A stretch of 63,276 bases of DNA, filler included, from Lenisia limosa (lineage: Eukaryota; Protista; Breviatea): NCBI GenBank assembly GCA_001655205.1. It is 20 parts of 20 records of this genome, joined end to end, with 100 filler letters (N's around TTAATTAATTAA, not from the genome) between each part and the next. Parts side by side here need not be neighbours in the genome. Positions count along the whole stretch, not along the records: positions 20,610 to 25,849 come from LPNZ01011101.1; 19 more parts are not named here. One strand, 5' to 3'. The notes under the pieces are model-generated. The model was not told the origin of the DNA. It saw nothing but the letters and a program-made list of their open reading frames with translations, and ran no database searches. Below are positions 1 through 63,276 of the stretch, one piece after another; position 1 is the first letter of the stretch, and every line of letters starts with the position of its first letter. Both the position numbers and the translations under genes were made by a program.

Positions 1-1640
1 CCGGATTTTCAGTCACCTCCTCGGGTCCTGTCGGCTTCTCCTTCGGCGGCCCAACTGAAGAGACAAAACTGTGGGGGGAGCACCTTCACACCTACTAGGA
101 CCAGACCAGAATACGACTTTCGAACTTGGGTTTTGAAATGTCAATCCAGACCAGTTGAAACGCTCAATATTGAACATGACGCCATACCACTCGATTATTC
201 ATGGGATTTTTGTATCAAATGGCAATGAGACATACAATATACAATATTCAATGTTATTATACCCGATCTTTATACCTACAGCCTTTATACCCCTACAGCC
301 TTTATTGGACATGAACAAATCCCTTCCATGACTTTGTAGCGCTGCCGGGCAGTGGAAATGTCTGTGCTGCGAGACGGTCAATAGTGACCCGGCCTGCTCA
401 GTCTGCATGGTGCCCAAGCCAGACCAGGCCTCCCAGGCCCAAACAAAGTGAGGGGATACGAGGGGAAAGGGTGACGTTGGCTAAAGTGTTGTGGAGGGGT
501 TTTTTTGGATTTGGCCCTTGTTTTTCCTGTTATGGTAAATCATCTAACGAAATTAAACACTGGCAAAAAAACTATCCCAATCAACCCCGCTTTCACGTCC
601 TCCAGCTCTGACGACTCATGGACATGCCCCTGTTGCGACACAGCGAACACCGAACAAACCTGTACTGTCTGCATGGTCAACAAGCCACAGGAACAGGACG
701 TTGAAGATGAACAGCAGGAGGATCAAGAGGAGGACAGGTTCCCAGTCTCAAGCGAACCGTGCACCACCCGTGAGTCTGGTTTGATATGTTGGGCTTCCAT
801 TGCATTGCAAAAAGCCTGGAACAACTCATAATCAGGGATTGCATTCATAGCCTAGAGAGTGTCTTTTTTATTAATTCCAGTCCTGGTGACGAATTTGGTT
901 TCAAAATTCCGATTTAAATTGTCTTCATAGTATCCCTTCAACTTGTGCCCATTTCACCTTATTTACCTACCATCTGTTCCCTCCCTATTCCACCTACATG
1001 TAAAAAAATCACCCATATAACCCCCACGCATTGCACCTTTCTAACCCGGTGCAGTGTTCAAGTTCCGCTCGGCGATGGACACGACGCTGTGTCCTCTTTG
1101 CTCGCTTTCTCCGCAGGAATGCTGCTGTGACAAGGTTGGTCGTCGCTGTGTTGAGAATACATTTTCAAATCACGCCAATTGGAAAACGTAATAATGTTCT
1201 CTCGTATTTTTCAATCATAGTATTCCCTATGTAAAAGATAACAAGTTAGTTGTCCTCCTATTTCAGTCTTTTTTGCGTTTGCAGTCACTATGATCCTAGT
1301 CCAATTAAGACTTAAAAACACAGACTTCTTTACTGACTTATTAGGACGTTGAGTCGAAGGAAAAGCCGAGCAAAACGACTTTCTCCTTTGCTGGTATGCT
1401 GGACATTCATTTCAGTTGCAACAATGACTATCCTACTATCATCAATGGTCAATAAGGAGTCTTTCAGCCCCCTTTATGGAATTGAGAATATACGCTAGTT
1501 ATCTGAAATTATAATAATTTCCCCGTTACTACGTATTGTCTCAGCAATAGTCTTCACCCCCCCCCCCAGGAGGAGAATTTTGTGACAGTTGCGGAGAGCC
1601 TTCCTCTGGATCCAAGTGCGCCGTGTGCGGTCACTCTTAG
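1..1640 (+). CDS. Multi-exon RanBP2-type zinc-finger protein with FxF motifs (nucleoporin-like), 5' partial
   Basis: Phase-compatible exons give GFSVTSSGPVGFSFGGPTEETK / WKCLCCETVNSDPACSVCMVPKP / WTCPCCDTANTEQTCTVCMVNKP / LCPLCSLSPQECCCDK / KPSKTTFSFA / FCDSCGEPSSGSKCAVCGHS-TAG (1638-1640). Confidence 0.7.
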
Positions 1641-2199
1641 CCCTTTTTTTTGGATGTATTGTATGCTGATGTCAACCCTCGTAATTGTGAAATAGCAAAC
1701 TGTCCAACCTAATGTTCAACTTCAATTATGCAAAGTGTTTGGTGTTTCCATCATCAGATGTACACCATTTTTGAGTTTGGAGACGTGTATCTAGCCTTTA
1801 CCGCAACCAAATAACAAAGAGTAAGTCGGAGCTCAACTAACAAAATCAGAATACTCAAAACAGAATGTCCCATGATAAATGTAGTCTTAACGAGGAGATT
1901 AAACACGATGTATCCATAACATAATATACAACATAGTTTTTTTTTTTTATTGATAAATAATCACTCCCAAAACAAATGCCAAATGTGAATTTTCAGTGTT
2001 TGGATTAGGAATCCAAAATCCCGTTACATCAGCCTGGATCTAGTCCAGGTAAAGTTAAAGCTGTGGTGAAATGGGAAATGACACAATGCACATCAAGGAA
2101 ATTCGGATGCGGGTCTGATATCCACAATAATAAGGAATATTGAAAACTCACAATTATTTCTTACTATATGATCATGAATATATTTAAAGAAGAAAAGGG

Positions 2200-3090
2200 A
2201 TTAATAATCATTGAGACCCTCAAATCTCAACTGGATCAACATAACATAAATATTATTATGAAAATAACTCATTTATATCACATTTTCTATTTTCTCAAGG
2301 AGTGTCCCAGACTCACTTCAAGTTTGGTAGACGTGTATGTCTTGGAGGGTCAGTAACAAAATTTGTCACTTTGCAATTTGAGATTACCTCTGTACTGAGG
2401 TTGAAAGATACTTTGTACACTATCATAAATTCTATATTCTATAGCTTATTGTATTTACTTCTCATCAATTAGCAGCATAATGGTCTTTTTCATTGGTCTG
2501 AAGGAAGTCCTCTAAAATCAAAAGTAATGAATAATTCGTTATAAAGTGAACGTGAAGCTTACTTCAAGGACGTTATTCCTTATGATTGCTGCGCCGTCAA
2601 ATACTAAACCGTCTTGGTCGAAGTCATTTGGGTCATCTTGCGACGGTCAGATGGAACAATAGCATATAATTTGATTACAGGTTCTTCTCCAGACATTAAT
2701 AAACTCAGCTCCCTCCCCTCCATTGCTTTAGGTGTATTTTTGATAAAAGAGTAACTCCCTCACAGTATGTTCTGCCTTGAATCTGTTGCCAGCTTCTACT
2801 TCCGATACTAGTTGTTGCTCTTTCTGAAGTGTGTAGATGATTAGAGAAGTGAAAGACTGGTGTTTTATTTCATTCAAATATGGTCATTATTTAAACCAAG
2901 CTTACAGTATTACCTTGGATTTCAAGACCGTCATTTTTTTTGTCTTGAAAGGGGGAAGCAAATCTGTAAAAGATCATGTTGAATCTGTTTTATGGTCGCC
3001 TGCATTGGGGGGTGCATTCTCAAGATGAGGACTTTGGTTTTCGTTGTTCGTCTTAGGTGGGCTCGATGGACGTGATGGGCGTGAGCTTTT
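2200..3090 (-). CDS. Possible hypothetical multi-exon gene
   Basis: Several short open segments bounded by AG/GT (e.g. DPNDFDQDGLVFDGAAIIRNNVLE). I could not join them in a single consistent phase, and no family is recognisable. Confidence 0.25.
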
Positions 3091-3424
3091 GTGGCTTATT
3101 TATTCAAGGGTTGAACAACTCCATCATCTATTATCTTATATATAATCCTATTACTATCAGCACACAAATTGTACAAAGACAACCGTGGGTTTGGGTGTGA
3201 CGTTTGACAGACAAACGGCGTGACGTAAATGCTTGCATGATCCCTGCTCGGTAATGACGTCATGACGTCAATAATTGCAAGTTTGTTTTGACTGCAATTG
3301 CTTTGATACATTGATGCGACATGCTTGTGTGGTAAGGTGCTATTTTACTCTCAATTTGTAACAGCCCAAAAAAATAGATATAAATTGAAAAGTCACCAAA
3401 CAGACAGAAGGACATTTAAATAAG

Positions 3425-5779
3425 CTACTCCGCCATCCACGCGTATTCCAACAGGTCTGACGAGCTTGGTCGAAGTTTTGTGTCTCTGGGGGGGGGGGGG
3501 TTANNNNNNNNNNNNNNNNNNNNNNNNNNNNNNNNNNNNNNNNNNNNNNNNNNNNNNNNNNNNNNNNNNNCCCCTAGATGCTGATTTAAAGCAGATGCAT
3601 ATTGTATCCCACCTGATGAAACAGGCCTGGAAGAATTCAACGAGATCTGGGTCGGCATGGAGGGATTCGGGGAGGGTTGGGGGAGGGGTCTCGGGATTGG
3701 CAATTGTGAGGAGGAGAGTGACTGTGTCCAAGTCCGACCTTAGGAAAGAGTGACAAATAGGGCTTCACTTCGGTTCGAAAAAAGACTGAATTTCTCGATA
3801 AATCATTTTTTCGAACCGAAGTGACAATGCTTCGTGATATGATGACAATCCCANNNNNNNNNNNNNNNNNNNNNNNNNNNNNNNNNNNNNNNNNNNNNNN
3901 NNNNNNNNNNNNNNNNNNNNNNNNNNNNNNNNNNNNNNNNNNNNNNNNNNNNNNNNNNNNNNNNNNNNNNNNNNNNNNNNNNNNNNNNNNNNNNNNNNNN
4001 NNNNNNNNNNNNNNNNNNNNNNNNNGCTGACTATAAACGGTATAATAGACGACAGCAAACATGGGAGGTATAATAGACGACAGCAAACATGGGAGGGTGG
4101 AGGATGGGGTCAATAAAGCAATCCCCCCACCAATTGGTTAACCACTTCCTGGGCCATGAAGGCGGGCGAACCAGCAAACGTGTTGGCACCTGGATAGTTA
4201 AATGACTTCTTCTGTAATGGCAGTTTACGGGGTCAAACAATTGCGGCCCTTCCCATCAAGCAAACGCTGCACATAACATGCTATCCGACTCACCTTTCGT
4301 CAAGGTTGCCATTTGGTTGAGGTGTTTGGATGTGCCGAAATCGGCCAGTTTCACGTTGCCTTCAGCGTCCACCAGAACATTGGCTCCTTTCACGTCTGTG
4401 GAGCGTGTAAAGACGTAATCAACACAATAATACGCAAATACAATTAACATTGGATAAACTCATAAATTATTGGATACCGTATTTAATTTTTTTTTATTGG
4501 GATATGTGATACAACTTTTCTGTAATACGTTGAAATGAGAAAAAACGTATATCATACAGTCATACCTCTGTGGATAACACCCTGTTTGTGAAGGTACTGA
4601 AGTCCCTTGAGGATTTGCCTGGTAAAGTTACGGGCGACGTCTTGGCTGAGGGGACCGATTTCGTTGATAAGGGACTCTACTGATCCGCCTGTAGGGGAGG
4701 GGGGGAGGGCGTTATAATGGAACGAAGAAAATGACTACGTTTCAGGCGGGTCAACATTCATCAAATCCCATAGCTGTTAGAAAGTCCTAAAAATATTCAA
4801 CTGTATTAAGAAAATTGTCTGTTTTAAGAAGCAAACTGACCACCCAATATACCTGGCACGTACTCGAGGAAGAGGCTGAAGGTGTCATTGGTGACCTCGC
4901 ACCCAAGATACTGCACAACGTTGGTGTGTGTAATGCGACTGAGAATAGCCACTTCCAACTCCAGGCTTGAGGCGGCTGCTGACACGTCTGCTCCTCCTCC
5001 ACCTGAACAGTAAATGCATGATCTAATATTTATGTATGTATGTGCATGGGTTTATTTTTGTACGCTATCAAATCCTTGATAATATCCACATTTCGCCGGT
5101 CTTTTACAACCATACACATAACTTATGATTCAAGCAAATGAATGTTTCAAATGCAACCTACCAAGATAGCACTCCTTTACTGCGAGGAGGCGGCCAGTTG
5201 ACAAGTTGATGGCCATAAAGACCTGGGGGGGGGGGGTAAGCTCCGAANNNNNNNNNNNNNNNNNNNNNNNNNNNNNNNNNNNNNNNNNNNNNNNNNNNNN
5301 NNNNNNNNNNNNNNNNNNNNNNNNNNNNNNTTGAGGACAGGTTTAACGATTTCATCGGCAATGACTCAAGTCATAAACTTTAATATGGAATGACGAACGC
5401 CAACAAACCTGTCCAAAAGATCCTGAACCGAGACACCTGCCCTTCTTCCAAGGGAACGGGGCCTTTCGCTGAGTAATGTAAGAGGGTTTTGCAGTTAAGT
5501 TCTAATATCAAAACTGGGAAGCTTCGGCCAATGAGATATCGATGTAAATTGACATATTTGAAAAGAGAGCTTCTTTCATATCAGGTTCTAACAACCACTG
5601 TATTCTCAAAAAAAAATAAAAAAAAAATTACAAAAATCCAAATAAATGTCGATGCTTTGGACAGCCCATGTAAAGCTCCAAACACACAACCAACCTGGAT
5701 GCATCCACCCTCCGAGGTGCTGCCTTGCTGCTGCTGACCTGACGGCACCACCTGACTGTTCGTACGCTGGCTGGTCACT
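3425..5779 (-). CDS. STE11/MEKK-like MAP kinase kinase kinase, 5' partial
   Basis: Spliced kinase subdomains: WKKGRCLGSGSFGQ / VFMAINLSTGRLLAVKE / HTNVVQYLG..LFLEYVPG / GGSVESLI..GLQYLHKQGVIHR / DVKGANVLVDAEGNVKLADFGTSK / FAGSPAFMAQEV / RPSSSDLLEYAWMAE-TAG. Confidence 0.92.
3758..3824. mobile_element. MITE-A, internally deleted
   Basis: TAgggcttcacttcggttcgaaaaaagac..ttttcgaaccgaagtga in a MAP3K intron. Confidence 0.8.
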
Positions 5780-5811
5780 CTGAGGGAGGGGGGGGGGGGT
5801 AAAATTGGAAA

Positions 5812-5911
5812 NNNNNNNNNNNNNNNNNNNNNNNNNNNNNNNNNNNNNNNNNNNNTTAATTAATTAANNNNNNNNNNNNNNNNNNNNNNNNNNNNNNNNN
5901 NNNNNNNNNNN
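5812..5911. other. Artificial scaffold linker (44 N + TTAATTAATTAA + 44 N), first of 19
   Basis: The same 12-mer, with stops in all six frames, is flanked by 44 N each side. It starts at 5856, 7972, 11878, 12994, 14717, 17262, 20554, 25894, 30792, 44942, 46840, 48803, 50395, 51709, 52968, 57104, 58302, 59458 and 61634. Adjacency across linkers is not biological. Confidence 0.97.
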
Positions 5912-7927
5912 CGAAGATGGCTTTTGCTGTAACATTGGATGCTTCATATTCTTGTGTTGAACAGAGGATTGAAGCTCCAAGAACTTTCTTGAGAGTACTT
6001 GGTGAATCATTGCTTAAAAGAGTCGCCATGGAGGCCATACCTTCCAAAAATGGTTTCCAGCTCCAATATCGTTCTGAACTCGCTCTTTGGCGGACTGCAC
6101 CAGTGCGAATTGGAACTGTGTTGAACCGTAGGGCTGGTTCTCATTCAGCTTTATGCAACAAATTGACAATCATTCGATTTCAAACAATAGCACACCTCAG
6201 CTGAAATATGGATCCGAGCTCCGTCCATAAGAACAAAACCAATGTGGTCTGGACTGCGGTTAAACTTCTTTGAGATAAACTCCAGAAACTTCAAAACACT
6301 CATTGTGGAAAAATACTACGAGCCGTTGCATCCTATGAGTCGGCAAGAGTTTAATTTGGCAACTCTAACAGCTTCGGAAGAGGGTTCGTAGATTTGAGGG
6401 GCAATGGATTCTGAATTTTCCTTGAAATATTTGGCAACTTTGTCAGAAAACGGGTCTCCACAAGACATAATGGACACATCAATAGGGTCAACAATTGGGG
6501 CCTCACGCCCTTCCACATCTTTCATGATGGATTTCCCACCAAGAATGATGGTCGCAGAAACATAGTCACCAGCTGCGGTTGTACATGATATGGCAGATCC
6601 CATCGGTTCGCCTTTCAGGGTTCTTAAAAACCTAGGACCAAAAGCGGTTTCATCTGCAAAATAGATATCTGCCGGGTCCATTTCGTATTCAGGGGTACTC
6701 TGCTTAGAGGCGTCAAACAATTCTTGAATAATTCGTCCGATGTCGATGGCATTCTGACCGCTTAATGCTCTTGTTTTCAAGATCTAGACAATCAGAAACT
6801 CTCCGACTAAATATGTATAATATCGAAATAGTAGATATAAATATGATAGACATATTAATTTGTCAAATAATTGAAGTATGGTTTGTATTAGTACACAATG
6901 GTAGATGTTTTTTATATACCGGGTGTGATACAATACCATCATACAAAACAGAACACTAACCTTTTCTAACTCTTTTGACAGCAATTTGACAGACTCTCCA
7001 AGAGAATCCTGAGCTTTTTCCAATAATGTTGCTCATTGATGTGTTGTACTCCAAAGCTGAATGGTTAATAATGAAATTGAGATGTTTGATGTTTTGTTGT
7101 GTTGTACAAATGAATACAAAACAGGTTCGATTTTACTCACCTTCATCAAATCTGTCAATCTGAAAGAATCTAGCAGCATTCAAAAGATGAGCAATTTGGG
7201 CATTTTTTGCCATTGTCATTCCGTAAGCTNNNNNNNNNNAACTTTCTTGAGAGTACTTGGTGAATCATTGCTTAAAAGAGTCGCCATGGAGGCCATAACT
7301 TCCAAAAAAATGGTTTCCAGCTCCAATATCGTTCTGAACTCGCTCTTTGGCGGACTACACCAATGCGAATTGGAACTGTGTTGAACCGTAGGGCTGCTTC
7401 TCATTCAGCTTTGTGCGGAATTTGGCAACTTCTTTTATCTCAGGTTTGGGTTTGAACTGGGGGAACGGATCAATGCGGAGTGGGGTCATGAAGGCGGTAC
7501 CATGTGGGATTTCGAGGTTGATCTTGGAATAAAGGCTATTAAGGAAGGGAGGTGTGACAGCATTCTCACGGTATGGCAGACCAGGGTCATAAATTGAGCG
7601 GTCAATCAAGAAAGGGTTGTGACTCGAAACCACAAGCCTGCCTTATCTGATTTGGCAGCACCAACAGCTGTTGCTATCTCAGCAACAATGTTATGTCCTG
7701 CATTTACTCCTTGAGATTGACGGACGCTGCATTCAGGCTAAAATAGGATGAGAATTAACTTTCACTTTAATAATAATATTTATTTTCTACATATTTAGAA
7801 TATAATTCAGCTCTCAAAGTATTCAATCTTGAAGGTTTAGTTTATTGATATCAAAACTAACCTGGGTATGTGAGCATCTTGGAGCATCCATATCATTTCT
7901 TTCAGTATTGAATAGTTTCTTAATTTT
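5912..7927 (-). pseudogene. Degenerate or rearranged pogo/Tc1-mariner-like DDE transposase fragments
   Basis: ORF 6316-6780 contains DIYFADETAF. After an in-frame TAG it continues ..GFVLMDGARIHISAE then GT. It aligns motif-by-motif with 57160-58257. A ~170-nt direct repeat lies at about 5985-6155 and 7241-7411. Confidence 0.7.
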
Positions 7928-8107
7928 NNNNNNNNNNNNNNNNNNNNNNNNNNNNNNNNNNNNNNNNNNNNTTAATTAATTAANNNNNNNNNNNNNNNNN
8001 NNNNNNNNNNNNNNNNNNNNNNNNNNNGGAGGAGGGAGGAGGTATATCGCAACAGTTTTGGGCTCTTTTTTTTTTTGCTTCATAAATTGTCCAATTTCAC
8101 CCCGCAG

Positions 8108-11100
8108 GCACTTTCCCTTTCGTCTAAAAAAGACCGGGTGTTTGACAGCGAATTCTCACAAATTCCGCTGGTCATCGAGGGCAAGGCTGTTTCCTCCTCC
8201 CTCTGGATCTTCAATGACATTATTCTCTTCGGTATTTGGGCTTTCGTTGTGTTTATATTCATTATTTGGGTTTCAATTGCTCTTTGGAAATTTAAGCTTT
8301 TAATTATTCCCGGGCTCCTTGCAATTAATTGCCATAATTGGCTTTTTTTTGAAGCAGTTACACAGAACCCTAATTATCTTATTCGTTTGCGTCTTCAAGT
8401 ATATTAATCACTTTTCATACTTGAATCTTCTTCTCTTTGTGTATGTTGGTCTTTTTATTGTTTTTTTTTCCTCTTTTGTATCATCAACGACATCATTCTT
8501 TCCTCTCTTACCNNNNNNNNNNNNNNNNNNNNNNNNNNNNNNNNNNNNNNNNNNNNNNNNNNNNNNNNNNNNNNNNNNNNNNNNNNNNNNNNNNNNNNNN
8601 NNNNNNNNNNNNNNNNNNNNNNNATTTACACCCCACCTTTACACCAATATTCTCCATCAAAACCTCTTTCACTTTACTCATACTCCCCTCCTCAGCTACC
8701 CCACACAAAAACATAAGAAAATGTGTCCCACTCCTCTGTTATTATTTTCCACCCTCTCTTTCATAGAAATTTCATAGCGATATTCAACTGGCCTTTGTTT
8801 TGTTGTTTTCAACCCTCGTGTGTTGTTAGCAACAAAGTTGATTTTGGGCTCTTTTTGTTTCAAAAATTTTCCGGTTTTACTCCCCCCCCAGCCATCCCGA
8901 ACAAGAGACATCAGAAAATGTACCCCCTCACACTAGTTGCTGCTATTCAGCCGAAAAGAGCCATGTATCGAACGTCTACTGCCCAGTGTGATGTAGGCAA
9001 TACTCCTGTTATTTTCAGCTTTATTATTACCTTTTATTAAGCAAACGACTTGAGAATTAGCCTTTCTTGTAGTAGTTGGGAATTACCTTACTTGTAATTA
9101 AGAATCACCTTTTTCTTCTCATTATTCAAGGGAGTGGAAGAGAAGGTTTTGCACCTCGAAGACACCTACGACAACAGCCAGGTCACCATCGCAATTCGAA
9201 GTGAAGTTGCTGTTGGGGGNNNNNNNNNNNNNNNNNNNNNNNNNNNNNNNNNNNNNNNNNNNNNNNNNNNNNNNNNNNNNNNNNNNNNNNNNNNNNNNNN
9301 NNNNNNNNNNNNTAATACTTATCGGATTTTTAACTTGGGCTCCCTGCAATTTATCGGAAAATTAATTTGAAATTTTTGAAGTTGGACATATTTTCATTAT
9401 CAGTTTTTTTGGAATAAAATCAAGATAAACAAATATATTATCTTGTAAACACGGTGTCATCTCACACTCCAGTTCTTGGAGGAGAAGCTAACAAAGCTGG
9501 TGAAGAAGGCCATGCGAACTTCTGCTTCAAGTATGGTTAATCAAACATATTTTATATAATATACAGTGACCTGTCCTATTAGCTAATGTGATTTTCCATT
9601 TTGTTGTCAAGTCAGCCAACAGAATTGATTTAGGCCTTTTTTTTTGTCAACCCTCGTATGTCAGCCAACAGAGTTGATTTGGGTTTTTTTGTTTCGTAAA
9701 TTTTCCAATTTCACCCCCCCCCNNNNNNNNNNNNNNNNNNNNNNNNNNNNNNNNNNNNNNNNNNNNNNNNNNNNNNNNNNNNNNNNNNNNNNNNNNNNNN
9801 NNNNNNNNNNNNNNNNNNNNNNNNNNNNNNNNNNNNNNNNNNNNNNNNNNNNNNNNNNNNNNNNNAAGAAAAGCATTGAACATGACAAGAGAAAGTCGCA
9901 GATCTTCAGCAAACGGAAGCGAACGACTGTTATTGCAGACTCCAAGCCAACCACTACTTCCGTGCCGGCGTGGGTGTGGGTCATCTCATTTCGGTTTTAC
10001 AAGTGAATATTACGCGGGTTTGGGTTTTTGAGAGAAAAAGATAAAGGCGCATCTAAAAATGGAGCAAAATGGTTATAGGGTTACCATAAAGAGTAAAGTC
10101 TCTGTTGAAACTAGGATCATATTTATACGGTCTTTTTGGGACCGTAGGTCGAAGTATTCCGAGGGCTTCGCTACGGTCCGAAAACGACCGGTAAATTCCG
10201 ATACGTCTCAAGGATTAATTTGGAAATTCACTTTTCCTGGGGGGAGGAAGGGGGGGGGGNNNNNNNNNNNNNNNNNNNNNNNNNNNNNNNNNNNNNNNNN
10301 NNNNNNNNNNNNNNNNNNNNNNNNNNNNNNNNNNNNNNNNNNNNNNNNNNAAAACCGTTTACTCCTGGTGTTCACGCTACCCCTGGAGGAGACAACGTTG
10401 CTGTGGCCGTCAGTCCAAGTGTCAAGGCAAAGTGTTCGAAAAATGGTAGGGTGCAATAGGTAATACAGCGAAAGTACAAGATAAGGGTTGGTGGAATAGT
10501 CTAGTAAATCATACAGCTGTTGACTTCAAGGATCATATAATTCAATATTTAAAAAACGGCTCTTTTTTGGAAAAATAAATAATCAGATATTAAATATTGC
10601 GTGAAATTATATTATTGATTTTATTCCCGGAAAAACTGTTTTCTCACCTTCTTCAGTGATAAATGCCCAGACTGCTACCAATGTGAGAGGATAGAACCTC
10701 TTTTGCTAATTTAATAGTTCCCATTTATAATATTCATCCCTCTCTTTTTTCATAAATTTAATCCCACCCACCCCCCTCGCATATTGTTTTTGTTTTTTGT
10801 TTTTATGTTTTTGTCATCTCCTGTTTTGCTACTTATNNNNNNNNNNNNNNNNNNNNNNNNNNNNNNNNNNNNNNNNNNNNNNNNNNNNNNNNNNNNNNNN
10901 NNNNNNNNNNNNNNNNNNNNNNNNNNNNNNTGGGTAACAAATTAACAAATAATTACATGGGGATACCATAAAATATTAGTATCGCTTTTTCTTTTGTTTA
11001 TCATCCCCCGCCCCCCGATGCTTGATTTGAACTCTCTTTTTTTTTCATAAGTTTTCCATTTTACCCTCCCAGGACCTTGAGGTTGTGAGCATCAAAAGCC

Positions 11101-11132
11101 CCTCGTCCAAGGCAGCATCGCGACGGTTTTAG
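8108..11132 (+). CDS. PH-domain protein (RhoGEF-type PH and C-terminus), 5' partial
   Basis: Exons ALSLSSKKDRVFDSEFSQIPLVIEGKAVSSSLWIFNDIILFG (resembles the LFLFND motif of DH-associated PH domains), IPNKRHQKMYPLTLVAAI, FLEEKLTKLVKKAMR, and last exon DLEVVSIKSPSSKAASRRF-TAG. Confidence 0.55.
8788..8891 (+). mobile_element. IE-1 intron-3'-end repeat, sense, ends at acceptor AG
   Basis: ctggcctttgttttgttgttttcaaccctcgtgtgttgttagcaacaaagttgattttgggctc..ttttactcccccccccAG followed by exon. Confidence 0.85.
9601..9722 (+). mobile_element. IE-1, two stacked copies
   Basis: tcagccaacagaattgatttaggc then tcaaccctcgtatgtcagccaacagagttgatttggg..aattttccaatttcaccccccc. Confidence 0.8.
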
Positions 11133-11244
11133 TTATTTATTATTCGTCTGTATTGTTTTGTTTTTAAAAATATAATCCATATTTTTGTTGAACTCTTAAC
11201 ATGAGATGAGGTGCAGCAACCTGGGTTCTGTTCCCAAAATCAAT

Positions 11245-11305
11245 CTGAAGGCTGACAAAACACAAGACTTGTTGTTATCAAGTCTTGTGTTTTGTCAGCC
11301 TTCAG
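11245..11305. repeat. Perfect inverted repeat: 27-bp stem, 7-nt loop
   Basis: ctgaaggctgacaaaacacaagacttg-ttgttat-caagtcttgtgttttgtcagccttcag. Confidence 0.95.
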
Positions 11306-12748
11306 TCAATTTACCTCCACGCTGGAAATACCTCTTGCTGTGTTTGAGTAATTAATTCAACAAGCCCTGTGAATGGTTGAACTGAACTCCCTCGAGAAAA
11401 TATGACATCTCCCCCAATTGAGCCACTGTTTAATCTTCATCTGAAATGCATTAAATACCATAGAACCTAGCAAAATGATACCATAAAAACCCAAACATTT
11501 CCACCTATTCAGCCGCTTTTTCTTGTTTCTTTCTCATAACGACAGCCTTAACTGCATCAGCACGATACACCGAATCCACGGCTACAGGATAGGCCTCCTT
11601 ATAGATTTTCTGGGGTCATTAAGCTAAAAAAAAACAATAATTATACAATTATTACTCTTGTTCAAACAATAAATGAAGAGACAATTAACAATAACAATAA
11701 GAATGAAGAATGTATATATCGCGGGAAATGAAACAAGGTTGTATCTGGCCGAAGACGCCCACCCCATCACGGTTATAAGTGGATATAAGTCGAATATTAA
11801 ATCAATTTCTTTTATAATATTTAAAGTAAGATANNNNNNNNNNNNNNNNNNNNNNNNNNNNNNNNNNNNNNNNNNNNTTAATTAATTAANNNNNNNNNNN
11901 NNNNNNNNNNNNNNNNNNNNNNNNNNNNNNNNNGGCTTGTCTAAATATGAGGTGCCCTTGTTTGTGAACTCGGAGATGACCCCTTTATTTTTCTAAAAAT
12001 ACAACTTTAAGCTTCTGTTTTTTTTTTCGGGTTCAAAAAAAAGTGGACCTCAGATTTGGTTGAGCCATATTTTTGAGAGAGGTATTATTTCATTTTATCT
12101 ACTCTCTTATTATTGCTCCAAACAAATAAAACAGTTAGTATGGTTTGATCTGAACTGATAAAATATCGATAGTTTTAAAGAAATTCAATGTTTTTCGAAC
12201 CGAAGTGAAGCCTTACTGTAAGGCAAACATGCTTCGGTCAGATACAACCTTGTTTGAATTCTCATCTCTTCATTTGTGGGTGTATGTCATATGAGTAGCG
12301 TGAGTGGATAATATGGGAGTAGGTAAATCTGGAGAGGTTTGTATGAGAGCTCTACTTTCGGTTCCAAAAGACTAGAAAACTATCGATATTTATCGAGGAT
12401 TTATCGAGAATTCAGTCTTTTTTGGAACCGAAAGTGAAGCTTTTGTTTGTATGGGGGAGGTATTACAGGGGGTAATAATATCATATGGGAAAAACAATAG
12501 ATATTTATTCACTTTCCTCTGACTATATCTTGACCTTTCCCAGGAGGAGAGGCGATGTTTCGAACATGTTACGCTGAGGGATGCAGTTCCAGTGAGGCTT
12601 ACAGTGTAAGTGACAAAATATTGTACCAATAATGGTGGAAGTAGAATCATTTTGTGGCAGTTCTCAAGCACAGATCATGCCAAATTAAAGAAACAGAAAC
12701 ATCACCTCACTTACTCAACCTAGCAATATCATAATTATCTTACTCAAT

Positions 12749-12845
12749 TAGGGCTTCCCTACGTCCCAAAAAGACCGGTTAATATCGATGTTTATCGAGG
12801 ATTTATCGAGAAATCCGTCGTTTTTGGGATCGTAGGGAAGCCCTA
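12749..12845. mobile_element. MITE-A subfamily 2, full length
   Basis: TAgggcttccctacgtcccaaaaagac..gtttttgggatcgtagggaagcccTA. Confidence 0.88.
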
Positions 12846-13049
12846 AACTCAATCCATGAATGTTCCATTTTGTCGAGTATTCATGATACCCCCCACTTAC
12901 CATATACAGGTGACGTATAAGTCGGTAAAAGTTGCCTTAAATGGCTACGNNNNNNNNNNNNNNNNNNNNNNNNNNNNNNNNNNNNNNNNNNNNTTAATTA
13001 ATTAANNNNNNNNNNNNNNNNNNNNNNNNNNNNNNNNNNNNNNNNNNNN

Positions 13050-14580
13050 TCCCACTTTGAGAATTGGTGGTGTATATTGCGGAACAATAGGAGTGTTTGG
13101 TGTACCTAATGAATTATGTTTCGGCCTTTCGGAACAAAAAGGACTGTGACTCTTTCCACATCATTGACAAAAAAGAAATGAAGTGGATATCCCTCGCACC
13201 AAAGTGCTCATTGTCAGCATTGCGATTGAAGAAGTTCACGGCTGCTGTTCTGGGGCATAAGAAGAAGGCCAAATAGAGATTAAGCTAAGGGCAAGCTGAA
13301 AACCCCAGTATGAAGAGAATCAACATTCAAACGAGATTGAAATGAAACTGGTTTCCTTTTTTACTTTCTCTGCTCTGGTGTTAATATTAAGACAATGATT
13401 ATGAAGTATGAACACTTGCAGGTTATCCTTTAGTATTTGTTTTATCATATAACTTCTGTGTGTATATATATATGGGGATTTTGTGGTGAAGAGCATGTGA
13501 TATCCATTACAATTTCGCTTTTAAAGTAAAAAAAAAAAAAGTGTAGCATATACCAGAAGTTATTTTTCAAATGTCATACGCACATCATCACCCAGCATCA
13601 GCATCCCCCCCCCCCCCNNNNNNNNNNNNNNNNNNNNNNNNNNNNNNNNNNNNNNNNNNNNNNNNNNNNNNNNNNNNNNNNNNNNNNNNNNNNNNNNNNN
13701 NNNNNNNNNNNNNNNNNNNNCCTGCAAGAACGTGACGAGTGCGTCTGCAGCACGTGGCGTTGGGTCCCGCGTAGTCAATGTTCAGAACACATGAGCTGGG
13801 GGGTTGGGGGTAAGTTAGTACATGAAACTACATGAAATATATCATACATATCGATATACACTGGACGACTACTCTAATAGTATCAATATATTATCAAGAA
13901 AAGATTCCGTTGTGCACACAAATTTATAACTCATTGAGGGGTCATGTACAATTAAAACAATAGTTGGCTGAAGGACTCAATCAAAGACATACCAGTCGTT
14001 TGTGGTGATGAAGGTAAAGTCAACATCAATAAAGGACTGCGGTGCTATTGGTAACAGCGCTTGGATGTCACGAGGGAGAGTTACTGGAACTTGGCGGTCT
14101 AAAATAAAATAAAAGAGTCAACCACAAAAATACCAACACACGCAAGCAACAACCAAAAAGGGCGTGTGCGCTAAAAAGAGGGAGAGAAACGAACATGTCG
14201 AAACCAAGAAAATCATCAAAGAGCGATAAGGCAGAAAATAATCCCACATTTTCCTTCGGTTGGCATAGAGAACGACAGTGTTGTGCATGGTTCGGTCCCA
14301 ACGTTGGTGAGGCGCAAGACTGCTTGGGTTTCCTATCTAGTGTAAAATATATCCTTAGTAAACTGGTTCTATCCGGTTGAAGCAGGTTCACAGTACCAAA
14401 CCATATTATTTCAAGAGACGTGTACTGAGAAAAATATGGATTCTTCAACCTAAATAAAACAAAACACAAAGCAATCCCCTGTTTACATTGGAGCCGGACA
14501 GTTCACTGATTCCGATTCCACACGGAGAGCTGAGGTGGGGTCTGAGAAGGGGCATGCCTGGCACAAACTCAACTTCCTGA
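13050..14580 (-). CDS. Hypothetical multi-exon gene fragment
   Basis: GC-richer open segments between AG/GT boundaries (EVEFVPGMPLLRPHL, NIDYAGPNATCCRR). No family recognised. Confidence 0.25.
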
Positions 14581-15939
14581 GTGTTAGTAAATTGGAAAAA
14601 AAAAAAAATAATAAAGGAAAAAGGAAAATGAGAAGAACAGTTTAGAGTTCATGTTAATTGTAACCATACAATNNNNNNNNNNNNNNNNNNNNNNNNNNNN
14701 NNNNNNNNNNNNNNNNTTAATTAATTAANNNNNNNNNNNNNNNNNNNNNNNNNNNNNNNNNNNNNNNNNNNNTTTTTTTTATTTTGTCAAAAAAACTCTC
14801 ATACTAGGAGTGCAATTGTGTATGATAACTATATAGCGTTGTGCTATACCATATGTGATATAAACACGCAGAAAGCTCCGGGTGTATAGTTTTAAGACAA
14901 ATGATTGGGTGACTTAATAGTACTATATCTTATAGTGTGGACTACTTCGACCAGGTTGTATTGTAGTGGATGGCATTCTTACTTTGTAGCTGGAGAACGA
15001 GTCGAGTGTTGGTTCCATCCCCGTTGTCCCGTCGAAATGCAAGGAACTTGCTGTCGCCTCACATAAGTTCAATTCCAGGAATCAGGTTGGTTGCTCAACC
15101 AGAAAACAGTGTCTGGTCTCAGTAATAGGATTACTCATATTCACTCGTGTGAATTTGTGGCGGTTCAAAATTTTGTTTTCCTGTTTTTTGATTATTATTA
15201 CAAGATTCAGTGTTTTTTGAGAAAATAAAGTCTAAATACATATAACATACTCTATGATTTCAATAGATACTGGAATTTGTTATAAACTTTGATACACTTG
15301 GTATAAACTCTCGTGATATTGTAAAGCAACCACAAACAATATTATATCATATCGATATATTCTACCTAATAGTTACCAAGGTTATATTTCCATATCAATT
15401 GAAATGTCGAAATCAGTAAATTGTCCAGGTGTTTAAAGACTACTTCCCGCAACTGCTACAAGTTGCTTGACTCCATCCAATGTCAGCTCCGTCGTAAAGG
15501 CTGTTTACTGAATGTGTGAAATACATTCCTCTGTAACAATAATTTAACGAATAAGTACATGTACAAGACACTCATTGTTATTTATAGCTAAAGATTGCAC
15601 AATATCATAGTTTAGGTTGTGGATATTTTGTGACACAAATATATAGCTATATGTATTATGTATACTATGTAGAACAAAGCCTACCTTTTTCAACTTTTTC
15701 AAACTCCAACTTGCCATAAATTCTCTTGCCACAAGATCAACTTCCTACATGGATGGGAATGAGAATGAAGGAGCCATGAAAGTGAATACAATAGAGGATG
15801 GGAATGAGAATGAAGCCATGCAAGTGAATATGATATAATATACGCATACCCTGACTGTATGAGAGACGTTCTTGAAGTACTGCATTTCTTCCGGTAATTC
15901 TGTGGAAGTTAATGAGGAAATAGTTGAAATGCAGATATC

Positions 15940-17130
15940 TAGCTCACTCTGATAGTAATACTCTCCACTAAGAAAACAGCAAAAATCCTCAAAAAGAAGT
16001 AGCATTATTAGTCTCAAAATGTGCTAAGTTTCGTGCTGTAAAAAATCACTCGTATTGAAGAAATACCCTAAGACACAGTTAAGCGCGTTAAAAAGAATAC
16101 TATATCAATATGCATAGTATATAATACATGTAATATGATATAATATGTAAAGTGTGTCAAAAAGAATACTATATCAATATGCATACAATATATGTACTAA
16201 TCACATTATAATATAATATAGTACTAGTATATAATAGTATGATTTACTACCTTTGCAAACAACCTTCAACTATCCCACATACCTTCTTCCTCTTCCATCT
16301 CCTCTTCCACAGCATTATCTTTGATGGTTTCCTTGATCTTAGCCCTGACTTCTGCGTCCATTTGCTGCTTCTTCAGCTTCTCTGCTCTGCGCTCTTCCTC
16401 AAGTGCCTATAGTGATTCAATAAATGTCGATACTGTATCAGTTGATTTCCGATTTACACTGAAGTTTTCCTCATAAACAACGGCAAATTCTCATTGTAAA
16501 TGATATCCTATATGCGTATTGAAGATACTGCTTGTTAACATATGGAGTACTGTGCACTTCATAGAATAGCTACACATGAGAGTATATCAACAATACAATG
16601 CCAACCTTTTGTGCCTTGTCCGCCTCGGTCTTGGCGGCGTGCTCGGCCTCGGCCTTTTGGCGCTGCCTCCGCACTGCCAAGCGCCTGTCATTGAGGAGGT
16701 CCGTGCTCACTCCCTCATACGATCCTGGACCAGGCATGGCTCCCACGAGGGTCTTTGATATGAGTGGGTGTCGCATAATTAGAGATGTTAAAAATGTTTC
16801 TCAAAAAAAAAAAGACTGAATTATCAAATGGTCCACAATATGTATCGACAAAATCTGATCTTGTTAGACAACTACAAAATTCTAATCGCACTATTATTCC
16901 ACATCAATTTTTAATGTATTAATGCTAATAATAACAACAACAACACAACAAACAAATAATACTAATAATAATAAAAAAACAAGTAAAGAAGAATATAAAA
17001 CTATAGAAACATAAATAATGTCCATCCACAGACCTTGTTATAGTCGATACCTCCAGTCGCACCCATACGCATCGTTTTGGACTTAAGAAGTGATCCAGCC
17101 TTGTCATTATCCGCACCAGCAAGATCAACT
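15940..17130 (-). CDS. Coiled-coil protein with one PGPGSY (SHIPPO/ODF3-like) motif, partial
   Basis: Exons DLAGADNDKAGSLLKSK / TLVGAMPGPGSYEGVSTDLLNDRRLAVRRQRQKAEAEHAAK / ALEEERRAEKLKKQQMDAEVRAKIKE with canonical splice sites. Confidence 0.4.
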
Positions 17131-17984
17131 GCAGGGGGGTGAGGTATCAGTGAATGTGGTGAGAAAACTCTGCTCTTCTACCAGTGGGGAAAACAAATAT
17201 TATATTAATGTTCCCTCNNNNNNNNNNNNNNNNNNNNNNNNNNNNNNNNNNNNNNNNNNNNTTAATTAATTAANNNNNNNNNNNNNNNNNNNNNNNNNNN
17301 NNNNNNNNNNNNNNNNNCTCCCGGGGGTCCCCCTTTTGCCTTTTCACAGGATTTTTTTCTGAATCTTACCCTCTTTTTAATTGGTTCCGGGTTCCCACTT
17401 GCTTTGGCTATGTAATGGTGAATTTTGAGGGAAAAATGCTAAAAATAGCACTGTCTACAGGGGTAAACTTTCCCGGATAGTTGCCATTTATTCCTTGAAT
17501 GTGGCCTTTTATAACGGTTTTTGCTTGTTTTTGACCGTTTTTGGACCGTAAATAGAGAGCTTAGGGACTTAATTTGGTTTTGACCCGATAATATGTTAAA
17601 TTGGGGTTTCATTATTTGATTAAGATTGAGATTACTTTCAAAAACAGAAGGGAAATAGGGTTTCTGGGTGGTTTATGGTGATTTTGTATGGAAAACTCAA
17701 GCTGTCCGAGAGTTTTGATGTGTCCGGGAATTTTGAATGATGTCCGGAGCTTTGACTACACATATATATATAAACATATGTATATGCTTGAGGTCCTAAA
17801 CTATGTCGTTAATTCGAATTATTGTCTTTAATTCAATTTTCTGTGACTGTCTCTTTTTCATGTTACGGTCAACTTCACAACAATTTAACTCGTAAAAAGG
17901 ACATAGTATGAGAAAAATGCGAGCATAAACTGAAAAAAAATTGCACGAGCGTGGCGCTAAAAAAAAATCGCGGCATTATACCCC

Positions 17985-20509
17985 CCCATACCAGTATACA
18001 CGGCATTGCAAAGGGAGCCGAGGCGCTCCTCCACCGCTGTTGAGAGTTTGGCAGGGTTTTGCGGGCTGTTAGAGAGAACACCAGGCAAAAGAGGCCAATA
18101 AGTGCCTAGTGGGGGGGGGGGGTAAAATTGGAAAATTATGAAGCAAAAAAATAACAACTCTGTTAGTTAACACGAGGTTAATAACAACANNNNNNNNNNN
18201 NNNNNNNNNNNNNNNNNNNNNNNNNNNNNNNNNNNNNNNNNNNNNNNNNNNNNNNNNNNNNNNNNNNNNNNNNNNNNNNAGACATGAATCATCATTATCA
18301 ACTTTTAGAATCGACTGGAAGCAGAGCGGTAACCAGCTTACTGAAGGGGTCATTGGGAGCAATGAGGATATTACTTCCTGTTCTGTTGGGGCCCAGACCG
18401 ACCAATCGAGGGAACAGTGCTCCCCACTGCAAATATGAAACAATAATACTGAAACAATGGCGAAATTCTGGAATATATTGCTTTATTGTGAAACAAAATA
18501 AGCAATTCAGAGAGCGCTGTTTCGGGTAAAAAAGATCAGTGAATATGGGCAAGTGCGGAGTATAGGGCTGTTCAATTAGAAGTTAACAAAACTGTCATAG
18601 CAGTTGTGCACATAAGCTTGTTGACCCACCTCCTCGCCAGCCTCATCGAAAGCTGCTTTCAGACCTTGATAGAGCTTCAGATCATGAACCACATCAAGAC
18701 TCTCGTCAGATGGGCTACTATCTTCTTCCTCTTCCTCTTCTTCTTCGTTCTCCACTTTCACTTTCTCTTCATCTTCCTTTTCTTCTTTCTCATCATCATC
18801 ATCAATTTCCTCCTTTGGTTCCTTTTCAACATTGTCACCTGGAGGTTAACAATAGTGCGTTTGGAAGAACATGTTCACAACTTCACATATCAAGAAATCC
18901 CCAGAATATCCAAGAACCCTAGCCCTACCATCAACAGCATCCCAGTCAATATCACTTTCATCATCCTCCATTGAATCATCAGACTGCGAATAGTCCGAGC
19001 CAGCCTCGTTGATCTTAATGGATATGACATTATGCCTTTTCAAAATAGGAAGTCAAAAACAAAAAACAGCAGTAGTAATGGCAAAGTAGCAGACAGTACT
19101 AACCTCTACCACATCATCGCCTTCTTCCTCTGGTTCAATTGGGGCCTAATTATTAGTCTTTGGTGGGAACAATAACGGAATGTGATGAAAGCCTTGAGTG
19201 CCACGTTATGGTCAATAAATGCCAAGTTATGGCCAATAAACCCACGTTATGGTCAATGTATGCCACGTTATGGTCAATAAACCCACGTTATTGTCAATAA
19301 ATGCCACGTTAAGGTCAATAAATGTCATGTTAATGCCAATAAATTGATGTTCAATCATTTCCACAAGAATATCTACCCCCCAAAGTACAGCCCACACCAA
19401 CCTGAACCGTTTCATTCTGTTCTTTGGCAACTGGGTTGATAACACAGTTGATGGCGTCTCTGTGTTCCTCAATAAACTGAAGGGTAAACATGGCAATTAG
19501 TTGTAGAAATGTGAACTAATAAAGAGAAAAACACTGGTGCATGTCAGCACACAGTCTAGAATGGGTCATTGTTAGGGCTTCACTTCGGTTCGAAAAATAC
19601 CGAAAAAATTCGAGGATTTATTGAGAATTTCAGTCTTTTTTCGAACTGAAGTGAAGCCCTAGTCAATATTGAAGAAACTCCACCAAAATCACGCCCAAAA
19701 ACCTTCAGAATTGCCGGCGGAAGAGCAACAACCGACATAGACAGCTCCCACATCTTGCTGCTGAAGTACACCGTTTCTACCTATTACAGTGAGAAACATA
19801 CACCAAGTGGCATGAGTCCAAAGGGTCCAGTCCCCAAGGCCACTTTTCTGTCCTTCAGTTTGACGTCGACCACCGTTTCTCTTAGCGGCACAATTGGGGG
19901 CGAAACCGTCATTGGAATGCATGCAAACCTGGATGAGGAATAAGTAGGGTTTACCTACAGTCCGAAAAAGACTGGTAAAATATCGCTATATTTTACAATG
20001 ATTTATTGACAAATTCCGTTTTTTTGGGATCGTAGGGAAGCAAGTCAGTTGGGTATCGTGTTGAAGCTCTCTCACCGCTCTCTCAGGTCCTTGAGACACA
20101 TTTCCAAGTGGACCTCTCCGCAGCACGCAATAATGTTCTCTCCCTACAGAGTAATGGTGCTCCCAGTACCCAACTAGGGCTTCACTTCGGTTCGAAAAAA
20201 GACAGAATTTATCGATAAATCCTCGGAAACTATCGCTATTTTATCGGTCTTTTTAGAACTGAAGTGAAGCCCTATACCCAACGCAATGAATAGCCGTCTT
20301 TCTAACTAAAATATCCCCCAGACCAAAACATAGCTATATAATGGATATAATACTTTCTACTAATACATGTATAATATATAATATGTACATATGACATATT
20401 ATATAGTAGATGTATATCATGCATATCATATACAGGTAGTCTCACAGTGTCACTTTCGAGAATCTCAACCGCCGGATCCGCTTGATTGAGCATTTTTAGG
20501 CCCTTCAAC
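17985..20509 (-). CDS. EFL1: Elongation factor-like GTPase 1 (EFL1/RIA1), internal part of domains III-IV
   Basis: GLKMLNQADPAVEILES / GENIIACCGEVHLEMCLKDLRER / FACIPMTVSPPIVPLRETV / LVGLGPNRTGSNILI match EFL1 (NQADP..GEVHL.CL.DL.ERF..PI.P.RET..GP.R.G.NIL). Confidence 0.85.
18106..18189 (-). mobile_element. IE-1 at an EFL1 acceptor
   Basis: Minus strand: ttaacctcgtgttaactaacagagttg..ttcataattttccaattttacccccccccccactAG. Confidence 0.8.
19199..19345. repeat. Intronic minisatellite, ~20-21-nt unit, about 7 copies
   Basis: (tg)ccacgttatggtcaataaa repeated with drift. Confidence 0.85.
19573..19661. mobile_element. MITE-A, full length
   Basis: TAgggcttcacttcggttcgaaaa..ttttcgaactgaagtgaagcccTA in an EFL1 intron. 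Confidence 0.9.
20175..20274. mobile_element. MITE-A, full length
   Basis: ~27-bp TIRs with TA on both flanks. Confidence 0.9.
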
Positions 20510-20958
20510 NNNNNNNNNNNNNNNNNNNNNNNNNNNNNNNNNNNNNNNNNNNNTTAATTAATTAANNNNNNNNNNNNNNNNNNNNNNNNNNNNNNNNNNN
20601 NNNNNNNNNGGAGGGGGGGGAGCAGTGAAAGTGATAAACACCCTAAACACCCTATATTCAACTTTGATGGCTACACTGACATTCGGGTTAAACCCAAAGC
20701 GCAGTAAATTTTAAGGATCTTTACTTTATGATAAAATAAGCGTCAAAATCACCCACTTTTGAACTGTTTCGCTGCGGATGGGTGAGAACGGCCCATCCTG
20801 GCATGTTTGCTAAAGAGAGTCAGGGCAAGACAAAGGCGAAGTTAAACGTTTTTAAAGGCTTCATAAGACCAATATTATGGATATTTTGGACATTATGGAT
20901 ACTTAATATTATTATATGCATATGATATTTTTTATACATATAATATTAACAATATATA

Positions 20959-21035
20959 CAGTGACCTGCATAAGTCTTGACCGATTTTCCTTGGGAATCA
21001 GATAGCAATTTGGTCAAGACTTATCCCGATCACTG
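20959..21035. mobile_element. MITE-B, Tc1/mariner-type ends (also 23999-24075, 50127-50204, 59523-59599)
   Basis: TA|CAGTGACC..ataagtcttgaccgatttt..tggtcaagacttatccc..TCACTG, ~77 bp with ~28-bp imperfect TIRs. Confidence 0.85.
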
Positions 21036-21166
21036 TCTAAAGAGCAATACACTACACTAAAAGGTATCAAGGCAGACATACTGTACGGGTACTTATGTTT
21101 ATTTACAAAGGGACAAAGTAAGAGTTTCAAGCCGGTTTTTTTTTTGTGAAATGAGGTACAAAGCAA

Positions 21167-24100
21167 CTAAGAGCACATATGGTCGCCAACATTTCGGGTG
21201 ACAGCGGAGGCCATTTCATGGTGCGTCATGCCGACTATAGAGCAAAGTCCAATGGCGTTCTGCGGGGGGTGGGTAAAGTTGGAAAATTTATGAAACAAAA
21301 AAGCCCAAAATCAACTCTATTGACTGATAACAGACAAGGGTTGATAACAAAACTAACAACGCCCAGGCCAGTCACTTCTGCAGCCCCGCATCCCATCGGG
21401 GGGGGGGGGGTAACAAAGGTGGAGGTTATAGTGGGAACTTGAGAACCACAGAGGGAACTATCAGATTGTAAGGGCGTAATATATGGGGGTATGCAAAGAT
21501 AACATATCTGGGCATACAATGTCTGCCCCTCCACCTTAAGAACGATTTCATAAAAAGACTGAATTTCCCTATAAATCCTCGAAAACTAGATAAGATATGC
21601 CCCCCACTTCAGCCTTCAGGAGTGTCCCAGCTGGCTTCTCAAGATACACGGCGATCAGGAGATCGGCCAGGCCAGACGCGGCGACAGAGGGTGCAAGAGG
21701 CTCAGGGGCCACAGTATTGTCGGCATCCGGGGGTGGAGTGGCCTGGGGAGGGGGTTAGATTCTGCGATTATATAAAAACCAAGTTGAGACACTAAATGAA
21801 GTAGCACAACCATCAGTAGGAACTCACCGGAGGGGCATCCATTGGCTTGTTGCGCTGCGGGAATCTGAAGGATGAGAAATGATCTCAGACAAAGAGGGAA
21901 GAGAGAGACAAAACGATATGATAACCATTGTATTTGATTTGCACCACGTAAAACGAGATACAGGATTGTCTTTCTCCAACACATACACTTTCGAGATGAA
22001 ATGCTGTTATTATTGTGAATTGGCTGTCAAGTAGAGCGAGCTTCACTTCGGTTCGAACAATACCGTAAAAATAGATAATTTTCGAAGATTTATCGAGAAA
22101 TTCAGTCTTTTTCCGAACCGGTGAAGCCCTAATTATTACATGTAAATAGAGATTAATATATATAATACTGCATCAAAAGAATATCAGTAATATCTGAACA
22201 TGTGGAAAAGACTTAACTGGATACGATAAGCTTGGCTACCTTGTTGGTTTGTCGCCCGGGGGGGAGGAGGGGTGCTTTTTCTCGGTTGTTTTTTTGGCCT
22301 CTTTTTCAGTCACAAACTACGTGGTGAATGGTGAATGCAAAGAATACGGGTTTTGGAATAGCAACGATGTGGAACTTCAAAATTTGCTTTGTTTTTATCT
22401 ACTATACTTCAACAAAATTTACAGCTCTCCTCCAAACTCCGTTCAAAAGTATCACCAATAAAGACCCCAACTTTGGTTACATAGACCCCATGTTACCTTC
22501 ATTATCCACCCATGTTAGCTTAGTTATCCACCCCCCATGTTAGCTTAGTTATCCACCCCCCATGTTAGNNNNNNNNNNNNNNNNNNNNNNNNNNNNNNNN
22601 NNNNNNNNNNNNNNNNNNNNNNNNNNNNNNNNNNNNNNNNNNNNNNNNNNNNNNNNNNNNNNNNNNNNNNNNTCGCTCGAGGTAGAGGGCAGGGTCGAGA
22701 GAAACAAGAGCCACGTCGGCCGAGCCCTTAGTCAGTGAGCCGCCGGCACGCTGAATGGCACGATCCAGAGCGCTGGTTAGGGACGTTTTGTCCACCCCGG
22801 CGTGGCTGATGGCTGCACTGAGGAAGGCCACAGACTCATCACTCCTAATATGGTAAGTTGAGGATGGGGTGTTCCAAATATCGTAAGATGAGGAAGGAAT
22901 ATTCTTCATTGGGAAGTTTTTTTTTATCAATTGTTTCACAAATCTGGTGTATAACAAGTTCATTAATGGGGCGAAAGTCCTCTAAAACCAATGGGGCAAT
23001 GAAAAGAGACACCCTCACATGATGTACTCAGAGATCCTGAAGAGGGGCTTGATTCCTTCTCTAACTAGGTGATCCCTGCCGACTGGCCACCTGCCGGGGG
23101 TAAGGTTTAGGTATACTGAATAAGGTGCAACCTGGAAAATATATGAAACAAAAAAACCCCAAATCAACTNNNNNNNNNNNNNNNNNNNNNNNNNNNNNNN
23201 NNNNNNNNNNNNNNNNNNNNNNNNNNNNNNNNNNNNNNNNNNNNNNNNNNNNNNNNNNNNNNNNNNNNNNNNNNNNNNNNNNNNNNNNNNNNNNNNNNNN
23301 NNNNNNNNNNNNNNNNNNNNNNNNNNNNNNNNNNNNNNNCACGTCACCGCTGCCATGACGTCACAACGCGCCATTACCTCAGTTGCCTTACTAGGAGCTG
23401 CCTAATATGGTAAGTCTGCTAAAAAAAAACTCAATCTGCTTAATATGATAAGTCAGCCCAAAAAGCCCTTCAAAAAGCCCCCACGTGGATTCTTGCTCTC
23501 GACGCCACATATTGCGCAGACGCAGCTTTAACGCAACAGAGCGCAGCCGACACAAGCCCGCGGATACAGTCCTCATCAACACGGCACGTGACCATCGTGT
23601 CTGTCAATAGAACGGACATTTCCGGTACACGTGCCATGATAGCCGCCTTGGCGATGCTAAAGTAAGCCGAGAGCCACGTGATGCCTATTTCATTGGTCAC
23701 GGGCTTTTTCATTTGGCATGGCTCGAAGAAGGCTGACGAGTCCTCCAGTGAGTCCTATGGGGGTGAAGGTTTGCAACGCAAAAAGACAAAAAACACAACT
23801 AGGATCACCACCATTTAGCCCCCCCCCCCCCNNNNNNNNNNNNNNNNNNNNNNNNNNNNNNNNNNNNNNNNNNNNNNNNNNNNNNNNNNNNNNNNNNNNN
23901 NNNNNNNNNNNNNNNNNNNNNNNNNNCACAGTACTTCTTGCATTCCTCCATAACTACGGGGAGAAGATCCTTCGTTACCCTAATAGATCAGATACATACA
24001 GTGACCGGGATAAGTCTTGTTCGATTTCCAGGAAGGAAATCCGTCGTAAATCGGTCAAACTTATCCCGGTCAGTGAACATGTAAGCAGTACGGTAAGATA

Positions 24101-25790
24101 TATTATCTGCCAATGATATGAGGCAGTAGTAATACATACTTACATATGATATGATATGGAATAATATTATACCACATGAGTGAATATTGCTTTAGTTCTA
24201 TGTGATAGTATAACATATTTCACTAAATTGAGAAAAAAGGTTGTATCTGGTCGAAGCCGTCCACACCATCCCGCTTATAAGAGATATTGGATTGTAGTAT
24301 AATATTAACTCACCCAATCATTTGCCTTACAACTCTGTTCAAGGCTTTCTGTGCCCCCCCCCCCCTCTCTCAGCATACATTGGAGCAATGTCATGCATCA
24401 TGTTCTGGAACAGCGNNNNNNNNNNNNNNNNNNNNNNNNNNNNNNNNNNNNNNNNNNNNNNNNNNNNNNNNNNNNNNNNNNNNNNNNNNNNNNNNNNNNN
24501 NNNNNNNNNNNNNNNNNNNNNNNNNNNNNNNNNNNNNNNNNNNNNNNNNNNNNNNNNNNNNNNNNNNNNNNNNNNNNNNNNNNNNNNNNNNNNNNNNNNN
24601 NNNNNNNNNNNNNNNNNNNNNNGATTTATGTGAAAAAAAAATAACCCCAGAGCTCTGCTGGATAAGCGTTTGTGAAATATGTGATTGCTGAGAGTCTGGG
24701 TGCAATATATCGGCTCTCTCCCCCTCCCTCATAACACAGCACCACTCACGGCCTTGGGCGACAGCAGTCTTGAGAGCATGGATAGGGAACTGAGGCGTCG
24801 CTTCGGCTCTGAGCAGGCCACTTTTGCAACACTCTGAAGGAGCTGGGGGGGGGGGGGGGGGNNNNNNNNNNNNNNNNNNNNNNNNNNNNNNNNNNNNNNN
24901 NNNNNNNNNNNNNNNNNNNNNNNNNNNNNNNNNNNNNNNNNNNNNNNNNNNNNNNNNNNNNNNNNNNNNNNNNNNNNNNNNNNNNNNNNNNNNNNNNNNN
25001 NNNNNNNNNNNNNNNNNNNNNNNNNNNNNNNNNNNNNNNNNNNNNNNNNNNNNNNNNNNNNNNNNNNNNNNNNNNNNNNNNNNNNNNNNNNNNNNNNNNN
25101 NNNNNNNNNNNNNNNNNNNNNNNNNNNNNNNNNNNNNNNNNNNNNNNNNNNNNNNNNNNNNNNNNNNNNNGCTTTGAGAAACATAGGAGAGTTGAAAATA
25201 ACAAAACACGCAAGCAAAGACCAATTGCTTGGAGGTGGGGCAGTATTAGTAGTAGGGCTTCTCTTCAGTTCGAAAAAAAACTAATTTCTTGATAAATCCT
25301 CGAAAACTATCGATATTTTACCAGTATTTTCCGAACCGAAGTGAAGCCGTTACTATTAGTTATCAAAATGGGTTTGGATGAGGATTGACTCGCCTACCAT
25401 TTCAACAAGGTGCAAGAGGAAGTCAACAAAGTTGCTTGTTAGGCCTTCAGTGTGCGGTGATGCTAAAAGTGCCTTTGTCTACGGGGTAAATGCTCGCCAT
25501 TGTTCGAGTAAAAGACTGCATGATTATCATTGTGAGAGTAATACAATGAATGGTGGGAGCATGGCTAATTGGCTGTGATGGTGAACACTGTGAAAGTCCA
25601 CTTAATATGATACTCCATCATGAAACGCGATTATTGATAAAATGTCATATGTACATTTAAGTTCCATTTCCCCAGGTTGCATATAGAAAACTACGATGAA
25701 CTGCAACAGGCAGAAATAGCTGCAAATGTGCCCCTTTACCAGCGGGTGGATGGTTGGCTTCGTCAGCGCTGGATGTGTTAACAATAACAA
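21167..25790 (-). CDS. Large hypothetical alpha-helical protein, multi-exon, 5' partial
   Basis: More than 10 open exons with canonical sites (e.g. ITWLSAYFSIAKAAIMARVPEM, DESVAFLSAAISHAGVDK). Last exon NAIGLCSIVGMTHHEMASAVTRNVGDHMCS-TAG. No family recognised. Confidence 0.55.
21260..21398 (-). mobile_element. IE-1, near full-length, at last-exon acceptor
   Basis: gatgggatgcggggctgcagaagtgactggcctgggc..tcaacccttg..agagttgattttgggc..cataaattttccaactttacccaccccccgcAG. Confidence 0.88.
22038..22131. mobile_element. MITE-A
   Basis: gagcttcacttcggttcg..ccgaaccggtgaagcccTA. Confidence 0.8.
24236..24350 (-). repeat. Dispersed repeat D/E (parts also at about 11726-11790, 12225-12258, 14865-14920, 27805-27864, 48859-48930, 63168-63220)
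   Basis: Shared gcacagaaagc..ttgtaaggcaaatgattgggtgaattaa and ggtggacggcttcg(g/a)ccagatacaacctt blocks. Both are joined in this copy. Confidence 0.7.
25253..25352. mobile_element. MITE-A
   Basis: TAgggcttctcttcagttcgaaaa..ccgaaccgaagtgaagccg. Confidence 0.85.
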
Positions 25791-26097
25791 TATCAGGACT
25801 TGATAAGAAAGCGGGACAGGTTAAAAACATATAATGAGAAATAAAAATANNNNNNNNNNNNNNNNNNNNNNNNNNNNNNNNNNNNNNNNNNNNTTAATTA
25901 ATTAANNNNNNNNNNNNNNNNNNNNNNNNNNNNNNNNNNNNNNNNNNNNATATTACACACAGAAAAAATGGCCCAAGTTGAGCAGCCGTAACTTTTCAAC
26001 CCTTACTGATTTTTTTTCATCGAAATTCATGATGCTTGCGGTTGTAGATTGTTATTAATTGGTTGAGAAAGCGGTTTATTGTACGTAAAGACTTATA

Positions 26098-29000
26098 ATG
26101 GAAGACGATTCAGCGTGTGGCGTGAAAGTCATCGCACGTTTCAGGTACAGTGATTTAACCCCCGTTTTTGCAGGTTTCTAATGAATTCAGACCCTTTAAT
26201 AGCAGGGAATTGGCAGAATGGGGAGACAGGAAGAGTGAGGTGTGTCTCTGGGTTAATGAATTCACATAGATGGCAACTTTTTAGTGGCTTTTACTAATGG
26301 GACTTAGGTTGAGATCAAAATTGTGGGTGGAAAGGATATCACCATTACAACTCCCGGAAACCCAGTCAAGAAATTCACTTTTGATTACGTGTTCGGTGAT
26401 GGTAGCCAACAAATTGATGTCTACAACAAAGCAGCAAAGCACACTATCAATGACGTTCTTGATGGTTACAATGGTACCATTTTCGCATATGGTGAGGGCT
26501 TTTTAGGAGTTCTTTCCCCAATATTGACTATCTGTACCTAATTACTTTTGTTATACCTTGATTTGATAACTTTCTACCTCGGCAGTTTCCCAGTTCAGGT
26601 CTTATTCCTCAGGGCAAACTGGCGCAGGAAAGTCCTGGACAATGTTTGGAAAGCGTATTGGAGACGATTCGCTCAAAGGAATCATCCCTCGTGCCGCTGA
26701 GTGAGTTCCACCATTTTACTGAGATTAACTCATATCCTTTTGATCGGTTCGGCAACAACTGGTTTTCCAGATTCAGAACTGGCCAATATGTTCCTTTTGT
26801 TCCTGTACCCATTGGTTGAATTTGTCCTAACTAATGACTCTTTTCTATTGCGATTTTTTTTCGTTGAAGATACAATTTGTCAACCTTGTTTTTACCTTTT
26901 TACTTATGCCAGAACCTTAAATCACGCTACATTGCTCTATTTGACTGAATCTTAACCACATGATAAGTATCTTATTGAATTGGGTGAAGAATCATTAATT
27001 AATAAGCTTACATGTCCATTGACTTCGGTTTGTGTCAAAATTGCATATTTATTGTGGTTTTGAGTACTCTCATTCAATTATCAATTATGAGATGTAGAGT
27101 AAGAGAACCTGGACTGAATTGTATCATAATGGTATTATGTCAAAGTGTTTGCAACACCCAGTCGGGATTTTTTTCTTGATACCAATATTCGTCATCGAAA
27201 TTCACAACCTGTTTATGGCCATAAAGCTAATTATGGGCTTTTTGTTACATACGTGTACATGTACTTTTTCCATTTTGTTGTTCTCAACCCTCGTATCATC
27301 TCAGCCAACAGAGTTGATTTTGGGCTTCTTTTTTATTGTTTCATACGTTTTCCATTTTACCCCCCCCNNNNNNNNNNNNNNNNNNNNNNNNNNNNNNNNN
27401 NNNNNNNNNNNNNNNNNNNNNNNNNNNNNNNNNNNNNNNNNNNNNNNNNNNNNNNNNNNNNNNNNNNNNNNNNNNNNNNNNNNNNNNNNNNNNNNNNNNN
27501 NNNNNNNNNNNNNNNNNNNNNNNNNNNNNNNNNNNNNNNNNNNNNNNNNNNNNNNNNNNNNNNNNNNNNNNNNNNNNNNNGGACAAGTTTGAGTGGGAAG
27601 TCAGCTGCTCGTTCCTAGAGCTGTACAACGAGGAGGTCAACGATCTGCTTAACAAGAACGGACGAAACCTGAGAGTGGGTTGACCCCCAGGATTTACAAC
27701 TTATATGGGGATATTCTGAAAATGTTTCAATTTGTTCCCGACAGTATATTCAAAACGTAGTATGAGGGAAAGGCTCAGTTGTTAGGTAGACTATATTGAC
27801 AATTTGTGCACAGAGTTGTAAGGCAAATGATTGGGTGAATTAATATTATACTATAATTCAATATNNNNNNNNNNNNNNNNNNNNNNNNNNNNNNNNNNNN
27901 NNNNNNNNNNNNNNNNNNNNNACCCCAAGAAAGGTGTTTACATCCAGAATCTCACCGATGTGTCATGCCAGGTATGGAGGGTCTCTGATGTTCCGAATAT
28001 ATGACCATCTAATAATGTCCCTTATCGGTTTCCTTTACACCAATATCATACCCCCAGAGTTGATTTTGGGTTTTCCATTTTCACCTGGCCTGGGCTTTGT
28101 TTGTTTTGTTGTTCTCAACACTCGTATTATCAGCCAATAGAGTTGATTTTGGGCTTTTTTTATTTCATAAATTTCCAATTTTACTCCCCCAGGAAAACGA
28201 TCATGTAGTTGAGCTTCTTTTGACGGGAGAGAAGTCCCGCGCCGTGTCATCCACCAAAATGAACCAGGAGTCTTCGCGGTCGCATTCAGTGTTCATGCTG
28301 AAGGTCCGGCCTGGGCTTGTGTTATTTTCATATTTCAACTATTCTGATTGTTCATTTATAAGCGTGATGGAGTGGATACTTCTTTTTTTTCTCTATAAGA
28401 TACGTTTCATACCTGCCCTGCGTTCAACGTCTAGTGCTCGTAGTTGTATTGTGTTTTTGCTTTGGAGTTTTAGTTGCAGTTCGTGATTAGTACCTTTACA
28501 ATTTCTTCATCGAAATTTCCTTCGTTTTACTCCCCCNNNNNNNNNNNNNNNNNNNNNNNNNNNNNNNNNNNNNNNNNNNNNNNNNNNNNNNNNNNNNNNN
28601 NNNNNNNNNNNNNNNNNNNNNNNNNNNNNAGTTGAATCTTGTGGATCTCGCTGGATCGGAGAAAGTTGGAAAGACTGGCGCCACCGGACAAACTCTCCAG
28701 GAGGTGGGGGGAGACAAACTATCCAATTGGCAAATCATATATCATATCATATGTGTTTGTTATAAGTGTAATAGCACAAGAGCGATTTTGAATGTAGGGC
28801 TTCACTGCGTTCGAAAAAAGACTGAATTTCTGATAAATCCTCGATAAATATCAATATTTTATCGCTCTTTTTCGAACCGAAGTGAAGCCCTGGTTGAATG
28901 TCCATTCTCCCAGTATTTAAAACAACTTTTCCACGTTTACCCCCCCCCCCCAGGCCATGAAAATTAACATGTCGCTGACTGCTCTCGGAAAGTGTATTGC

Positions 29001-30460
29001 AGCCCTTGTTACTGGTACAAAACATATCCCGTACCGTGAGTCAAAACTGACCAGAATTCTGCAGGTATGGGAGGGGGGTATATTGGAGAATCTAAGTGGT
29101 GTGTATCATCATCATCATCATCATCTTCTTCTTCTTCTTCTTCTTCTTCTTTTTTTTTTTTTTTGCCTTATACGCTGGAGTGATNNNNNNNNNNNNNNNN
29201 NNNNNNNNNNNNNNNNNNNNNNNNNNNNNNNNNNNNNNNNNNNNNNNNNNNNNNNNNNNNNNNNNNNNNNNNNNNNNNNNNNNNNNNNNNNNNNNNNNNN
29301 NNTTTGTCAGCCGACAGAGTTGATCTGCCTTTTTTGTTTCATAAATTTTCCAGTTTGCTCCCCGGTAACTCTCTCAGGAGTCCCTCGGAGGTAACACGAA
29401 GACAACGCTCTTGGTGGCAGCATCCCTCCATGAGTTCAACATCGAAGAAACCATCAACACACTTGAATTCGCCAAAAGGTGGCAGGGCTTGATACCCAAT
29501 TATACGCTGCAGCTCAAAATACACATCAAAAATTGAATCTCAGATTTCATGAAACAGCGGAATATCCTATTTTGATCTGCAGTTTAATGTTATTAGCTTT
29601 GTAAATCATCCATGCTGTAGCAGATCCAAGATAATACACTACATATAATATATTTTCGGGTCGAAAAATACCAGTAATGTGTCGATTCCAGGATTTATCG
29701 GGAAATTCAGTCTTTTTTTGAACCGAAGTGAAGCCCAAAAAATATCTTAATGCCTTCATGCTTTAGAGCCAAAAATATCAAGAACAAAGTCAAGGTCAAC
29801 AAACAGTATACTGTGGACGAGCTTCTCATCATTCTTGATAAGGTCAAATTGGAACTCAAAAAGGCCCTGTAAGGGGGGGGGGGGCTCCGATCATNNNNNN
29901 NNNNNNNNNNNNNNNNNNNNNNNNNNNNNNNNNNNNNNNNNNNNNNNNNNNNNNNAGTTGTTAGTTCCCATTGACATTGCCTTTTTTATTAACTTCTTTT
30001 GGGAGTTGACAGTTGGTTTCAATTAGGAGTTTGGATTCACACCAGTCCAGATGACCCCTTTAAACCCTGCTCACCCAACAGAAACAAAAACAAGAAGATG
30101 CAAAAGGAGCTGGACTACTACAAATCACCGGATTTCGACCCTAATGCCGCGCCGCCAGTGTTTGAAGAAGACGAGGACGAAGAGGACGATGACGTGGATG
30201 TAGGCGGCTGGGCGGTTCTAGTGCGTTAGAAGCTGTGCTAGTACTTCATTTGGTCACAAAAAGGGGATTTTAGCTACTGTGATCATTTTCTATCATAGCT
30301 CATAATCTTCCACCCCATCATAACCTCATAATAACCACAGCCTGTTGCTGCCATCGAGGCTGAAGCGAAGAAGGAGGAGGAGAGGAAAGAGGCAATCGCG
30401 CGAGGGGAGGACCCTGATGCCATTGCACCAACTGAAGGTGCTGGTGCCGCTGATGGTGGG
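26098..30460 (+). CDS. N-terminal-motor kinesin (kinesin-1/KHC-like), 3' partial
   Basis: [44 protein letters not shown] (P-loop), [26 protein letters not shown] (switch I), [11 protein letters not shown] (switch II), [23 protein letters not shown]. Confidence 0.96.
27286..27367 (+). mobile_element. IE-1 in a kinesin intron
   Basis: ctcaaccctcgtatcatctcagccaacagagttgattttgggc..ttttaccccccc, then N gap. Confidence 0.8.
28056..28192 (+). mobile_element. IE-1 stacked pair at a kinesin acceptor
   Basis: Truncated agagttgattttgggttttcc followed by ctggcctgggctttg..agagttgattttgggc..ttttactcccccAG|GAAAAC. Confidence 0.85.
28795..28892. mobile_element. MITE-A in a kinesin intron (further copies 29652-29737, 30536-30632)
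   Basis: TAgggcttcactgcgttcgaaaaaagac..ttttcgaaccgaagtgaagccc. Confidence 0.88.
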
Positions 30461-31490
30461 AGGGAAGGGGGTGTTTGCGTGGTCTGTTAGATTCGCGCCC
30501 ACGGGTTGTCATGCTTCTTACTAATATCATACTTCGGGCTTCCCTATGGTCCCAATAAAAGACTGAATTCTCGATAAATCCTCGGTAAATATCGATATTT
30601 TACCATCTTTTCCGGACCGTAGTGAAGCGCTAATCATACTCCTTGTTTGTTTTTGTGTTATCAGCCTTCGTGTGTTCTCAGCCTTCGTGTGTTCTCAGCC
30701 CAAATAGAGTTGATTTAGGGCTTTGTTTCATAAATTTTCCAATTTTGNNNNNNNNNNNNNNNNNNNNNNNNNNNNNNNNNNNNNNNNNNNNTTAATTAAT
30801 TAANNNNNNNNNNNNNNNNNNNNNNNNNNNNNNNNNNNNNNNNNNNNCCAGAGCAGTTGTCAGAAGCAACAGCGCGAAACCAGCCATCGGAGCTCTCCTC
30901 AATGATCTAAAGCGTCAACGGCTCACAATATACTGGAAAACGGGGAAATAATATCTGGATGAAGGATGATCAACACTGTTGGAATTAGCAAAGGAAGAAG
31001 GTTAATTAACCACTCGCCTTAATAACCATAAAAAAAATTTAAAAAAGACAACTCACCTCAAGAACTTCACCAAAAGTTGAAGTCAAACATTTCGGATTTT
31101 CAGAGGAAAAGGTATGTTTGACAACGCCTAGCTCATGGCGAACTTTCCACACCATTTTAGGGAGCTTTTTAGCCTTGTGAACTCAAAGGGTCCCTTTAAA
31201 TCGGCGAAGAAACCAAAATAAAGATTTACTCAGAATCAAAGAGTTCCTATTCTTATAAAAATACAAAAAAAAAAACTACACAGAACACTCCTCTTGTCCC
31301 CTTAACACAACTGAGAGGTCAAAATTTCCCTACAAACAACCAAAGAGGTATAACCTGTGCCATTTATACCACTCTTTGATTGAATCCTGTGAGCCTGCGC
31401 CCCCCTAAGGCTTCTTTCCATGCTACAACAACGTATATTGACCTATTATTAAAGTTGTATTGAGAATATTTTAAAAACAGACACAGGACG

Positions 31491-34400
31491 ATGAGGCTCC
31501 CCGTTATTGTAATTGGGATCATCGTTGCCATTGCCTACTACTTTTCAGGACACGAGCACACAACACAAAGGTGAGGTTTTACCAGGAAGGCAAAATTAAA
31601 AAAGGCCCAGGCATATAATGTGATCTTAGGATTGAATCAATGAAATAGGCTTATTTATTATATGACTCATCTATGCGATGGACAGGGTGGAGGTTGTCCT
31701 CTGCGCTTATCCTTCAGGTTTGATCTAAACCCGCAATTCCGAGGCCTTACCAAGGGTGAATACTTTAAGGTAATTTCGTGAGTTCCATTGGTGAAGCATT
31801 CATTATTTGAAAAAAAAAAAAACGACCTTTTGGACAATACTGATAGCTTACGTGGTCGACACAGTGGAATATGGATTTTAAGATTTCACGTATTTATTGT
31901 TTCGTTATTAATCATTTTTGCACTTAGTGCACATAGATATTCGTACTCTTCCTTCTGCTACTTAGTCGCAACTTTTTATTTTCCTGTTCAGGCTTCCAAT
32001 GGCCTCTGGCTTTACAAGAGGAAATGGGAGGTGGAGAATCCACGGTGAGTATGGTCCTAGTCATTCAGAGTTTTTGGACTGATAATATCGAATTCTTATA
32101 GTTAGCTATATTGGCTACAATAATTCTGGCTATTTTGAGCCAACATGAAGCCCTTTCTCTAAACAAGCGATATGTTTCACTACTAATATATTTATTTTAT
32201 TTCTGTTTTTCTATTGTAATGGACAAAGCGCGCTGATGGTCTGTCTACATGGCCTTGCTCATCACTCTGCCCACTTCTCTGAGATGGCTGAGGAAATCAA
32301 GGGACTCAATATTTCAATGTATAGCTTTGATTTTGTCGGTATGCGGAGAGCTGAATGAAAATAGCGTTGCTGAAATGAATTTGAACCTTGAATTGAAAAT
32401 TAATTCTATTTTGTATTTTAGGATATTATTGTATTTTATGATATTATATAATACATATCGATATATGTATATATATATTATTATATATACATGTATTGTA
32501 TATCATAGAATATGATATGTTTTATCTGATATGATATCATAATCATACATAATACCATCTATTTTTCATTCTTTGTAACAAGGGTAAAATAACACATTAT
32601 ATCAACATCCGAGACAACCGAATTCCTCATCATTTCAGGACACGGTCACAGCGAAGGAGACCCCCTGCATGTGGAGAACTCCCAGGAACACATTACTAAC
32701 GCAGTGAAATTTATTAAGGACGTGGGTGAAGGGTGAAACTGTGGTTTTTAATTTTTTAAGGGTATAACCATCTAATAGTTGTTGATTTTTTTATTTATTT
32801 ATTGGTGCATAAAGTTGATTTTGTGGGGTTTTATTGAAAGAAATACATACTGTGCTGGAGTGATGGGATGCGGTGCTGCAGAANNNNNNNNNNNNNNNNN
32901 NNNNNNNNNNNNNNNNNNNNNNNNNNNNNNNNNNNNNNNNNNNNNNNNNNNNNNNNNNNNNNNNNNNNNNNNNNNNACAGCTCAAAGCCAGAGCAACACT
33001 CCCGGTGTTCCTCTACGGTCACTCAATGGGCGGTCTCATCGCCACTCATGTTGCAAGCGGATACCCGGAACTTGTAGATGGTGTGTTTATTATATCGCAA
33101 AATAGTGGTCTTCGTTCCAGAAGTATACCCAATAATTGACATTTTATCTTAAATATGATGGAGCCTCATGTTCTTATCGCTACTTAGGTCTTCTTCTCGG
33201 CTCACCAGCTCTCATCGATTCCATTGAAATGCCCTTTAGGGAGTCGCTGGAGGTTATTTCAGGGTTGGTCGCACATGTAGCCTGATATTACTCTTGAAAT
33301 GATGTAATATGTTACAACTTCCATTTTTGAAAAGCAACCATAGTCGAGAGGTTTTGTATTATATTTTTTGGGAAATCTGCAACATTGATAGAATGTTTCC
33401 TTTTGTTAGATTGTACCAGGGATCATTCTCTAGATTCTTGAACATGATAGTACCTCGCCTTCCGATTATCAAGCTCAACTCTGCTGAGCTGGTGGCGGAC
33501 CAATCTCAGAGTTTGGGGTTTTGAGTAATATTTATGATTATTGACAGTTTTATGCTACTGATGCTGTGTCTGGTGATTCACTGTAAATAAGTAAATGACG
33601 TGCTGTGTTACCCGTAGTGGCTTCCACATTCATTTGTAACTTTATAGTGGAACGTATCACCTCGGATTCCTTGAAAAAGACCGACAAGATCCCGCTGTCA
33701 ACCTGTCAAATGATGCTTGATGTAGGTCACCGTATGGTTTTATGACTCGCTATCCGCAAAAATAGACTGTCACAGTTAGAAAAACAAAATACAATTGAAG
33801 TAATTGACATGCTTTCCACCCTGTGCTTGGTACTTCTGATATTGCCCAACCCTTCCGTTACCTCTTCTTTTCAGCCGTAAGTATACCACCTATTTTCAAG
33901 TAGTCATAATGACCTCTATGCTTCTTTTCCAAAGCAGAGTGTAACTGTTGTTTAACTAAAATAGCTGCGTCTTGACCTCGATGATGTACTCAAACAGCTC
34001 ACTACGCCCTTCATCATCTTCCAAGGTCGGCTTTTGCTGTAATCTGCTTTCTGAATGATTTTACACAACCATAAACATGATATCGATTTTCCATCATTTT
34101 ATTCAAGTAGATCGGCATAATATATGATATGTAAGTTTTATTTACCAAACCAGGAGCGCTGGACAAAATCGTGCCCCCTAGTGTCATTGAAGTGGCAATG
34201 AAGGCGTCTTCACCAATCAAGTTCGGCAAGGTATATACATTAGTGGTGCTTTGCTGGAAACAAAATGAGTCCTCTCATTTCTTATTCTGTTTGATCTTCA
34301 GGATAGTATCTCACAACTTGATTGTTTGAGTTCTGTAACTCTTATTACCTGGTATAGCTATTGGGAAACTCCAAGCACCGTATGGATATCGACTACGACC

Positions 34401-34557
34401 GAGAGGTTAGAGGAAACGCTCTTGTTGATTCCATGACTCATACCAGTCATCTTCTAAGAGTTCACTCCAACTTTTTGTCAAAATGACCAAAGCTACGCTG
34501 ACGTTTTAGGAATTCTTTGGAGCAATGAGAGAATTCCTCCATGGGCGCCTATCATAA
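31491..34557 (+). CDS. Monoacylglycerol-lipase-like alpha/beta hydrolase with N-terminal signal/anchor
   Basis: MRLPVIVIGIIVAIAYYF; LHGLAHHS; FDFVGHGHSEG; nucleophile LYGHSMGGLIA; IFQGALDKIV (Asp); NSKHRMD (His); ends TAA 34555-34557. Confidence 0.88.
32812..32883 (+). mobile_element. IE-1 5' end preceded by a degenerate copy (lipase intron)
   Basis: aagttgattttgtgggg..gCTGGAGtgatgggatgcggtgctgcagaa, then N gap. Confidence 0.75.
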
Positions 34558-34706
34558 CCTGCTCGTCTCATAATAGTTTACATTGATACAAATAAATGGA
34601 AAGGACAGTTGGAAACACAAAATATTAAATAAATATGACATAATGAAAAACCATTTTCAACCCTCGAATTTCTCATTTTGAGAAAGAACGCCACTTGGAA
34701 TTGGTC

Positions 34707-36381
34707 CTATCTAGAAAACCCAAGTTCCTAAAGGGTCAACATAAGGCAGAAATAAAATTCCATATTTAAATGATGATAGCAGGTATTATATCAACGCTCT
34801 CTTACGTTCATGATTGATATAAAGCCCTTGATATAATGGCGGCCGAATTGCTGCACCACATAAAGAGGAGCAAGGTCATCCAAGTCTTCGTCATCAAGCT
34901 TCATTATGGACTGCAATTGTCAAATAACCAAAGAAAACAAAATTGATAGTTGATGCCAATTCCTCTCGAGTTGCGATTTGATCAAATGCAACTGTGCCAA
35001 ATATATTGAATCCCAAGCTGAATGAGAGCTGACACGTATCAAAATGCTAATCTTTTTTAAAGGTGTAAATGTAGGTTACAAAATAGAGCAAAATCATATG
35101 TCCTACCTGCTCTTCTGCTACTCTCTGCATTAGATCGAAAAACTCCTGAAAATTGATACCAAACTGGTCTTTAACCCCGAGGATCTAAACCAGTAAGGTT
35201 TTGTATTGTTATTTATGTAATAATAGTTAGAATTTAAATTTGTATTCTTCAAAAACACTGATATTGTAAGCAAAAAAATGAATAAAATCGCTCTTGTATT
35301 CAAAACGAATCGGCTTACATCGTAAATTGTTTTTATACTGTCGCTTGTGAGGAAGACAATACCAGGATATCGCTCAAACTGAACAACAGAGTGGTTTTCG
35401 GCGAGGAGGGTCCCGAGCCTGTCAGGAGTGAATGTTAATACAACACTTCTGTCATCAAATCTAAAACAATATCGTATTGTTTTCTAGAATGTGTCAAAAG
35501 CAAGGAGACTCTTTCCTCCGAACCCTAAATTGAGATACCCTGTTTAGAAAGCCTTACAACATCCACCAACAAACCATTCGACAAAGAAATCCGGACCTTC
35601 AGGCTTGTTAACCTGCCATATCAGTATTGTTATTAATCATAAAATGAAACAGCAAACTATGAACCTATTATAAGAGCTCATCAACAACCTCCACGGTTTC
35701 CGCTTGAGGTAAATCAAAAACTAGACAACAAATTGTTTCAGTCCCCCTCCCCCACCAAGCCATATAGTCGATTAGTGTAGTGAGCTCGGCACTCCTCTAA
35801 AGAGTCCGAATCTGCCGCAAACGCATGCCTGGGGGGGGGGGGNNNNNNNNNNNNNNNNNNNNNNNNNNNNNNNNNNNNNNNNNNNNNNNNNNNNNNNNNN
35901 NNNNNNNNNNNNNNNNNNNNNNNNNNNNNNGTGGATTACGATTAAAATTATAAGGAATGTTACGAAAGTTAGGAGGTTAATACTTGGTACCACAAGCGCA
36001 ATGGAATGGGGACCAACGTGAGCCCGCCAGAGCTCACACCACGCAACACTGAGCAGAAGAGATTCCACAGTGGAATAAAGGGCCTGTTAACATCCAGCCA
36101 TTCATGACAGCAACATACCTTGATATTCGTTTTGAGAAGTCCCTTAGCTCCTTGAGCGAAAACCGCCCATCATGATTGTTGTCAAGGAAGTAGAGCGTGG
36201 GGAGGTGCGAAAGGTCGATCCATCGGTCTGGATACTCTTCAATTTGCAGGAGCCTATCGATGTCCTATTGGAGGTGAAAAGAAGAGCCTTGGACCAAGCC
36301 TACGATGGACTCGTCGCCTTCCGAGATCTTCGCCCATTCCTTCTCAATGTGCTTTATAATATTCGGTAAGCTGTTGCCCAT
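34707..36381 (-). CDS. Uncharacterised N-myristoylation-motif EF-hand protein
   Basis: Starts MGNSLPN. EF-hand loop LDNNHDGRFSLKEL. Later exons ILGVKDQFGINFQEFFDLMQRVAEEQ and ..FGRHYIKGFISIMN / ELGFSR-TAG. Confidence 0.7.
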
Positions 36382-36775
36382 TTACATTGATTTGAATTCA
36401 ATTACATCAATGGAATTGTGTTATTGAATTTTCACCAAAAAAAAAATAATATTGCTATGGTGATCTCCAAATCAATCGATCCTTCCGCCTGAACTTCATT
36501 GAGTCATTCATTCAGCCTTTCTCGTTATCCCTAACGTTCTTCTGTTCTCCTCTTCCGTATTAAATTAATTAAATTAATTATTGTTATTGTTATATTGTCA
36601 TTTTATTGCTGAATTAATATATATAATATGCATATATATGGTATAATTAAAACAATAAAACAAAAACAAAAAACAGATTTTTTGTTGATTGAGTTGAAAA
36701 ATAACCAAAGCGTTCACGCCACGAGCAGCCAAACAACCAACACGTCAAGAAACTTAAACATGCATAGAAACAGCC

Positions 36776-39700
36776 TCACGCTTCCGAGGGGTTAAGGCTC
36801 GGACGGAGGTCAGAGGAGGTCAAAGGGGTTGTTATGGAGGAGGCTTGAGGACTCAGGGGTTTCGATGTCTTCACTAATTGCTGGGACGGATCGACTGCAG
36901 GGTGAAAGAAAGAGACAAAAAAAAAACTGGAAGTGAGGGGAAGGGGCTCACAAAGCGTGAATACTTGTTGAATATGTAGGCATTTAGTTGTATCCCCCCC
37001 CCCCCCCNNNNNNNNNNNNNNNNNNNNNNNNNNNNNNNNNNNNNNNNNNNNNNNNNNNNNNNNNNNNNNNNNNNNNNNNNNNNNNNNNNNNNNNNNNNNN
37101 NNNNNNNNNNNNNNNNNNNNNNNNNNNNNNNNNNNNNNNNNNNNNNNNNNNNNNNNNNNNNNNNNNNNNNNNNNNNNNNNNNNNNNNNNNNNNGGGTATT
37201 TTTATAAAGTTGTCATGAACAGGACGGAATACTCTCGTATTTAAATTGATCCTTCTCATGACACTAGCGAAAGTAACCACCATTCCCACACCCCAGTTGA
37301 GTAACTGGGTATTTAAACAGAGAATTCCGATTGACATATCCATATTCAAGGTACTGCACTCACCAGGAGGGGGGTTGTTCATATCCATGACGTCAGACAC
37401 GTCTACAGCTTCTTCGGCGTCAGAATCAAGGCCAAACTGGTCTTCTTGCTCCAATCGGCCGTATCGACTGCTTTGATGAGGTAGTAGGGTACGTATTTGA
37501 TATGAAATGTGATGATAGATCTGTGCAGGGACAAGCTATTTGCAACACCATAACCAAACAGATTTACCGATTTACCCGTATGAATATGACTAATAACACT
37601 CAGTTTATGGGATCTGCAATAAACACAATGCCCCCCCCCCCCNNNNNNNNNNNNNNNNNNNNNNNNNNNNNNNNNNNNNNNNNNNNNNNNNNNNNNNNNN
37701 NNNNNNNNNNNNNNNNNNNNNNNNNNNNNNNNNNNNNNNNNNNNNNNNNNNNNNNNNNNNNNNNNNNNNNAGAGGAAGAAGCCTCCACCAGCAAGTCCCG
37801 TCATCACCATGACCCAGATCAGCAGCGTCAGGAAGACAGAGGATGAGGAGGATGGGGAGTCATCGTCAGGGCATGGCAGCATCTAAAGTGGTAAGAAGGA
37901 TGGGTATAAGGGATCACTGGAAGAAATGGTTCAATTGGCAAAGATCGTCTCTCAGCCCACCAAATGCCAAAGATCCTCTCTCAGCCCACCAAATGACTGT
38001 GGTCCACAGCGCCGTCGTTAATGAAACACGTGTCGCCTGCAACCCTTCGGTACCTAAACCATAAGCATAGTCAAGTAAAGACTGTCTCCATTGGCTGAGG
38101 GGATGTAATACAACAAAACCTCACAAAGCACACCCTTTAGAAACCAGGTAAGTTTTATTCGGTTCACACGTGTCCGGGGCAGTGAGGTTGGCTGGGGGCC
38201 CTACGCATGGTCCTTCGCCTCCTATCCGCGCATAGTCCACGTCACATTCCCTGGAGTATAAAATATGAATTTTGAAGGGGGGAAAAAAAAATAAAGAAAG
38301 GATACTGTATTGGAAACAATTGAGAAACACTGCGACATCACCTCACCAGTCTTCCTCTGTACAAGGACAGTGCTGAGTGGTGAGGGAGTGAGTGTACGAA
38401 GTGGCGTGCAGGCACAGCGCGTTAGCCTTGCGTCGCACGTACGTCATGTTGCGGCCCAGAATGCACATTCCGCCGCCGGGAACAAAAGTCTCAAAATCGG
38501 TGGACTCGTCATCACCGCCGGGCTGGGTGGTGAGCTTGACCTGTTTGACGGCTTGGTTGGATGCGAAGCCTGTTCAGTCCCCGCAAAAGATCACTAATAC
38601 AACATAGAGTATGGATAACTGTCAAAATCGATTGTGGTTCCTTGGGTATATTCAAATTTGACCTGCAGCCCTACTCCACCCCACCACATCAGGCTTATCA
38701 GCACCCGAACATGTTCGTTCATTGACCGACGAGAAGTCTACAGAAAGCATCACGCCCTTTCCATTCTCCTAAAACGGTTAGCTCTTCTTAAGAAGGCCTG
38801 ATTCTATTTTGAACAGTGCTACATGTTAACAGCACAAGAAACTACCAACCTGTTCAACACCATAGACCACGAAGTTCTCAGTAGTACCGTTCGCATGAAT
38901 ATTCTGACAGGAGTAAAATATGACTGTTGTATACGCTGTTTCGCATATATTACCAGTCTTCTACCAACAGCAGTTAAACGTTTGTTCGATTCGATTAGCA
39001 CTCAGTCTTTTGGAAAGAAGAAACTGATTGAACTGTTCAACTTTTTTACAAAAATACTTGATAATACTATGATAATAATATATATAATATATAGTATGTA
39101 CATTGCCTCTTGTGAAGAGAACGCTATGTCTAAGAGTATTGGAGTCGCAGATAACCTGGAAGATGATGCCCTTCTCGCTGTCAGATGGCATTTTGAGTCC
39201 CTCCCATGTCGTCCCTGTGCCATAAGCAATCTGGCAGCACATATGTACGAAAAGCACAGTGCAGTCTCTTGAACAAGAAGGTACAAAAATATCAATGCAT
39301 GGAAAGCGATACACCATCATTGATGAAAGACTCATCCTCACCAACCCTGATCCAGAGAGAAAGCGCATTGAGTCGAAGGCTCCAAGTGGGGGCATGCAAG
39401 AAGAATGGCACCGAAGTCGGCTGAGGCGGCAATGTGCTGAAAAGTAAGGAAAGATGAGTAAAAACAAACATCAAATTCAACTAGTTTTACAGCATTGACA
39501 AACAAACAAGCGTTTAACAACAAAATAAATAAAGCTCAAGCTTGTCGCATCTGTAGCACCGCATCCCATCACTCCAGTNNNNNNNNNNNNNNNNNNNNNN
39601 NNNNNNNNNNNNNNNNNNNNNNNNNNNNNNNNNNNNNNNNNNNNNNNNNNNNNNNNNNNNNNNNNNNNNNNNNNGATGTGCAGGTCGGTCTCACTTGACA

Positions 39701-42700
39701 GATCGCTCAAATAGTCCCCAACATTTCCTGGGGTATTATCTTATGTAGAAATGGGAACTAAAAAAAAGGAGGTGATAGGTTGGTGTGGTACTCCTACATT
39801 CCGGACCAAATTGACTTAGTAAGAAGCTTATAACGTCAATTTATAGAACTGTTCGAAAACGGAACCTGAGAAGACCTCCGCCCACCATTGGCCATGATGA
39901 TTCCGACCGCGTAGGGGTCGCTGACGATGTCTGTGCTTTTCCATCGACCTGAAACCTGGAGTTGCAGGCGGCATTTCTGCAGTGGTTAGAAGGCGATTAT
40001 TATGATTGAATAAAGGCCCTCACTCCCCCCCCCCCCCNNNNNNNNNNNNNNNNNNNNNNNNNNNNNNNNNNNNNNNNNNNNNNNNNNNNNNNNNNNNNNN
40101 NNNNNNNNNNNNNNNNNNNNNNNNNNNNNNNNNNNNNNNNNNNNNNNNNNNNNNNNNNNNNNNNNNNNNNNNNNNNNNNNNNNNNNNNNNGAAGATGTCA
40201 CCATGCCGTATCACGATAAGGAAACTGTCATACACTTTGCATTTCCTCCAACAACCCAGCTGCGAACCAATGCATATATCCAGTCACCACGACCATCCAC
40301 TATCAAGTATAAAGAAGATGTAATCCTCCCTATGACCCACACAGTAACAGATGATGCGCTTTATCACCCACCATTGTCGAAGGTGATCTTAGTAACGAGC
40401 TCGCGCGTGTCATCATCAGGGTCAGCATCAGGGTTAACCACCTCGTTACTCAGAAGAATGCCCTCCAGGAGGCTAATGGCGCCTAGCCTAGCCCGGCCAC
40501 TGAAGGCCTGTTGCTCCTGAGACTTCGAGAAGCTCAGACCTGGGGGTGGGGGCAGGCATTGGTTTGGAGGTCGAGCAATGGAGATGTGTAGTCATGCAAT
40601 ATATTGTGAATATTATTTAGCACCTGCCCCCCCCCCCCNNNNNNNNNNNNNNNNNNNNNNNNNNNNNNNNNNNNNNNNNNNNNNNNNNNNNNNNNNNNNN
40701 NNNNNNNNNNNNNNNNNNNNNNTAAAGCGTCCCGTATTCAAATCCCGCATAAGGGCTGGAGAGTAACAGGAAATGTGAGATACTTTTCTGATTGTTGGTT
40801 TAAGCTAAGACAGGATTTCTTAAAAAATATCCACTCTCCAATTCGTGAAGTACTTTCTATACAGCAACAAGCCCCGCACCTCCTGAACGAAACGCTGTGA
40901 AGGAAAACCGAGGAGGGAACGTTGGAAGGCATAAACACTGCCCCTTCTTTCAGGGAATCTGGAAGGTTAGGGCTTGTGTTTATTGCACTACATTTAGATA
41001 TCAGATAAAAGAGCCACAGAACAAGCAGCGAGAGGGCTGAGACCCCTTATGGAGCAAACACCACATCAAACCTTCGGGTAGCACCACTGGATCAAAGGAA
41101 AGCCCCCCATCGAACGTCAAGGTAACAGCCATTTCAACGGATTCGGTGTGCTGTGCGAATGTCAAATAACACAAGATGAAGACACCAGCACTGTGATCAT
41201 CCAGAGTCAATACACGCCAATTGCTCGCTTACCTGTGGAACGTAGAGGTAATTAGTTCCCTCTACGAGAATGACATCGTTGCCTCCGTTTACAGTCGTCT
41301 CCATTCCCGAGTCCACGTCTAAGGTGTCAGCTGATGTTGACGTGGTAAAAAAAATTGAAGGGACCAACGCCTAGAAGATACTGATGATTTACATTTCAGA
41401 ATTTGTCAAAAAAAAAATCTATTCAATAATCAATATTGGTAGGAATAGGCATAATGGATAAAAAATACCCAAATCCAGCCACACTTGGGGTTTCACTTCA
41501 GTGATATTGATACTGCGTTGGATACTGTAATACAATGGAGTTGCCCCGTCTCACTTTTGAAGGTCACTTGCAAGTTGGAATTCCAACGGCCGAGAATTGA
41601 ACGGGAAAATCCTAGAGGTCAGAGGCTTTTCTGAGGTGTAATAGAAACAATTATTTCAAATAATATAGAATGTTGTTCATCAAGACAATCTTAATATCAC
41701 GGTCTCACCATCCCTTTTCAACATTACCATTTTTCGATTTTGTTCCTGCAGGGAAAGAATGTTACACTCTTACCATTTGGAAGGAAGTCCTGGTTAGTGG
41801 GGATGCTCTTCCCCTCGCTGTCAGTTTTCAAGACCCAGGTAGCGACGGCTACCGTTGGGTTCACGGAATGGGCCCTATACCAATTAGGTGGTGATGGTGA
41901 CGGTGATTGTTATATTATAGTGATGGTGATGGTTATGTTGATCGTGATGGTAATAGTGTTGGTGTTGGTGATGGTAATATTATGGTGATGGTGAAGGTTA
42001 TTTTATGTTGATTGTGATGGTGATATTGATGGTGATATTGATGGTGATGGTGAAACTGTTGGATATGTGACGAAAATATAACATTGAAACAATAGTGATA
42101 CGAGTTGCACTAATATTATAATATTCATAAGGCTTTCTCGACCCTAACACATGAGATGTAATTTGGAATAGAGTAGTGGGGGGAGGGGGAGGGGGGGGTT
42201 ACGCCTTACCATGTGAAAGAATCAACATAATTGAAGATGGTCGTCAATTCACTTCCACCATTCCGCGACACAAGGAGCTAAAAAAGGTAAGTATATGGCC
42301 TAGTCAGGAATCAACATTCCCTGGCACACCTCTCTGTTGCAATCCGTCTTCTTCGACTCGTAGCAGTTCTCGGCCTTACGACTGATCAGAACGAGGTTCT
42401 TCTTGGAGGGGTGGAAGCTGATACTTTCCTATGTTGCGTTATCAAATAGACTAAGACATGAAACCTTCGGTTTATTAAGCTAAAACTGCCCACCATTCGA
42501 GTTTTGACAGGGAACTTGCCAAAGCTTTCTCCACCGTTATGGGTGACATAATGTGTCTTGCCACTTGAAACGGCAACAATCTAGAAAGTTAGAGAATGTC
42601 CCCGAATGTTCCACCTCTTCCAATTCATCCTTCAGGAGACTTCAATCCACTGTATGTCAACTGTATGTCATTCAAAAAATATACTACACCACCCAACTCA

Positions 42701-43187
42701 AATATAACATGCTAAGTAGAAGAAAACCAGGTACAACGTTCAAAGGAAACCCTGCCTGTGTACCTTGAGTGGGTCCGCTGGAGCCTGTTCAAGGTGCATA
42801 ATGTTCTCATTGTCAATATCTGGTGGAAACAGTCAACAAAAAGGGGGAGAAGGGGGCTATCATACTGGAGAAAGAGTCTTGACAATTGTTCCAAGAAACA
42901 CCCTGGTCTTTTGAGAAGAATACACTCATTGTGCCTTCATTAAAAGTACGTGCAAGGACTCTCTACACATAATTAGAAACATAATAATTCCGTGAAAACA
43001 AATCTGTAACAAACCTTTTGATCCACCCAAAGAACTTGAACAATTTGACCTTCTAAATCATGCTATATAGTAGTTAGTTAGCAAGAAGGGCGGCAGGACA
43101 AACCTTGATCACTTTGATGGGCTGGTCTGCTTGAATAACCGCAAGCACCAATAGTAACAGAAATGCAGCACTAGAAAAACGCCACAT
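36776..43187 (-). CDS. VPS10: VPS10/sortilin-family sorting receptor
   Basis: Signal peptide MWRFSSAAFLLLLVLA. BNR repeats (YVTHNGGESF, LLVSRNGGS, TFDGGLSF, ITFDNGG, SLDQGTTW) and AVGIIMANGNVG. 10CC module CILGRNMTYVRRKANALC..CPCTEEDWECDVDY..GYRRVAGDTC. TM helix, then cytosolic YGRL and an acidic patch. Exact last exon uncertain because of an N gap. Confidence 0.92.
39445..39578 (-). mobile_element. Diverged IE-1 at a VPS10 acceptor
   Basis: ctggagtgatgggatgcggtgctacagatgcgac..ttttgttgtt..agttgaatttg..ttacttttcAG. Confidence 0.7.
41890..42060. repeat. Degenerate (GGTGAT)n low-complexity tract
   Basis: ggtgatggtgacggtgat..ggtgatattgatggtgatggtg in a VPS10 intron. Confidence 0.75.
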
Positions 43188-43789
43188 ATCGACGTGGGAA
43201 AGAATAATCACTATCCCAGAATTCTTCTCGCTCCTCCAATGCCTTTCCCTTTTAGATTTAGTATTAAAAAAAGAAAACAAAGATAATTATCTAGGAGTGA
43301 TTCTATTCAACGATGTTCGACGAATATTCCCATCTATTCCTATTTATCTCAATTTTAACTGCGCGGCCGGAAATTTCTGTTAGTTCAAATCTGGTTCCCC
43401 GAGCCGGGTCCTTCATAGTCCATCGGGTTAAGTATGAAACACTCCACCTCCACCCACTCCTCTTGTACCTCGCCTTAAGTGCGATTTAATTGTGTCATTT
43501 AAGCATCAGGATACATTGTCATCCTTGGCTTGAACAACAGAAATCACCCCTTGATGGAAATGGGTACTTATAGTGCAATAGATTTATCCTACAACTGAAT
43601 ATATTAATCAAATATTCAGTTATAGGATAACTGTCTCATTATTTCCAGAGCTATGACGGAACAAAGAAAACATTGATCACAAATGCCCCAGTCAGATCTA
43701 AGGAAATATAATTTGTCCTTTTGCTGAGTTAACAACAATGGATCCTTTTGATTTGCCTCCTCAAGGGGCAGTTCTCTAACTCATATTGA

Positions 43790-44897
43790 ATATCAAGCTT
43801 GCCCAAAAAATATGGAAGCTGGCTGTTGCAGTATAGAAGCTTGTCAATGTATGAATGGTTTCACAAAAGTCGTGAATGGCACTGGGTTAATTGCAAGGCT
43901 GACGGTTTGCTTTAAATACACATACTGAATAATATTCGAAGAAGGTCAGGAGTATTGCTCAGCTTGTGAGTATAATTTAGTTGCAGTGGGGGGCTCAATA
44001 CTTGGTCAAGTTTGAAAAATAAGTCTGATAGAGAAATACAATCAGGCTTTTGTTTTTATTGAAGACTTTTGTTTATGCCCTGGACAGAATATCAAATACA
44101 GAAAAATGATTGTTGATATGCATATTGTGTAACTTAATATCTATTAGCTTCTGAGATTCTGACCTAACAGTTAACCGTTTCAGTTACATGACAAATTGAA
44201 TGAAATGCAATGTATTGTTCAAAAGGATCAGAGTTTGGGTTCCACAATGGCCGTAAACAGTGTATCCCTTGTGCCAGGGCTATTATAGAGACAGTTTCGG
44301 CACCAGTTGTGTTGAATGTCCAAATAAGACCACGACGCTTGCTTTTGGATCCCAATATTAATGACTGTGTATGTGAGGAGAACTACTATGAAGGCGACAC
44401 ACAAGGCGACCTGCTTTGTTACCCTTGTCCTATTGGAGCAATTTGCTCAGGAGGTGCTAGCAGCCCGATTGCAAAGGAAGGGATTTACAAACAATAGAAT
44501 AGCTTTGAAAGTTGCCCAAGCCAACATCAGGCTGTGCGGGGGGCAACATATGCGCTCATGGATATGAGAAAGCTTTGTGCAGCGTGTGCCAACATGGTTA
44601 TTACCAATACGGCTCAAAATGCATTATTTGTAGTTGGTGGTCACAATTTGCACTTCCCGCAGCAGTGATTTTGGTCATTATTTTTGTGGCGGTTCTCTAC
44701 CTCCTTGGATGAAAGGTGACAAGGGACTGTGACTAGAAATTGAAGTTATCATGGTCACTATGCAAGTACGGAGATGTCCTTTTGTTGAAAATCCGCTAAA
44801 TTTTGGGGAGTCAATTAGCTTGATCTTCTCATTGAGAGTTCGTTATTTGCCCTATTCAAAATAACATATGCTCACGGTCCTAAATGGTGTCATTAAT
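43790..44897 (+). pseudogene. Cysteine-rich extracellular plus TM protein, disrupted
   Basis: CVCEENYYEG..CYPCPIGAICSGG, then in-frame TAG (44495-44497) and a frameshift before GCAGGNICAHGYEKALCSVCQHGYYQYGSKCIIC and a hydrophobic helix. Typical protist Cys-rich multipass architecture. Confidence 0.6.
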
Positions 44898-45087
44898 NNN
44901 NNNNNNNNNNNNNNNNNNNNNNNNNNNNNNNNNNNNNNNNNTTAATTAATTAANNNNNNNNNNNNNNNNNNNNNNNNNNNNNNNNNNNNNNNNNNNNTTT
45001 TTTTTTTTATTCTCAACCCTCGTGTGTCAATATTCAACAGATTTGATTTTGAGCCTTTCCCCCCGTAAATCCAATTTTACTCCGCAG

Positions 45088-45957
45088 GTATTGCGGGGGC
45101 AGCAGCGTGGTCTGTGAGGGCTTCAGCAGGAATCGCTCGATTCTCCGCACATTACGTCAAATCTCTGGTTGGTGGGAGTGGTCATGGGTGGGGAATGCAT
45201 TGCCCACTTTTGTTTGTTATAATTATCCAATTATTCTCCATCGAAATTTCCTTGGTTTTACTCACCCCCCCAGGTCTGGCCTGGTGCTACATCCATCCAC
45301 GCAAATGGTCGCGTAGTCTCCGTATACGTCGGAACCGGACTCGTGGGGGGCATGCTGTGAAATCTCCATTTTTACTCTGACAGAAATCCCATAACTTCCA
45401 TTTTTACTCTGCTAGAAATCCCCATGACTTCCATTTTTACTCTGGCAGAAATCCCTTGGTGCCGGCTATACCCCCCAGCTCCCCACCACGGCCACTCTGG
45501 AGTATGCCGGAGAAGACCTGGTGGAGGAGAGCGACCCGACTGCCGAGGACGAGAAGAGCACTGAGGTGGGGGATTGGATTGTTATAAAGGGGGGGTGAAA
45601 AGAATTTTTGATTCAGAATAATTGGAAAATTTGTGTAGCAAATGAAGCCCAAAATCAACTCTGTTGGCTCTACAAGGGTTGAAAACAACAAAACAAACAA
45701 AGCCCANNNNNNNNNNNNNNNNNNNNNNNNNNNNNNNNNNNNNNNNNNNNNNNNNNNNNNNNNNNNNNNNNNNNNNNNNNNNNNNNNNNNNNNNNNNNNN
45801 NNNNNNNNNNNNNNNNNNNNNNNNNNNNNNNNATTGGGTGGTTTTATTTTTAGTCATAATTTGCCCCTTTTCACTCCAACAGGTCAAACTTGACGAAGAG
45901 GAGCAAAGTGCAGAAGATGATGAGGGGGACGAGGATGAGGAGGACGAGGACTATTAG
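45088..45957 (+). CDS. RSPH4: Radial spoke head protein 4/6 family, C-terminal exons
   Basis: AWSVRASAGIARFSAHYVKSL / VWPGATSIHANGRVVSVYVGTGL / KSLGAGYTPQLP..EYAGEDLVEESDPTAEDE / ..EDDEGDEDEEDEDY-TAG. This parallels the RSPH4/6 C-terminus (SNLWPGA..IYIGWG.K..Y.P..P..EY..E.DP..EEE..acidic tail). Confidence 0.8.
45566..45706 (-). mobile_element. IE-1 in antisense orientation, starting at the RSPH4/6 donor
   Basis: Plus strand: GAG|gtgggggattgg..ggaaaatttg..gcccaaaatcaactctgttggc..agggttgaaaacaacaaaacaaacaaagccc, which is the reverse complement of IE-1. Confidence 0.8.
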
Positions 45958-46979
45958 GCAGGGCGTGTGCGATCTTTGTATTCTAGGTGCTATAATGTAA
46001 ATCTTCTATTGTTTCCCAGCAGTTGTGAGCCATGTCTTAATGTGATTGTATAAGGCTTTCAATTTCGCAATAGTATTTTTAAACAAGAATATCATCAGAG
46101 ATTACAAATCTCAACAAAAAAATACGTAGGGATTCCATTACAACAAATTACCACACTTCTAATAAAACTGCGTACATATGGGACAAATTATGAACCGCCT
46201 ATGGTAATATTCCACCACTTTCACAATTCGTGTCACATAACCTAACGGTGAGCCAATGGAGCTAGTCTACTCGCAAGCGGATGGTTCTATCCTAATATCT
46301 GTGGATCCCAGCGAGCTTTCAAACAAAAAAACAAGGGAGGAATAAAGAGGAAGCATAACCCCAAAGAATAACTGATTTCATAGTCATATTACACCATTTG
46401 CCACATAATTCCTAAACTCTGGAAGGAAACAATTGAAACACAACCCCATACACATGGTCCCATCTTTATCTCCCAAGTCTCGTCTGATTTATTGTAAAGG
46501 CTCCATAGATGTCATTTCCATTTTGGGTTGATTACTCACAGTAATTACAGATTAAGACTCACATTAAATAAAGACTCACAGTAATTGATAGCCGAGGGGG
46601 TGACATGATAATACAATCCATCATAAACCTACCAAAATCATCAGAACCTTACACCGATAATACAAATATCATAATATAGCAAGAAAAAAAAAGAACTGTA
46701 CACCCCCAGGATTAGGATTATTTCCGCATTGAAGACTGGAGGGCCTCTCGACATGCGGCACGGGACCGCTCCAGAGCCGAACGCGCCATTTCCTTNNNNN
46801 NNNNNNNNNNNNNNNNNNNNNNNNNNNNNNNNNNNNNNNTTAATTAATTAANNNNNNNNNNNNNNNNNNNNNNNNNNNNNNNNNNNNNNNNNNNNTAATA
46901 TGGTATCTCTATGTATTGTTTTTGTGTCCCGAGATTAATAATGTCTTTTATTTTTCTTGTTCAAACAATAACAAAACAC

Positions 46980-48740
46980 CCCACCTCGCAAAATGCAAAC
47001 ACCCCGGCCGGGATAGTCAACTTGTCTCCGGGTAATACACGGGTCGAGTAATGCATTTCTTGGATTTTAACGAAGAGCTCTCTCTCCTCTTCTTCCTGGG
47101 GGGGAGTGGTCAACATTGATCGAATAGGTTTTTTTATTGAAAAATTGAAAAATTTATGAAACAAAAAAAAAAGAAGCCCAAAATCTACTCTGTTAGCTGA
47201 CACCACGCGAGGGTTGAGACAAATTCCAGGCCAGTGATTCTGCAGCACCGCATCTCGGTCACAATCGAGCCATTGAGTAATATTTTGGGATTCACTTCGG
47301 TTCGAAAAAGACCAGTAAAATATCGATAGTTATCTACGATTTATCGAGATATTTATACTTTTTCGAACCGAAGTGACGCTCTAGTAATACCTCCCACGTA
47401 AACAGTGGAAGCGAAGAGTTCTTCCATGATGTCATAATATTCACTTGCTGAAGGGTCGCGTAGAGCTGAAGATGGCGTAAAATCGGACAATATTCATATG
47501 ATAGGGTAAGCGGAAAGCCCCACTAACGGGTAGTAGGAAGGGCAGGGTCCTTAGGATGAATTACCGGCTTGCCTGGGGAATAAAACTACCAAACTTATTG
47601 GAGGGGTAAAAATGAATAATTGAGGTGTACCTTTACGCCAATATTCTTCATCGAAATTTCGTTCGTTTTATTCCTCCCTCCCACCCGTGGTGTAAACGGG
47701 GTACTCGAAGATGAAGTAGATTTGGGTAGCGTCATAGGCTAATACGTACAGGGGGCGAACTGGTGTAGCGTTACATGAGCATTTACCTGGAGGGGGGGGG
47801 GTAAACTTGGAAAATTTATAAAACAAAAAAAAAAGTTCAAAATTAACTCTGTTGGCTAACACATGAGGGTTGATAACAACAAAGCAAACAAGCCCAGGCC
47901 AGTCNNNNNNNNNNNNNNNNNNNNNNNNNNNNNNNNNNNNNNNNNNNNNNNNNNNNNNNNNNNNNNNNNNNNNNNNNNNNNNNNNNNNNNNNNNNNNNNN
48001 NNNNNNNNNNNNATTAAGTTGGATAATTTATGAAACAAAGCCCCGCATCAACTCTGTTGGTTTGGGTGGGGGTAAATGCTGTTGATGAATTAATAAACAA
48101 AAGAGAGAAATAAAAAACCTGAGAATAAGACTGAATTTCTCGATAAATCCTCGATAAATATTGATATTTGACCGGTCTTTTTCGGATCATAGGGAAGCCC
48201 TATATACACACCCCGCACCATTATACACTTCACTGAAGGTGAACCCGTCATCGGTCACAACGCTGATGTCCATTGAAACTGTCTCGGAAATCATTGAGGC
48301 TTTTCCTCGGATTTCGCTGAGGGTTTCGAGGACATTCGGTAACTTGCCTTTAATCTGGGGGGGGGGGGNNNNNNNNNNNNNNNNNNNNNNNNNNNNNNNN
48401 NNNNNNNNNNNNNNNNNNNNNNNNNNNNNNNNNNNNNNNNNNNNNNNNNNNNNNNNNNNNNNNNNNNNNNNNNNNNNNNNNNNNNNNNNNNNNNNNNNNN
48501 NNNNNNNNNNNNNTTGGTGACAACACACGAGGGTTGATTACACAAAACAAACAGAGTCTATGCCAGTCGCTTCTGCAGCACCGCATCCCATCAATGATAT
48601 GACATATAAACAATACACAAACAGTCCACATAGCGCATTTTTACACGTGTTCAAACAAAGAAAACGGTCAAAAAGAAGGCCAACCTGCAAAACGGTCGCA
48701 GTAATGTCGAAGTAGAGCAACCCAAATACGTCGGCCACGT
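46980..48740 (-). CDS. Hypothetical multi-exon protein fragment
   Basis: Five exons (QYVADVFGLLYFDITATVLQ / IKGKLPNVLETL..FSEVYN / GKCSCNATPVRPLY.. / LRDPSASEYYDIMEELF / EEEERELFVKIQEMHY..) with phase-compatible canonical sites. Confidence 0.6.
47096..47255 (-). mobile_element. IE-1 at acceptor
   Basis: gatgcggtgctgcagaatcactggcctgg..tcaaccctcg..tcagctaacagagtagattttgggc..ctcccccccAG. Confidence 0.85.
47287..47383. mobile_element. MITE-A
   Basis: gggattcacttcggttcgaaaaagacc..ttttcgaaccgaagtgacgctcTA. Confidence 0.82.
47787..48062 (-). mobile_element. IE-1, two copies, second ending ccccctccAG
   Basis: acagagttgatgcggggc..cataaattatcc [gap] gactggcctgggcttg..gccaacagagttaattttg..tttacccccccccctccAG. 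Confidence 0.85.
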
Positions 48741-49249
48741 ATTGCTGGGGGGGGGGGGNNNNNNNNNNNNNNNNNNNNNNNNNNNNNNNNNNNNNNNNNN
48801 NNTTAATTAATTAANNNNNNNNNNNNNNNNNNNNNNNNNNNNNNNNNNNNNNNNNNNNCTGGCCGAAGCCGTCCACCCCATCCGGGGTATAACAAAATAT
48901 AATATGCTGTGGCGTCTTCGGCAACATTTCTGGATATGACGATTTTTAGTCCATTAAAATTGATCTAACATAAAAAATCTTATCTTATGCATGAATCTGC
49001 TCAAACTGTTCACATCAGAGTTTCAACAGGATATGATATTGACTTATATGAGTCTTCGACAAACCTTCGAAATAGTCCTCCTCCTCATCCATCATAGAAG
49101 GCTGAAAAGTTAGTGATGCTAAGGTAAAGTAGCTGTTGTACTTTTATTCAAAATCAGATTAAAAACATGTCAGAACTCATATGAATGAAAAAAACCAGAA
49201 GTGGATGGCAATAACATTATATCTTGATAACACAGTCCATCAGCCCCAA

Positions 49250-50350
49250 TCCAGAAACCCCATACAGCGGCGTGGGGGTCTTGGACGTTGTGCGTGACCG
49301 ACACGGACAAAGCCGATGGCATGACGGTGGATTCATGGGACTGTGTTTCGTCCTAGGGGAGTAAAAAAAAGGAAACTTATGAAACAAAAAAGAAGCCCAA
49401 ATCAACTCTGTTGGCTAGAAACCCACGAGGGTTGAAAACAACAAAACAAAAAAACGCGCAGCTTCTGAATCACCGCATCTCATCTCCAGTGATGAAGGGG
49501 TAAAAGGAAAATGTGTAGAACAAAAATTCCAAACCAACCATTTGGCTGAACATTGAAGAACACATAATGGTTTTAAAACAACAAAACTACATAAGCCTTG
49601 CCCAGTCGCTCTCATAATGGAACAAAATTAATTGGCTAGGGTGGCGGATAAAACCCAAAGGAAATGCTCAGTAATCAACTTGAAATAAGAGTAGGGCTTC
49701 ACCTCGGTTCGATAAAAGACTGAATTTCTCGATAAATCCTCGAAAACTATCGATATTTTACCGGTCTTTTTCGAACCGAAGTGAAGCCCAAAATAAGAGC
49801 TAATACATACCAAAGAAGTGTGTGCGTCATCTTTCTCCTTGTCCTCCTTGGGGTTGTCGATGAGCTTTCGGGTACATGCTTCGATGGTGGCGGTGGCAGC
49901 TTGGGCCTTGAAGCGCGGCCATGCATGTTGCGATAGGAGCAGCTAATACGATGTCATCCCTCTGTCATCCCCAATGAATGAAATAACAATATATTATCGA
50001 CGTATATCGAAATAAACAATTAAACCGTACTATGTCAACAAAATACTATCATCCCGGGGCAAATTCACCCTCCATGATTGCATGTTATTTTTGAGCTACT
50101 TTTAAGCTATCTAAATGCTCTACATGCAGTGACCGGGGTAAGTCTTGACCGGTTTTCCTTGGGAAATCACAGAGCAAATCGGTCGAGACTGTTCCCAGTC
50201 ACTGTATATATTATCGTGATTCAGCATACACAATAGCCCCAGTTGGACTCGAGGGCATAGGACGCGAGGAGTATTGCCATCATGTGTCCAATGATGTCGC
50301 CTATTGAAGGGTTGTCCAGGCCGGACCAATGCCATTCACTTGGTGGAACT
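49250..50350 (-). CDS. Hypothetical protein fragment
   Basis: Exons EWHWSGLDNPSIGDIIGHMMAILLASY / LLLSQHAWPRFKAQAATATIEACTRKLID / DETQSHESTVMPSALSV with GT-AG boundaries. Confidence 0.45.
49353..49612 (-). mobile_element. IE-1 tandem: degenerate distal copy plus conserved acceptor-proximal copy
   Basis: gcgactgggcaaggc..cagccaaatggttggtttgg..ttttacccc, then ctggagatgagatgcggtgattcagaag..gccaacagagttgatttgggc..ttactcccctAG. Confidence 0.85.
49692..49790. mobile_element. MITE-A, near consensus
   Basis: TAgggcttcacctcggttcgataaaagactgaatttctcgataaatcctcgaaaactatcgatattttaccggtctttttcgaaccgaagtgaagccc. Confidence 0.92.
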
Positions 50351-51169
50351 NNNNNNNNNNNNNNNNNNNNNNNNNNNNNNNNNNNNNNNNNNNNTTAATT
50401 AATTAANNNNNNNNNNNNNNNNNNNNNNNNNNNNNNNNNNNNNNNNNNNNAGTTGTTAATGAGCCATGAAGCGTGCGTTTTCTTCAACAGTTAAAACATG
50501 GTCTCATCGTTTTGACTAAACGAAAAGCAGTCGCACATACAGTATGATATGGGATATTGTACATAGTATATCGATATATCATATATCGATATATATATAC
50601 TATATGCATATATCATATATTGGAACAGAAGAATAAGAGCGAAGGGCTCGAGAATCCAAAGCCGCTTACCTCAACACATGGTGTGAAAGGTTGCCCCGTG
50701 TAACTCCCCGAAAAGACAGTGGACTGTCCTCCAGGAATCAACTGCATAGGTCATATTATCTCATGACGTATCATAGAGTTATGTTGTTTTTGAAGAAGTT
50801 ATATTATTAAGACATATCAATTTTTTAAAAATTTCAATCAATGCTATATCTAAGCATCTCATATTTGGTATTCTTTATCCCGGACTAAAACCATACCCCC
50901 CGCTGCCTAAGTGAAATATATCCAACATCATTGATAAGCAGGCTCGTATGGACAGTCAACGCCAAATACTCACATTAGTTTATCATATCACTTTCTGGAT
51001 CATTTTACATGCGTGGACTATCATTTTCCACGCAGTCATATGATCATATCACGAATGGATATGGGTTAACATCACCCCCCCCCCACCTCACCCCCCATGG
51101 GGCTGGNNNNNNNNNNNNNNNNNNNNNNNNNNNNNNNNNNNNNNNNNNNNNNNNNNNNNNNNNNNNNNN

Positions 51170-51580
51170 CTCAATTCTCGGGTACCAATGCCACCCGATT
51201 GTCTCTGTCTCACTGTACGTACTCTAAGGGGGGATATAAAGAGGAAGTTACAAGGAGGAAGTTATTAATGGGAGCGAGGGAGGGAGGGGGGTCTGTACGG
51301 CGGCTGTGGGGAAGATTGTTAAAAATATGTTCTTGTTCTTGTGTTTTTGTCAACTGGTTTTTGTCTAGTTTTAGCGTTGGTTGTTCGTGTTGGTTATTGC
51401 TTGTTTTTGATACTGTTTTGAGTTTGAGATCATTCGGTTGGTGATTAGTACCTTTACACTAATATTCTTCATATAAATTTCCTTAGTTTTACACCCCCCC
51501 CCCTCCCACAGCAGAGAAACTATCGTCATGCCACCCAATGGTGTAGTCCATAATGGGGTGGCCGTCTTCAACCTGAAAGG
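51170..51580 (+). CDS. Hypothetical protein fragment (two exons)
   Basis: FSGTNATRLSLSHCT joins in phase to RETIVMPPNGVVHNGVAVFNLKG across an intron ending in IE-2. Confidence 0.35.
51442..51511 (+). mobile_element. IE-2 intron-end cassette (other copies 28485-28536, 45233-45273, 47625-47684 inverted, 59738-59762 minus)
   Basis: gattagtacctttac..attcttcatcgaaatttccttcgttttactccccc(c)AG is shared by five unrelated introns. Confidence 0.75.
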
Positions 51581-51904
51581 TGAAGCGCGGTGTAGTACCC
51601 CTATATAATAGGTATGATAATATTTGTATTATATCTCATCAAAAAAAGTAATATTATCCTATTANNNNNNNNNNNNNNNNNNNNNNNNNNNNNNNNNNNN
51701 NNNNNNNNTTAATTAATTAANNNNNNNNNNNNNNNNNNNNNNNNNNNNNNNNNNNNNNNNNNNNATCCTCGAAAACTATCGATATTTTACTGGTCTTTTT
51801 CGAACCGAAGTGAAGCCCTAAGTAAGATGGATTAAGGTAATGAAAGAAGATTCAATAAGAGGGAGTGAGGGTGGGGAACAGAAGAAGCAACATCATCTTT
51901 GACA

Positions 51905-52750
51905 TCCCTCCCCACAGTAGACGAGCCCCTGGAAAACGGCTTTGACGTCCTTGTCACTTGCCGACTCGCAGTAAAGGAGAAAGAGGGGAGACAATTGGAT
52001 CAAGTCAAGGATCTAAAGTAAGTAAAAAGTATGACCTAAATGCTTCTGAGAATACAAATATACAAGTTTGAGTTGTACCAGGGCTCCGTGAAGTTAATCT
52101 TGTTTTGGAAATTAATTGACAACATTAGAAATTAAAGTGTCTGGGATAGGGTTTTCGTTACAATATGTCCGACTTCAAATTTTGAAATTAATTTTTCAAT
52201 AAATTGCACGGAGCCTGTATCAAGCTTTCAAAACAGTCAATAATTTGTTTTGGGATGTAGCTCAAAAAGATCAAATATACCTCGCAACTATCGCCAATAT
52301 TACAAAAAGATGCTCCTGATACACTCTTAGTTGGATGAAGTAGTTAGTATATGTATAGTAGATTAAGTGAATCACGCCAATGACCTCAGCCCCCTACATC
52401 ATGGACAACTTGGTTCTCCATCACTCTCCTGTCAAGGGCGGCCTTTTGCTTCTTGTCCGTTGCTGGGGTTGAAACGTCACGCTCACGGTGAAGGTAGTCC
52501 TGGGGTATCAGAAGGAAGGTAGTCCTGTTGAGATTAAGCAGGGGGGTAGAAATGTTGCGTTCATGGTGTAGGCAATCCTGTGATTTGTGGAAAGAGTCCT
52601 CAGATGGAGACCATCCCCCAACCAGGAAAAGAGACCTGAGATTGAGACTGAGGTCGGGAATGAGATTGTCGATTGGAGCATGCCAAGGCAGGGTTGGAAC
52701 AGTGCCTCGGAGGATCATAAGAAGAGCCTATATGGGTGAAAGGACGATTA
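51905..52750 (-). CDS. Hypothetical protein fragment
   Basis: Open segments ALLMILRGTVPTLPWHAPIDNLIPDL, DYLHRERDVSTPATDKKQKAALDRR, SASDKDVKAVFQGLVY. Confidence 0.35.
52079..52217. mobile_element. Putative MITE-C (single copy)
   Basis: cagggctccgtg .. cacggagcctg|TA short TIRs around an AT-rich core. Confidence 0.45.
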
Positions 52751-53205
52751 GGGTGCTCATCCAAATTATGGTATACATCCCCCTGGTAAACCCCTATGTA
52801 ACCTTCGTGTGCACAATTTGACCCCCCTAGTCATGTATACCTTTTCATACATTAAAAATACTAACAAAATCAATATCCTTATAATTTGGTTTTGATGACC
52901 ACCCTGAGGGACGGCCTAGGACTNNNNNNNNNNNNNNNNNNNNNNNNNNNNNNNNNNNNNNNNNNNNTTAATTAATTAANNNNNNNNNNNNNNNNNNNNN
53001 NNNNNNNNNNNNNNNNNNNNNNNCCATTGTTCTCTTCTCCCATTCTCATAATTTCAAACCCTTATCAATGTGGTTATCGGGTCAATTCGACAGAAGTCAT
53101 CCCATCACACCAAAAACAATATTCATCATCATACCCACCTCGCCAGTTAAGTAGTGTTGTTCTATTTACCCCCACCATCTCATTTTTGTACTGATTATTC
53201 AATAG

Positions 53206-53536
53206 GATGTCGCGTCATTGGCACCGAAACGAGACACACAGGACCTGAAAAGAGACCTTGCACCCAAGCTCAAGAAGCTCGATTTCTTGACACATAAGGC
53301 CATTATTGAGCTTGCCAGTATGCCGCGGTGTTATCATATATTGGTTCGTTTCTCCTGACTAGTCGAGATTACTATCTGTCTATCAATACTTTACCAATGT
53401 ATGCTAAACTCATTGGTGCCTTATTTCTATAGAGCAATCCAAGAAGGCTGCGGAGGCTGAAAGCTCAGAAGAGGAGTCTGAAAGCGGTTCCGATTCTGGC
53501 TCGGAGGAAAGTGGCTCCAGTTCAGATGACGAATAG
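53206..53536 (+). CDS. CCDC12: CCDC12/Cwf18 splicing factor, 3' exons
   Basis: LAPKRDTQDLKRDLAPKLKKLDFLTHKAIIELA matches the Cwf18 motif LAP.K..WDLKRD...KL.KL...T..AI.EL. Acidic Ser/Glu tail to TAG. Confidence 0.85.
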
Positions 53537-53919
53537 GGTGGTGTTTTGTGTTTTATTTGTACAACAAGAGGTAGCTGATTTCAATATATTTCTGAGGAAA
53601 GACATCGTCCAAATTTCTTTTGAATGTTTTATCTTTAGGCAAAGTTCACTTCAAGTTTCGTGTTGGATATTTATTGAAAGTCATTTATGGGAATTTTTGG
53701 GAAGGAAAAAGCGTAAGCATGTCTCTACTCTTGCTCATCTACACAAACACAGCCTTACGACATGTTATACCAATGGTTACACGCAATCGTATTAAATTTG
53801 GAACAAGAATAGCATACAAACTTAATTTTAGATATTATAAGCGTGTTGTAACTCCTTTAAATAAAATTTTCACACGAAAATCAGATTACATTAGCCACCT
53901 ATTGTACAAAATCACCTCT

Positions 53920-55418
53920 CTACCAGTCGTCGTCATCATCGGCAATCTGCATGCCTCGAGAAGCCGCTTTCATTGCTTTGTCTGATTGGAAATATTCACC
54001 AAACTGAAAAGTCAGAAGAATACAACAAAGAAGTCATGTAAAACAAAAGAGTCAAAAAGAGCTGAAAATGTTCGAAGTTGGGGTTAAGCTGAAAGCATAG
54101 ACACTATTCATCAGCGATTCAGCAACGCGGCCAAATAACGCAACCCCTCATCAAACCTTATGCTTTTGTTTAATACGGTGATCACGGATCAGGTTTTGCT
54201 CTTGTCCAGCCTCAGCCTCGACCTCGACGCGCCATTCTCCCTTGTCTACACCAGTAAGAACTATCCTTCACTTCGGTCCACAAAATGATATTAACCAGAA
54301 TATTTTTGTTGTTCTTATTGGGCCCGTCGTAGGATAAGTGATACCGTTATGAAAAGGTTAAAGTATACCATCCAAACCAATTTGGTCCGTTCAAATATAT
54401 ATGTATTTGTATGACAGCTAAGTTAGTGACATGTATATGCCTGTTTGTAATAACTTAAGGTCATTTCTTCCTCAAAAAAAAACTCCTTCTATATAGTATA
54501 TCTATTTAATAAACTCCCTTCAAAAGCAAGATCCAAACAAGCCCAAGCCCCCTCCCAAAATATTCCAGAGAAGCCCCCTCCACCTTCAGGGGTAACAGCC
54601 TCAATGACAAAGTGGTTGTCGCAGTGTGGACAGAACTCATCGGCCTCGTCAAATTCCCTGAAGAATAAAGGGGATGTATCACTCAGCAATTTAGCAACAC
54701 ACACTTTAAGATCTTTTGTTAAAGGGATGAGTGGGACAAGCAACATCGCTATTACACAAATATTCATATAATATCGGGGTGTTGGTAGTACTGATCCCTA
54801 TGGTACTTCTTCTGAAATAATGTCAAGCAAATCGCTTTCAAAAGCTAGAAACCATTCTTAGAGTACTGGTATACAACGATTGAAAACGCAAAACAAAAAT
54901 TCCCCTCTCCCATAATAACAAGGAAACAGGGTAAGCAAAAGAGTTAATGAGGGAGGAGGGGGGGTAAATATCCTGAACACAATAAACCTTGCAGATGTCC
55001 AATAATTCATACCTTCAGCAGGAAACAGAACCTCCACCCCTCACAGGCACAGTAAGGAAACCTTCTCACCTCATATCTTTCCTGAAAACCTTCTTGCACT
55101 TTTTGCAGGCAAACACCATATCCCACGTCTTCTCAAGCTCTATTAGATAAGAAGAGGAAAATATCTCAAAGAAGTATGGATAATTTCTTTGAAACATATG
55201 CTGTGATATAATTCTCTTCAAGATAATTAGACATATTTAAAAACAAACAAAATTTCAAAGTTTTATCAAAGCACAAACCATGTTCTCTCTTTTCGTTATG
55301 GCATTGGGGACAGTCAAACCATGAGTTACAGCACGGTGCTCTGATTGCAACCTATGCCTGTTAAATGGCCCTTGTGATGTAAGAAGCAAACCTGGGCGTT
55401 GAGAATATGCTTGCACAT
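53920..55418 (-). CDS. CHY zinc-finger protein (complete)
   Basis: MCKHILNAQ / VAIRAPCCNSWFDCPQCH / DMVFACKKCKKVFR / EFDEADEFCPHCDNHFVIEAVTP / ..IADDDDDW-TAG. Confidence 0.88.
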
Positions 55419-55589
55419 AACGAAGAGCAACAACTACGGGATCTTTCAGAGGATCTGTCTTATATATGGATCACAGGAATAAAAAAAATACGATAGACGC
55501 CTTTGATTTCTGATAAGGGGCTCAGAAAAAACAATCTCAAGTTTTTTAAAAACATTTAACTGATGTAACTAATGCGATTATAAAACACA

Positions 55590-55603
55590 TTTTGGCGCGA
55601 AAA
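55590..55603. promoter_or_regulatory. E2F-like site TTTTGGCGCGAAAA in a 206-nt divergent intergenic region
   Basis: Matches TTTSSCGC with symmetric T4/A4 flanks, between head-to-head CHY and UGCG start codons. Function inferred only. Confidence 0.3.
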
Positions 55604-55624
55604 AAAAGGCACCAAACATTCACT

Positions 55625-57052
55625 ATGTTCCTCCTTACTATTGAAGAATGGTTGGACGAAGTTGCTCCCAACTTCCACCACTACAGTCAGTATATAATTT
55701 TCCTTGTTCCTGTTGTTCTCCACTTCCTTTCGTTTATTGTCACCGTTGGATCACCAATTGGGGCTCTCTACTTCTTTAGAAGAAAGGTCTCCGACCTTAA
55801 CAAACGCCCAGCCCCTCCTGTGACTATTATCAAGCCTCTTTGTGGTAGGACACAAGAATTGGCTAGAAATTGAGAGGCTAATTCACTCTAGGAACTGACC
55901 AGAACCTTGAAGAAAATCTCCGCTCGCATATCCACCAGGATTACCCCAATTATGAGGTTCTCTTCTCCGTTGAGACCAAGGAGGATGCTGCCTATCCTGT
56001 TGCTATGAAGATCGTCGGTATGTTGCTTTGTTGTGCATCATTGTTGTGCTGTTCATCTCTTCTTTTCGTCCGCTACACCGAATTCTGTTTGTTGACCTTA
56101 ACTTGAAATTAGAGGAGGCCAAGGAGCTGAGCAACGTCAATGCCCGTGTCGTTACCAACTTCATCAAAGCTGGGATCAACCCTAAGGTTGGTGCTTCTGT
56201 TTCCCTCATTGATTTTGGAACGAACTCTTCTAATAATATAATAGCCATTGAATGACATATTGATGTCCTATTATGTTTTTTATTTTATTTTGAGGTTATA
56301 TGTTCATTCTTGATGTATACTATTGAGATTTCTATCAACGAATCTGGGGCAAAGTCACGATTGTGAGCGAAGCCAAACATGGCCATCACTTCACGTCCCC
56401 CAGGTCAACAACATGATTGCTCCCTATGAAGAGAGCAGCAATGAGTGGGTGTACCTCACCGACTCAAACGTCATTGCCCCTCCTCAGCTCCTTCGGTTGG
56501 CATTAACCCCCTTCCCCTGTTTAACTTGGTTTTACGTGCAGAGGGATTAAAAAAAATTTACCCCCATACATATTACCTTGCCTTTGGAGATTTTGTTACT
56601 CCTTTGTCAAAATACATATATTTTTGTTTTTGATCATGTGATATCATTTGGCTTATTTGAAGGTATATAGTATATACCAAAATCTTCAATCCCCCTTCCC
56701 CCTGTATACAAAAAATAATATTGATCCGCAAGATTGCCAAACAGAGTTTATTTTGGACTTTTTTTGTTTCATATTCGTTCTAATTCCCCCCCCCCCGCAG
56801 TGACGTCATGTACCCGGTCCGTCATAACAGTGGAGCTGTATCATCTGTTGTCTGTGGCCGCTACCCCAAGTCCTTCGGCGCTATGCTCGAGGTTGGAGGT
56901 GGTCTGGTTGAGTCATCATGGTAATGTGGTACCTGTATACAAAAATATTGAAAGGATGTTTAACTTTATTTCCTTGTTTTGTATTTTTCTCATATTTTAG
57001 TGCATTTACCTTAACTCTTACTGTGCGCGTGCCTTCTGCCTCCTCCAATGCG
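55625..57052 (+). CDS. UGCG: Ceramide glucosyltransferase (GT21), 3' partial
   Basis: N-terminal TM, then PVTIIKPLCGTDQNLEENL..QDYPNYEVLFSVETKEDAAY, GINPKVNNM..YE..WVYLTDSN. Confidence 0.9.
56735..56800 (+). mobile_element. IE-1 3' part at a UGCG acceptor
   Basis: gccaaacagagtttattttggactttttttgtttcata..aattcccccccccccgcAG. Confidence 0.7.
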
Positions 57053-57159
57053 TAAGTTGNNNNNNNNNNNNNNNNNNNNNNNNNNNNNNNNNNNNNNNNN
57101 NNNTTAATTAATTAANNNNNNNNNNNNNNNNNNNNNNNNNNNNNNNNNNNNNNNNNNNN

Positions 57160-58257
57160 ATAAAGGTGGGTTTGCCAGGTACAGGAAGGTAAAGATTAGG
57201 AGCTTCCAAAGGAGCAAAACAGTTTGTATAGTAACCTTGGGGTAACCCTCATTTTCACTTGGACGATAAAGAGCACCATTTCGAAACTTATCAATCTGAA
57301 TCAATTTGGGATCAAACCCATCAGGAGTGTAACCACAGTCTCTTTGAGAATAAGTAATCACATCTGAGGTTGGGTTCTTCAAAGATTTAGCCAATATCAT
57401 CGCCATTTCAGATTCTGACATTGCTCTACATTATGGTAACCCAGAAAAACCTTCTTGAATTGATTGAAAGATATTTATCAAGTTCATTCCGTTGTTTTTC
57501 ATTCACTTTTGAGTGATAAATACTATCAGCAACCTAGATTCGTAAAAGAGCAGCTTAACAAACTTGTAAGAAATGCGATGTGAAAGGGGGCTCAATTCCA
57601 AATAATGCTCCACTTCTTGCAAAGGCTGAACAAAGAACCTGGTGTTTAGAATATTAATTGCTTACCTCTGGAGTAACATGAGGGCGAGCGCCATCACCGA
57701 GAAAGAAAATTGGGTTGCTTGGAGATGCACCATAAGATATCGCAATTAAATCAACTGACATCAAAAGGACTCCGTAGTAAAGTAGCCACTTTTGTTGACG
57801 CCAAGCACCATCATACCTCGGTCTTTGGCAGCTTTGATTGCATCAGGGCTTGCTTGCCACATGTCAGGTGGGTGAAAAGTCGATGAGTTGACAGTTTTTA
57901 TCATGTTCTTCAATATGTCTTCATTCCAAAAGACGCTGGAATTGGCTGCTGAGTAAATAGAACAGGTTCACGTTTCTGGGCTTTTTCATAGAAGTCATCA
58001 CCTCCAAGAATTATGGGCGATTTTACAATATGGCCACTTAAAGTAGACATCGAAATTGCAGAGCCGATTGATCTATTTTTCACTCCCTCCCACTTACTAA
58101 ACATAAAAGCAATCTCATCAAACATGATGAACCTATCAGGATCCACCTCAATTGCAGGTACAATATCATTGAGCTTATTCACAATATCAACGAAATAGGT
58201 GTTAGCAGAATTTGTGTCCATTTGTTTTTCAATCAACTAAAATGGTTGTAAAAGTTT
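57160..58257 (-). pseudogene. pogo-like DDD transposase catalytic region with two tiny introns, degenerate
   Basis: RFIMFDEIAF .. NKSGYFTTESF .. FFLGDGARPHVTPE / VLCSAF..PPFTSHFLQ / VADSIY. Motifs correspond to pogo DDE_1 (N.DETG, LD...H, PP.T.H.LQP.D). Contains a frameshift and stops. Confidence 0.75.
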
Positions 58258-58409
58258 NNNNNNNNNNNNNNNNNNNNNNNNNNNNNNNNNNNNNNNNNNN
58301 NTTAATTAATTAANNNNNNNNNNNNNNNNNNNNNNNNNNNNNNNNNNNNNNNNNNNNTTACTTCGGGGGGGGTGATTATACAACACTCTAATATACCCAC
58401 AACAAAATC

Positions 58410-59075
58410 ATACCTTGGATGTAGACAGCTCAATCATCGAATCATCCATGTTGAAAACAAGGTTATTGTTGATGGGGTGGTCATCATCAGCAAGGAGGTG
58501 AGACAGAGCGGCGAAGCACTGCTGGATCTTCTCCTCGGTGGTAGCGTCATGATGGTTGTCGTCAACAATGTTGGGGGTCTACAAGATCAGACAAAACCCA
58601 AAAAAACTCACATCAACATAAGAAAAAACAATATTATATTGAGTGGTTGGTAAAACTGGTGGACAACGATATGATGTGAGAACAAAAACATCACCAGCAT
58701 ACAGTAATCTTAAGGAAGTCATCATAAGTCTTGAGCCAGTGGTTGATAACCTCATTTGTCGCGGAGTAGTGGAGAGATGCTGCCTGATTGTATAAAGGAG
58801 AAATAGAAAAGAAACAAAGAAAAATTCAAAAGTCTACTTACCATCAATCTTATCTCCTTCTTCGTGGGGAAAAGTCCGTCCTGGATGTCCGAGAAGAGCC
58901 AGGAGAGAAGAGAACCCTCAACATCGGGGCACAGTTTGGTGTTCTTCTTCATTGAAACCTTATTTTCCTTAATTGACTTGTAAGCATCTGCATATGAAGA
59001 CTTGGAGACACCAAGGAGCTCAGCAATTCCCCTAACGGAAAACTTCATCTTCTCCTTCTCAAGGATTTCGTGGAG
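58410..59075 (-). mobile_element. pogo/Tigger-like transposase N-terminal half (HTH + CENP-B-type HTH + first Asp), spliced
   Basis: FSVRGIAELLGVSKSS, LCPDVEGSLLSWLFSDIQDGLFPTKKEIRLM / AASL..NHWLKTYDDFLKIT / ..EEKIQQCFAAL..LVFNMDDSMIE. The three exons join in phase 0 without stops. Confidence 0.75.
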
Positions 59076-59639
59076 GGAGATGATTTTTCATGGAGATACA
59101 GACCAAGCACACCAGGAACCTTCCTGAAGGGCGCTTAGCTGTCTTCAACTTTTCTTTAATAAATTCCTTCTCCTTCTTCTGTAACACCATAGTTCTTATA
59201 AATGTATAAGACTACTCAAACAGATTTAGGTTATTTTTTTCAAAAAAGGAAGCAAAAGGAGCACATGGCTAATGTTCGAATTTTGACTGGATTTTTCAGT
59301 CATTTTTTTGTTCAATAAGTGATGGTGTTGAGGTCTATTTCCTTTCTTGCCTGACCAAACCTGACCAAAGCATGTAACACACTATCAACTCATAATTTAT
59401 TTTATCAAAATGTNNNNNNNNNNNNNNNNNNNNNNNNNNNNNNNNNNNNNNNNNNNNTTAATTAATTAANNNNNNNNNNNNNNNNNNNNNNNNNNNNNNN
59501 NNNNNNNNNNNNNTACTATATACAATGACCGCGACAAGTATTGACCGATTTTACTTAGGAAATATCACATAGCAAAACGGTCGACTTATCCGGTCACTGG
59601 AAGATGGCTGTGATCCCACTGATATTAATTCCCCCTCCT

Positions 59640-61110
59640 CCCCTCACAAATCGCAGCATATGGAGGCGGCTACAATGACAAAGGCGAAGAGGAAGAAAAG
59701 GAAGCCCATTGCCATGCTGCCGTCTTCAAAATGCTTCCTAGAGGAGGGAGTAAAACGAAGGAANNNNNNNNNNNNNNNNNNNNNNNNNNNNNNNNNNNNN
59801 NNNNNNNNNNNNNNNNNNNNNNNNNNNNNNNNNNNNNNNNNNNNNNNNNNNNNNNNNNNNNNNNNNNNNNNNNNNNNNNNNNNNNNNNNNNNNNNNNNNN
59901 NNNNNNNNNNNNNNNNNNNNNNNNNNNNNNNNNNNNNNNNNNNNNNNNNNNNNNNNNNNNNTAAACAACAGATGGAGTCCCAGAGACGCTGCCATGAAGG
60001 CCGTGACAGTGAATAAAACTGGTCTGTCTAAGTACCATCCCAGCGGCCTTCTGACATCGCCTATGAAGTTATTGGGAAAAGGAGGAGACATTGCAATATG
60101 ATTACTGTCTGATGGTATACTACTTACTATGTGGAAGGGAATAAAACAAAAACGGAAGAAGTTCGTGCTTTTACGCTTTTTGAAGTATTGGAATAGTAAC
60201 ACAAAATTCATTCACTTGCCCGACAATAATGCACAACAAATGTAACACTAACAACATTAGTAGCACCCCCCCCCCCACTTCCTGGTGTGTTCTGTTTGAT
60301 CTGATCGCGGCCAATGTGCGAGATATACGCCAAAAGTGGCGCTGCCGCCATGAACAGGCCGAATTTACCGACGGATGTACAGAAACTAGCCCACATAGGG
60401 AGACGGTTCATGGCTAATACTCCTGTGGGGGGAGTAAAATTGGAAATTTATGAAACAAAAAAAAAGCCCAAATGAAAGGATAACTGGGGCTTCACTTCGG
60501 TTCGAAAGTTTTCGAGGTTTTATCGAGAAATTCCGTCTTTTTGAACCGAAGTGAAGCCCTAATAGCAACAGGCCCAGTATCAACACTCAATAAAATGGAA
60601 ATTATCGTCTTTTTTTAGTTGTTTAAAGGAAGGTTATATATTTAACCAAGGCAGTATTTGCATCAACACTGCCCACCAATAGCCATGTGGTCGACATTGA
60701 GGTTGAGGTCGATTACGATGCCGCAAATGATGACGGCCAGGAACACCTAAAAACATAAGGAAGGTATTCCTAAAAGGACATTAGAAAGGAAAAGGAGAAG
60801 GACAAAAGAAATGTGGTGATAAGGACAAGGAAAGGAATGTAATACATAAGGCTTCACTCCAGTCAGAAAAAGACAGGTAAAACATCGATAGTTTTCGAGG
60901 ATTTATCGACAAATTTGCTCTTTTTGTGAAGCGAAGTAAAGCCCTTGTGATAAGGAAAGAATAACAGTTTTATTGAATGATGTAACGGTGACAGATCAAT
61001 GATAAGATATAAGCAATGAAAACGATAAAACAATCATAGCCCCACAGTGTGAGTCAGGAAAAGGCCAAACACCACGTCATATGCAGTTCCGACTCGGAAG
61101 AGAGAAAATG
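59640..61110 (-). CDS. Multi-pass membrane protein fragment
   Basis: Hydrophobic exons VGTAYDVVFGLFLTHT / VFLAVIICGIVIDL / GVLAMNRLPMWASF..AAPLLAY / RPVLFTVTAFMAASLGLHLLF / MGFLFFLFAFVIVAASI. Confidence 0.5.
60423..60478 (-). mobile_element. IE-1 3' part at acceptor
   Basis: tttgggcttttttttttgtttcataaattttccaattttactccccccacAG. Confidence 0.8.
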
Positions 61111-63120
61111 CTAAATATGGTAAGCGAGGAAAATGCTAAATATGGAAAGTGTGACAGGAAAAAGAAAGTATTATTAACTCGAGGATTTATTGACAGTTCT
61201 TAATTTTGAAAACACAGTCGAACCCAAAGAAGCTCTAACCCCCCCTTCACCAAGAGAGCCCACCAATCACACTCACTAGATTCATATTTTTTATAAAAGA
61301 ACAGCAATCATGGGACCCTAACAACCACCCAAATACCTCCAAACCCCAAAACACACAGGAAAGCTCTTCAGTGATTCAAATCAGAATTGTAATTTGAATC
61401 CAACAATAGTATCTGGCCCCCAGGGCTTCACTTCGGCTCGGGAAAATATCGATAGTTTTCGAAGATTAAATGAGAAATTCAAGACTTTTATCACTTTTTG
61501 TTCATAAATGTGAACTATCATTTTCCATGTAGTGATATGATACCTCATATCCACTCGTTTGATAATTAACCGACAAGTCCCCCCCCCCCNNNNNNNNNNN
61601 NNNNNNNNNNNNNNNNNNNNNNNNNNNNNNNNNTTAATTAATTAANNNNNNNNNNNNNNNNNNNNNNNNNNNNNNNNNNNNNNNNNNNNACATCTGCATA
61701 GTATACTATACTATCATGAGAGAAATGGACCTGCAGTCTCATAAAAGGTCCTTCACTCTTCCTGTATCAAAAAACCACAAAAATTTATCGAGGATTTCTC
61801 GAGGATTTCTCGAAGATTCAGTCTTGAAATAGAAACGATGACTCCCGACTCCAGTTGAACCGTCGGATCTTCATGATCCGTTTCAATAGAGATTTTATCT
61901 TTATGAACCTAGGTACAATAGTGACTAGGGCTTCACTTCGGAAATATTAATAGTTTTCGATTTATCTAAGAATTCAGTCTATTTTCGAACCGAAGTAAAA
62001 CCCTATACAACGTTCCGTTACCATAATCCCTTTCTGGAGTATCATCATGAAGGTTTCACTTCAGTTCAAAAAAAAACTGAATTTCTCGATAAATCCTCGA
62101 AAACTATCGATATTTTACATGTCTTTCACGAAGTGAAGCCCTAAGTAACACTTTTTACGATGATTCTCTCTGATTGAGTCTCTTTGCGCCACTTCTAACT
62201 TTTTGTAGCGACCGGGGGAAATTGTGGCACGGCAAAGGAACCCTATATCCTCAGCTCCAGGCCTGAACAACGTGAGAGGGGAGAGTGGGGGATTGGATAC
62301 TTTGGGTGAGTCCCAAAAAAGACTGAAATTCTCGATAAATCCTCGAAAAATATTGATATTTTAACGGTTTTTTCAGACCATAGGGGAAGCCCTAGGGGGG
62401 GGTGGGTAGTAAAAGTGGACAATTTATTGTAAAAAAAAGGCTAAATAATGATGTCAGTTTTCACCCTCCCCTCACCAGAATGTTCAACCCCCTCAGCCCA
62501 CCAGCCAACTCAGCCACTCTCTACCCTCGCTGAAGTACCTCGTCCCCAAAAGGCTCTAATGTACAAGTATATTGGAAGAGTANNNNNNNNNNNNNNNNNN
62601 NNNNNNNNNNNNNNNNNNNNNNNNNNNNNNNNNNNNNNNNNNNNNNNNNNNNNNNNNNNNNNNNNNNNNNNNNNNNNNNNNNNNNNNNNNNNNNNNNNNN
62701 TTGGACTAAACACACAAACATGTTTTAATTCGCATCACATGACCACACAAATATATTTTCATTCGCATTACACAAACTTGTTTTCCTTCGCATTTTTTTG
62801 CCAAGTAAGAACATGTCTTCATTAATAATGCAGGATTATAACGACTTGGATAGGACTGCATACTCAACTTCGCTCAACATGACCCCAGTATGTTATGGAG
62901 ATTGTTAGAGAAAAGACCGGTTAAATATCGATATTTTATCGAGGATATATCGAGAAATGCAGTCTTTTTGGGACTGTAGGGAAACCCTGGTTATAAAACA
63001 TACCTCCAAACTATTATGGGGCTTTTTTGAGTGATAAAGAAACAAAAGGACTGAGTTTCTCGATGAATCCTCAAACACTATCGCTATTTTCGGTCTTTTT
63101 TGAACCGAAGTGAAGCCGTA
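60486..63120. mobile_element. MITE-A cluster (about 60486-60561, 60848-60945, 61421-61490, 61775-61830, 61926-62005, 62051-62143, 62300-62393, 62905-62990, 63040-63120)
   Basis: Nine complete or partial copies across two scaffolds. Both subfamilies are present. Confidence 0.85.
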
Positions 63121-63276
63121 GTTATACACAATAGCCGCATGATGTTATCTTTATGTTATATTGGGGAGGCACGCAGAAAGCTGTGCACTTGTAGGGCAAA
63201 TGATTGGGTGAACTAATTTTTTTCTCATTGCTATATTTTATGGGGAGTACTAATGTATCCACAACCCCCCCCCCCC

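Follow-up and report, generated by a model that had tools for sequence, protein, structure and literature searches.

IE-1, a high-copy introner-type element of Lenisia limosa found in the sense orientation at and near the 3' ends of introns

IE-1 is a mobile element of approximately 150 nt that is present in thousands of copies. It is of the introner type, and thus of a known general kind, with unusual habits: it mostly occupies, and probably operates, the acceptor side of introns alone, it is sense wherever orientation could be checked, and it nests in its own copies. No source of new spliceosomal introns is better supported than introners, and surveys seek copies that make up whole introns. 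The reading favored here, which we regard as probable while leaving substantial room for doubt, is that IE-1 is a high-copy, non-autonomous, sense-only introner-type element with a role in splicing and a spread mediated by RNA, both in the manner proposed below.

The window, a stretch of 63,276 nt assembled from 20 parts of the genome, contains one copy of IE-1 on the minus strand of the part derived from LPNZ01011101.1. A sequence-only reading had placed a dispersed repeat at 21260–21398; a copy is present at this location and its sequence matches the consensus proposed at that time. Read on the minus strand from 21397 to 21263, the copy runs from GATGGGATGCGGGGCTGCAGAAGTGACTGGCC to GTTTCATAAATTTTCCAACTTTACCCACCCCCC and is followed by GCAG, with the AG at 21261–21260. 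The copy (21263..21397, minus strand) starts with GATGGG, ~11 nt into the full element, and ends in CCAACTTTACCCACCCCCC. These limits are drawn from the sequence, from an HMM match on contig L129 (919–776, equivalent to window positions 21399–21256; model positions 7–153) and from steps in depth, which also agree with the borders given in the earlier reading. Contigs of DNA run X1 provide a baseline depth of 25–33. Depth rises to 677 at 21255–21262 and to 54,896 at 21263–21270, reaches a maximum of 353,000 at 21287–21302, and falls to 22,824 at 21391–21398 and 1,737 at 21399–21406. In this run, the 3' third of IE-1 is 5–8 times deeper. The window copy is matched by 3,967 of 195,906 X1 DNA contigs at a likeness of at least 80%, and 260 of the matching contigs continue beyond 21264 with sequence that no longer matches. 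On the minus strand, the copy is immediately preceded by a 13-nt C-run (a G-run on the plus strand; 21398..21410), which probably remains from the C-tract that received the insertion.

Open frames and G+C content are the basis on which the window's splice sites, and most of the exon-like calls in this study, were predicted, and at least one G+C-rich "exon-like" flank proved to be another repeat. The window copy lies within a predicted phase-0 intron of 348 nt (21260..21607, minus strand) that contains stops in all frames while the reading frame is kept across it, and that is also reflected in the depth profile. From its donor onward, the predicted intron comprises GTGGGGGG, a piece of a second repeat, single-copy sequence of ~130 nt, the C-run, IE-1 and GCAG. 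The repeat fragment (21547..21588, no strand assigned) is an internal piece of MITE-B, a different high-copy hairpin repeat, with inverted and direct matches to 22076–22117 and 25273–25309 and a depth of 3,326. The predicted acceptor AG (21260..21261, minus strand; ..CCCCCCGCAG|AAC) falls 2 nt after the C-run of IE-1, and the frame continues across the GT..AG interval. The predicted upstream exon (21608..21742, minus strand; ATPPPDADNTVAPEPL...LLKAE) has a G+C content of ~60%, and the predicted downstream exon (21170..21259, minus strand), called from its frame, reads NAIGLCSIVGMTHHEMASAVTRNVGDHMCS followed by a stop. Neither has a match in Pfam.

A second, partial IE-1 copy is present in the same orientation at 23133–23169 (within a feature at 23091..23169, minus strand). 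It is cut by an N gap and is followed by a 26-nt insert, the tail ACCTTACCCCCGGCAG and a predicted acceptor AG at 23092–23091 on the minus strand. The corresponding donor is in the N gap and can be read from contig L128 (1136–1137, GCACG|GTGGGT), with a phase that fits (CG|G). An exon seen only in L128 falls between a donor at 23484 and the acceptor at 23091. The host-gene exon at 23485..23754 (minus strand) is an orphan: among 1.84 billion protein representatives it matches only its own ORF, again from this sample, and the host gene had no Pfam match. Searches of sequencing runs returned a single DNA run and, from that study, one poly(A) metatranscriptome run, in which the gene is absent. IE-1 fragments occur in only 10 of the 180,449 contigs of the poly(A) RNA run versus the 3,967 DNA contigs noted above, a contrast that is suggestive of removal by splicing and that is uncalibrated for the organism's share of the RNA run.

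The family was characterized in same-sample contigs that total 98.8 kb (L128–L138, with L128 and L129 overlapping the window piece), a small set of loci picked by means of the IE-1 copies themselves. Gene calls on L134, which fail to translate under table 11, were set aside. An HMM built from 13 copies identified 45 copies in this set. The family is therefore far larger than the ~25 whole or partial copies counted earlier. The full unit of ~150 nt starts with GT(A/T)CG-CTGGAGTGATGGG and ends in GTTTCATAAATTTTCCAATTTTACT followed by a C-run of 6–20 nt, and an alignment of 15 copies places this unit among diverse flanks. As previously described, the copies reside in introns of unrelated genes, including the orphan gene of the window, an α-tubulin gene (L132), a PARP gene (L138) and other loci. 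Truncation is one-sided: 27 copies are truncated at the 5' end, at scattered points, and two at the 3' end. The 5'-truncated copies are slightly more diverged (84.7% versus 89.1% identity to the consensus), so part of this asymmetry could be decay in which only the spliced end is conserved.

Four copies that were folded had no stable structure relative to shuffled sequences (z = −0.85, +0.35, +0.96 and +0.60), and no likeness to tRNA, 7SL or 5S RNA was detected in any copy with Rfam and ARAGORN. An 18-mer of IE-1 hit at least 120 metagenome loci and seven viral loci, in each case by a chance match of 20–47 nt, and a two-part pattern of 29 bases had no match in collections of prokaryote genomes or of viruses. 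When single ORFs that cross the window copy served as queries, they returned nothing or the copy itself alone; a small profile of consensus-corrected antisense ORFs succeeded where the single ORFs failed. Seven of 13 antisense ORFs read ..TP(A/T)Y.. at the GT start of IE-1.

The sense orientation reported earlier held in each of nine copies in the two homology-anchored genes (two in α-tubulin and seven in PARP, p = 0.002), and no copy among the 45 can be shown to be antisense. An apparent antisense copy at L137 5113–5189, on the donor side of an exon, could equally belong to a convergent gene. The association with acceptors had been stated more strongly, with most copies said to end at the one used by the next exon. 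Enrichment is indeed strong: automatic counting places an AG no more than 3 nt from the C-run in 16 of 42 copies and hand correction raises this to 20, versus 22% by chance, and exon-like sequence comes next in 19 of 42 (45%) versus 19.7% expected (p = 1.6e-4). The extent was overstated, as approximately half of the copies end exactly at an acceptor and ~70% do so within 30 nt. Since the other ~30% are internal to introns, as in α-tubulin intron 5, the link is a tendency and not a rule. The AG itself, formerly included in the consensus, belongs to the host, and internal and nested copies do not have it. A sister family, IE-2, shares the end of IE-1, and eight of 11 IE-2 ends are followed by AG and exon-like sequence.

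The α-tubulin and PARP genes allow exon boundaries to be positioned by homology. The acceptor of α-tubulin intron 1 (L132) is pinned at codon 8/9, where the intron ends as ...AACTTG(C)6AG|T ATT GGC and exon 2 aligns to tubulin residues 9–34. In the PARP gene, the catalytic exon (PF00644, E = 4e-8) begins 27–30 nt past an IE-1 copy; two further exons that follow IE-1 ends were too short to be anchored by PDB or Pfam searches. The PARP intron at L138 8123..7922 begins with GTTTG and IE-1 from its first base, with the 3' part decayed. The exon before this intron ends in the PARP WGR motif (the only PDB hit being the WGR domain of PARP3) and the next exon resumes with KY. This is the one anchored case with similarity to both exon–intron borders; most copies reach the 3' border alone or neither border.

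That IE-1 usually does not start at a GT is true of most copies but not of the family, in which full-length copies have a GT at the very start (GTACG or GTTTG before CTGGAG; GTACG is found at L133 9645 and L134 2000). Because full copies carry a GT and one anchored PARP intron is essentially one copy, IE-1 is less a pure acceptor cassette than an ordinary introner, with 5' truncation or nesting in most copies. Its copies may install new 3' ends or may instead insert into the C-tracts of existing ones.

With respect to splicing, a pyrimidine run followed by an AG can act as an acceptor. The TTTTAC and C-run at the 3' end of IE-1 resemble a branch site and a pyrimidine tract, as the sequence-only reading had suggested, and element-free tubulin introns have TTTAC, TTAAC or TTCAC 12–30 nt upstream of the AG. 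From these motifs, an IE-1 end at an acceptor is most likely a working branch site and pyrimidine tract. The last ~25 nt would then serve as a 3' splice region comprised of the branch-site-like TTTTAC, the pyrimidine tract and the AG of the host, while a full copy could constitute a whole intron by using its own GT, and some copies may have created the introns in which they are found.

A different account, which we consider unlikely, holds that IE-1 is a passive short interspersed repeat of introns. It would prefer C-tracts that happen to precede acceptors, survive where and when its orientation does no harm to splicing, and neither create introns nor be needed for splicing. The internal copies and the placement of the AG outside of the element agree with this account, as does an enrichment of insertions beside existing C-runs in DNA where C/G runs are everywhere (179 of at least 6 nt in the 98.8 kb). 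However, an insertion between the old branch region and the AG moves the old branch site ~60–150 nt away, which leaves the TTTTAC of the copy as the sole branch-like motif in range. The PARP intron that begins at the GT of its own IE-1 copy and the uniform orientation of the nine anchored copies also argue against a passive repeat.

The favored reading, in which IE-1 participates in splicing, also includes a manner of spread, for which the insertion sites are informative. Copies frequently nest in older ones at the TTTTAC/C-run end; at L134 9322 and L137 5725, the copy separates the TTTTAC of an older one from its (C)n. A C-run is present within 30 nt of 12 of 44 IE-1 5' junctions versus 4.4% in controls, and 18 of the 44 abut a C-run or TTTAC end versus 8% in controls (p = 3e-9). 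A target duplication of at least 7 nt was shared by the flanks of one of 42 copies versus 1.9 expected, and a search with 11-mers around 33 acceptors gave no signal. No convincing inverted terminal repeats were found in the alignment of 15 copies, where the ends have a weak likeness (CTGGAGT / ACT(C)nAG), and a repeat scan of the window returned no inverted pair for the IE-1 ends.

Spread is probably by copying through RNA because truncation is confined largely to the 5' end, the homopolymer tail is variable, and neither inverted terminal repeats nor target duplications of at least 7 nt were found. The copy-and-paste step could be target-primed reverse transcription that starts at the C:G tract; alternatively, reverse splicing could come first and reverse transcription second. 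New copies would nest head-to-tail at the TTTTAC/C-run end of older IE-1 or IE-2 copies, leaving the youngest copy beside the AG, such that the intron would grow at its 3' end. SINEs and other non-LTR retroposons are known for 5' truncation, an intact 3' end, a variable homopolymer tail and insertion into the tails of older copies, and IE-1 resembles them in each of these aspects. In contrast to SINEs, the tail of IE-1 is C instead of A, and no flanking duplications, polymerase III-type head or partner LINE were seen in the 98.8 kb; we know of no C-tail among retroposons. No reverse-transcriptase ORF or partner element was noticed among the long ORFs listed for these contigs or in a Pfam scan of 10 short exon ORFs, although a partner may lie outside this small sample. 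Alu works as an acceptor in the antisense orientation and gives rise to exons; IE-1, by contrast, is sense and remains within introns.

A more specific model can be offered tentatively, with the odds somewhat against it. IE-1 and its sister families would be C-tailed, retroposon-like elements for which target and cargo are the same, namely the branch-site/C-tract module of the intron 3' end. Priming on the C:G tract at TTTTAC|(C)n would displace the old branch site and rebuild a working one beside the AG of the host. Such an insertion would be harmless in the sense orientation only, would home to the tails of its own kind and would lengthen introns in the 3' direction, with full insertions into exons founding introns that use their own GT.

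A DNA-transposon origin would make IE-1 a MITE-like derivative of a cut-and-paste transposon that generates introns in exons, with splice sites derived in part from the target-site duplication, as is the case in Micromonas, Aureococcus and Symbiodinium. Direct repeats do span both junctions of α-tubulin intron 1 (CCAGTATT, 8/8) and intron 9 (AAGGTCGG / AAGGTGGG), a G-run close behind the GT is matched by a C-run ahead of the AG in several introns, and the weak similarity of the ends of IE-1 could be read in the same way. However, the junction repeats flank whole composite introns and not IE-1 itself, and the lack of convincing inverted repeats or duplications at single copies and the one-sided truncation do not fit. 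DNA introners usually occur in both orientations, unlike IE-1. We thus regard this origin as improbable. Equally improbable is a route in which the IE-1 intron, once excised, enters transcripts by reverse splicing and returns to the genome by reverse transcription and recombination, with incomplete cDNAs replacing the 3' part of an existing intron: while it would account for the sense orientation, the missing duplications and inverted repeats, a full unit that spans from GT to just before the AG and truncated copies that retain the downstream-exon end, it is at odds with nesting at TTTTAC|(C)n without an intervening AG, with internal copies far from splice sites that are hard to make by a spliceosomal route, and with an element that has no stable fold, unlike fungal introner-like elements.

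Compared to other introners, IE-1 shares with those of Micromonas, Aureococcus and a wider survey (PMC9860276, PMC12130899) that it is a short, non-coding and non-autonomous family in introns of many unrelated genes, that a copy may equal an intron, and that splice signals are either carried or recruited. It differs from these families in that most copies take up only the 3' portion of introns that are longer and composite. It is also seen in the sense orientation only, without detected target duplications or inverted repeats, with a C-run tail and with truncation on one side. Introner family 1 of Symbiodinium microadriaticum (PMC9860276, Fig. 2B) is similar in that only the 3' splice region is supplied by the element, and the second site is external to it; however, that family has 4-bp target duplications, inverted terminal repeats and whole-intron copies, whereas neither duplications nor inverted repeats were found for IE-1 and its AG is that of the host. 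Fungal introner-like elements (PMC3609843) and the Alternaria families that lack target-site duplications and terminal inverted repeats (PMC9860276, Fig. 2A) resemble IE-1 in the absence of both features, in a unit that extends from splice site to splice site, and in decay into ordinary introns. The fungal elements are reported to have stable predicted structures (PMC3609843), in contrast to IE-1 (z between −0.85 and +0.96), which is further set apart by 5' truncation and self-nesting. In Amoebophrya (PMC7789003), a compact genome rich in orphan genes is likewise found, and the G-run after the donor and C-run before the acceptor seen in several introns here might pair as do the inverted repeats that end Amoebophrya introns; the introns examined here are GT-AG and IE-1 has no terminal inverted repeat. 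Amoebophrya as the source of this DNA, suggested by the poly(A) metatranscriptome run and by the G-run/C-run intron ends, is unlikely given an α-tubulin of the animal/opisthokont type and the GT-AG introns.

Published introner pipelines require that introns be similar at both ends, and they discard secondary insertions (PMC12130899). For these reasons, families such as IE-1 would be largely missed, and published introner counts may omit a class of families. If the favored reading is correct, mobile elements can reshape and extend introns that already exist, with replacement of the branch site, in addition to creating introns, and insertion tied to a homopolymer tract could explain an orientation bias without selection. 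With thousands of copies and clear borders, IE-1 provides a testable system for asking if introners move through RNA.

IE-1, a dispersed repeat of about 150 nt with one copy at 21263-21397 (minus strand), is more than a chance resemblance and is present in thousands of copies. One DNA sequencing run contains 98% of the sampled words of the stretch. Across 21215-21445, depth in the contigs of that run climbs from 25 at 21215-21246 to 54,896 at 21263-21270 and 353,000 at 21287-21302, then falls to 22,824 at 21391-21398 and is back to 33 by 21423. In total, 3,967 contigs show a likeness of 80% or more, and the 260 that extend beyond 21264 run into sequence without consensus apart from a G-run. 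The depth step and the diverging contigs thus place the borders where the sequence-only reading had drawn them; its observation of the repeat is confirmed, and the family exceeds the roughly 25 copies it counted. Public metagenome, viral and prokaryote collections returned only chance matches to IE-1. Other short repeats of the same window piece are also very abundant.

The piece carrying this copy (20610-25849) is eukaryotic DNA, and its N gaps all adjoin long C or G runs; some of the gaps are closed by L128 and L129, overlapping contigs from the same sample. Read on the minus strand, the copy consists of a 13-nt C-run (21410-21398), GATGGGATGCGGGGCTGCAG...GTTTCATAAATTTTCCAACTTTACCCACCCCCC, GCAG and AACGCC, as in the consensus first proposed. 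A splice is predicted around it, joining an upstream exon (21742-21608, minus) to a downstream one (21259-21170, minus) in the same frame; the 348 nt between them run from GT to AG and contain stop codons in every frame. This putative intron is composite, with the donor GTGGGGGG followed by a fragment of another repeat (21547-21588), about 130 nt of single-copy sequence, the C-run, IE-1 and finally GCAG. Another copy, partial and likewise oriented (23133-23169, minus), is interrupted by an N gap and has a 26-nt insert before the tail ACCTTACCCCCGGCAG seen in the first copy. Its predicted intron would run from a donor at L128 1136-1137, inside a window gap, to the acceptor AG at 23092-23091 (minus), with a phase that fits CG/G. 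The minus-strand host gene, including 23470-23754, is an orphan: no Pfam domain occurs in its largest exon, and among 1.84 billion representative proteins that exon matches only this ORF itself, again from this sample.

On one ENA contig from this sample, the gene annotation includes an antisense ORF that crosses the window copy. A small profile of that ORF, adjusted to the majority letters of the DNA-run contigs, was used as a query and found 47 such ORFs. The longest contigs obtained, chosen via these antisense ORFs (L128-L138, 98.8 kb), contain 45 copies of IE-1 according to an HMM built from 13 full copies, or about one per 2-3 kb. The unit was defined from the copy alignment and the 5' junctions. 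Eight copies have their exact start at CTGGAGTGATGGG, preceded by unrelated sequence, and the 3' end in all copies reads ...CCAATTTTACT followed by a run of 6-20 C. Conservation extends to the five bases 5' of CTGGAG (GTACG twice, GTTTG once, otherwise mostly xT..G), where 7/8 copies have T four bases before CTGGAG. Of 13 antisense ORFs crossing this start, 7 contain ..TP(A/T)Y.., the translated reverse complement of (G/A)TA.G. From the conserved bases and these ORFs, the full unit most likely begins with GT. Truncation is one-sided: 27 copies begin at scattered model positions 20-105 and keep the 3' end, only two lack it, and the 3' third is accordingly 5-8-fold deeper in the DNA run. No inverted terminal repeats were found, flank duplications of at least 7 nt surround 1/42 copies (1.9 expected), folding is not unusual (z -0.85 to +0.96), and comparison with tRNA, 7SL and 5S RNA gave no likeness.

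A sister family, IE-2, shares with IE-1 only the last ~25 nt (AAATTTCCTTCGTTTTAC plus C-run). IE-2 ends (...ATTCGGTTCGTGATTAGTACCTTTACGCCAATATTCTTCATCGAAATTTCCTTCGTTTTAC plus C-run) occur at L128 1-54, which lies within the window gap 24417-24622, at L130 2615-2661, L136 5276-5337 and L137 5725-5660, and elsewhere. AG and exon-like sequence follow 8/11 of them, and chimeric IE-2/IE-1 copies occur (L138 5650-5552).

Two conserved genes serve as anchors that are independent of IE-1, alpha-tubulin (L132, minus), of which 11 exon segments were mapped through translation, and PARP (L138, minus). Tubulin exon 1 codes MREVISI plus CA, and exon 2 aligns from its first residue with tubulin residues 9-34. 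As a result, the acceptor of intron 1 is fixed to the nucleotide, directly after the C-run of a 5'-truncated IE-1 (...AAATTAACTTG(C)6AG/T ATT GGC CAA). In intron 5, a full copy is internal, about 150 nt upstream of the acceptor. The PARP catalytic-domain exon (PF00644, E = 4e-8) begins 27-30 nt after a full copy. For another PARP exon, ending ...KTKNKWANRDNFTPYTG, the sole PDB match is the WGR end of PARP3 (E = 0.066, weak alone). After this exon comes GTTTG, then IE-1 starting with its first base, and the next exon reads G/GC AAG TAC (G-K-Y). The 202-nt PARP intron between these exons is essentially one partly decayed IE-1.

The interpretation offered earlier, a mobile cassette that supplies intron 3' ends, is supported in part. 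In the genes tested, IE-1 is sense to its host as claimed, in 9/9 copies within alpha-tubulin and PARP (p = 0.002). Of 42 copies that retain the 3' end, 16 (automatic count) to 20 (hand-corrected) have an AG no more than 3 nt from the C-run, versus 22% of random positions. Exon-like sequence after the first AG (G+C of 0.5 or more, open over 25 codons or more) follows 19/42 copies versus 19.7% of controls (p = 1.6e-4); the rule serves as a proxy only, and one G+C-rich flank turned out to be another repeat. By eye, ~45% of copies end exactly at such an AG, ~25% within 30 nt, and ~30% are internal or precede other repeats, so that "most" overstates how often the element ends at the acceptor. The claim that IE-1 does not begin at the GT holds for most copies, which are 5'-truncated or represent the 3' part only, but not for the probable full unit or the PARP intron. 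The AG itself belongs to the host site, since nested and internal copies lack it after the C-run.

IE-1 also favors its own end as a target. The 5' junctions of 18/44 copies adjoin a C-run or TTTAC-type end, compared to 8% of random positions (p = 3e-9). Several newer copies split an older IE-1 or IE-2 precisely between its TTTTAC and its C-run (for example L134 9322, L137 5725, L131 1055), and ..AYVK.. in three antisense ORFs corresponds to TTTTTAC/GTACG. In other cases, including the window copy, the C-run is split around the newer copy. Tubulin intron 1 has three successive C-run ends, the last adjoining AG. L137 5113-5356 contains two IE-1 copies whose 3' ends point towards each other; the 84 nt between them (5190-5273) are open on the minus strand only. 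Read on that strand, the end of the plus-strand copy gives the donor-like CTG/GTGAGGGG. The arrangement is either an antisense copy acting as the source of a donor or the meeting point of two convergent genes.

In the IE-1 end, TTTTAC + T + (C)n, an adenosine lies 9-20 nt before AG and only pyrimidines come after it; element-free tubulin introns have TTTAC, TTAAC or TTCAC 12-30 nt before AG. A copy inserted between the old branch region and AG would move the old branch site to a distance of 60-150 nt and bring its own. From these points, we infer that in about half of the copies the end most likely serves splicing as its branch site and pyrimidine tract. Cut-and-paste movement fits less well than copying through RNA, given the one-sided truncation, variable homopolymer tail, sense-only orientation, and lack of duplications or inverted repeats. 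Part of the one-sided truncation could instead reflect decay that spares the spliced end, as truncated copies are slightly more diverged. If IE-1 is copied through RNA, the G-strand of a C:G tract as priming site would alone account for sense orientation, the position before AG, split C-runs and self-nesting. No reverse transcriptase or partner element was seen in the 98.8 kb, and we know of no retroposon with a C-tail.

Introners have been reported from 201 species, with origins in a wide range of transposon types that includes non-LTR retroelements as well as elements whose mechanism is unknown (PMC12130899). Some introner families carry the 3' splice site (PMC9860276, Fig. 2B). IE-1 behaves like an introner, with one anchored whole-intron copy, but differs in that most copies form only the 3' part of composite introns, only sense orientation is seen, and the element has a C-tail, lacks duplications and inverted repeats, and homes to its own end. 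In published pipelines, both intron ends must show similarity, and secondary insertions are removed by filtering (PMC12130899, methods); a family like IE-1 would therefore be under-counted.

Long C or G runs are extremely common, with 179 of at least 6 nt in the 98.8 kb, many of 11-16 nt, against ~10 estimated by chance from base composition. They occur in the window at 20613-20621, 21398-21410, 23820-23832, 24354-24365 and 24842-24861 as well as throughout L128-L138, and almost every N gap of the piece adjoins one. IE-1 or IE-2 ends account for some of the runs only. Several introns that end in a C-run have a G-run straight after the donor (GTGGGGGG, GTGTTT(G)12-13, GTCGGGGG; window 21607-21600 and 23484-23478, L135 1653-1635, L132 ~5033), and the two ends could pair. 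Direct repeats span both junctions of the tubulin introns that end in a C-run module, with CCAGTATT at both ends of intron 1 (8/8; L132 7756-7749 and 7494-7487) and AAGGTCGG / AAGGTGGG at intron 9 (L132 ~5037-5030 and 4606-4599). These could be a target duplication from an intron-founding event; in the eight other tubulin introns, which lack a C-run module at the end, only 3-5 nt are shared across the junctions (AG/GT). Also in alpha-tubulin, an apparent 28-nt stretch (L132 5155-5128) between exons ending ..LLFRG and starting DVVPKD would, if real, be a very small intron.

Two hairpin repeats with inverted ends are present in the window, one with ACAGTGACCGGGATAAGTCTTG... (20955-21039 and 23992-24075) and one with GGCTTCACTTCGGTTCG... 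(22040-22120 and 25250-25350; summed depth ~96,000 in the DNA run). Weak Rfam matches to MIR319 proved to be these hairpins. A tandem 25-nt unit (CATGTTAGCTTAGTTATCCACCCCC) at 22495-22568 runs into an N gap, with at least one further unit in L129. Recorded gene calls throughout L134 contain stops under table 11; the gene caller seems to have used another code. Finally, L131 has a long FG-repeat ORF (8830-12759, minus) with a C-x2-C...C-x2-C motif at its start, which by eye appears nucleoporin-like, and a nearby tRNA-Lys(CTT) gene at 8055-8127.
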